A DNA stretch of 64,000 bases from Iphione sp. A-MEVVRFRX5. Its lineage: Eukaryota. Below are positions 1 to 64,000 of the stretch, piece after piece; within the stretch, counting starts at the first letter, position 1, and each line of letters opens with the position of its first letter. A program made the translations under genes and the position numbers. The notes beneath the pieces were generated by a model. That model ran no database searches. It saw nothing but the letters and a program-made list of their open reading frames with translations, and was not told the origin of the DNA. The stretch lies in contig OZ320322.1 in NCBI GenBank assembly GCA_976226885.1, positions 25,792,001 to 25,856,000 of the forward strand. The letters are read 5' to 3'.

Positions 1-976
1 ATTAGTATAATTTTAACATATACATTTGATCGGATATATTCTGACAGCCTTACTGGAAGATAGTTTCCCATCTGGCATAGGAATAATTATGATAAATATT
101 ACGAATACTTATTAACTACTACAAATGCTTTGCCGTTTCGGTTAAAAGCTAGTTTACTGATTTTGAAAGATGTATAAGGAATTGCAAATAATAGATGGCC
201 AAGACGCTCCTTTTAAACAGACTCATGGGCTATCCTTCGTGTTCCTTCACGTAGCTCAATTTATCCTCTGTATGTTTTACCAGTTATCATGTTCTTTCAT
301 GCTTTTTCAATGTGGTATTGTCTGCTCGCCGGGTCTCTCCTATATGGGACGGCAGTATTCTTTCCTTTTATTCAACGTGTTTTTAAGAAAATACTGAAAC
401 GGAAAAAAGAAATAAATATTCCAAATTATTGCAAAACATTAAATTGCTCTGTCATTTTGTCATCAGTGCCATGTCAAAGTCCATCGTACATATTTGATTT
501 GAATGCAGTCATAGTAAAGAGCTTTATGCATGTTACCGATATTAATCAAATTTTGTCACGTATCATATAGCTTCAAAATAGGTTCAATTATGTTTCATTG
601 TTTTTCAGAGTTCTATTATCAAAAATTCCGGGTAAGTGCGATCTTTTCATGAATAAATTCACCCCAGTTGAGATTCATTTTGAAATGTTCGCCTATAAAA
701 TTTCTTCTTTTTGGCAATAAAGTGGTTGATCCGAATGCAGCTGTACCGCCGGTTTGCACTAAGCGATTAAAGTATCTAGTATGAAATGTCAGATAGATGG
801 AGTAACAGCTACGGAAGGTGGGTGTGATGCAGCATTCCAAACAAAGACCATTTCTACATCAAGAATGCGTCGTGCACGTCATCGAATTATCCAAAATGGG
901 TGTGTTTAGCCTTCATACAGCTCCCTCTAAACCTTTCTCTTTCTGTTTCTGCTTTCTTTATTCGATGAACTCGCAG

Positions 977-1402
977 AATTTCTGCAAGTTGGTTCCATAC
1001 GATAGGATGGTGACGAAGAAGATAGAAATTGAGGGACACACGAAGGTCTGCAAAGCTCTTGTCGTCTACAAGAAATGCCAGGGATACTGTCCAAACTTCA
1101 CCATGTACCGTTACGTACGGAAGTTCATTTACGACCCTTATTACTACAAGACACGCGCCTACGGCAACGTGCTAGACGTGTTCAACCGGCACGCGTTCCA
1201 TTACGGACCTCGTCATAAGACCAAGTACTTCTCGGGGCGATTCGTCTGGTCCAGGGTGCCCTACGAACGTGCACGCTGCTGCAAGCCGTTCCGTATCGGC
1301 AAGCTGGTGCAGCTGGTCAAATTCGACTGTGGGAAGTTTGGCTACAAGAAGGTCGAGCTCGGTATCGAGCAGCCCAAATTCTGTGCCTGCGAGGACTGGT
1401 AA
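977..1402 (+). CDS. Terminal coding exon of a cystine-knot protein (glycoprotein hormone alpha/GPA2-, bursicon- or DAN-like); signal-peptide exon not located
   Basis: A pyrimidine tract (931-962) and cag| acceptor at 976 give a phase-0 exon NFCKLVP...CACEDW*. Cys pattern is C-x21-C-x8-CQGYC-x62-CC-x15-C-x17-CAC, containing the C-x-G-x-C, CC and C-x-C hallmarks of cystine knots. Codon third positions are GC-biased relative to the flanks. Confidence 0.8.
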   Translation, partial: NFCKLVPYDRMVTKKIEIEGHTKVCKALVVYKKCQGYCPNFTMYRYVRKFIYDPYYYKTRAYGNVLDVFNRHAFHYGPRHKTKYFSGRFVWSRVPYERARCCKPFRIGKLVQLVKFDCGKFGYKKVELGIEQPKFCACEDW

Positions 1403-3158
1403 AAGATTGCTACCATTTATATTTTAACATCTTCCACTTGTATAATTCACCGATTGCTTTTGCGGCTGTAACTCCTCCACCGCCAGACATCACAAACATG
1501 TGCTTTTGGCGTAGACATCCTGCAGCTTCTCTACACGTTTCCGATGGTAACAGACCCATCTTGGAGCTTTTGTAACATAGGGATTAGTTGGTTGGAAAAT
1601 ACTCGATCCTCCCTTTGATTCCAATGCTAGACTACTTTGTTCGTCTATATTCGAATTTCACACACTTTTTGGGTGATGCACTGTTGTTGGCTAGACTCAA
1701 ATATCACTCAAAAAAGCAATTGGTGAATATATTCATTTTATAAGGAAATACTCGACTCAATTAGCCTGGCAATGTCAGAAGATATAGTTTATAATACCAA
1801 TTCAAATTCCAAAGAATTTTTTTAGGCATAGTGGATATGTATCCCACTGCATAGCTCATGTCTTTTTCATAAAAATGAATTGTTTTAGTGTAGGGATAGG
1901 CAGAAACAATCATCATGCAGAGGTCATATACTCCCTGCTCCGTTGACATAATACCTATGCTATAGTTTTAGGGAGGGGCGATTAGTGATCCATACGTGCA
2001 GAAGATACCTTCTCTGGTCCGTCGAAATAATGTTTTATCTCTGCTTTTTCAGCGCATTCTGAGGCGGTGGTCCTTTATATCTGTGTTGCGATCACAGACA
2101 GAATATGGAAACACACAATCACGTGTACTAACTTCATTCGAGATATTCGGATGTGATACTAGAGGCATATAATATGCATCATTGTTATTTATTTAAACAT
2201 ATCTCCAGTCAATATTGCAAGACGTGTAACCTTAGAGCTATCTCCTCCCTTCCGACTACCAATATGTCCATTGCCTGCCACAATGATTCGCCCTTTCTTT
2301 TTCGAGAGCAATGGAAAACAATTCTCTTGATGTGAAGAGGTAGCCTCTACTTGGAAGGATAACATTTTGTTTTTTTATTTTTCAAGAGATTGTGCTGAAC
2401 ATTTTCGACGTCAACGTTATTTTCCCCGCTACTGTATTATTGAGATGTGTCGATAAGAATGATTGTGTCGTTGTTTCTCCCATGTATACAAATAGAATAA
2501 AATTAATATATACTTATAAACTCACGGGGTTGTTAATCATTTAATTATCCACATAATCATTTTTAGTGAGCCGCATTCAATTATAAAGCATTTTGAAAAG
2601 AAAAGAAAAAAATACGAAAGGAGATACAAAAAGTGTAACAGAAAGGACGATGGAAAGGGTGATATGGTACATTCTTAATGAGGTTAAACTCCATGACAAT
2701 CAACAAATAAAAAGTAACAGCACTGGGTTAAATAAAAGAGCAGTATATGTATTCAACATGTTGGTGATTTGTTTTTGTATAGTTTTGTCACCCAAACTAT
2801 AATGAGACCGAACGTTACTTTTCTGATGAAGTCCGTAAAGTTGTATATACTGGATGAAATCAGCAACAGACACATAAATAGATTTTGCCCACAGCGATGC
2901 CACGTGAATAATATTAAACGAGAGGTTGATCGTCCAAGTCAAAGACTGCATCGATGACTTTGTCAAGCTTAATTTAATAAGACACTTCCCAGTTTAATCG
3001 TTGGAAGCATGGCTCTGTCACGGGGAGTCGTTTGGAAGGACACTATTTGTTATCTCTTGAATTTTCGCGCGTCGTGACTAGAACATACACCATACGCACT
3101 ATCTATTCCGTTTACGTAAACATTATGTACACAGTTCCTTATTCACAAGGGAGAGTGA

Positions 3159-5771
3159 CTAGGTGTGATCTTGTGGGGCATCGTCCCCTGTGACCAACGT
3201 GTTGCCCTTCTCCCCACGCCGCCAGACTTTGATGCTGCCGTCCTCAGCCATCGTTGTTTCATACTGAGCGGACGAGGCGTAGCCCTTCGTATAGTCCAGG
3301 GCACCCAGGAGGTTCGGGTCAAAGTCTTCCAAGTCGCCCGATAGGGCTACGTTGGGGCTGTTTGTCGTCTGCTGCAGACCAGCCAGCGTCTTGGTGGCGT
3401 CTACCACCGCGAATTCATGCCTCAGTGCGAGCGCGATGAGGTAGTTGTTGTACATGGCCCTGCCTATGACAAGGTCGGGAATGTGTTGCCACGGGAAGAG
3501 GTGGTCGGCGAGGAGGAAAGTCTCCTCAAAGCCGGTGCCGCTGCTGCCCGGCCGTGCGGCTGTCTCCGTACGAATGACCTTGTCCACCTCGTCCGGCTTA
3601 GACAGCTGTTCTCCGTCGGGCATGATGTGCTGCAGGCGCACGCCCACCAGCAATGCCTTGTCAATTTGGGCGCCGAGGACCTGCTCGACGGCATGGGCCG
3701 ACCGCAGCAGGCTGGGGCCAAAGAGCAGCTCGCCGCTAAGGTAGCCATAGAAGCGGCTGTCGGGAATCACCCGCTGGACTTGGGTGAACATTTGCTTCAA
3801 CGGTAACACCGAACCGGAGTGACGCGGTAGGGGGAGGACCGTCCAGTTGGCAGCCGCCGCCGCCACCTCGATAATGGCGTTTCGCCCGTCCGAGAAGAGC
3901 ACGGCGGTCACGTGGTTTCCCGGGAGGGACATCCAGTTCTGGAGGACATTGAGGCGGAATTCATGCTGGAAGTTGTTTCGGGTGTCGAAGGTCGTAAACA
4001 GGGTGAGACGACCGTAACAGGAGCAGTTCGTCGCATCGTCCTCCTTTGAAGTACCGCTGTCCATGTCATCCTGTCCACTGGGGAGGGCAGTTTTATGGTT
4101 CGCAGACCCATTTGACGCGGCCTGCGATCTGTTTTCATTCCCCGCCGTATGAGAGGTAGTCGCGTTGGTGTTTCTGCTTGCATCAGAGACATTCTTCTGG
4201 TCAGTTCCATGCGTAATTAAGTAGGAACTTTTATTTTTCTCCTCTAGATCCGAGTGTGCCGATATTCTCTCACGTATGGAGATGTTCAGTTGCTCGCTCA
4301 CTCTCAAATGATGTGAGCGCTCCTCCTTCCTCAATTGCTCCATTAGGATGTTGGAGTATTTCCAACTATCGCCTTGATTCATAGATATGTGTTTATCACC
4401 TGCTTCATGTGCAGATAAAGCCTGTACACTGTGTCCTTGAGGGCCGGAGACACCAGCATAGGACAGTTGACTAGCATTGTCAGTCTCGGATATTCCAGCC
4501 ACATTCGCGCCGTGAGTGGACGATAAATTCAAATGTTTTAATGAGAGATTGCCCCCAGCCAGTCGAGACGTGTTTCGTATCGTGACTGGGAAACGGTGAG
4601 AGCTGGTCGATGGGTTTAAAAGTATTGCACGATCCTGAGATCTCATGGAAGCGGTAGTGGTGTGCCCTACTGGAGTAAGCAATGTTTCTGCCGCATTTAG
4701 CCCCTGGCGCCGCCACAACTGAACGCGGCCGTCGGTGCCATACTTGGTGACGTACTGTGAGCCACTCGTGAGTCCCTCGCTGTAGTCAAAGCGACCGATG
4801 ATGCGCGTGTTATAGTTGGCGTCGCGGTTTCTGTGCCCCGCAAAGTCGCCGTCTACCCCGGTCTGATGCAGGGCTACCAGAGTGCGCGTCGCGTCGACGA
4901 CGGCCACCCCCTGCTTCTTAGCCGTGGCCACCAGGAAGTTATCATAGGCCGGGCGGCCGATGACGATACCCGGCACGGCGCGCCACGGGAAGTCGTTGTG
5001 CGCCAGCAGGAAGTAGTCCTCCGCGTCGCTCCTGAAGAGGCGGCCCTCCGCCTCGGCCAGGGCGCGCACCTGGCGGAGGCTCGTGACGCGCCGACCGTGC
5101 ACTTTGAAGTTGGTGCGTCGGCCGACCACCAGGGACTTGTGGAGAAATTCCAGGTGGGCCGTCACTTGTCTCAGCGTGTCGCTTAGTCCCTCGTCGAAGA
5201 GGATGTCCCCGTTGGCGTAGCCGTAGAAAACGCTGTTGGGGACGTGCTGCTGGCAGGCGAAGAAGAGCTCCTTGAGGAGAGGCGTGCCGTAGATGTTCTT
5301 GGCGGGCACGGGTAGTACTGTCCAGTTCAGCTTGAGCGCGAACTCGACTAGACTCCTGTCCGTGTGGTCGTCGAAGAGCACGGCGCGTACGTGCGGTTGC
5401 AGTAACGCCCAATTGTTGATGACGTTCCAGTGAATTCGCCATCGGTCGCGCCGCTTTTTGAACGTTGTGAACAGTGTCAACAGGGGCGACCGTACCTGAG
5501 CCCCGGCCCCGATAAGGTCACTGGTGAGGAGCACTTCGCGGGCCAGACGCTCCTCCGGCGTCTTCCCTCCGACGACACCTCCCACCCCGGCGGCGTTCCA
5601 CGACAGGCGACCATTCGCCAGCGACAGGACGGCAAACGTCAAGCCGGAAGCCAGGAGCAGCAGCGAAAAAAGAGGCCTTGAGCCAAACCGGAAGTAGCGA
5701 CCCGCTGTAGCGGATGTCAACTTCCGGTTGCTGCCTCGACCCTCCGTGCGGTCTACCCCCTGGGGATACAT
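3159..5771 (-). CDS. 870-aa type II membrane protein with two tandem GT-A-like (nucleotide-diphospho-sugar transferase-like) domains
   Basis: Uninterrupted 2.6 kb ORF with strong GC3 bias and an N-terminal hydrophobic anchor (PLFSLLLLASGLTFAVLSLA) after a basic tail. Internal repeat: LTLFTTF...NW...NWTVLP...FYGY...IGR..Y.N.L...VVDAT.TL..L.QT...WRR occurs twice. Domain 1 has a YANGDILF DxD-type motif. The CDS is certain; the enzyme assignment is an inference. Confidence 0.85.
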   Translation of the reverse strand: MYPQGVDRTEGRGSNRKLTSATAGRYFRFGSRPLFSLLLLASGLTFAVLSLANGRLSWNAAGVGGVVGGKTPEERLAREVLLTSDLIGAGAQVRSPLLTLFTTFKKRRDRWRIHWNVINNWALLQPHVRAVLFDDHTDRSLVEFALKLNWTVLPVPAKNIYGTPLLKELFFACQQHVPNSVFYGYANGDILFDEGLSDTLRQVTAHLEFLHKSLVVGRRTNFKVHGRRVTSLRQVRALAEAEGRLFRSDAEDYFLLAHNDFPWRAVPGIVIGRPAYDNFLVATAKKQGVAVVDATRTLVALHQTGVDGDFAGHRNRDANYNTRIIGRFDYSEGLTSGSQYVTKYGTDGRVQLWRRQGLNAAETLLTPVGHTTTASMRSQDRAILLNPSTSSHRFPVTIRNTSRLAGGNLSLKHLNLSSTHGANVAGISETDNASQLSYAGVSGPQGHSVQALSAHEAGDKHISMNQGDSWKYSNILMEQLRKEERSHHLRVSEQLNISIRERISAHSDLEEKNKSSYLITHGTDQKNVSDASRNTNATTSHTAGNENRSQAASNGSANHKTALPSGQDDMDSGTSKEDDATNCSCYGRLTLFTTFDTRNNFQHEFRLNVLQNWMSLPGNHVTAVLFSDGRNAIIEVAAAAANWTVLPLPRHSGSVLPLKQMFTQVQRVIPDSRFYGYLSGELLFGPSLLRSAHAVEQVLGAQIDKALLVGVRLQHIMPDGEQLSKPDEVDKVIRTETAARPGSSGTGFEETFLLADHLFPWQHIPDLVIGRAMYNNYLIALALRHEFAVVDATKTLAGLQQTTNSPNVALSGDLEDFDPNLLGALDYTKGYASSAQYETTMAEDGSIKVWRRGEKGNTLVTGDDAPQDHT

Positions 5772-5970
5772 CCTGATTGCCTCCCGCCCACGCGTGTAAC
5801 TAGGCGCTGTGACGACCGACCGGCTGTCCCCTGGGCACCGTGGCCATGTTTCTCAATTTGTCCCTCTGCCGCCACGGGGTGTCGCTCGACGGATCCGTCA
5901 ACGGCCGAAAAAACGGGGGGGGGGGGGGGCGCCCGAGCTGCCACGTCTTGACCTGCAAGAGAAGAACAGA
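5772..5970 (-). other. 5' UTR part of the coding exon and splice acceptor of the glycosyltransferase-like gene
   Basis: The minus strand reads tctgttcttctcttgcag|GTCAAG, with the exon starting at 5952, 181 nt upstream of the ATG. This implies an upstream non-coding exon. Confidence 0.55.
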
Positions 5971-8442
5971 CGGTGTCTTTTACACGGCTAGTTGCTCGGG
6001 AAGCTAGAAGCAGCGTGGCATCGATAATTCAAGACTGGTTGAGCAACGACAATGACAGTCACCAGGACGGTATGGACTCTTATTTCTCTGCATCAGGAGT
6101 TGGACTTCAATTATACACCAGGGGAGCGGCATTTGAATGTTAGGCAAGATTAAAAACAATATGCTGTTATATTCCACTGTCTTATCACTCTAATCCTTTT
6201 ATATTTCAGGATACGAGCTTTACTACCAAAGTGTAAAGTACGACGACATTAAAAGTAGTTTGCCAAAGATCCTATCTGAAATTAATAGTTAAATTTCATG
6301 AATAACCGGCGATGACCTTCCAAAGGGATCAGCGTTTGATCTTTCTTTTTTTAAACATATTTCACATTTTTGACTGTTTGTCGCTGAATATGCAGAAAGA
6401 AGAAGCTGTGCCATAGAGCAGGAATAATCCCTTAAGAGAGACGTCTCCATGCGAAGACACTTGTCGCCTTTTGTCGAGAAGAGGCCATTGCCAGCTCATC
6501 AAGGCGCTGATCACAAACTGCTGCCCTGTCCACATTTCACACGCTGCGACTACCTTTAGTAGCCGAGTCACGTTACATTCAACAAGAACGGGAACATGTT
6601 AGTTCGTTATTGGCAGTGTTAATTAAGAGAGACTTTTGTCGTCCTTCGAACGAGGTGGCAGTCCAATTAGCACTGCTTGTCGACAGAGCGCACCTCGTTA
6701 AGTAGACACTGTGTCCATATTGGTTGGACAACATATACTGTGCATACAAATGATACACCTACGTACGTCAGACTTCATTTTACTCACTCCTTGACCTGTT
6801 TTATATGCCGTACATCTTTCTATCTTCATTTCAAATAAAAGTATGAAACTATTTCTTCATTAATATACACAGAATGGAAAACCTGCATGGTAATAAAAGG
6901 ATTATTTGACAACTGGAAAAAAATATAATTTCATATCAAAAAACGGTCTTAATAAACGATTTTAATCGTCGGTGGTATTTACGCGGCTAATCCGGTAGCC
7001 CTCTACCCTAAATTAAAGATACATTCAATGAGTGGAAAAAAACTCGCCTAGTTTTGCTGTACTCTTTCCAGAAATGGTTTGGGGGAAGTTCAAATTTTCT
7101 CGACTATGTACCTCCTTATCTAGGCACTCCTGTCGTATTCTGCATCCATAGCATTTCTTTAGAAATGCATCAAACAAATTACTTTTCTCCGAAAAAAAAG
7201 AATTAGTCATTGGGTACGTCTAGGCCCATCTGGGTACCACGAAATAGAGACAGAAGCAGTGCGTGATAAAACCAGGAGGGGAGGAGAAAAATCAGAAGCC
7301 ATAACTTCATGTAGGAAGTTTTAAAGATAGCGCATATCCTTTGATGCAGGCCTACATGTACCTCAGGTTAAATAAAACGTGAGGCACAGAACACAGCAAA
7401 ATGTTTATCTGTTATGGTTAGGTACATAAATTATACCAACATATGTATTAATTAACATTAGTTATACTAAATCTGATTCATACTCCTATTACAGTTCATG
7501 CATATGCGCTAATGCATATACACATCATCTATGCATATATACATCATTTTCTATATCAAGGGATCAAAGAAATAAAGGCCCGATTCCCATAGTAGTGTTT
7601 TAGCCGTGTATTTGGCATTCTGTAAGTAACCCTGCCTGTGACAGAGAGTCATTATAAGAAATTCACAAACGTCCACGTATGGAGCAGTCTAGTGGGACAT
7701 GTGCCACAGTTGATGTCCTGTTCCTCGCCTTGACGTTCGGTCCCTGTGTAGAAGCTGGCAACTGGTGCATACTATGACAACGATGTATGACAAGAGACCT
7801 CTGCAAATGTAATCAACTAGATAATAAGGACTTGAAAGGGAAAAAGAATGAAACAGAAAGGCACGATAAATGGAAGACTACCAATAATAAGACCGGATAT
7901 AATGAGAAAAGGCCGACCACAGGATTGAGACTAAGACAATAGGCGCAATCTTCATACGGGAATAAATCATTATTCAGTGGAGAGTATATAAATGTCGCTT
8001 CTTTTTTTAAGATCAGGACTCCCTTTTTTCTATGAACAGTAAAGTGAACAGCGCACAATATTTATGCTCAAAGCGGACGGAGAGATGAAAAGAGAGATAC
8101 AGGCGTACACACTATAGGGAATATGACTCAGCCAGAACAAAGAGGCGTTGGCCATGGGAAGAAATGCATCACTGGCGACTGGCAGTGATCTGAGGCCCCC
8201 TTTTTTCTCCTTCTTATTTTTTATCCTTTACATGAACCAATGTCGTCCGTCTACTGCAACCTTTTAGGCTATTCTTGTACAGAGTTTTATGATTATACCT
8301 TCCAACCTCTTCTTCCCCAACCATCCTTCTCGCGTCTGTTATGGCGTTTTCTCTCGTGATCGGTCACCTCCCTCCTCCTCCTCCTCCACCTCCTCCCCAT
8401 ACTCTCACCAGTTTCTCCATCGTTCTTACGTGCCCTGCTCAC

Positions 8443-8625
8443 CGCCCGCTATACACACGGTTCCCTGTCATCTCGGGGCCTCAGTGAAAATCACCACCCG
8501 CCGGCAAAGCGGAAATAACGACCATTGCACTGACGACGCCTGGCGGCGGGGAGTTTGATGAGTTCAGCCGGGGCAGGCTCCGTTCCTCGAAGTAGGCGAG
8601 GGTCTCTATCGAAGTACTGTATCAG
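8443..8625. promoter_or_regulatory. Candidate bidirectional promoter with two divergent short first exons
   Basis: CpG-rich island with an ETS-like GCGGAAAT at ~8511. Minus-strand donor GCG|GTGAGC (exon edge 8443) and plus-strand donor CAG|GTAGCT (exon edge 8625). Confidence 0.4.
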
Positions 8626-8797
8626 GTAGCTTAGTGCTGGAGGGATCTAGCCAGCTGCATGCAGAAACTTAGCAACCAGTTAGGTTTTTTTTCTTAAAAG
8701 CAACATGAAGTGAAGTGTTTACGTATACGATTAAAATGTTGCACTTTTATGTGCCTCCTAGTTATAAAATGCGAATAGCATTTTATTTTATTTCTAG

Positions 8798-8919
8798 GTG
8801 AGGGGAGTGGGTTTGCCCATAGTGCTATATGGTCAGTCTGAAAGGCTAAGGAACTATTCTTCTTCGTGACGCCAGGGGCAAGATGCGAAAACTAGGCTTC
8901 CACTGCAGTCCACAGACAC
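8798..8919 (+). other. Candidate internal exon (122 nt) of a plus-strand, probably non-coding or 5' UTR transcript
   Basis: Acceptor ttttattttatttctag| and donor CAC|GTAAGT. All three frames contain stops; only a short ATG frame (MRKLGFHCSPQT) reaches the donor. Confidence 0.4.
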
Positions 8920-10660
8920 GTAAGTGAAAATCAGTGAAAGTGGCAGCAATGCTAGCCCTAGTAAATCATGTTTCAGCCTCTGGAAAGAGAGGTAAAACAT
9001 TAACTCTCCTAGATACAGGAGTACAAGAAAAAATTGATATCTTACCATACATCATTTTAAACCTGGAGAATTATACTTTGATTTGGCATTAATTCTATTT
9101 CTATAATTCAGTCACTATTGTAACAGGATAGTCCTGAGTATAGGTAATGTTTTCTGGAAATAATGAAAAATTTCCACTTATTGACAGTATATGTCAAGAA
9201 AGAGTTATAAATATTGGTTTTAGAGAAAAACTTACTATTGAGCAAATATTCAGTAAATGATTTGCAATCTTTTGACGCCTCATTTGTTACTGTCCATAGA
9301 TTAAGTACATTGTATCATGATCCATCATTTTGCATCTATCACCTTAAAAATGTAACACCACATGCATGCATCAGCCTCATGACTGATATTGCATCAGCAG
9401 ACATCGGGTGTTACAAAGGTAACAGGTTAAATAATAGATCTATCATTTCAATAAGATCTAAATGCTCTTTAGTCATTTTAACTCTTTGTATATAATTTTT
9501 GCAGAAAACATAACATATTTTAAAGAGATTTGGCAGATATAATGTGTATACCTATTGCAAAGCACTATGTGATGCATCCCATCATATATATATCTATTGC
9601 TAGTGGAGATGCAACTGACATTGGTCTGTTGTATACTATCTAATTTAATAAAGAAGAGTACAAACTATTACAAATTGCTTGAAATGAAAATGTGCTCAAA
9701 TTCTATGGTATGATTTCAAAATAGATTGGAAATCTATATACTACTTGAATTGTACAGGGGCGTCCTTATATCACAATCAATGTGTATGGTGCTCAAGGTA
9801 GTGCTAACTCTAATTTATGCAAATGATCTAGGTCATGTGACCAGGTTCCCAAGGTATCTTCTGAACATTAATTATTTTTTTGTAAGGACTGAGGAAAAAT
9901 CCAAATTCTGGACATATGTTCATAGTAGGCAGTGTAATATCTTTAAATATGACTGAACAGCATGCCAATCAAATCCCATCAGACAAAAATATCCGGTTTT
10001 ACCATTGTTGGTCGTTAAAGGGCTAGATGAATTTGCCGTTATTGTCATGTTCCTTATTGGGAAAGAACAGATAAGAAAACAAAATAATACAAAGTCCAGC
10101 AGAGGACACATGTCCTTCTTCGAGGTAAATGTGCCATTTTTTTTATTGTAAAACCATTTGCTAGTTCCTAAATACATGTGTCATGGTAAATGCAAATGAT
10201 GATCTATAACATACGACCATATGACTACCTATCAGATCAATATACCGCAGCAATAAAGAACAATCTGAAAGTATGGGCAACTGTTACTTTGTCTAATATT
10301 CTTTAATTAAGTGTATTTTCTATGCGGGACCGTCCTCCAATCCAGACCGCATGGCATTGAACCTTAAGTATGAGAAAGATGTGTTGTCTTGATTACTAAC
10401 CTGTTTTCAATGTAAGATGTTTCTTTCCTCTGTATTATAGAGTTGTTCTGATTGGAGAATATCACCACATTGTTCTATATTCACAGCACAAATGAATGCT
10501 GTAAATTTTGAAATTCGTTTTCAAGATACAGTTCGATATAGATCAGTAAAATAGGTTCTAGCTGATACGAGAGCAGCGCAGTCTTTGCATTTTAATGGCA
10601 TCTTTCTGAATTAGAGCTATTCAAAGTCTTAAACAACAACAGGAGGAAATATATATATAT

Positions 10661-11377
10661 TAAATTTACAGGTTACGTTATCACAACCTGCGCCGTTATA
10701 CTTGAAGCACACACCAACTGTCTTTTTCACCTTTCTTTTGTTCTCCCGCTGTTTTGCAACATCCACAGTCGCATCCAAGCTCAGGAACTGGTGAATGTTC
10801 ACAGTATCTCCATAGCAGAAAGCCTCACTGCCCTCAAGTTTTGCCTTCCTTCTCATCTCCTTGTCATAGGAAATTAATGCCTCGTTCGTGTAAATTCTCT
10901 TTGACGCACGATCAGCCAAGAAAGACATATGGCTGATATACCCATCCACGTCCTCATCTCTGGAGATCATCTTCCTCAAAAGACCTAAAGAGCCAACTAT
11001 CAAGTCCTCAAAGGTACTAACTTCTCCACCCTTCACAAACGCAGAAATCGAATATTTTCCTGCCTTAGTACCTTTTTTAGAAGACTTCTTCTTCCTAGAT
11101 TATCTAAAGTAACGTCCTTGTCACTCTCATCTGTACTTGAAACAGGATCCTCTTTAGCTGACTTGCTGGAACCAATCTTGGCCGCTTCAGAGCTACTTGC
11201 CAACAAGGCCTCCAGCAGGGTCTCGATCTTGCCAACTTGCTTTTCCATATTAATATTCGGAGAATAACCAGGAATATTATCCTGATCATCAACTGCATCA
11301 CGAGGTGGGTCTCTCTTACAGTTTTTTACGACTGGAGACACATGTTTAATGCTACACTTCTTGCAGTATTTCTCCAT
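10661..11377 (-). mobile_element. Gag-like ORF1 remnant of a DIRS/Ngaro (tyrosine-recombinase) retrotransposon, frameshifted and 3'-truncated
   Basis: N-terminal C-x2-C-x3-H-x2-P motif (MEKYCKKCSIKHVSPVVKNC). Central YISHMSFLADRA...YDKEMRRK block and C-terminal CFKYNGAGCDNVTCKF partial CCCH finger. One frameshift near 11100. The sequence breaks at an (AT)n run, and RT/RNaseH/YR are absent. Confidence 0.7.
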
Positions 11378-14300
11378 CCTCTCATCACAACGAAAACACG
11401 TCTTGACAGTTCAAAATTTCAACAACAGAGACGTTATAGAATGTTACATACTGAATGACGTTAACTATCACTATGGATACCAGACAATGCTCTATTACGA
11501 CATATATACATATAATAATTATATTAGATATATTATGTGCGCCAGAGACAAGTAACGTAGAGGTAGGCTAAACAGATTCCGAGATTCGTAAGACCTTAGT
11601 ATACAGAAATAGAACTAGCATGAATAGAAGGAATGATATTTACGATCCTCATAGGTAAATGCAATAATGTATTACGACATAAAGCTCCGTCAGGGATACT
11701 TTGCAGCATGGCACCTGGCCTTAGTGTAAAGAGAGAGCGAGTCATGTGCTGGCCTCTAATACGCGTCTACAAATTCTGCCATTTGGTACAGCGGACGTCA
11801 TCATAGAAGTATCACTATCAGTTTCAGTCTGCTGCTGTCGCGGCGCCTAGCGGGGAAGCCGTGGGGCATAGATATCAGGCGGGGAAGGTGGCAAGCACGC
11901 CTCTAATCTATCCCATGATGTGGAGTACACCCTGGCTGTTATAGGAGGGGTATGAGAGGCTCGTTCTCTCTACTCCTATGACCGAGTGCTTCGTCTTGGA
12001 TTCTGCTCCATCTCAGGCCCATCTGGCATATAGATGTATAGCCTCATTGACGGCATAGATCCGTTGACGTACCCCTTTGGCCGTGCTTTGGGAGAACGCC
12101 CGTAACTGGCAAGTGCTGATGCCCTTGATGTTGGAAACAACCTTTCGCCCGTAACGAGTTGATAATCTCCAACGACTGTGGGGATCGGTACAACCCTCGG
12201 CAGGTGGTCGAGCGCTGGCATAAAATGGTTAGCGTTGCGGACTGGCTTGATCCTCTAGTTATGAATAGGTGTCAAGCGAAAAGGGAAGGTCTAGTTAGAT
12301 AGGGCTTAAGGTGGGAGATGAGCGGGAATAAGGACGGGGGACGGGGCTTTTAGAGGCTGTAGTAATCTCTCTCCTTTTTTCTGCCTCCATTTAGTTTCAT
12401 CGGTCCCCGCCAAATGTGGCGCTATCAGCGGTGCTGTATGCAACACACGTCTCGGTCCGGTTCCCCCGAGGGGTTAAATGTTATCAGTGTGTCTGGGTGT
12501 GTGTATATGTGTGTAAGGAAGAACAGAGAAGCTTATGTAGTACTTCGGCAGATTATCTCACCGGGATGCAGCCTGCCTTTATCCAGTGTCCACACACAAT
12601 CTCACATTTGACTGACATTATCTCACGACAGCGGTGCCACTGACAGACTAGGCGGAGGGATGGTAAAAGGGGCGGCGAAGGGGGAAGCATTGCAGCGATG
12701 GGGCTTCGGAGGATTGCTTTTTTTTACTGGGCCATCGCCAATGAGATGAGAGCCGAGCCCAGGCAGTGAGAGATAGTGGGAGAAGGCCAGTAAAACCATG
12801 AGGAATAACCTAGAATCTGGTTCAAAATAGGATCAGATCGAACGTAGGAAAGTCGGACCAATAGCAACAGAGAACGATATGTAGGAAAGCCTGACAGAAC
12901 GTTGAGCGAACCAACCGAGACCGACTTGGCGTCAACTTGGATGTCCTGGCGTGTAATGTCACAGCGGACACCAGAGAATTTTAGGGATCTGCTGTCGGCG
13001 ATCCTTCCGATAAGGTGCCCTATGGGAGGGGATTGGCGATCTGGAATAAATAGAATTGAGTGACGACCCTGGCAGACATGTGCAGACAGGGGATCCGTCG
13101 GCTCCAACTACACGCTGTAATAATTAGACCGAGTGTGAGGGATATCGGTTCTGTAATCATGTTCATTTTCGACAGCGATCCATTGTGCAGTGGGTCCGCT
13201 GTCGCTGAGCGTGGGAGTCTCAGGGTCGCCTTAACAAGTTCCCATCTCTCACACAGCGCGTTAGTTTTCCTCATGTTACCTGCTGTTACACAGGCCGCTT
13301 GGCTTGTCAAGCAGACCTATGCCTTCCCTGATGAAGATTGACTGGCATATTTGGGGATTGACGTTCATCGATGGAGCTTAATGTAGAGCGGTGGCTTTAA
13401 ACGGGCCGCCCACTGATCAATGTGCTGCCTCATACCTTCTCTCTCTCTCACCCTCTCTTCCCCTTCTCATCTCTCCCCATAGTTACTCTCATCTTATATT
13501 TTCTTCTATATTCCCTTCTCTCTCCCCCGTCTCATCTGTCCCCATGGTAACTTTTATCTTACCTTCTCTTCAATATTCTTTTCCCTCGAATCTCTGTGCA
13601 CCCCACTTGGAATCATGTCCTACCAATCTGATCCCTTCAGTGGGTGAATGAATGTACATTTGTCATACTTATTCAACGAGTTTAGGACTAATGCACGAGT
13701 AGATGAATACTGTATTAAGTCCGACCCTCTTTGTAGCATTAAGCACATTCATCATATTTATATTGCGCTCACTTCTACCGTTCGACCATCGATTCCTCTT
13801 ATCGGGTCTTTTTCTTGCTGTAGCTTTAATGTGACCGTGACACGGCAGCTACATCGTCGGTCGAAATATCTCTCAAGCTAAAGAAGTTTCACTAGCCGTG
13901 CATTTTTGAGAAAATTACGTTTCGGATAAAAAAGGGTTCATATACTCATGGATCTGATGCTACTTGGTCTTTTTCTGTAATCACTTCAAAGATGCACAAG
14001 CTATCGCGTGCTTGAAAAAGGGACTTTTCTGCTTCACTTTCTGAAAAAAATGACTTCGGACCCCATCGGTGTAATTCAGACAAAGAATAGAGTTGGTTCA
14101 GCTACGTTTATGACGACTGCTGCATGACCTGCATTCAAGAACAACTATAAGGCCCACTTTCGCGGCTGTATTTTAAACTGGTTTAACGGTAATCTGGTAA
14201 AGGGCTGGTCGAAAACTGTTTCCCGGGCTAAGCTTTCGCAGCTTAACCCAGCTTAAACTCATTCCATATGTATGTTAGTGTCCGGGTGTGTTGCAGTGCA

Positions 14301-14989
14301 TTGCCGTACTTATTTATAAAACAGGTTGAATCCATTGAAAGCTCCTCATATGTGCTAAAATGTCTGGGTGTATTGTTATGCGTTGGTGTCCATTGGTATC
14401 TATTGACTCAGTTTTGCCAATGATTTCATGAAAACACAGAACAACACACAAATTCCACATAGCAGGTAGCATTTAGGCAAGGATATCAGTGATCTCAAAT
14501 TTCGATGTTTTTATGTCAAAATTCTAGCCCTAAGTCAACAAAAGGTATATTTTCCTAGTCTTATGTCATATTGAGGTGAGTTGCATTGCTTTTAATCTAT
14601 TTTTTTGCATCGAATGTATTGGTTTAATGATGTTTTTACATCAAACTGACCAGTTTTAGTCTATTTTTGTCTATTTTCATATGACTAACATACGTTAAAA
14701 CAACAAAGTCACACACTCCTATTTAATGTTACACACTACACTCACTTGTAATCCCTGTGCACATGCCTGTCGATGGGGCTCTGGGGAAAAAATGTAGAGG
14801 CTCTGGACCTGCACCACACCGGATGTTCTAGGAGCTACTGTAGATACGGAAACCCAGCCTTAAGAGGGTTCAATTTCAGTTTCAAAAAGAATTTTATTAT
14901 CCAACCATCGGCCTTAACGGGGCGTTTTCATAGTATATATATAGTATATACTATACATTTATGTCTTTGAAGTTGATTTATACAAGCAT

Positions 14990-16110
14990 ACCAGATCATC
15001 ACATGGTATTAAACTTTTGATAATCATAAACACCAAATGAAGTTAACTTAGCCACAACCTTGAATCGAAAGTCATACTCCATAAGTCTTAGTATAGGACC
15101 AGTAGTGTTCTAGTAATTAATTCCTTGATACTAAATAGACTTTCTGACCTTTTCATTTCTAGGTACAGCCATAATATTAACAACAGGGCCATGAATGTTC
15201 CTGGTAGCCCCACCTTCTTTTAAAAGGCAATAATTTATTTTTAACCATATTATGAACTACACAGATTGGAAAATGCCATACGTCTGAAAGAACTTTAAAT
15301 ACCATATTTATTATGCAATAGTTTGGGGCTTCTTGTAACACTTTAACAGCTTTATTATCCAAACTATCTGTTATAGACATTGCCCTATTCTGAATCCATT
15401 TTTACTGGTTGAGCTGCATCATAGTATTACCTGTGAGAACGGGAGTCAAATTATCTAAAGTTGGTAAGAGAAAACCTTTATAAATTAAATAATAGATCCT
15501 TTTTGTTAACATCATTTTTACTTGTATTCATTATGTATATTTTTGGTGTTTGAGGCTTTATTATTTTTTGTAATTCTTTATTAAAGGTTAGCGATTTATC
15601 TATTATGGTGCCGAAATACTGGTATTCATCAACATATAGTAAATCCTCACCATAAAGCATTATTTTTCCAGGATCTCTTCTCCCAACATCCTTTTTTGCT
15701 GGCATATACATAATTCTGGACTTGGTCACATTCATTACAATAGGATTTTTGATACACCATTGGCTGAATTGATTACATACCACCTGCGTTTGACTATGTA
15801 AGTCAACAATATTATCAGCATGGACTCTTACGATACTATCATCACCAAAAAGTGCGATTTTTTCACTGATAAAACTCAGAAGGTCAATTATATAAAGAAT
15901 AAATAGTAATGGGCCTAAAGTAGACCCCTGGGGGACACCATGCGATGAGCAACTTGTATCAGATCTCATTCCGTTAACAACTGTATATTGCTTTCTATTT
16001 GTGAAGTATTCCTTACAAAATGCATGGTTGTATTATCAATATTTCTTGTCTTTCCAAAGTATCTATCCATTTCAACATTTCTGACTTCTTGTTTCAAGTA
16101 ATTTCCTTTG
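14990..16110 (-). mobile_element. 5'-truncated CR1/L2-group non-LTR retrotransposon (RT C-terminal half)
   Basis: ORF 15478-15969 contains GVPQGSTLGPLLFILYI, FGDD (YADD equivalent) and YQYFGTIIDKSLTF. Degenerate RT sequence continues up- and downstream with stops. Confidence 0.85.
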
Positions 16111-16917
16111 CCTTCAGTCATAACAAGTAAGTACATTAACATTGAAGTATCATTTCATCTCTAGTTTTAACTGGAACAACAATGAATAGATACTAATATT
16201 CACTATTAGTTAATTTTACTCGGAATATAGTTAAGGTAGGATATTACTTGTAAATATAGGAAGTAGTTCCAATAAGCTTGTCTATGAAGATCTCAATATA
16301 TTCGATTCCTCGAGGTTAACACAGAAAAACAAGCATATTTAATTTGTCACTATACATGTAGTACTAATTTAGGGACGTTCAAAATTATGATAATCTGAAA
16401 TTTAGAATACATTTCATGACCAAAAATATGTTAAAAGAGCTCAAGAGGCTCTATCCCCATATGCAGTTGAACCGGATGTTTAAGCTGATTTAATACCTGT
16501 ATGAAGTGCGATTCTCATATGCATGTATCTGGATATTTTTCCACGCTTTGAATATGTGTATCCAGTATGAAAAATTATCCTACTTAGTTTAATTAAGGTT
16601 TTTTATGCGTCTGTGTCTGCATGTCCATGCTCTTTGTCTGGATGTGTCCGTGGATGGAAAGTAGGATAGAGAAATGGGTGTTTAAAGACGGAAAAACATT
16701 TGGTAACATATGTTAGATTATGTGAATTTTGTCCTCATTTGCATATCATTTGCATGAAAAACTCACCATTTATACAGATTTGGGTGGCATTCCTTCTGAT
16801 CAGCACAAAAAAAACTTGCCATTTACACAAATTTGGTCTGAATTCCTTCCAATCAGCACACACTCACTGTCTTTTTGTCTCTGTCTGTCTCTCTCTATGT
16901 CTCTCTTTGTGTACCAG

Positions 16918-17101
16918 GCAGCTACCCGTTCACAGGGAAACTCCAAGTGTGTGAGTATCGGGAGAGGTCCGGAAAATTTGCTGATTTTCCACACACGCAC
17001 GGAGTCCAGAAAAAAACTACACACATTGAAGCCAGGCCTTAGTGAAAGGTCCTATAAACTGGGCATAAACCTTCATAACCTCTCCTGAACCGAAAAATGA
17101 G
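16918..17101 (+). other. Candidate exon (184 nt) of a plus-strand transcript
   Basis: Long pyrimidine tract tctctctttgtgtaccag| and a strong GAG|GTAAGT donor. No convincing protein in any frame. Confidence 0.3.
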
Positions 17102-18819
17102 GTAAGTTTTTATGAATAGTTACGTCTTGCGCGCGCTTTCAGACCGGCAGGGAACTGGATTAAACACGTTCATGATAAAACTACTGTCTGACAATCAGTG
17201 AAGGGACACTCCAATACTTTAAAATCCGTCTCAAGTCAAATGAAGCACTTTGGTTCTCATTGTCATTTGCCTTTCACCAGAGCTCGGTCTAATTTGGGCG
17301 ATAAAGCTGAGAGGCAACCTTATATATCACCTAGCAGACGACGTTTAAGAATGACCCTTCTGCATGGCCAGGTCATGCTACACTCCCCCTGGGACGCCAC
17401 CTGCCTGTTGATTTCTATTCGAAAAGCTGTGCTTTTCATTTGTGAGCCTGCCATTAGGACCTGCACCACACACGGTAACGACATGTTTAAGGTTTACCGC
17501 ACAACATTCGGTGCAGGATTTCATTCTCTGGGCGTGCTCTTCAAGTCGGAAATGGCCTAGAAACTGCACTGGAAACGGTACGATTTCCAATACCTATTTT
17601 TTTGCTTACGGTTGTTTGATAGTCTATTGCGTGACCTGCCAAATTGACAAATATGGGATGCTTTTGATTTCTGTACCACGGGTATCGGTACCACATAGAG
17701 GAGGAGGAGACAATAGAAGGGCAATTTCTTATTGTCAGCAGAAATTTCCATGTACATTCATATATTATACGCTAGGGACACATGTAAAACAGCCCCAAAG
17801 CGGCAAACAGATATTCAGCGCAGGACGCACTATGGAAAGCTTCTGATCAGGCCATGCCTGGCTCATTCTCAAACTGTTGAGACTTCTAATATACAACAAA
17901 GAAAGTCTGTTCTTCCCGAAAGCCCCTCCCCCCCCCCCTATCAAAGGCATGTCCCTTTTAGAGGAGGGTCCCCAAGGTTACTTTCTACTGCATATCATGC
18001 ACGTATGTATGCACATAACAGGTAAAACGCAGGTGTTTCTCAGACAGAGCCGGGGGGCTTATACGCTAATAGTTTCTATTGATCTTTATGATCCCTTCTC
18101 ACGGACGACGGCCGCTGGGTCTCAGTGTACATGGCCATGCCGTTTAGCACCACAGCACCCTCTTAAGACTTCGCATTGCTGCCTTGCAGCGCAGAGCTGT
18201 GTCCGTGTCAGCTTTTCTGATGGCTTCTCGCAGCCCCGCGTGTTGCTTAAAGGCAGATCGATGGAGTTATCCCGCTGGATGCGCTCCATGTTAAAGTGGA
18301 TACTCAAATGATTAAGAAAAAAGGTGCTGTGTCCGTTATCTGCCAACCACCAGAGATCTTTAACATTAAGTAATTGGTCAGCACTTGATCATGGAGATTC
18401 CTTTCTTCTGCACTAGGACTATGTTAATGGTACTCCTTCCAACCCTTGTTTTTCCTTTTCTGTTTCTTAGTAATGATAATGGAGATGATAGTAAGCTGAA
18501 GCTATTCGTCCCACTTTTGTTATTCATCATTATCCATTAAGTGAATAAACCAACTACCTAAGAGATGGTACTCATTTGTAGTGTACACTAACAGGGTAAG
18601 ATTCGCTTTCAGCCAAATCAGGATAAAACATGTAATGTGATGTAGTCCACCTCAGTTAGCACGGTTTAGAAGGTGGGAAAACCATTGATTGAAACCAATT
18701 GAATGTTGAAGTCATGAACGGTTTAATATTTGATTATTTTTCTTTCTGGTTCGCGTATTTCCTCTTCATCAGGTGACTCATCTAGACGAACGTTCTTTGC
18801 TGAAACCACTTCGCAACCG

Positions 18820-18856
18820 TCTTCTTCTTCTTCTTCTTCTTCTTCTTCTTCTTCTT
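18820..18856. repeat. (TCT)n microsatellite
   Basis: About 12 perfect TCT units seen directly. Confidence 0.95.
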
Positions 18857-19070
18857 TTTCATCTACTTCTACTTCCTCGTCGCACACCTTCTGCTGCGCA
18901 GGAATTCAGGTCCCGTCTCTGTCCGTCGCTCGCCCGCTCCATCTAGACCTATCCATCATTGGACAGCTGAGAAACCCAGCGGTGAATTACTGAGCAGGAC
19001 ATAACGCACGAACACGCACTCATTACCGTTCATCATACACGCTACGCAGGGGTGCGCACAACACACAACA

Positions 19071-19106
19071 CCCCCCCCCCCCTCCCCCCTCCCCCCCTCC
19101 TCCTCC
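19071..19106. repeat. Poly-C / (CCT)-rich tract (G-rich on - strand)
   Basis: Seen directly. Confidence 0.9.
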
Positions 19107-22023
19107 GTCCATTCTCTCAGTCGCTAACGCCTCCACGTGTGCTCCTGCGCGCCATTTTTAGACAGACCATCCATCATAAAGACGACACGAAGAAACATAC
19201 CGATCCATGACGATGCAAGTAGACGCACACCTATCGTGGGGAGGAATTCTCTACTTTATGAAACGACATACCATCTCAACATCATCGCTCAATTTGAGAT
19301 TTTTTTCCCGTCGTTGATATCAAATCAGATATTACAATCATGCAAAATGTTGTTTAAATGATTTAATCGACTAGTATAGCCTACAGCGTGATCCCATGAA
19401 ATTCCCTCCTGGTACCTCCTCCGTCCTAAATGAAAAGAGAGAAGATTCACTGCAAACTGTATCCTTTTTATGAAGTCATCTGAAAACTATCAGTCTGTCC
19501 AATATCGTTTGCAGCTCGACTGGCCTGTATGCCCATGTCCAGTGAAATTATTCAGCCCAGTTAGTGCAGAGACAGACGAGAAGATAACCACGGCCAGTCA
19601 ATGAGACTGAGGCCAAGACTGGCTCTGCATGCACCCGTGCTGCCACGGGCCACAGTTGCTCGTTCATCACTGGTGACTGTCACCACCTAGACGACCAGCC
19701 ACGTACACACCCAGACACACACACATGTACATAACACAGAGGCGCACAGACAATTAACAGCTGACAAATCCTATTACAGCTCTGGAGTCTTGGGAGTAAT
19801 CACTTGCCGAATCAAATTGTTCCTGCATCCATGCGGGCCAACACCCTACGCCCAATGCCCGACGAAAAAAAAAGTTGGCCAGATCTAAGCGCTTGCCGTA
19901 GGCAGTTAATTGCTATGACGGAAAACCTCTCGCTTTGCTGGAGAATTGCTGCCGAGCGGAAAATAAATGCACTGTATTTAGGGGGCAATTAGCTGAATTT
20001 GGTCCGTTTTAATTTGTATCTTGCGGGAAGTGAGCCTGCAGCAGCAGGATGTCACATTTGCTCACTATTTGCCTTTCGCCCGGGAGATGACGTTCCGGGG
20101 GGGATTGACTTAGTGGATGGCTACGCCACTGACTACAGATAGGAGTAAATTGACTTAGTCCTGCTGTCGAGGACGATTCCATGTTTGCTGTGCATGATGC
20201 GCATTGTGTGCCTATTTATATTTTCGATCTGCTGTCCGCCCCTTACTCGGGGAAGCCTGGCTTGCAGAAAGCCTCGGATGAGCCATAGAATATCTGTCCA
20301 GTGAAATATAGAATGGCTTCCAGCTACATGCGTTATAACAAGGATGTTTGACAGGAACCAGACATAGAAAGCCAACGCAACTTAGATAAAACTAATTCGG
20401 TCGAGTTTTACTGAGCAAAACTGATGCTTGACTGCTACACGATTTATCTCATATTTCCAAATGTAGAAATAGTTGCTACTACCTGTATATACCTGTATAC
20501 TGCTATACATGTCTGCCATATTATATGTATGCACGTGTATATAAAGAGAGGCAGACAGACATAGAAGGGGCGGAAGCGGCAGAATAAAAGACTCCGGACA
20601 CCTCATTGTTTCTTTATGAAGAAATTATGTCGGTTAGTAACCTCATAGTCTGCTCTCCCTTCTAAATGGTTCGTAGCTGATAAAGCACAAGACGCTTGTA
20701 TCGTCAAAAATGTATCCCTGCATAAATCCATGCCCATGTATACACTGATGTTAATGGAATTGGCAAAAAAGACAGAGTCCAAAATAAAAATGCTGATGGG
20801 AAGTACACTTTGCAGAGCGTCAATTTCCGCTGAGAAATAAGAGAAACCTTTCTGTCACTGTCATCGTCCTCTCCGGGTGCTCAGCGTCGAAAGTGAGAGA
20901 CGGACGGGTGGATTAAGTTCCAGTTCCCAACACGTAAGGCTCGCCCGGCAAATTACCCCGTTTTCGCCAGTCATGTCACGTAGCGCTCCATCTTAATCAG
21001 TGCACACGTATTAGGAAGCCATGTTGGCCCGTCACAGGGCGTCTGTTCCTAATTTGGTTCAGCGTTCATCATTCGAACACCATGGATACAGCCGGACAGG
21101 TTTTGTTATCAAGACGTCACCTCAGGATCGAAGGCGCAGATTTGCACGGGCGTCTGTAATGCTGGAGCGTTTTCTTTAACTGTTAAAAAACAATTATCAA
21201 TCTCGCCTCCCATATTCCCTTCAGCTGCCTTGCGCTGAATATAATCACACGCTCTCTGATCCGAGACAAGCTGCATGCTCTCCTACAGAGCCGATGAATA
21301 TTCAGATCTTGATGTATCACGCGCTGTGTCGCGATATGTTTTTTTTTTATCCCTTTCTGCCTTAAATGTAGAAAATATCCACCCCTGAAGATAACGTAAA
21401 AATAAAAGAGGAAATAAGTAGATAAGGTGTGCCCCCCGACACTTCTTTCTTTCGCTGTCAACTGGAGTTTCTGGGGCGGCAAGTCAGAACTGAAAGAAAG
21501 CCCTGTTAATGCATGACTATCGACGGGATCAGGGCCGTGGTAGGAGCTCGACCTTTGAAAGAAGATGGCTATTTAGAAGCCATCAGTCACTAACTACACA
21601 TAAACTGTCCTGCTGGAGCTATGATGCTTTAGTACTTTGCTGCACTATGCATGTTTTCGCTTCAACTCATATCTATTTATGGTGGCGTATAATTCTTGAA
21701 ATTACTTTGCCGGTAAATCCTGTATTTCCCTCGTCAGCTATAGAATTTCTGTCTGACATCTCTCCGGGAATTACTGTCTTCAGGAAACATGAATTATTTC
21801 CTACTTAATCTCCAGCCGTAGATGTACTCCAATCAGATTATATTTACAGTAAGAAGATATCCAGATTTAATAGAAAAAAACGCACGTTAGGAGTGGTAGC
21901 CATTTTTTCTCACTTTTTCTTTTTTCTATCTATGCATTAGTTATTTGAGTGTATTTGATATCATTTGAGATGGAAAAGGATCTGGCCAAATAAACAAAAA
22001 CTGGAGATATGTTGTCTAAGGTA

Positions 22024-23080
22024 TTGTTGTTGGCATCCGTCTGTCTCGAGAAACAGTGTGGGGATTTGCACCTTGGCTAGTCTGTATAACAGTGCCTGCT
22101 GTGGCTGTACAGGCCTATTTTTGAGAAGCAAGGTTCATTGCAGTTGCTGTAGGCAAAGCCTGCAACTGTCTCTGTGACCTGTGATTGTACTTTCTGTTGC
22201 CTGCAATCTCTCTTTGCTTTCCAGTTGTCTTCTCTCTTCCTCTCATGCGGCTCAACACTGGTCTTAACAGCATTTCTACAGGAACTCTGATCAGCAGCTG
22301 TAGTTTCAAGGTCAGTTGGGTGGATGTTTCTGGCCTTCAGATCACACTTACAGACATCCTTGAGTCACAGGGCTTGCCTGCCAGTGGGCCTTGAACATTG
22401 GGCAAGCTCGCTATACAAGATATCCTGGGGATTCGGCCATCCTGCATATGTATGACATGACTAAGCCAGCATAGATGTCTCTGCAAGAGAAGGGCATACA
22501 TGCTTGGTATTATTTCTTTTGCAAGCATGTCCTTGTTTGGGATATGGTCCTGTCAGTTGATACCCAAAATCCTCCTCAGACAATGGAAATGAAAAGCATT
22601 GAGTCTACACTCTTGGTGAGAGTATAAGGACCATGATTAAATACCATAGAGCAAAGTGCTCAAAACACAGGCCTGGGATACTTTCATTTTTGTATTCATG
22701 CTCAGCATAGAGTTGTTCCAGACTCTCTTTGTCAGGTGCACCATTGCTGTTGCTGCCTTTCCAATCTGGATGTTTAGCTCAGGGTCCAGGGAGAGGTTAC
22801 TGGCAAATTTAGAGCCAAAGTAGGTGAAGTCCTCTACCACCTCAAAGGTGTGTGCTCCAATGGATATGCTTGGGGTTCTGCTGACATCTTGACCCAAGAT
22901 GTTGATCTTCTTGATGCTGATGGTTAGGCCAAATTCATCACTTGTCTGTGCCAGGCAGGTGACGAGATATTGTAGTGCATCCTCAGTGTGCGCAGTAAAG
23001 GCAGCATTGTCTGCAAACAGCATTTCCCTCAGAATGACCCAGCACATCTTGGTCTTTGCACGGAGGTGAGCAACCTTTTA
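22024..23080 (-). mobile_element. 5'-truncated RTE-clade LINE with (AAC)n tail and 8-bp target-site duplication
   Basis: REMLFADNAAFTAH, FTYFGS, IGKAATAM, NTKMKVSQACVLSTLLYG and WLSHVIHMQDGRIP motifs. C-terminal CNEPCFSKIGLYSHSRHC zinc knuckle. The 3' end is GACAGACGGATGCC(AAC)n. CTAAGGTA flanks both ends (22016-22023 and 23081-23088). Confidence 0.92.
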
Positions 23081-23699
23081 CTAAGGTACTATGGCAATAT
23101 CAAAGATATCCTTCCCACAGATCTAGTCTTTCTCCGCCTTCTTCAACGGTTGCATCGCACGGAACTTTCGGAAGCCTTTAGATCCTGTTTTCTACATCGG
23201 ACGGACCTTCGTTATAAATCCCTCCGTGATTCCTATGGTTGTTTTCTCCCCCTTGTTACGGGAGACAAACTCGCCGTGTCTGATAAAGAACAATGCCTCA
23301 TTAGCTCGGAGGGCTTATGTGTGTGCTGTCCGGTTCATTAATAGCAAGGAACGACGCCATTGGACCTGTCGGCATATAACTACCCATGTGCTGACGTCTT
23401 GAAGTCGAGTCTTCCCCGAGGGGAATATAATAGACCCCTATACTTCGGCACTGGCGATGTTTATGCTCTTGTTGCTAAAGTTATGCATTAAGCATACTTT
23501 CTTCACGATCCATCAGATAAATCTCGACAGGGCAATCTACCTAGAACGAGTATGCGACTATATAGAGTGATGCACCAGATCGGGGCGAACGTGAACTTTG
23601 GGGCCCGCAGTGTTCTCCATGGGCTATAGTTTAAGAATATCCTCCAGTGCGCCAGGGTGCGTTGAAATTCTTGGGACTGGTGGAACGTGACATGTCAAG

Positions 23700-36487: not shown

Positions 36488-37377
36488 GGATTACAACCCT
36501 CAATATGCAATCATTGGTCCGTACACTATCGCCCTTCCTAGCCAGCGTTTATGGATACCACTAGAATGAAAACTTGGAATAAGGGCATCTTTTTGCATGG
36601 AAATGCAATCATAGAAGGACAATACTTCAACATGGTACATTATTCATTTCAATCAGTTCCATATGCTACGGAGGAGTCGGCAGCGAAGATCACATTTAGT
36701 GTGCCATTATGCTTCATTATTTTGTTAGCCCGGGCGTCAAAACACCTTAAAACAGAACTGAGAGACAGACGCACTAAATGGATTATTTTCCCACTAGAAA
36801 TCGATCTAGGTCATCGTGCAAGTAGATACTCGGTGCAAAATATTCATGGTGATCGAGTTACTCACCTAGAATCAATATTTTTTTTTGCATGTATAGAACA
36901 GTCCGGCTTCTTTGATATATACTTTTCTTTTAGACTATATACCTTTTTCTTCATGAGAGTACATACATAGACGCTTCGAAGAGTCAGTGTTTTTTTGTGG
37001 GTCTGTGTCTGTGTGTAGTCACAATAATCAAATGAAATTGCATAGGAGTTTGCTCTTCCCTTTCAAGTCTGCTCGGGGCAAACATTAGATAAATGGTCGA
37101 AGGCTAGAGCGTCTTTGGCAGTTCCTTCGTCTATTCAAATCCCACGTGTGACTTAGGCAGCCAATTTCATCTTGAACTTCTATCGCCACCCTCCATGCCA
37201 CGTATAGCTCCCACTCCGACCGTTCCGTTCCCTTAGTCCTGTAGTCGTAATGAACGCTAATTAGGAGAGCCACATCAATTAGACGATTTCGTTAGTCCTT
37301 TCACGTCTACTTCCAGGGGTGCTGGCTTTTCCCATCCTCGGCCTACTCAATTTCCCGGTGTAGTTTGAATTTTTTAG

Positions 37378-37654
37378 TCATTTCCTTCTCATTCTCTCAT
37401 TCTCCGTCATTGTCTCTTTGTAGTGTCTCTCATCTTCATCTGGTGGTTCTGTGTACGAATTTACCCTTATTGGACTGTCCGAGCGTGTAAGATAGACCAT
37501 CTTATATGATGAAAACACCCTCGGCCCTTGCACTGGGTAGTATTTCTCTTCTCTAACTTCTACTGAATCTCTTCGTACATTTCTCTCCGATTCTCTCCGT
37601 TTCCGTCTCTCGTCATCATACACCCCACCAAAATGCAAGTCTCTTTCCACAGGG
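37378..37654 (-). CDS. Possible terminal exon of a charged (R/E-rich) protein
   Basis: Acceptor tttccatctctcag| is followed by ~91 open codons (PVERDLHFGGVYDDERRKRRESE...RMRRK*). No recognisable domain, and purine-rich composition could explain the ORF. Confidence 0.22.
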
Positions 37655-39924
37655 CTGAGAGATGGAAAGCCCATTGTGTATTAGAGAAGTGCGCCTGCCG
37701 CTAGCACAAAGTAGAATTTTTCTCCTCTGTCTCATTTTATCTCTGTATGTTTCGCATTCCCTTTGTCTTGGGCTTTATCCACTTAAGAACAACATAGTAA
37801 TACGGTTGGTACTTCATCTCTCGAGCCGTTTTGGCATTAACCTTGTCAGATATCTATATTTAAATACATATATTCTAATGTAAAGTTTGCATCGTGAGAA
37901 TACTTCGTTTTGATAAGCATATGTCAACCAATATTATTGGGCCGTCTCGTTTTCCTGCATCCTCTTTCCTGCCAGTCTCTTTCTGATCCCCAACCCCCCA
38001 CCACCCACCCCCCTAAGAGCGCCCACCCTATTCACCTCTACGTCTCCTGCTGTCTTTTGCTGTCTTCGCTCCTCTCTCAAGCCGTCCACTCTGAATACGC
38101 TTCATTGCTCGCCCTGCCCTGTCTCGGGGGCCTGTGTCTTTTCTTCGGTTGATCCATTGATCTCCCCGTTGTCATGGCAACTATTGGTGGAAGTTCCTAT
38201 GCTATGTCACTTGTCTTGGGAGAAGCGGGGGGGTTAGGCGCGGGTCGACCTCATCCATTCTTATTACCTTCTAACGTCAGAAGGCCGACCTCTTTCAGCA
38301 CATCAAAGTGTTACGGCCATTTACATCTATACGGCCTGTCAGGAGGCTAATGATCCGGCGAAAGTGATCCGCTGAGGCCGAATCGCGTGGCCATACCTAC
38401 TTTGTTCCGATTCACTGTGGTTCGGGTTCAGAGAACCCGTCCGAACTGTCATTATGGTATTGGCTCCGTAATCTTCTCCATGAGTCCTGGTTGATATGAA
38501 ATGACTAGGCTTCATTTCAATTTTTAAGTTTGTAAAGCGAATGTCTGTGATACTGTTTGACGTTGGCAAATATGAGATTAGAATTTCAGGAGCAACAGCC
38601 AAGCACATATACAGGAGAGTCCGAGATAAATGGTGAGAAAAATACAAACTCAAAGACAGATTGAGAGAAAAAGACGAAAGTGACGGTGAAAATATAGCCA
38701 CATTGGACAATGTCAGGGTTTAGGACGTTTAACTGCCTTAAGAAACACCCGGTGTTATTTAAATCCTTTTTGAAAAGGTGCTGAAAGGTGGATTGATGAG
38801 GAAGACTTAAAGGATGATGTGCTGATCATGAGACCACGCTCTAAGTACACAGAGTGCCTGGACTCGTTTTTCTCATCCGTACAGTAGAGAACAGCATCGT
38901 CAGCTAGCTTATCTGGCTATTCACGCTTCACCTGAGAGTGCAGTGCATAGAAAAAAACGGAAACGTTGTTTTTATAACGAGGAAAGAACTAGACATATCG
39001 ATGTGTATACATCTATATACATGTATCGGTATAGTAAGGTGCCCGTACGTACAGGAGAACCGGCTATTGTCGCAGATGCATATGAGTTGCATACAACACG
39101 TGACTTCCTACTGCCTTCAGAGTAGAACAGATGACTACAAATGGCAATCTAATAGGCAAGCGGTCAGACTTTTTCTATGGGCTCTGAAGGGTTGTCAAGT
39201 CAGACATATACTTTTAAAAAAATTGTGTGACACATACATGCAAATACACGTACATATATGTGTTTGTCTACATTGGAAGGGAAACACTGATCTATCCTGA
39301 TCACGAAATACAGAGTATACCTTTTCTCTTGCTTCCTCTGTATATACATGTAACTTGTATCACCAAGGAGGACGTTACTTTGAACGAACTTGTCAGTTGA
39401 GTTTTCATGTAAGCGTGCCGCCGTGATGCATACAGGTATGTTTTCATCATGTTTCGGGGGGCTAATTTCAACACAAGGAGTGATTCCACGCATGCATATA
39501 GCATGTAACGTGTCTGGGTGTCACGTTTTCACAATGTGAATGTTTGATTTTCCGTGGCATTACGCCACATATTTTTATTCCTTTTTATTGGTAACAAGGC
39601 CATTTTGCTCTCTGAAATACAGTGCGCATGGAAGCACTGTCACCCTGTTTACTGTTGTTAGGCTAAGTTTCCGTGTACACATGTAGGCATGTCTGTCCAT
39701 GTGTGTTTCAAAGCGTATATTTGGTGAACTGTGATTAAGGAGGAGCAAAACCCATACACATGTGTCCATGCATGGCCGTGTGTATCCATGCGTAACCGTG
39801 TTTCCAAAATAGGAACGGTCCCATTCTTCCATGAAAGACATATGTGTTTGGCACATGTATTTTGGGCAGAATCTTTATAACTGGTATTTCAACGTAAAAA
39901 AACACACCTGACGACATGTATGTA

Positions 39925-40300
39925 GAGTGAAACCTCTCTACAGTGGACATCAGTGGGACTGTCCTCAAACCATCCGCAGTCAGGGGCGTCGGCCGTGTTC
40001 AAGCTACCCCTTCTCCCTCTCTATCATGTAATCAATCTTCTCCTCATGACAAAGAATCACAGATCAATAAAGTTCTGGATGAGGTTGCACCTCTACCAGT
40101 GGAGTGGACGACAGGCCTTCTCCAGATTGTGAGGACAAGGTAGCACACTTCCCAGGTGTTACTACTCATCAAAGAAGTGGATGACAGGACTTCTCTAGGG
40201 TGTCTATCCGCTGTAGAGACAGTAAAATAAACATTTGGAACTGTCCACAGGCTGTCCAGAGGCGGATGTCTGCTGTCCGTGAGTGTCCGCTGTGTCCAGG
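39925..40300. mobile_element. Decayed Tc1/mariner (pogo/Tigger-like) MITE
   Basis: TA followed by GAGTGAAACCTCTCTACAGTGGAC, resembling TA-CAGTGAAACCTCTC termini. The complementary remnant TCCGCTGTAGAGA (~40206-40218) and repeated GTCC motifs lie on the right. The right terminus is not intact. Confidence 0.45.
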
Positions 40301-42400
40301 CTTATTGAAACATGTTATTTATTGTTTTTGATTGGGATTGGACTTAATGTGTCGTTTGTAGGGGTTGTACACTGTGCATGTGCGTCCGTTGTGAGAGTCT
40401 CCACTGTTAACAGTGGTTATCGGATTTAGAGAAGCACGCCCTGATACGTTCTCATACGGACAGACACACCTACATGCATACGGGTTAAAACATTACAAGA
40501 ACACATGCTGACATGCTTATATGGAAACCCAGCCTTCTGTCATGAAAAAAGGGTAGTGGCGTTTGTGGGAATAGCATCACCTATGTCGACAGTTCATTAC
40601 ATCCGGCGCCTTTTACCGTTACGCGTTCTTCACAGATACCGTTTTTTATCACTTGCGGCAGTTATTGTTCAGTCCCGCGTGATGATGTAGTAAGCGGCTG
40701 AAAGTAGAAAGCTGCAGTCACCCGCACCGACAAGAGATGTGTACATATGTATCCTGAATCAAGTGTGCACTACTACTGTACTAAAACGTACAGAGATGAT
40801 TGACCGGCAGGAATATGGTGGTAGAGGTACAACGACAGAAAATAAGGAGCAAAACGTGCCCAAAGTAGCGAGACTCGAAGACACCCAGAAAGAGAGATGG
40901 AGAGAAAAAGAGACAGAGGGAGGAAGAGGGATAGAGGGAGAAAGAGAGATGAAGGGAGGGAGGAGGAGCTGCAGGCGGGGTAGGAGACAGAGACAAACAG
41001 CAGGGAAAATCTTTACGCCCTGTCTTGATTTAATTGCTCGCAACTCACGCCTATGAATACGTGTCTCATCTCGGGCTAACAAAGACGCCAAACAGAGCTA
41101 GAATATCCTTCCACGCTAATCATAAGACTGCAGCTCTGTGTAAACATGTCCTCATGAGTATGTAATGTTTATATAACTACCTCAAATATAGACCCGGCAA
41201 AATAGCTATCTGTAATAGAGCCAGATTGATGCTTGTTCCTAGAGACTTGCCTACTCTGGTTGGTGAATTATCTAGTGAATCTGTAATGATTTTCAACCAA
41301 AGCCTTCTCCTGTACAATACGGCTAATGGTGTGCACAGACATTGGCTTTATCGCACTATTTCGCTGTCGTTCTGATTCAGGTCTGTATGTTGTCTTTTGA
41401 GTGTAAATGCGGTTGTTACTTTATGAACAGGACATTCGCACGCCAGGAAATTGCAAATCATATAAGAAACCGCTGGTTATTGGCCTCACCTGAGCGAAAT
41501 GCAACGATGATTTAGAGTATGTTAGGTAAGAGGGGGGCAATGATGAAACAATCAATGCAGCCGACAAATCACAGAAATCATGTTGAGATTCTGAAGTAGT
41601 GTCAATCTACAACGTTTTCCAAATATAGCTGAAACCTCTGCCCCAGCTATATACGTGTATCTTTCCCAGCTTCTTGATGGTAATAACCTGTAAAGGAGTA
41701 TATAAAAAGGAATCTTCACTATTATTAACATCTCGATTTCGCTGGGGGGAAAAAATCTCATTTTCCAAGCCTCAGCGTCAATAACAAGCGGCCTTCAAGA
41801 TTGCTTTCCCGTTAACGCGGCAGATACCAGCTTACACGGATAATGTTGTTTATAGTCACACAGTCCTTACTAACCGTCTGATGGATCGAGATTCATCATG
41901 TGAAAAGGACAGGGGAGATGTCTGTCCAGAATTTAACTCGTGCACATGTTGTGTACTGTTGTCATCTATGAACACATAGGACATGTATATTTTATCTAGG
42001 CTGTACTCATGAGGTGGGCCTGTCGCGACGTTTATGAGCAATTGTACTACATTGGATGAACTATGTGGTTTTGAGCAACTAATCATCTCGGTGTATATAT
42101 ATGCAATATATGCAATACATATGTATATCATAAACAATGTTACTCAATACAGACACAATCAGTCCAAGTCGAACTGTAAACTGAGGCTTTATTGAGCAAA
42201 CATTATTTTTGATTGGCTGACAGTAATTCTAAATACTTTGTCCTGGGAAACATTGTATCATACTAATAAATCATAAGCACCAGTGAAACCCATCCAGAAC
42301 ATTCCGGAATTATGCAAATAGGATAAGTAATTGCGTGAGTCTCATGTAATGTACTTAATGAACTTTAAGCCCACACCGAATGACCCAAGATGTCTGTACC

Positions 42401-42458
42401 AGTTAACCTCACTGCACATAGGTACTGTGCTAGTTAACCTCACTACACATAGTGTACT
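42401..42458. repeat. Two-copy ~31-bp tandem duplication
   Basis: agttaacctcactgcacatag... followed by agttaacctcactacacatag... Confidence 0.85.
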
Positions 42459-45180
42459 TTATTGAAGCCCCACAATGCTACACAACATAGCAGGCAAGTC
42501 TTCTACAATATATACAGGGTCGTTTTTCTAGAATCCTTCGACACCCAGGAGATTGTAACTGTGCCGCGTTCCAGCTTAGAATGGACGAGATTTAACATGA
42601 TGGGTCGCAGTTTTCAACCAACCTAAAGAAGCGACTTACATTGCAATCACAAGATTCGCCGGCTCACAGAATTCCCCTCAATCTTCTGAACACCGACATC
42701 AGGCGGGCGCTCTAAGTGACTGCATACACTAACTACGTTCAAATATACAAGTAGCAGCAAATAACATCAGGTGAGTACGAAGATCTGTGAATGAAATACA
42801 AGCTTGGAATCAAGCGGAAGGGTTAAATTTCCATCATATATAATATCATATATGCTTCCAAGTAATTCGTTTTATATGGAACTGCTGCTCACACAAATAG
42901 ATTAATTGCCACCTTTTGTTTATTTGTTCAAAAATCTCATATAATTGTAGCATTCTAAGAATAGTTTTAAAAAATATCGGTTTTCTTCAGTAGCAAATAG
43001 CTATCAAAGTATGTATGAAGAAGTCATTCTCTCTGCAGCTATTTTAAGTACGATGAGATAGATTTCATAGAAATTCAGTTATTACAGAGAGATTCGTAAT
43101 GCTCCCCTTGTGCGATTAAGGTTCATGCACAGGCACAAGATTTACGGAGTTAATCAACCTTTCATTAGCAACATTGATTCCCAGACGGAAGGAAAAGGAC
43201 TACAGCAGTCCCATTACCTAAGAAGGCTGACAAGTATAAAAAGTATAATCATTATCTGATTTCACTGTTGTCGGTGCTGGCAAAGATAATGGATCGGACT
43301 CTCTTGAACACGGCGACTAGATTTCTTGAATGGAACAACTTTTTGAAAGTAACTTTTAATTTGAATTCCATGACAACCGAGGGACAACTATTTTGGTAAT
43401 TTGCCAATCGTTATTTCAGTTCGAGAAATATTGTTACTTAAATATTGTTAAATTAGCCCTAAAATCTGTCATTCATTATTATTCACCCGCCACAAATTGC
43501 TATTATTTTGTCCTTTTCTCTCTTCTAAATTGTTTTAGACCAATAGGGTATGAATCCTCATATCCAAATCTCGACCTTATTCCCTGTGTGTCAATATGGA
43601 CTCGAAAACCATTTGCTATTTCTTACTGGGTAAACATCAGATCTTGTTAAGGGGAGCAAATTAGTACCAGATTATTTTTATTGGCATACCCGCCTTCACC
43701 ACTGTAGACAAAGGCATAGAGTCAAAGACTATGTAATCAAGCAGTCACTTTAACCGTTTCAGAGCAATGCACTTCTAGTAAGTAGTCACAATCAAAACTA
43801 ATTAATAAGAGTGTTTTAATGTTAAAGATGCAGTCCTTTCAGGACACATGCCCTTTCCAAGGCTGCGATCAGCCCATCGCCGAAGTGCCAGTCACCCAAC
43901 TAGCACTTCAATATTTTCACCCTCTCTGATGTCACAATAGGAAGTCAACCAATGAGAGGGCATTATTTTGCGCCATAGTTTTTACATGTCCAGTCATAGT
44001 TCGAATCGAAAACAAGTACACACAAATTTGGACGTAGACCTTGTGCCATAACGGTGTTAGTCTCTCTCCGTATGCATACGATGTTCCAAGACATAGATAT
44101 ACTTTGCAGTTCATTTTCAACCTACAATATCAATGTTTCTTTAGCTGAAACTTTCCTTAGCTGTTACTCACTTTCCTTACACTGGCGAGGCCTGCCACAA
44201 TCACGATCTGTTATGAAGACGATAAAGTAAGGGAAGAAGAAAAGTAGGCAAGCCTGCATCCTGGTATCACATAGAGGAAGCACAATCTGACAACAATTTA
44301 TTCATCGGTCAGCACTTAACCGCCAACGTATAGGTTAAGCTGGTAAGCTCACAAAATGCGGTCAGCAATCAGGGCGTGCAGAGATTGGGGCCTTTTAATG
44401 CAGTTGGCCTATCGCGGCCTGCCTAGTTCAACGTCAGGATTACTCTTGGCAAGGGATGAGCTGCCGTAATGAGTAACCTGCACATGGAACATAGAAAATG
44501 GGAGAATGAGGCTAAAAGTTCATGTACCCCTGCTTCATGTTTCGGGGCGTCTGTTTATCAACTGGATTGCTTCCTTGTTTCTGTGTTTTTCTAAGGGCAA
44601 AACATGGACCATGCTTGAGACTGGAACATGTCCTATTAATTATAGCCCAAAAATCTATATTAACTTAAAAGTACATAGAAAAGGGACATGGACGGCACAG
44701 GAATGTTTAATTAATTTGTATCTGTGAGTCAATTTCAAGGTTTCTGTTTAGACATTTACACAAAAGGCAAACTTCATACAGATTTTGCATATTTGCCTAT
44801 ACGTTTCATAAAAAGGGCACAATTTACACAGATTATGCTCATTTTAAAACACATGTTGACAACAAAAAGTGCAGTTTATACACGTTTTGCTCATGTACAT
44901 ACATGTATACCGGTACATACATTTTACATACAAACAGAACTCATCGTCAATGAAAAAAACATACACATTAGTATACATTGATCTTAGTTTCCCCCAACAT
45001 CTGTATGGATATGGATGGGTAAGGAATGCACGTGCACGAGTACACAGAAATACAGCCTAACATGAATATCAACTGCAGTATGTGAATGATGTGCGCATGA
45101 TAAGCGCTTAAGTATGATATAAGCGCAACAAAGAAATGGTACTTGACGCTAGTTCACATTGGCTAAAGTGTGCTTCGGTA

Positions 45181-45494
45181 TATTGAAAAAATACACGCGC
45201 TTCTTGTAACCTGACAGACTCTGTTTTGGCCTAAATGGAACTTTTGTTTACTTGTTTTGTGAATAGCTTCTGAGTAAATTCAGATAGAGAAGCATATAAT
45301 ACAGCATTGTGTTACTCAAATTACTAGTGTCATTAAAATCCAAGCAATCGAAGCGATATTGCCATGCACATTTGTAATGCATAGTATTGATTATCACGGA
45401 ACAAAAACTAAATAAAAAATAATCAAAACCACGTACCTACCGACCTTGTATATTTTCAGCATGTTACCGGAAACACAGATATATTTTTTATGCC
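45181..45494. mobile_element. Second, more decayed copy of the 31.1-kb MITE family
   Basis: Right end GTTACCGGAAACACAGATATATTTTTTATGCC|TTA matches the 31396-31426 TIR. The degenerate left end TTCTTGTAACCTGACAGACTCT matches TTTCTGGTAACCCGACAGACCCT. Length is similar. Confidence 0.65.
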
Positions 45495-47619
45495 TTATTG
45501 TCTAGGGCAGTTGGAATGTCATTTTTGACGTATTCACATGCAAACCGCCATACATAAAAGCCAATGCCGTAAAATTTGCTCTGGCAAAAGCTGATGTGCG
45601 AATAGACCCGGTAAATGATGTAGCTGATAGATCATTGTACAGAATAATTCATCTCGGGCGCAGCATATCCACAGGGGTGTAAATGGACAGTACCACTGTT
45701 CATATCCTTCACCCTCTGATGCTAATATGCAAAGGTCAAGTGGTACCCACAGTTCCCAGGACGACAGAAATCTAGCCTTCTTTTGGGGGGTTGAGAATTG
45801 GTAAGGACTGACTTTTTTGATGGCGAGAGATACCTTGGTGTACATGTCCTTGTTGGTGTAAGAGGATGCCTATTATGCGGTGGGAAAATTATTGAGAAAG
45901 CAATCCTGCATACTTGTTTTCAGTTGAGCTTCGTTTCCTACAAAATCTTTTGGTGAAAATATTTTTATGACTAATAAAAACCACAAATCGGGGAATTTAA
46001 ATGAAATATTTACCTGAGCATGTATTCGGATTTGTGCAAACCTGGCGCATGGGGTGTGTGATAACAATCGAGGGCCTTTTGCAGTTCATGATCGTCATCC
46101 CGATCACTTTTTATCAAATGCCCAGACTGATTTTGTTGCCAGCAATGCTCAGTTGATTTTTTCATCTCGGGAAGTCAGTTTAATATTAAGATGCGCAACC
46201 GTCCGAGCTAGGATGCTAACATTACAAAATGTGCCATGCAATTTACAATCTACGTCAGCCATTAAGTTTTCCTTTGAGCTATACAGTACTTGTTTCTTAT
46301 GGGATCGAAGCAATATTGGCCTGCATTGAGTTCATATACTTTCTTAGATTCTATGCCTATTATATTCTTAAATGCGAACAGTCATAATGTTTGTGAATTA
46401 CCTTTTCATATGGGCGTAGGCTCTACAATGACATAAGACATCACTCGAAAAAAAAAACAATGTATTTTCATAAACTTCCGAAAACAGACAGCGCAGAGTC
46501 ATAGATGGGTTGACTGCTACATCAGATTGGCGAAGTTGCGAAATAAAACGTATAAACACAATGTCGGTTGGTATAAGGGTTTAAAAACAATTGAAATGGT
46601 TTAAGCTAAACATTCGTCTGATGGATCTAATGTAGCAGTCATTTATTCGAACGGAAGTCACATTTTTTACTTGATGATCTGTTTTAGTAATCACCGTTAG
46701 AACAGCATTATTTGGTTTTACTTTAACGTGGAGTTTTTCTAAGTACTTATGTGAAATAATGCAACAGCAATTGCTTGCATCCCGTGGATCGCCCTAGTTA
46801 CTTCCAGTTCACCGCGTTGACTGTTTTTTTGGGTGGGAATTGCAGTTTATTCCTTATCTGAATTCATTAAGCGAACTTTTCCAGTTTAGTGAAATGCATC
46901 TGCTGTTACGTAGTAACGACGTCGGTTTATCTGATGAGTGAAAGTGATCGGATCAATTATGAAACGTATATCTAAGCTACTATATTTGAAGTGTGTAGCA
47001 ATTCGCCTAGTGGGAGTAAACCACTGTTTGTATCTTCTTTAGGATATGTTCGCTTAAATATGTTTAATAAAGAGGTGCATGATGAAAATATTGACGCTAG
47101 TGGTGAAGAGGTACTCATGTAGTGATGTGGACCTAGAATTTACTTCGCAAAAAAAGAGAGAAATATGTATTGTATGTAACTGCGCTGCGTATGATTCATA
47201 AATGGAGAATGTGTAATTTATAAGATTCCCGGTATGTCAGGTGTGATTATGCTAGTTCGTTTTTAATTGGCAATAATGCACGACCAATGTACATCATCAG
47301 TCGGTGTACCTTAAATATATAGGAAGGTAACAAATGCCTATTTTCCACCAGTTCCATTAGTGATATTAACATATAAATGAGATGGGGGGATCAATTAGAA
47401 CACAAAGAACTGAACAAATCAGGAAAACAGAAATGCATTACCGTATATGATATCACTTTCTCTTCTCAACATTTCAGTACTTGATTAATGAGAATATAAC
47501 TATTCCATATGTACGTAGCTACATTGTATGTTTACCACGAAGCATGTGAGGCTGATGGAGAAATCGATATACAACCAATATGTGAGTTGTGTTGTACAGA
47601 ATTCCTATCTGACATTATA

Positions 47620-47730
47620 TCCAGAGGCAACGCAGCCAGAGGCGAGTACCATATATCTATAAAGTCTTCTGATGGCGGCCATATTTATTGAGATACAATC
47701 TCAATAGTTTATTGCCCGAGGAGGTGATAT
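47620..47730. repeat. Palindrome-containing remnant, probably from a non-autonomous transposon
   Basis: Perfect 9-bp hairpin TATTGAGAT-aca-ATCTCAATA (47686-47706), ATGGC-g-GCCAT, and a direct repeat ccagaggc..ccagaggc followed by ttattgcccgagg. Confidence 0.3.
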
Positions 47731-49096
47731 AATTCATGGTAATCTAACATTACATACAGACCCAAAGTAATCCGAGGTAAGTGCCATAGAGGAAGACTGA
47801 AATCATTAACTGGCTATGGAAGAAATATCTATTGTATCTATGGATGATAGAGAGGTGAGTCAACATGCTGCATTTCTTTATATGAAAACAGGTTTTAAGG
47901 GGCTCCTTCCGAACAAGTGTACAGAAAATGTTAGAAATAAAATTTCAATGTCAAGAAACCAGGAGAAAAATTATTTTCATGTACCAAATTTAAAGAGCAT
48001 TCAAGAATTATCTAGAGTTATCTCATAACATAATTAAATGATACCTATTTATCCTTATGTGTTTGATTAATTATTTATGGAACAATCCCGCAGGCAATTG
48101 TGTGCCTAACACGCATGCATCAAATGTAAAGCTAGCCGTTTCGAGGAGACTCGTATGAATTTATTATTGATGTCCAAAAGCTGTTTGGTTCGTACTATAA
48201 GCACCGTGATACAACGATCAGTCAACATCTGTGTACATTAAAGACCATCACAAACATGGTCAATGTCAGCATAGTCTAGAGGATGTTTAAAGGCTTCATT
48301 GTAACTGAAATATGGGAATTTCCTGCCATATGAAGCGACTGTGAATATGGCTGAAGCTAGTCTGGAGTGTAGTAAACGGCGATGATGTTTCCCCAAGGAA
48401 AAGCAGTGGTGTAACGAGATGACAAGCTTATCAAACATACCGTTTCATTGTATACACAGAATGAATAAGGCTAGAGCATGGGCAATTTGAAAGACTGGAT
48501 ACAACTGAAAAAGCTTCTGTCTTCCATGGAGAATGTTATCTTAAGTCACCGCCCGCAACTCTTTTCACTGTCCGCGGTTCGTTGGTTAGGTGCAATCACC
48601 AGCATGGTGATTCACAGACCGTCATTCAATAGTTCACGGGATATATTTCATGCTCTATGCATGCCAACCTGAATTGAGGTAACTATGTAATGAAGGTCGT
48701 TTCCGTTCGTTGAACATATGCTTTGTACCCGGCAATGAATGTACAGTACAGTGTTAAATCTGGACATTACATTGCATTACATGCATGTTGAACGAGCTAA
48801 CTTTCGATACAACAGGAACCCTATCTTCCCTCTCTCAAAGCTAATGTATGAAACTGTTGTCTTGCCATATACGGTATCACCTCAGAAAGGCGATCAGCCA
48901 ATGTTCCAAGCCGGACTGGTCTGAGTAGATTGTGGTTGCATTACTGAAGTGTGTTTATATAGAGATTAACAATCTTGTTCCAGTGAAAGTGGCTGGAATA
49001 TTGAGGTGGTTTGTTTACGGAGGTGGTCTCAGGGTGAGGGTTAACTGTATGTATAATACATGTATTTACTATATTTTTAAAGTAAGAGGCCGGGAA

Positions 49097-49113
49097 AGAG
49101 AGAGAGAGAAAGA

Positions 49114-49161
<48 letters not shown>

Positions 49162-49170
49162 GAGGGAGAG
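49097..49170. repeat. (GA)n microsatellite
   Basis: Seen directly. Confidence 0.95.
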
Positions 49171-50227
49171 ATTAAACAGGTAAAAACACATTATTTTCTA
49201 TTTTTTTACTGTTCGAGGCAGCAATGCATTCAATGGTTACTCTTTTTGGCCTATTGCCCAGTATACACCAGTGGACAATGTTTATCTACACAAATGACTG
49301 GAAATACGAAACAGTAGATGTTACTAACATAATAGACACGCCAATATTCCTGGTGCAAGTGTATTAAATAATGAATCACACACGTCATCCCGTTGCCAAG
49401 ACCCTCTTCCGCTAGCCTTGATGAAAATGAAACCATGCTGCGAGGAAAACTTCTACTAAACCGAGAAAATAAATGGGGATTAGACAAGGATCTACTCCTC
49501 CAGTTCACCTCGTGCACGCTCTGAGAGGCTCCCGCTATAGCCACTACCAGTGAAGTACTTTCATTCTCTGCTTTGAACTCTTTTGATCCATCATATATAT
49601 TGACGCTTCATTTAAGGAGTGCACTAAGAATAAAATGGTCGCTTGTAGTGATTCGCTTTCACACAACGCACTGAAGAAAGTATTCGTTTTAGAACATGAG
49701 GGATCGTCATTGTTTTATAATGTATCCATCTGTCTAATGCCGTGTGCTCCTTTCTCGATGGGAATGCATCTCATGTATTTTGCCACCTTTTAGTAAATAC
49801 ACTTGAGGCTATTCTGAATACACTTGTAAGGCCTCCGTTTTCCAGTGTGTAGAAATTCGTCTCTGACTGTTCAACTGTTAAGTGTGTTCGCATAATGAAA
49901 CCTACTTGCTTTAATATGGCGCTTTGGAATTTTATTTTGTTGACATGGCTATGTCTGGGTCAGTTATCGGAGAGAGAGTCCATATGAGGTTCCTTTCACT
50001 AGTCTTTATTCTTTCATATTATATGTAGTAGTCTGGTCAGGGTAAGAACCAATATCAAATCGTATCTGAAAATAATATATCTAAGCTCCTCATTGCATAC
50101 TGTACGACTTAGCTCTGGGAAAGGTTTTGCCATTTCCATCTTGCTGATATTAGTGGGGATTTTCTGCTTCAAATAACTTACTGCAAGAGTAACAGTAGGA
50201 AGTTTCTAAAGGCGTTTTTCTTGCATT

Positions 50228-50310
50228 CGCTTGATACTGATTTGGTCAGGGCGTGAGATATCAGCCAGTATACTATCAGGGTCACGGTTTCAATTCCTGT
50301 TCTGGGGCAT
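50228..50310 (+). mobile_element. Degenerate tRNA-derived SINE head
   Basis: An A-box-like TTTGGTCAGGGCG and B-box-like GGTTTCAATTCC lie in the context AGGGTCACGGTTTCAATTCCTGTTCTGGGGCA, similar to a tRNA-Lys 3' half. It does not fold into a cloverleaf. Confidence 0.3.
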
Positions 50311-51119
50311 AGGCGATCTGCGTTATTGCTAAAGTTCTCACACGGAACAATGAGGTAAAGCCATACCCAGGTTAAAAAGTGAATGTCGGTATAATATTCA
50401 ACACGCGTCTGCTTACTCTCGGAGGGATAAAGAGTATCATCCAGCCCTTTTACGTTACTTTTCTTGGATAGGAATCCAGTCGGATAGAACTAAGCTTCAC
50501 ACAGTGTTTCATACATTTAGTGCCTTCAGGTTCTATGATACAAGTACGTGTCATGTAGTTTCATTTATATGTACTCTATCTACACTTTCACTGGACCCTG
50601 TTCGCGTAAATGATAAATCAGATAATACATGAAACCTGCTAATGCCTTCCTATGAGCCAGATTTCTAGCGCGTTTCTTTAAATGTTGGACGTCTACGTGA
50701 ATAATTGGCGCGTTAATGGCCATCATCTAGCATGCTTTCATCGGTTTTGCATCAGATGGGCTCACTGTTGATTCGTTAACCACTCCTCCAGCTACGTCAT
50801 CTTCTATGATGTGTGAGGAGGGATGGGGAATGGGGCATAGATTCATGCGTCGATTCCAGCTGCAACGCAATCCGTACGTCATAAAACCCAATAGACTCCA
50901 ACTAGATGGCGGAGTTGGAAAAAAGAGTAACTGGTCGTTCCGTTCTATTTCCATGGTTATTTGCTGCCCGACTTGGTACTGATAACTTATCATTAGTTTT
51001 CATAGGGGACGGGAGGCAGCGTATTATGGCGAAAAAAAACAGGACTTCTGTTGAGGCAATTTCGCTCACAATACATCGTGTTATGACGAGATTGGCCGTG
51101 CGGAGAATGGTGGTGGTGG

Positions 51120-51470
51120 TGGTGGGCGCGGGGGGTGGGGTGGGGGGCAGGGATTGATTGTGCATCACGAGAAGACCAGGTTCATGATGTGTCGTGATGG
51201 CGATTAAGTAGCTTGCCAATCACGACATGCAATATATGACGCGGTATTGCACACAGTTTGAGTGGGGGGAGGGAGGGGGGAAGAGCTAGGGAGGAGGGAG
51301 GGCGGGGATGGTGGCGGGGGGGAGAAACAGAAGAATGCATGGCTCAGTGTAGAATCCCCGACCAATAACGTTGATGACTACCAAATGCCACGGCCCCATA
51401 AAACCGCGTCCCAGGGGCAATCATATCGGCATTTACGGCAAATTAACCGAGCTCGAAAGATGGCGTCAGC
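51120..51470. promoter_or_regulatory. G-quadruplex-prone, motif-rich regulatory island
   Basis: Two multi-G-tract runs (51124-51152 and ~51264-51322), CCATAAAA (51396-403), TTTACGG (51432-38) and YY1-type AAGATGGCG (51457-65). Confidence 0.35.
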
Positions 51471-52279
51471 CCGAGATGCTGGCCCACTTTTCCTTAATAA
51501 AATATAATTGGTTGTGGAGATGGCCATGAAATGGCGCAGGCAATACTTTTTTTGCCCTCAACCATCATCGGAGGAGACGAGCGAACTGAGGATTCACTCA
51601 TGCGTGTCCCGGCGCCGAAGCACGACTGACAACTCAATTAAGACAGGGCAACCAACTGTGAAATATGGTCTAAAGAACTCGTGTCTATCAAAGAGCACAT
51701 TGTTGAGGCAGGTAATACGGAGCAGTTAGGTCATAGTTATTAAGAGGCCTATTACTTCATACCTGATTGTTCAACTCACCCTTGAATAACTTGGTCCCGT
51801 CGATGACACAACCGATCTTCAGTCAGACCACAGTTCGAATCTAGCGCGGCTTTCGTGTTCAAAACCTATAAATAGTATCTACGGACAACTCAAACAGCAG
51901 TTCTGCTGTACGTTGCTCTCCCATCTAAATACACATGTATGTATTCATACATTCAACTATATACATATACTTATTATTGGTTCTTTTTGTAGTTTTGTTG
52001 GCCCTCTTTGGGATTCCTATGTCTCCCTTTTCAGTCTGTTCCTGTTTCTGTTGCATTCGATGTGCCTGTGGCTCCCTGTCACTTTCAAATTCTTCATGGC
52101 AACAGAAATTCCTTTTCCCACTACAGTCAACTCTCCTCCTGAGGACATATCTACAAACTAGACATGCCCCAAGTACAGATGATGTGGAAAAGAATCGACT
52201 TCCTATTATTAACCAATATAACAAGACGTCTGTAATCAGGACAGCAATTTTCGTAGAACATCCCCCTATGGACAAGTTC

Positions 52280-52605
52280 AGACTGCAAATTGGCAGGTAT
52301 ACACCATGAGTCATGGGTTTACACCATGAAGGGGGGTCTAGACTGCAAATTGGCAGGTTTATACCGCAAATCAGTAGGTTTAGACTGCTGACAGGCAGGC
52401 TTATACTGGCAAAGGTGTTAGCATGACCCTTCAGATGTCCAAGCTCAAAGCAATGAAGGATAATCATTATCTAACATGTCACTAGGAGGTTTAGCCTGCA
52501 AATAGCCATGCTTAGACTGCTAAAAGACAGGTTTTTACTCTCAAAGGTGTTAGCACTACCCTTCAAAAGTCCATGATAGAAGCTTTGAAGGATTATTCAT
52601 TGTCT
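52280..52605. repeat. Composite minisatellite (60-bp and 132-bp periods sharing an AGACTGC..GCAGG core)
   Basis: agactgcaaattggcaggt at 52280 and 52340; caaaggtgttagca at 52410 and 52542; tgaaggat.attcatt.tct repeated at the same 132-bp offset. Confidence 0.85.
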
Positions 52606-52690
52606 GAGCTGTGGGCGGAGTTATTAGCATGACAACTCCTCCCTAATAGACACGGAATCCCCAACATGTTTGAATAGTATTCAGAGCATA

Positions 52691-52779
52691 TACTCATCAA
52701 ATTCAGCACATTTTTGACTTTTGAACTTTTACTCATCAAATTCAGCACTTTTAAGACTCTCAATTATCAAATTCAGCAC
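52691..52779. repeat. Three copies of ATCAAATTCAGCAC
   Basis: Copies within 52691-709, 52730-748 and 52765-779. Confidence 0.9.
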
Positions 52780-55700
52780 TTTTATTATGAGTATATACTT
52801 GGAAAGGGGGAGAGATAGAAAGGAATATGATTTCCATGTGTGGCCCCCTACTCTTTTTCATATCCTACTAACAAATCTGTAAACTGAACATCCCTGAAAT
52901 GTGGACATTTTGGGGGAAGAACAGAGGGTGTCCACATACGGGAGAGTACTTTCTAGACAGAAAGCCCTCCATCTGCTAACTACCACCATCTTGCATTCCT
53001 CATTCTGTGCTTGTTCTTTTCTTTTCCCTGTCCTGCTCGCTGGTCCTGAAAACTTCCTCTGAGTTCCCCTATAAGATATACGGAAATATCCCACAATCGG
53101 ACAGGGTTGCCCCTTCCCACCTCTTGTTCAGAACTAACACGTCAGGGACGCAGATTATCCGCCTGATCCGTCAGCAATTTGAATAACTTAATACCTTTTG
53201 GGGAAACTAATCTAGAAAGTTTGTTGTAGAAGGGCGGGTGGGACGAGACAGCGCAATCACCGGCATACCAGCCTAGCTGCAAACAATATTTATTGGTCTT
53301 TTGTGTTTTTGCCATAGGGGCTTTATCTTCAATGTCCACAATAACCAAAGTTCAGTGCCACGTATCTTAACAATCGCCATACACGTCAAAGCTTGAATCG
53401 CAGATAAGGTAGAACAAACGAAATAGTTCCTTGCCGGCAATTATTTCTTATTTCCTGTTGTTCCCCAGACAAATTGTAATGGGTATATATATGGATGAAT
53501 ATGTCCGTTTAGTGAAGAGATGCATCTATGAATTGACTACCATCGTTGGTCTTTAGTTTGTTGCGGCAGTTGTAAACGGATGTTTTGCTATATCATAGGA
53601 AACAGGCTTTATCATGGGGTGTATCCAATTCTCCAATGGTAAGAGTGTACGAATTACTAGGTCCACAATATTTACTTTACTGTTCCTGATTTTAAGTCAC
53701 CAGGATAGGAAGAAAATTTCAACACAATTCATATTCGCATTGAGTCATTAGGGTAAATTAATATTCCTGGTCAATATTGGTTATGATTGAGCGATTACTT
53801 GTAAACCGTAGTCTATCCATCTATGCAATCTCACACAAGCATGAAGACTTAATCTATATTACATATCAATATAAATGACTATAACATAGCGGACACGAAG
53901 CCAGGAAAGGATTTGTACAGATTTATTGATAGTTATTGAAATTAATGTTCGATGTAAATATGGCCTGACGAGCTTTAGTCAGGGGATAGCTTGGCATTAT
54001 TATCGTTACTGGCTGAGGGTGATGGGTCACCTATTGAAAATTTAAAAACCTAAACTGCCCATATTAAACTAAACGTGTAGAATAAATAATATTCCAGGAT
54101 TAGGTAAGATAGTGCATTCTACGTGTCGATCTAAGGCCTCAGATTAAATGCCAGCAGGAATATTCAATGGTGATGTTATGCCTTTTATCTGGCAAACCAA
54201 GGCCATGAGTGACATTTATATTTTATATCTGCTCCGAGTATTCACTGTGTTGGAAAATGAATGAACGACATTCAAACCAGTAGAAAAGTTATTACAGAAC
54301 GTTTGTACGTTATGCAAGTAGAAAGCCCCTTGAGTGACTGCTGCAAAGACCAGCCAATTCTGACCATACTGGTGGGCTGCCCTTTTACTGGGTTGTTCCT
54401 CCTCTGTATCAAATAGTAGTTGATGCAGCAACGATTGTCTTTAAATTCTGAGTTGTTCTCCTAGAGGAGTTGATTGCGGGGTGAGTTGCTCTATCAGCGT
54501 TATGTTCACTTTTCTCTCATTTATCGAAATTCATTTCACACCGTGTTTATGAATCAAGTGTAGTATGGAATTTGGGGTGAGGCGCATGTTGTTCACCCTT
54601 TGCATGATATATAAAGGAGCAAGGTTACTTCTCTTCTTTGTTTCGACATGTTCCCGAAAACTGAACAGTCAGCAGAGAATCCTGGTTATCCTGAAAGGGC
54701 GACCCATTAGTGGCGTGACATTTTATCGAATATCATTCCATCAAACGCACTTCCTGAGGAAATGCGCTGTCAAATTTAGTAGACAAAATTCAGGGATATG
54801 TTCAAGGTTGGAGACTGGGTTGAGGTAAATCATTTGACAAGATGCTGCAATTGGAGGTTCCAAGAATATTGATTTTCATGGCCATATTTTGGACCTTTTA
54901 TACAAATAGCTTTCAGAAATGTGGTAGACTGGGTTCTTCTACATATTGTCACAATGTATTGTTATTCATGCCCACTTTTTATGCAAATTTAACATAGAAA
55001 CAAACATACTTGAAAAAACGACTTTATACTTCATACAAAAGAACTCGCAAATCCTTATCCCCTTCATCAACCTAAATCTGTTGGTCTTCTGTCGTTGATC
55101 CCACACTTTGACGGGAATCTATCACAGCATACATTAGTTGTATTCTACAACTCCAAGACACATCCTGGTCTGCCTATACTTTACTATCGCTGACTAGGTG
55201 GGCGGCGTCACTGGCGCCATACAGACCTGTTTAGATTGCTTCCCTTAGCTGCCGATTTCTCCTCTCAGTAAAAGGCCAGGTATCAATTTGGTATTAGCAT
55301 TGGAACAAAGAATGGTAGAGAACCACCATCTCCCCGCCCCCTTCCCAAAAGTTCAACAATGTTACGCTGCCTAGTTTTCAGTGTGTTTCCGCTATCTCTG
55401 AAGACAGTAATACGGATGAATAGCCGGAACGTAGGAACCTCTGGTAGTGTAAGAAGGGTTAGTCATTATTAATTATAAGAGTACTTATTTTGACGCTGGG
55501 TCCATGGATCATGGAGGTGTACACTTAAGCTGGACTGCGTCGTAAGACATCAACGGGAAGTCAAATTCTTGTCACTGGCGGTAGAATATCAGATTGGTCT
55601 GTGACAAGGTGTCTAGGCTCTGCCATAAGATCCTTTATTGGCACTAAGTGTATTTTGAGGGAAAATCATCTATAAGCAGCAAGTTCGTGGTCTTGATTAT

Positions 55701-57938
55701 ACGAACGGCCTCTTTGTTCTCCCCTGTGGAAGCTCTGGTACACCATCCGCAGGGTCAAGCCAGGTCAGGGGGCTCATCGCAGTATCTCTCAGGCGAAAAC
55801 CACGACAAATGAACGACGCATAATGACAATGGTAATGTGATTGGTCGGGGACAATCCCCTACAACCACCACTTACCCCGACCACCTCACCCTCGCAGCAC
55901 AATAACTCACCAATGCGCATACACCGGCCGGACCTGCAGAGGCACCGACTGTGCCACCTGCACGTCTCGATGCTTCTGCGAGTTTAATATTGACGGATTG
56001 TCTTCAGGACGCCGTTTCCTCACAACTACCGCCTCCGTGGAGGGCTATTATTACTGGGAGCTTGCTGTGGATCGAGAGATTACTACTCTGAACGTTTCGT
56101 AGTGGGAAATGATCTGATTGGTAGAGGGTAGGCTTAATAGGATATTGCTTGTTCATTTTACTGCTCATTAGAGTGATACTTTCCTTATTTGTTTCTAGAT
56201 CTGCTATAGTATTTAAGTTGCAGTTGCATAATTGTGCCAGGGAGTTGGCATTGACGTAGTGCTGGCGCACGGGCCATTTCTGCCTTCTGTGGATGTCTAT
56301 ATGTGAACACATGTAGGTAGATATGTACGCATGCACCTAAAGATATACGTATACAAATAAAACTAGCAGAGGACAGCCGCACATGTCTCGTCTCATTCTC
56401 GCATCGATACCCCGAGAATAAGGGCAATTTTCACAAAATATGTGACCTTTTTACAGAAATCTCTGAAGATATCACTGACATGGAGGAATGGAGAACAAAG
56501 AGACTTATTTTTGCTCCCTTTCTCTATTTCTGTCCCACTCTGCGCAGTCTGCAAGTTGCATTAATAGTAAAGGCCGTCAATGTCCGCGGGTACGATGGCT
56601 ACTGATGTGTTAGTAACCGTGAGAAGAGCAACTGATACATACGTATTGGCCAGTAATGCCTATAGAAGTCTGAGCAGCGCGTGTCTATAGGGTAAGAGAA
56701 GCCTAGGCGAAAGCCAATGAGAAGCCCAGAAAATGTACTTCCAGGTTTATCATCTTGGTTATCGCAGCCCGGGGCACCAAAGTCAAACAAACGTTCTCGG
56801 TTGCTTTGTGCAAAAGACACATTAGAAAAGTCTTCCGTATCTTTTTCAGTTGTGCTTGCCATCTAAGCTAGTTTATTTTAAGGAAAAGGTAACCCTAACC
56901 GTTGAAATCCCATATAAACTCCATTCGTCTGCCTGGTGGCGCCATTTTCTAGCTGCAACTGTAACCTGCATCGACCCGCGTTAGTCGTCCCTGCCTACTT
57001 AGGATAGACTGGTCTTCCTCTTAAATAGTTTACAGTGGCCTCCAGGGCGACCAGCTTGTGCCTCCCAATGCCCATAAAGAGGTTGACCAGATTTATCCAC
57101 TGCTGCTTTCATGGCCCGCAAGACTGTAAATGTGAAAGCCAGTTCACATGGACTATCTGCACTGTTATCTACATGTCTCCCTTAATGCCATCGGGGGGCT
57201 CCTCCTGGCGGCCGGTGGCACTCGGACATAAACCAACGGGAGATTTTAATGATATTTTCTTATCCATATTCGCAAGATAGCGGACCACACGGCTACTAAA
57301 GTTGTGCGTATAGTTTATGTGGTTTGCAAAAGAACAAATAAATGCACAGCCAACAACGTATCTAAGTCACCGACATGTCTCGTATACAAGGAAAAAAGTT
57401 TGCCCGAAGGAGAAAAAAAATGTCTAGCGAGAGAGGAGACTTTCAGTGTCTGATTTAAGCACGCGCTCAATCTGTTCGTGATGTGGCGGTAGTGAGGTCT
57501 ATAGAACCGACATACATTTGCAGATGTTTATATCTGTTACATGGACGAATAACGTGGCTGAAAGAGCCCGGCTATCATAGCTAGGCCGCTCTGAATGCTG
57601 TCTGTGATGTTATCGTCCATGTCCGTATACCGTTAGCAACTGCTTCAAAACGGACAGGGGCTTCTTTTTTATATATAAAAAGTAAAGCATTTGTCAATAT
57701 CTAGACGACCAGGTCACCGGGTGAGAAATGAAAATAGTTGAAAATGCCTTTCCCTTTCCATATTGATTTATTTCGACAGGAAAGCATCATCCAATTACGT
57801 AAGCCTAGATTTCCTTAGACAGGGTTTTCAAGAGCACGTTTTAGTGCCGAAGACTGCCGTGAGTCCATTCCATGTTTTTTTTCTCCCAAATCACTACACT
57901 AGCATTGGTACTAATGAGAAACCTTGTATCACCCACCT

Positions 57939-57966
57939 GTCAAGTCAAGTCAATTCAAGTTTATTG
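57939..57966 (-). repeat. (TCAAG)n tract next to an AATAAA on the - strand; possible 3' tail of an L2-type LINE
   Basis: The minus strand reads CAATAAACTTGAATTGACTTGACTTGAC. No LINE coding body was recognised next to it. Confidence 0.4.
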
Positions 57967-58597
57967 AGCCAAATCTTCACTTCATGAAGTGATTTCTGTA
58001 TTAGCCATAATTTAAAAAGACACGTCTAAAAAAACAGACACAACTGTGGAAAATGCGAACTTTCCCCAATCCAAAAACATGCAAACACGCCCGTGAAAAC
58101 ATGCTACATAGTTCACACTCCGATGGATACACATCCTTTTTGACTACCATAGTTCCCCCTAAAACATGCTTAAAACACTGCGGCACAGCCACGAAAACAA
58201 GCACGTAAGGAAATCAAGCCTTGCTGCCCTACTCCCCCATCTAAGGCCACATATCGATGTTCAATTTAGAAGGGAAACAGACAATGAATAGAGACGATGT
58301 GTACAGATTATTCACGAGGACGGAAGCAGCCGCGGGAACGGTTAACTGGATAGACACAGTCCGTAATAGAAGTCACGGAAACGCACCAGTACGCACGAAG
58401 CCCCATCGCACCAATGCTGAGTATAATTAATCTCGTGGCATAATGTATGAGCTCTTATTATCATTCACTACTAATCACAGCATAGAAGTCTCACGACATC
58501 CAACCCCCCCAGCCTCCATCATCGACCGAGATCCGCCTCCTGAAAAAAGTGGCATATCCATCAGGTAGCTTGCAACTTGTCTCCTCGTCTCCTCGTC

Positions 58598-58731
58598 NNN
58601 NNNNNNNNNNNNNNNNNNNNNNNNNNNNNNNNNNNNNNNNNNNNNNNNNNNNNNNNNNNNNNNNNNNNNNNNNNNNNNNNNNNNNNNNNNNNNNNNNNNN
58701 NNNNNNNNNNNNNNNNNNNNNNNNNNNNNNN
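58598..58731. other. Assembly gap (134 N)
   Basis: Run of N, preceded by a nascent (TCTCCTCG)n repeat. Confidence 1.
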
Positions 58732-59782
58732 GCATAGACGGCCACACAAACAGCCGCACGAAAACGCTCGGCACCACGTGAGGATTGCCTTTGTTGCCGG
58801 CGGTGCCAGAGAGGACACGTTCTCTGTAAAGTATACTGTTGGCGGTTGGTAGGAGACCTGTCACGACAGTGTCCGGAGGGGACCCCGCTGCTCGCCTTTC
58901 AAAGACACCCATTCAACTACCGCGGCGCGATATAAAGGGGGATACGGACACCACACGACCTGAGAATTCTATATGTATGGAGTCCACATTCGCACGTGAA
59001 AGAGAACGTCGCGCTGGGATACACGCTCGGTGAGAGTGGGGGAAAACATGAGCGCCAACATTGCCTCACGCGTTCACACACACACGCAGACACCGGCCCG
59101 CAATAGTAATTGAATACGTCTCCGCAAGGAGCGCTAGCGACACGCAGATGGTGTCTGACAATGGCACTGGCCGACCGGGACGTACTCACGCGCACACATA
59201 CAACCCACTTAGACATGGACACCGTCCTGGGACACTAATCCCTGACACGTCGGCCCTGCAAAAAAGAATATCCTCTTTTCTTTATGTGAGCGATAATCCC
59301 GATTCGACAAGCCCCATTCTTTACCTCATCTGTAGTCACGTGATAGGCGGCACGCGAGCGGAATGACCTTTATCGCGCATCAGGGTCAAGGTCATGGGGA
59401 ATGCTTTTCCGGTTGTCTTGATTGCGATAGATTTTCTCTTCCCTTGGCCGGGATCTGCCCCGTGCAAGGACAACAAGGTAGGCAAGGATAAATCTAGCGA
59501 GAGCGTGGATGCTATGTATGCTCTCAGGCCTTCCCCCTCACACCATTCCACAGCAGGCTAAAAAAATTATGATTTCACTTGTAACTAGAGACGAGTTCGG
59601 TGCGTCGCATTTCAACAACATCAAGTCTATGGCCTCTCAAGTCCTGCAGCCTCTCGCCCTGATGTCTCCCTACAACTGTGCATCTCCTGTACGCATTGAA
59701 TCTTTGCCTGTTGAAGTTCGGCACAATTACGAATATTCATTAAACTCGTCTGAAGGTATTATCAGCATGTTTCAAGTGTATT

Positions 59783-59839
59783 TCAATGGTCAATGACGGT
59801 CAATGGTCAATGACGGTCAATGGTCAATGACGGTCAATG
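59783..59839. repeat. Perfect 17-bp tandem repeat (TCAATGGTCAATGACGG x3.3)
   Basis: Units at 59783, 59800 and 59817, plus TCAATG. Confidence 0.95.
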
Positions 59840-60933
59840 TTTTATCCTGTACAAATACAACCGTCGGCCTGTTGAACTTTTTTTTTACCATTTCATGTAC
59901 TAGTATTCTCTTCATTGCGTACAAATACGTTCTCGACTCGTTTAAAGTTCATTATAAATTCATCTCCTTCCTCCCTGCATGCTTCACCACACAAATATAT
60001 GCAGGGTCAGAACTCCCCTCTGTCCAGCATCACTTTAGTTGGATTATCATGGCCTTTATTTCAATTTTCGACAACCTGTTCTGTCATTATGCTCTGCACA
60101 AGAGCACTTTCACACCGAACTGTTTTACTTTGCCGTCGGAATAAAGTGCAGTTTTCCTCTGTGACACGGCATTTCATGTCTATCTTTGCTTCTCCCCTTC
60201 AATTTCTCTCCCCTCTCATGTCCCCCTGCCTCCCCCTCCCCTTTTTCTGTCTCGCCCCGCACATTGCCAAAGAATCGAGCCTTTGGCAGCGGAAGTAAAG
60301 GGCTTGCCCAGAGCGATATTAGGAGGGGTCACTGTGTGTCGCCTGACGATGAGGCTCCGTGTGCGCATGAGCAGAATCACTTAAAACGGGTCGTCGCCAA
60401 GCAACGTTCGACGACAAAAGGCCGTGTAGTGTTTGCCTATGGCAGCCTGTGGTGACATTCCTAATGGAATTCCAGTGGAATGTCAATACCGCCATGCTAG
60501 GAACTCACGGAAGTATTATTTGTAAATCAGAAAGAAAAGCCGTTAAACGTCACCGCATTACTGGGACTAATTCGGTGGTGTCAAACGTATTATTGTTGAA
60601 GACGAATGTGACTATCGCTTGTGTAGTTGAATGTCAGTGGAGTAATGATTTTTTTCCTTTGTTATCCCATTGCTGTGGATAGAATTACGACAACTGTATA
60701 TTTCCCGCGTCATTAAAACATATCCACTCACTAAAAACTTCAGACATTGTATAAGGAGACTTCCTTGTAGCATCTTTCGGCGTCGTGACCGTAATTTTGC
60801 TCATTTGTGAGGAGGAACCTGAGAGTAGTGAGCGGATATCCCATGCTGCCCATGCTACTCTGAGCAACTCCCGTGGCTATCAGGTCGACCTTGCTCATTT
60901 AGCCTGAGCGGCTAGGCGCGCCTAGAGGTTGAC

Positions 60934-60947
60934 CCCCTAGAGGGCGC
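60934..60947 (+). promoter_or_regulatory. CTCF-like site
   Basis: CCCCTAGAGGGCGC differs at one position from CCACTAGAGGGCGC. Motif match only. Confidence 0.4.
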
Positions 60948-63900
60948 CCTGAGCAGATTACACGAGCAGCTCAAACGCGCATGAAGGCCCCTTCAGGATC
61001 CCGCCGAGATATAGCTCGCCATCCACTGGGGGTGACACTTAGCGATTGGAAATAGGATTTGGTGAGCGTCCCTGGGCCCCCCTGACTTGATAATACCAAC
61101 ATGAGTGCCGTCTGCTAAAGCACGCGGGGTCAAAGTGTATGAGTCTCTGGCGCACAGAGAGATTGGTCAGTGCTGTCAGTCCGCTGGGCTCTGGCTGTTG
61201 ATTCATGTGCCTTGGAAGACAGTTGGAGCGGGCACATTTGTTTTGCCGTCAAGGAGCGAAAGAGCACGGGAGGAAACTCTGGAGCGGCTTTGTGAGAACT
61301 ATTGGATTTAAATGGGAGGTACACAGATCGATCTTGAATCACGACCTGGCCAATGGAAATAAAAACAGTTTAACAGAAAGCTTAAGTGAAATGATTTCAC
61401 GACCGCAGGCGAAGCCCGATTGCATGCGGGATAACATTAGAATATAGCAAGAAATGCACTCGCAAAGGAACGGTATAATTAGGTCTCTTGTCGGCGAACG
61501 CCTGGCCAGAGGCACTGATAAAGTCTTCCATTACAAGTTCTGGCAATGGCCAGTGGGTTAATATTGTTTATTAAAAACGCTCATTTAATGTTCAGTCAAA
61601 AATGAGGACGGGGATAGGAGGCCACTGCCCCAATGGCAATGGCAATTATGAGAAGGTTTCCAGGTCAGTAACCAGGCCTGTGAACCGAGAAAGGAGGCTG
61701 GGGGGTTATTTTTCATTCTAAGTGGTACTGACGATGAGTGCGGGGTGGGGAGATTGGGGTCGTTTTTATTACCTGTGATAATTAATAAGAAAGCTAAAGC
61801 TTTTTTCTTGCTGGAATCTAAGAACCTCATTGTCTGGAACCTGGCTTTATCTTTACCAGAACATCCCAGTGGAATCTACTCTTTCCACGACATTGGAACA
61901 ATTTTGCACAAAAGTTTGCATCCGTAACATTTTTACAGCACTATTTTACGCCGAAAACTTAACTACTTAGGGCCAGAGTCTGTATGAATGGTTATTCTTT
62001 CAATTTATATCGAGCAATAGTAAGTGTGTTTTTAGAAGGGTACGGGATAAGCATAATGTATTAATTTTTTAAATAATCATTAGTAGCTTTATTCAAGAAA
62101 TACATCTTCTTCAAGAACAAACGAAAGATTCATAGAGCCTCCCAGATCCGGGACCAAATAACGACATGTACGATGGAGATGTAGATAGAACTCGATCTCT
62201 TGTACTTATACAGTAAATGCGGTAGGGTCCCGCAAACATATTCAGTGGTCGATGAAGACGGCACCTTTCATAGATCAGATCAAGTAAACTACATTAAAAA
62301 AAAGTATCTGTGACAGGCTGCGAACTGTCTATTTACGGCGAATATGGACTCTTCAGCTCTGGTATTAGAGGAATTTTCATATGTGTATAAATTATGTGTT
62401 GGCACTGGGTGGGTATCACGTTCACTTAAGACGACTCCTTGGCAGATGACGGACGACAGAGGAAACAAAACAAAAGTTATGGCCGAGGTACAGGCATACG
62501 AAACATTCTGATATTGTACGAACGTGTGTATGTTTGTATATGTATGTGCGTGTCCTGAAAGCCATTGCTTACCCCCGTTTTCCATCAATTAATACTTTAC
62601 TTGGGTTAGGTGTATGTTCGACCATGCCCCCAGTGGCAACTGATCCATGAGTGCGCTTTGGCTGACTGTGGGAATAATTGGCATACCAATCGAAGGGAGT
62701 CAATATTTGGCGGCGAGGCAGTTCCTCCTCCTGCCAGGTGTGTTCCGTGATAACCAGATTTCTTATATCACGTCATCCACGTGGATCTTTTCCCCTTATT
62801 ATCACCCGTCTGACAGATTATCTTCCAGGTATAACAGTGTGTATCCAATTACTCTTTCAGCTATGCAATTATTACCTCAGTGCCAATCGACGTGTCTACC
62901 AAACCATAGGTCTTCCATCTTTATAATATTATCATAGGATAGCGAACAACACTGACTGAGCAGGGGATCATGCGTAGTAAGTTAAAGGTAACCTGTCAGC
63001 TATCACATCCCTTGGTTATATATTGACCGTAGAAAACGCTTACACTTGACGGATCACCAGTATCTTTCTCTATAGTAAAGAGGTTGTAAGAGTTTGAAAG
63101 AGCACGGTGATGACATGCTAATCAGAGCTATTGATTTCCCTATCGTCTTTTGAATTTAATGAAGCCTGGTGATGATTTAGGCCATAGTTGGTCGCAGTGT
63201 GTTAAATTGATAAGGGGTAACGGTTATAAAATAACGAGATTAGTGAATAAAGGCAAGATAAGGAAGAAATAGAAGAAGAAGAAGAAATACCAAGAGGACG
63301 ATAATGGTAAAAAAGAAGAGGAAAAAAAGGAGACAAAGTACGCTGAGTTTTAAAAGCAACTCGAGGTTGGAGCATGACGGATACAGGGGGGTAAGAGGTG
63401 CATGTACGTGAGGTCAGTTTGGGTAAGGAATAAGAAGGCTCAAAGGAGGTAGGAGTCTAGCTCGGCATACTGAAAGGCTAGGATAAAGGCCTGGAACTCG
63501 ATCATTCAAAACTGAATAAGCAGGCCTGGTTGGTGCTTCCCCCCTAGCAGCACCCCGGAGGCGTCCGGGTGACTTGTTCGGAAATTGGAGTTCGTAGCAG
63601 GTGAGATGGGGTTGGGGTTATGAGGTGGGCGGGTAATTTGTTGAATGGCACTAACGGCCGAGAAGAACTGGACAGCAACGACCTGATCTGACGTTGGACA
63701 CACACCAAATGGCAGGGAGCTAATAACGGAGCGGCCCAGGGTGACTCTCCGCTGGCCGCCGCTGCCTTTCATGTGCTGTCGCCGTGAGAGACAGGGCCAC
63801 CTAGGGCGACGGGATTGAGAGGGGGGCCGAAGTACCCGCTCTATTCCTAGTGTTGACCGTGCAAACTAATAGATAGTCCTACCTTTCTTGTCTGGGCTTG

Positions 63901-64000
63901 AACTTCAATACCCGTATCGTCACTCTTCAGGCTCTTGTCAGTGTTCTGCAGAGAAGCCGGATTCTGTCGAAGCCCCTACCGCTGTGTTTATTGCTCCTCC

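What the first reader, a model, noticed from the sequence alone, without database searches (positions are those of the whole stretch)
977..1402. Atypical cystine-knot protein with a 62-residue Tyr/Arg/Lys-rich loop
Seen: the segment between CQGYC and CC is 62 aa with 10 Tyr, 13 Arg/Lys, 3 His and only 3 acidic residues. Known: in GPA2, GPB5, bursicon and gremlin/DAN this loop is roughly 15-25 aa. The C2-x8-C3 spacing is GPA2-like, but the terminal Cys after CxC is missing. Inference: this may be an undescribed cystine-knot subfamily, either a hormone or BMP antagonist with a heparan-binding loop, or a structural/adhesive protein whose Tyr-basic loop could be DOPA-modified.
Basis: partly seen in the sequence, partly recalled or inferred. 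Interest (0 to 1): 0.72.

Follow-up and report, generated by a model that had tools for sequence, protein, structure and literature searches.

The report
Orphan cystine-knot protein with giant loop
This is a real worm gene for a small, probably secreted protein whose knotted core has the cysteine layout of animal hormones such as thyrostimulin, but whose middle loop is three times longer than usual and rich in tyrosine and basic residues; it belongs to no described family and its function is unknown.

Summary
Window 977-1399 (+) encodes 141 aa with nine Cys. The CQGYC-to-CC segment is 62 aa: 10 Tyr, 13 Arg/Lys, 3 His and 3 acidic residues.

It is a real exon:
- a phase-0 acceptor lies two codons before Cys1;
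- GC3 is 0.63-0.83, against 0.38-0.40 GC in the flanks;
- no usable splice site lies inside the loop.

Pfam and PDB sequence searches gave nothing, whole or in pieces. A full HMMER pass over 1.84 billion representatives found one relative, P0001 (E 1.8e-5), on a eukaryote-like contig of an ENA assembly. That relative has identical Cys spacing (21, 8, 3, L2, 0, 15, 17, 1), the same sequon after CxGxC-P, the same C-x-C-x-x-W end and the same exon layout. Its loop is 86 aa, unrelated in sequence and not Tyr-rich.

So this is an orphan family: conserved fingers and a long, hypervariable L2 loop. The framework is closest to C. elegans beta5/alpha2 and, from memory, to DAN. The fold evidence is weak.

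The "missing" last Cys is uncertain, because the stop codon overlaps a donor-like site in both species.

Function is inferred only. I favour a covalently dimerising scaffold that displays a cationic, aromatic loop.

The scan noted the same family before on other DNA: a cluster just upstream (s1-313912) and another piece (s1-353833).

The parts
609..631 (+). Candidate 23-nt mini-exon, phase 1 in and phase 0 out. It encodes x-FYYQKFR, the short N-terminal piece before the knot.
   Evidence: It is the only internal-exon candidate in 1-976 that leaves phase 0: acceptor tttttcag, donor CGG|GTAAGT with score 10.3 (read). The relative has a matching phase 1-to-0 mini-exon (L001 9616-9647) 341 nt upstream of its knot exon, against 345 nt here. 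There is no RNA evidence.
632..976 (+). Intron of 345 nt, with a CT-rich polypyrimidine tract (about 925-965) and a cag acceptor at 974-976.
   Evidence: CTTTCT repeats at 933-957. GC is 0.40, against GC3 of 0.63-0.83 in the exon.
977..1402 (+). Main coding exon. It holds the whole cystine-knot domain (141 codons) plus the TAA stop at 1400-1402.
   Evidence: It is homologous to P0001/L001 at E 1.8e-5 against the whole library, and 3e-13 pairwise.
977..1090 (+). Finger 1 (L1): Cys3, Cys25 and the ring motif Cys34-Q-G-Y-Cys38.
   Evidence: It aligns to the relative with a single one-residue gap at the N-terminus: 14 identities in 38 aa, z = 6.9 against shuffles. AF2 predicts a beta-hairpin at 2-35 with pLDDT about 70-77.
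1091..1276 (+). Expanded L2 ('heel') loop of 62 aa: 10 Y, 6 F, 1 W, 13 K/R, 3 H, 3 D/E; pI 10.2.
   Evidence: It has no significant similarity to the relative's 86-aa loop (z = 1.2), no tandem repeat and low AF2 confidence.
1094..1102 (+). N-glycosylation sequon N40-F-T42, directly after CxGxC-P.
   Evidence: The sequon is at residue 40 here and at the same place (N-T-S) in the relative. Whether it is used was not tested.
1277..1399 (+). Finger 2 (L3): Cys101-Cys102-K-P, Cys118-G-K-F-G-Y-K, Cys136-A-Cys138-E-D-W.
   Evidence: Ungapped 41/41-aa alignment to the relative with 16 identities, z = 12.1. AF2 predicts a hairpin at 106-134 with pLDDT about 68.
1397..1404 (+). Trp141 codon and stop codon overlapping a donor-like site (CTG|GTAAAA).
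   Evidence: Crude donor score is 5.8 here. The relative has ATG|GTAAGT, score 10.7, at the same codon in both of its haplotypes. Splicing after TG would leave a TG+N codon, which is Cys if N is T or C.
2053..2062 (+). Speculative 3' micro-exon: with the TG carried over it reads Cys-Ala-Phe-stop.
   Evidence: It has the best acceptor in the 1.7 kb downstream (tatctctgctttttcag, score 4.9). An AATAAA lies at 2496. This is purely a prediction, with no RNA data and no conservation test.

Best explanation
SHOWN. Window 977-1402 is the large exon of an intact, spliced annelid gene. It encodes a basic (pI 9.6) protein of about 150 aa. Its Cys framework is that of the hormone/antagonist-type cystine knot with an 8-membered ring (C-x21-C-x8-CxGxC ... 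CC-x15-C-x17-CxC). The gene belongs to a sequence family with no name and with one detectable relative. In that family the two fingers, all nine Cys, a sequon after CxGxC-P and the exon layout are conserved, while the L2 loop is long (62 or 86 aa) and free to change in length and composition.

INFERRED from the C. elegans alpha2/beta5 disulfide map. The knot is C3-C102, C34-C136 and C38-C138. The L1-L3 staple is C25-C118. Cys101 has no partner in cis, because alpha2's C-terminal partner Cys is absent. The protein would therefore form a disulfide-linked dimer. Secretion is inferred from the relative's signal-peptide exon.

INFERRED, weakest step. The knot serves as a stable, dimerising scaffold. 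The cationic, aromatic L2 loop is the working surface. It most likely binds or cross-links polyanionic extracellular material (secreted matrix, tube, cuticle or mucus; possibly through Tyr oxidation). A conserved endocrine role is less likely.
For: Real gene: splice sites, codon bias and an open frame.
Homologue P0001/L001: E 1.8e-5 over 1.84e9 proteins. Cys gaps are identical, [21, 8, 3, L2, 0, 15, 17, 1]. Finger z-scores are 6.9 and 12.1, against 1.2 for the loop. tblastx matches only the two fingers.
Shared gene structure: a phase-0 acceptor 1-2 codons before Cys1, and a phase 1-to-0 mini-exon 341-345 nt upstream. In L001 there is a signal-peptide exon (MALKESLLAAFVVIVLVSGISEAKA..., 8428-8512) with a phase-1 consensus donor.
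Framework: it matches Ce beta5 gaps [22, 8, 3, 19, 14, 18, 1] and Ce alpha2's CC doublet. The disulfide map, and the reading of an odd Cys number as a sign of covalent dimers, both come from PMC9910494.
Fold: AF2 with the 3-sequence alignment gives two long beta-hairpins at pLDDT about 70. In the VIA wide search, 7 of the top 23 rows are cystine-knot growth factors: Ce alpha2/beta5 8enb_B Z 3.5, Gremlin-1 Z 3.3, SOST Z 3.3, Norrin Z 2.6, VWF CTCK Z 2.4, NBL1 Z 2.4 and VEGF Z 2.2.
Against a conserved hormone role: there are no Pfam or PDB hits, and the loop is hypervariable.
Untested scan notes report a tandem cluster of such genes with Tyr-rich loop modules just upstream.
Against: The fold is not demonstrated. 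Mean pLDDT is 44.8. Every structural Z is 3.5 or lower, below the tool's own noise guide. Foldseek found nothing. The single-sequence model gave no knot matches.
The free Cys depends on the ORF ending at Trp-stop, and a donor-like site overlaps that stop in both species.
No signal exon was found in window 1-608, so secretion is inferred from the relative only.
There are no expression data.
The loop is unlike DOPA adhesives as I recall them: 3 Gly in 62 aa and no repeats.
The relative's loop is Lys/Asp/Glu/Asn-rich and looks helical, not Tyr-rich, so a material role cannot be ancestral to the family.
Every known protein with this framework that has an assigned function is a ligand or an antagonist.
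Confidence: 0.5

Rival explanations
1. It is a signalling molecule: a divergent LGR-ligand-like (GPA2/GPB5/bursicon-type) hormone chain or a DAN-type BMP/Wnt antagonist. On this reading the basic L2 loop tethers it to heparan sulfate or shapes its receptor choice.
For: The Cys framework is nearly that of Ce beta5 plus alpha2's CC doublet. The top structural rows are alpha2/beta5, Gremlin-1 and SOST. It has a short N-terminus and a conserved sequon, as glycoprotein-hormone chains do. It appears as a single copy within +/-10 kb in the other species. PMC9910494 takes an odd number of Cys as a sign of covalent dimers in bursicons and early CKHs.
Against: There is no Pfam hit to Cys_knot, DAN, Sclerostin or hormone families even at E<=10, whole or in pieces. 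There is no PDB sequence hit. L2 is 3-4.5 times longer than in alpha2/beta5 and is not conserved. No Cardin-Weintraub motif is present. Only one relative exists in 1.84e9 proteins, whereas true hormone and antagonist chains are widely conserved.
Confidence: 0.25
2. The exon is not terminal. Splicing at TG|GT across the apparent Trp-stop joins a small 3' exon that begins with T or C. This creates Cys141 at the alpha2 position (CxC-x2-C). The protein then has ten Cys and five intrachain disulfides, like GPA2, with no free Cys. This rival concerns the anatomy and is compatible with any function.
For: The donor-like site sits at the same codon in both species. In the relative it is a consensus donor (ATG|GTAAGT, score 10.7) in both haplotypes. 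In the window the best downstream acceptor (2052|2053, score 4.9) gives Cys-Ala-Phe-stop. In Ce alpha2 the first Cys of the CC doublet pairs with a Cys three residues after CxC.
Against: The window's donor is mediocre (GTAAAA, no G at +5; score 5.8). TGG-TAA contains GTAA by necessity, so only the two bases that follow carry information. About half of all acceptors would give Cys by chance. The candidate tails are not conserved between the species. From memory, DAN-family proteins end without that Cys.
Confidence: 0.3
3. It is a fast-evolving defence or venom effector: a basic, disulfide-rich secreted protein whose variable loop is under diversifying selection against microbial or prey targets.
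For: The protein is basic (pI 9.6). It has a hypervariable loop on a rigid scaffold. The family is restricted to few lineages. Untested scan notes report a tandem cluster.
Against: It has no similarity to any known toxin or antimicrobial family. There are no expression or gland data. At 141 aa with a 62-aa loop it is large for such effectors.
Confidence: 0.1
4. It is a chance ORF or a dead gene copy.
For: No RNA run was listed. The signal exon was not found in the window.
Against: The 141-codon frame is intact, with codon bias and good splice sites. All nine Cys and the exon layout are conserved in another species. The relative's 86-codon loop is open in only 0.1% of shuffles.
Confidence: 0.03

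Closest known systems
GPB5 / GPA2 chains of the LGR ligand thyrostimulin (C. elegans alpha2/beta5, PDB 8ENB; PMC9910494)
   Same: The order and spacing of the Cys match. Ce beta5 gaps are 22, 8, 3, 19, 14, 18, 1 and here they are 21, 8, 3, 62(+C), 15, 17, 1. Both have the CxGxC and CxC ring motifs. A Cys pair that could form an L1-L3 staple is present. The CC doublet is as in alpha2. The N-terminus before Cys1 is short. 8enb_B is the best structural row (Z 3.5, 69 residues aligned, rmsd 6.4).
   Different: No sequence similarity is detectable (Pfam and PDB blank). L2 is 62 aa against 18-19. As read, there is no Cys after CxC to pair with the first Cys of the CC doublet. The Z-score is far below significance. 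No partner chain or receptor is known.
DAN-family BMP antagonists (Gremlin-1 5AEJ, NBL1 4X1J, sclerostin 6L6R)
   Same: From memory, these have nine Cys with one unpaired near the start of finger 2, no Cys after CxC, a basic character and heparin binding. Gremlin-1 and SOST score Z 3.3, and NBL1 scores Z 2.4.
   Different: There is no hit to Pfam DAN or Sclerostin. From memory, DAN has C-x2-C rather than CC, and an L2 of about 20 aa. No Cardin-Weintraub motif is present here.
CTCK domains of VWF, mucins and Norrin
   Same: They share the CC-x-P motif after L2 and the use of a knot as a disulfide-linked dimerisation module in large extracellular polymers. VWF CTCK scores Z 2.4 with 20% identity, and Norrin scores Z 2.6.
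   Different: The PROSITE CTCK_1 pattern, recalled from memory, is not matched. This is a stand-alone small protein, not the C-terminal domain of a large one. The final Cys is absent.
Tyr/Lys-rich DOPA adhesives (mussel foot proteins; sabellariid cement Pc-1/Pc-2, PMC12621633)
   Same: Both are basic and Tyr-rich, and the host is an annelid.
   Different: Those proteins are Gly-rich, repetitive and, from memory, not built on a knot. The loop here has 3 Gly, no repeats and many Phe/Val. The sabellariid cement paper never uses the words 'knot' or 'cysteine'.

Membership tests
Cystine-knot growth-factor superfamily, 8-membered-ring type (GPH / bursicon / DAN / CTCK) | Six knot Cys in order, with the ring motifs C-x-G-x-C and C-x-C | tested here: met
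   C3, C34-Q-G-Y-C38, C102 and C136-A-C138 are present. All are conserved in the relative, including the Gly.
Cystine-knot growth-factor superfamily, 8-membered-ring type (GPH / bursicon / DAN / CTCK) | Fold: two long beta-hairpin fingers on one side of the knot and an L2 loop on the other | tested here: inconclusive
   AF2 gives hairpins at 2-35 and 106-134 with pLDDT about 70, but mean pLDDT is 44.8. Knot proteins are enriched among the top VIA rows, but Z is 3.5 or lower. Foldseek and the single-sequence model gave nothing.
Cystine-knot growth-factor superfamily, 8-membered-ring type (GPH / bursicon / DAN / CTCK) | Actual disulfide connectivity (threaded knot) | not testable with these tools
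   This needs mass-spectrometric disulfide mapping or a solved structure.
Glycoprotein-hormone chains GPA2 / GPB5 (Pfam Hormone_6, Cys_knot) | Significant match to the family profile | tested here: not met
   hmmscan against Pfam-A gave 0 families at E<=10 for the whole protein and for each finger. PDB phmmer and hmmsearch gave no knot protein.
Glycoprotein-hormone chains GPA2 / GPB5 (Pfam Hormone_6, Cys_knot) | GPA2 only: a tenth Cys at CxC-x2-C that pairs with the first Cys of the CC doublet | tested here: inconclusive
   It is absent from the ORF (position 141 is Trp, then stop). A donor-like site at TG|GT could replace Trp with Cys. No RNA data were available.
Glycoprotein-hormone chains GPA2 / GPB5 (Pfam Hormone_6, Cys_knot) | L2 loop of about 18-19 residues forming a flat hairpin in the heterodimer interface (PMC9910494) | tested here: not met
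   L2 is 62 aa here and 86 aa in the relative.
DAN family (Pfam PF03045) | Significant match to the DAN profile | tested here: not met
   No hit at E<=10.
DAN family (Pfam PF03045) | BMP or Wnt antagonist activity | not testable with these tools
   This needs a binding or signalling assay.
CTCK domain (PROSITE PS01185, pattern recalled from memory) | C-C-x13-C-x2-[GN]-x12-C-x-C-x(2,4)-C | tested here: not met
   The regex fails on both proteins: the spacings are 15 and 17, and there is no final Cys. The pattern comes from memory, so this is a soft test.
DOPA-type adhesive / cement proteins | Repetitive Gly/Tyr/Lys-rich sequence with Tyr converted to DOPA, expressed in an adhesive gland | tested here: not met
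   There are no repeats and only 3 Gly in 62 aa. Modification and expression cannot be tested here.

The most novel reading that the evidence does not exclude
Annelids, and at least one other invertebrate lineage, carry an orphan protein family that has taken the hormone-type cystine knot out of signalling. It uses the knot as a covalently dimerising scaffold whose L2 loop is a swappable 'payload' module. In this worm the family would have radiated in a tandem cluster into Tyr-rich, basic, cross-linkable loops that build or glue an extracellular material. That would be a new class of structural protein.
Probability: 0.22. Interest if true: 0.8.

Novelty: new variant of a known kind. Interest (0 to 1): 0.55.

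Why it matters
Cystine-knot proteins of this framework (thyrostimulin, bursicon, DAN, Norrin, CTCK) are among the oldest animal signalling and polymerising modules. Their L2 loop is normally short and sits in the dimer interface.

A family that keeps the fingers and every Cys, but lets L2 grow to 62-86 residues and change composition freely, shows a tolerance of the fold that I found no report of. It also gives a natural scaffold-plus-variable-loop design.

If the loop turns out to be a Tyr-based cross-linking module, it would link hormone-type knots to biological materials. If the protein is a ligand, it would be an unrecognised signalling chain in spiralians.

Either way, standard annotation misses the family, since it gives zero Pfam hits.

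Tried and rejected
Searches that gave nothing:
- Pfam on the whole protein and on each finger, at E<=10.
- PDB sequence search with the protein, its pieces and a 3-sequence profile: only one chance-level hit, STIP1/CHIP at E 0.67 inside the loop.
- Word-indexed protein search with the single sequence.
- The same search with the profile: only P0001 again.
- JGI metagenome contigs with the profile: 126 pattern matches, none confirmed.
- RNA runs: none was listed, so read laying could not be used.
- Foldseek against PDB: nothing better than E = 2.1.
- Papers linking cystine knots to annelid adhesive or structural proteins: none found.

Weak or negative checks:
- AF2 on the single sequence was useless: pLDDT 34.7, and no knot matches in the VIA wide search.
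- No paralogue lies in the 64-kb window.
- No synteny with the relative's locus: the neighbouring 870-aa gene is not in L001 or L002.
- No heparin-binding consensus motif in either protein.

Readings I rejected:
- Loop partly intronic. There are no splice sites in it, its GC3 equals that of the fingers, and the relative's longer loop is open in only 0.1% of shuffles.
- A signal exon inside window 1-608. No + strand donor there scores 3 or more. The ORF at 289 (MFFHAF...) has only weak donors, and the wrong phase at its better one.
- The alternative acceptor at 919/920. It would add two Cys, but it lies inside the polypyrimidine tract.

Full report
**1. Observation**

The + strand of window 977-1399 translates to 141 residues, followed by TAA at 1400-1402.
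- Cys lie at 3, 25, 34, 38, 101, 102, 118, 136 and 138.
- The stretch between CQGYC and CC is 62 residues: 10 Tyr, 9 Arg, 4 Lys, 3 His, 2 Asp and 1 Glu.
- Against generic protein background, 10 Tyr in 62 has P about 1.5e-5. The 17 aromatic residues have P about 5e-6.
- The loop has pI 10.2 and the whole domain pI 9.6.
- The loop has no tandem repeat at DNA level.

**2. It is a real exon and the loop is coding**

- A CT-rich tract (about 925-965) and a cag acceptor end at 976. This puts the exon start two codons before Cys1, in phase 0.
- GC3 is 0.63 in finger 1, 0.73 in the loop and 0.83 in finger 2. The upstream intron has 0.40 GC and the 3' flank 0.38 (profile).
- With a crude splice-site score, no donor of 3 or more lies inside the loop. 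No acceptor of 2 or more lies anywhere in the exon.
- It could not be tested with reads, because no RNA run was listed.

**3. Relatives**

- Pfam-A gave no family at E<=10 for the whole protein or for either finger alone.
- PDB sequences gave nothing for the protein, its pieces or a profile.
- The word-indexed protein search was blank.
- Because the family scans left the protein open, I used the full HMMER pass over 1.84 billion representatives. It returned one protein, P0001: 160 aa, E 1.8e-5.
- P0001 lies on a 1.5-Mb contig of ENA assembly ERZ25767047, fetched as L001.
- A 97%-identical second copy, P0002/L002, lies on another contig and is most likely the other haplotype.
- L001 is AT-rich (38% GC), full of microsatellites and carries spliced exons. 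It is therefore eukaryotic DNA inside an assembly that was gene-called like a prokaryote. The organism is unknown to me.
- The window's own protein is not in the collection, so this is another species.
- A profile of the three sequences found nothing further in the protein collection or in JGI metagenomes.

**4. What the relative shows**

- Cys gaps are identical outside L2: [21, 8, 3, 62, 0, 15, 17, 1] here and [21, 8, 3, 86, 0, 15, 17, 1] in L001.
- Finger 1 aligns with one single-residue gap at the N-terminus (38 against 37 aa): 14 identities, z = 6.9 against shuffles.
- Finger 2 aligns without gaps (41 against 41 aa): 16 identities, z = 12.1.
- The loops are 62 and 86 aa and are no more alike than shuffled sequence, z = 1.2.
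- tblastx between the loci matches only the two fingers.
- Shared motifs: CxGxC-P-N-x-[ST], which is an N-glycosylation sequon; CC-x-P-x-R; C-G-x-F-G-Y-K; and C-x-C-x-x-W followed by the stop.
- The relative's loop is rich in Lys, Asp, Glu, Asn, Leu and Ile and has only 5 Tyr in 86 residues.
- The long L2 is therefore a family trait. The Tyr/Arg/Lys composition is specific to this gene or to this worm's copies.

**5. Gene structure**

In L001:
- The knot exon starts at 9989, after tttcag, one codon before Cys1 and in phase 0.
- A 32-nt mini-exon lies 341 nt upstream at 9616-9647 (ttccag|AT GGT ... CAG|gtatga). It enters in phase 1 and leaves in phase 0.
- About 1.1 kb further upstream, an exon at 8428-8512 starts with caaaATGG. 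It encodes a classical signal peptide (MALKESLLAAFVVIVLVSGISEAKA-YST) and ends at a consensus phase-1 donor, CAG|GTGAGT.
- The three phases fit together.

In the window:
- The only internal-exon candidate in 1-976 that leaves phase 0 is 609-631: tttttcag|AG TTC TAT TAT CAA AAA TTC CGG|gtaagt, donor score 10.3.
- It is also phase 1 to 0, and it lies 345 nt upstream of the knot exon.
- No + strand donor scoring 3 or more exists in 1-608. The signal exon therefore most likely lies to the left of the window.

Secretion of the window's protein is thus inferred from the relative and from the knot itself. It is not shown.

**6. Which knot**

PMC9910494 gives the disulfides of C. elegans alpha2/beta5.
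- alpha2: knot 8-56, 32-85 and 36-87; L1-L3 staple 22-70; and 55-90, which ties L2 to the C-terminus.
- beta5: knot 4-60, 36-94 and 40-96; staple 27-75.
- The beta5 gaps [22, 8, 3, 19, 14, 18, 1] are within one residue of the window's in both fingers.
- The CC doublet is alpha2's 55/56.

By analogy:
- the knot is C3-C102, C34-C136 and C38-C138;
- the staple is C25-C118;
- C101 corresponds to alpha2 C55, whose partner (C90, three residues after CxC) is absent here, where position 141 is Trp followed by the stop.

The same paper takes an odd number of Cys in bursicons, early-metazoan CKHs and invertebrate TGF-beta as a sign of covalent dimers. All nine Cys are conserved in the relative. A C101-mediated interchain disulfide is therefore the most economical reading.

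From memory, DAN-family proteins also have nine Cys, with one unpaired at this position and none after CxC.

**7. A caveat on the "missing" Cys**

- TGG-TAA contains GT. In L001 and L002 the context is ATG|GTAAGT, a consensus donor (score 10.7). In the window it is CTG|GTAAAA (score 5.8).
- Splicing there would leave TG plus one base, which reads Cys if the next exon starts with T or C. That is exactly alpha2's CxC-x2-C position.
- The best acceptor in the 1.7 kb downstream of the window's stop (2052|2053, score 4.9) would give Cys-Ala-Phe-stop. An AATAAA follows at 2496.
- L001 has several candidate exons, but no tail is conserved between the species.
- My rough likelihood weighing is close to neutral. 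I give this alternative about 0.3.
- It changes the dimer inference, not the identity of the family.

**8. Fold evidence is weak**

- AF2 on the single sequence gave pLDDT 34.7.
- AF2 with the 3-sequence alignment gave pLDDT 44.8. It showed two long beta-hairpins, 2-35 and 106-134, at about 70. The knot and L2 were low.
- Foldseek against PDB found nothing better than E = 2.1.
- The VIA wide search gave no Z above 3.5, well under the tool's own noise guide. Even so, 7 of the top 23 rows out of 48,161 chains are cystine-knot growth factors:

| Chain | Protein | Z |
|---|---|---|
| 8enb_B | Ce alpha2/beta5 | 3.5 |
| 5aej_A | Gremlin-1 | 3.3 |
| 6l6r_D | SOST | 3.3 |
| 9khh_E | Norrin | 2.6 |
| 4nt5_A | VWF CTCK | 2.4 |
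| 4x1j_B | NBL1 | 2.4 |
| 5fv1_V | VEGF | 2.2 |

- As a control, the single-sequence model returned none of these.
- I read this as a hint that agrees with the Cys framework, not as proof.

**9. Function**

Nothing here measures function.

Points against a conserved hormone or antagonist:
- no profile hit;
- an L2 that is 3-4.5 times longer than in alpha2/beta5 and is not conserved;
- one relative in 1.84 billion representatives.

Points against a classical DOPA adhesive:
- 3 Gly in 62 aa, no repeats, and many Phe and Val;
- the sabellariid cement paper never uses the words "knot" or "cysteine";
- my literature searches found no cystine-knot structural protein in annelids.

Neither protein has a Cardin-Weintraub motif.

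Untested notes of this scan report a 54-kb tandem cluster of such genes with Tyr-rich loop modules ending at this exon (s1-313912). They also report a further member with a Gly/Tyr domain in loop 2 on another piece (s1-353833). If true, a radiation of loop "payloads" on a fixed scaffold fits secreted-material or defence proteins better than hormones.

I therefore commit to a covalently dimerising knot scaffold that displays a cationic, aromatic loop, which binds or cross-links extracellular polyanionic material. My odds are about 0.35-0.4 for this functional part, about 0.25 for a signalling ligand or antagonist, and about 0.1 for a defence or venom effector.

**10. Verdict**

- The "undescribed cystine-knot subfamily" reading is supported at the level of sequence and framework.
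- The functional readings remain open.
- The missing-Cys point is uncertain.
- This is a new variant of a known kind, of moderate interest. It is made testable by the conserved anatomy described here.
- The scan has met the same family before on neighbouring and other DNA of this genome.

Noticed in passing
L001:8700-8945 (compare L001:8290-8520): The promoter and signal-peptide exon of the relative's gene is tandemly duplicated about 440 bp downstream. The second copy has an insertion that shifts the frame into a stop. The copies are separated by (TG)n-type microsatellite.
   Followed up: partly
L001:6807-6944 and L002:5946-6023: A short ORF ending ...NCRTVGYKYREITLVAPKYCQTVNW resembles the C-terminal finger (C-x3-GYK ... 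PK-x-C ... W), about 3 kb upstream of the relative's gene in both haplotypes. tblastn E is 0.01-0.8 in a tiny database. It could be a decayed paralogue fragment or chance.
   Followed up: partly
window:3159-5771 (-): An intronless 870-aa ORF sits in a GC-rich island (58% GC against about 40% around it) and has no Pfam hit. It is the subject of a separate finding, s1-353875. It is not present near the relative's gene.
   Followed up: partly
window:15478-15969 (-) and window:22637-23047 (-): Two ORFs that look like retroelement remnants. The first matches Pfam RVT_1 at E 2.6e-9. The second has only a sub-threshold DUF6451 hit.
   Followed up: no
window: about 58600-58750: A run of 134 N (seen as X in the ORF at 58475-58912).
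   Followed up: no
window:1397-1404; L001:10477-10486: The Trp-stop at the end of the knot ORF overlaps a donor-like GTAA site in both species, and in the relative it is a consensus donor. This may mean that a tiny 3' exon supplies the tenth Cys.
   Followed up: partly
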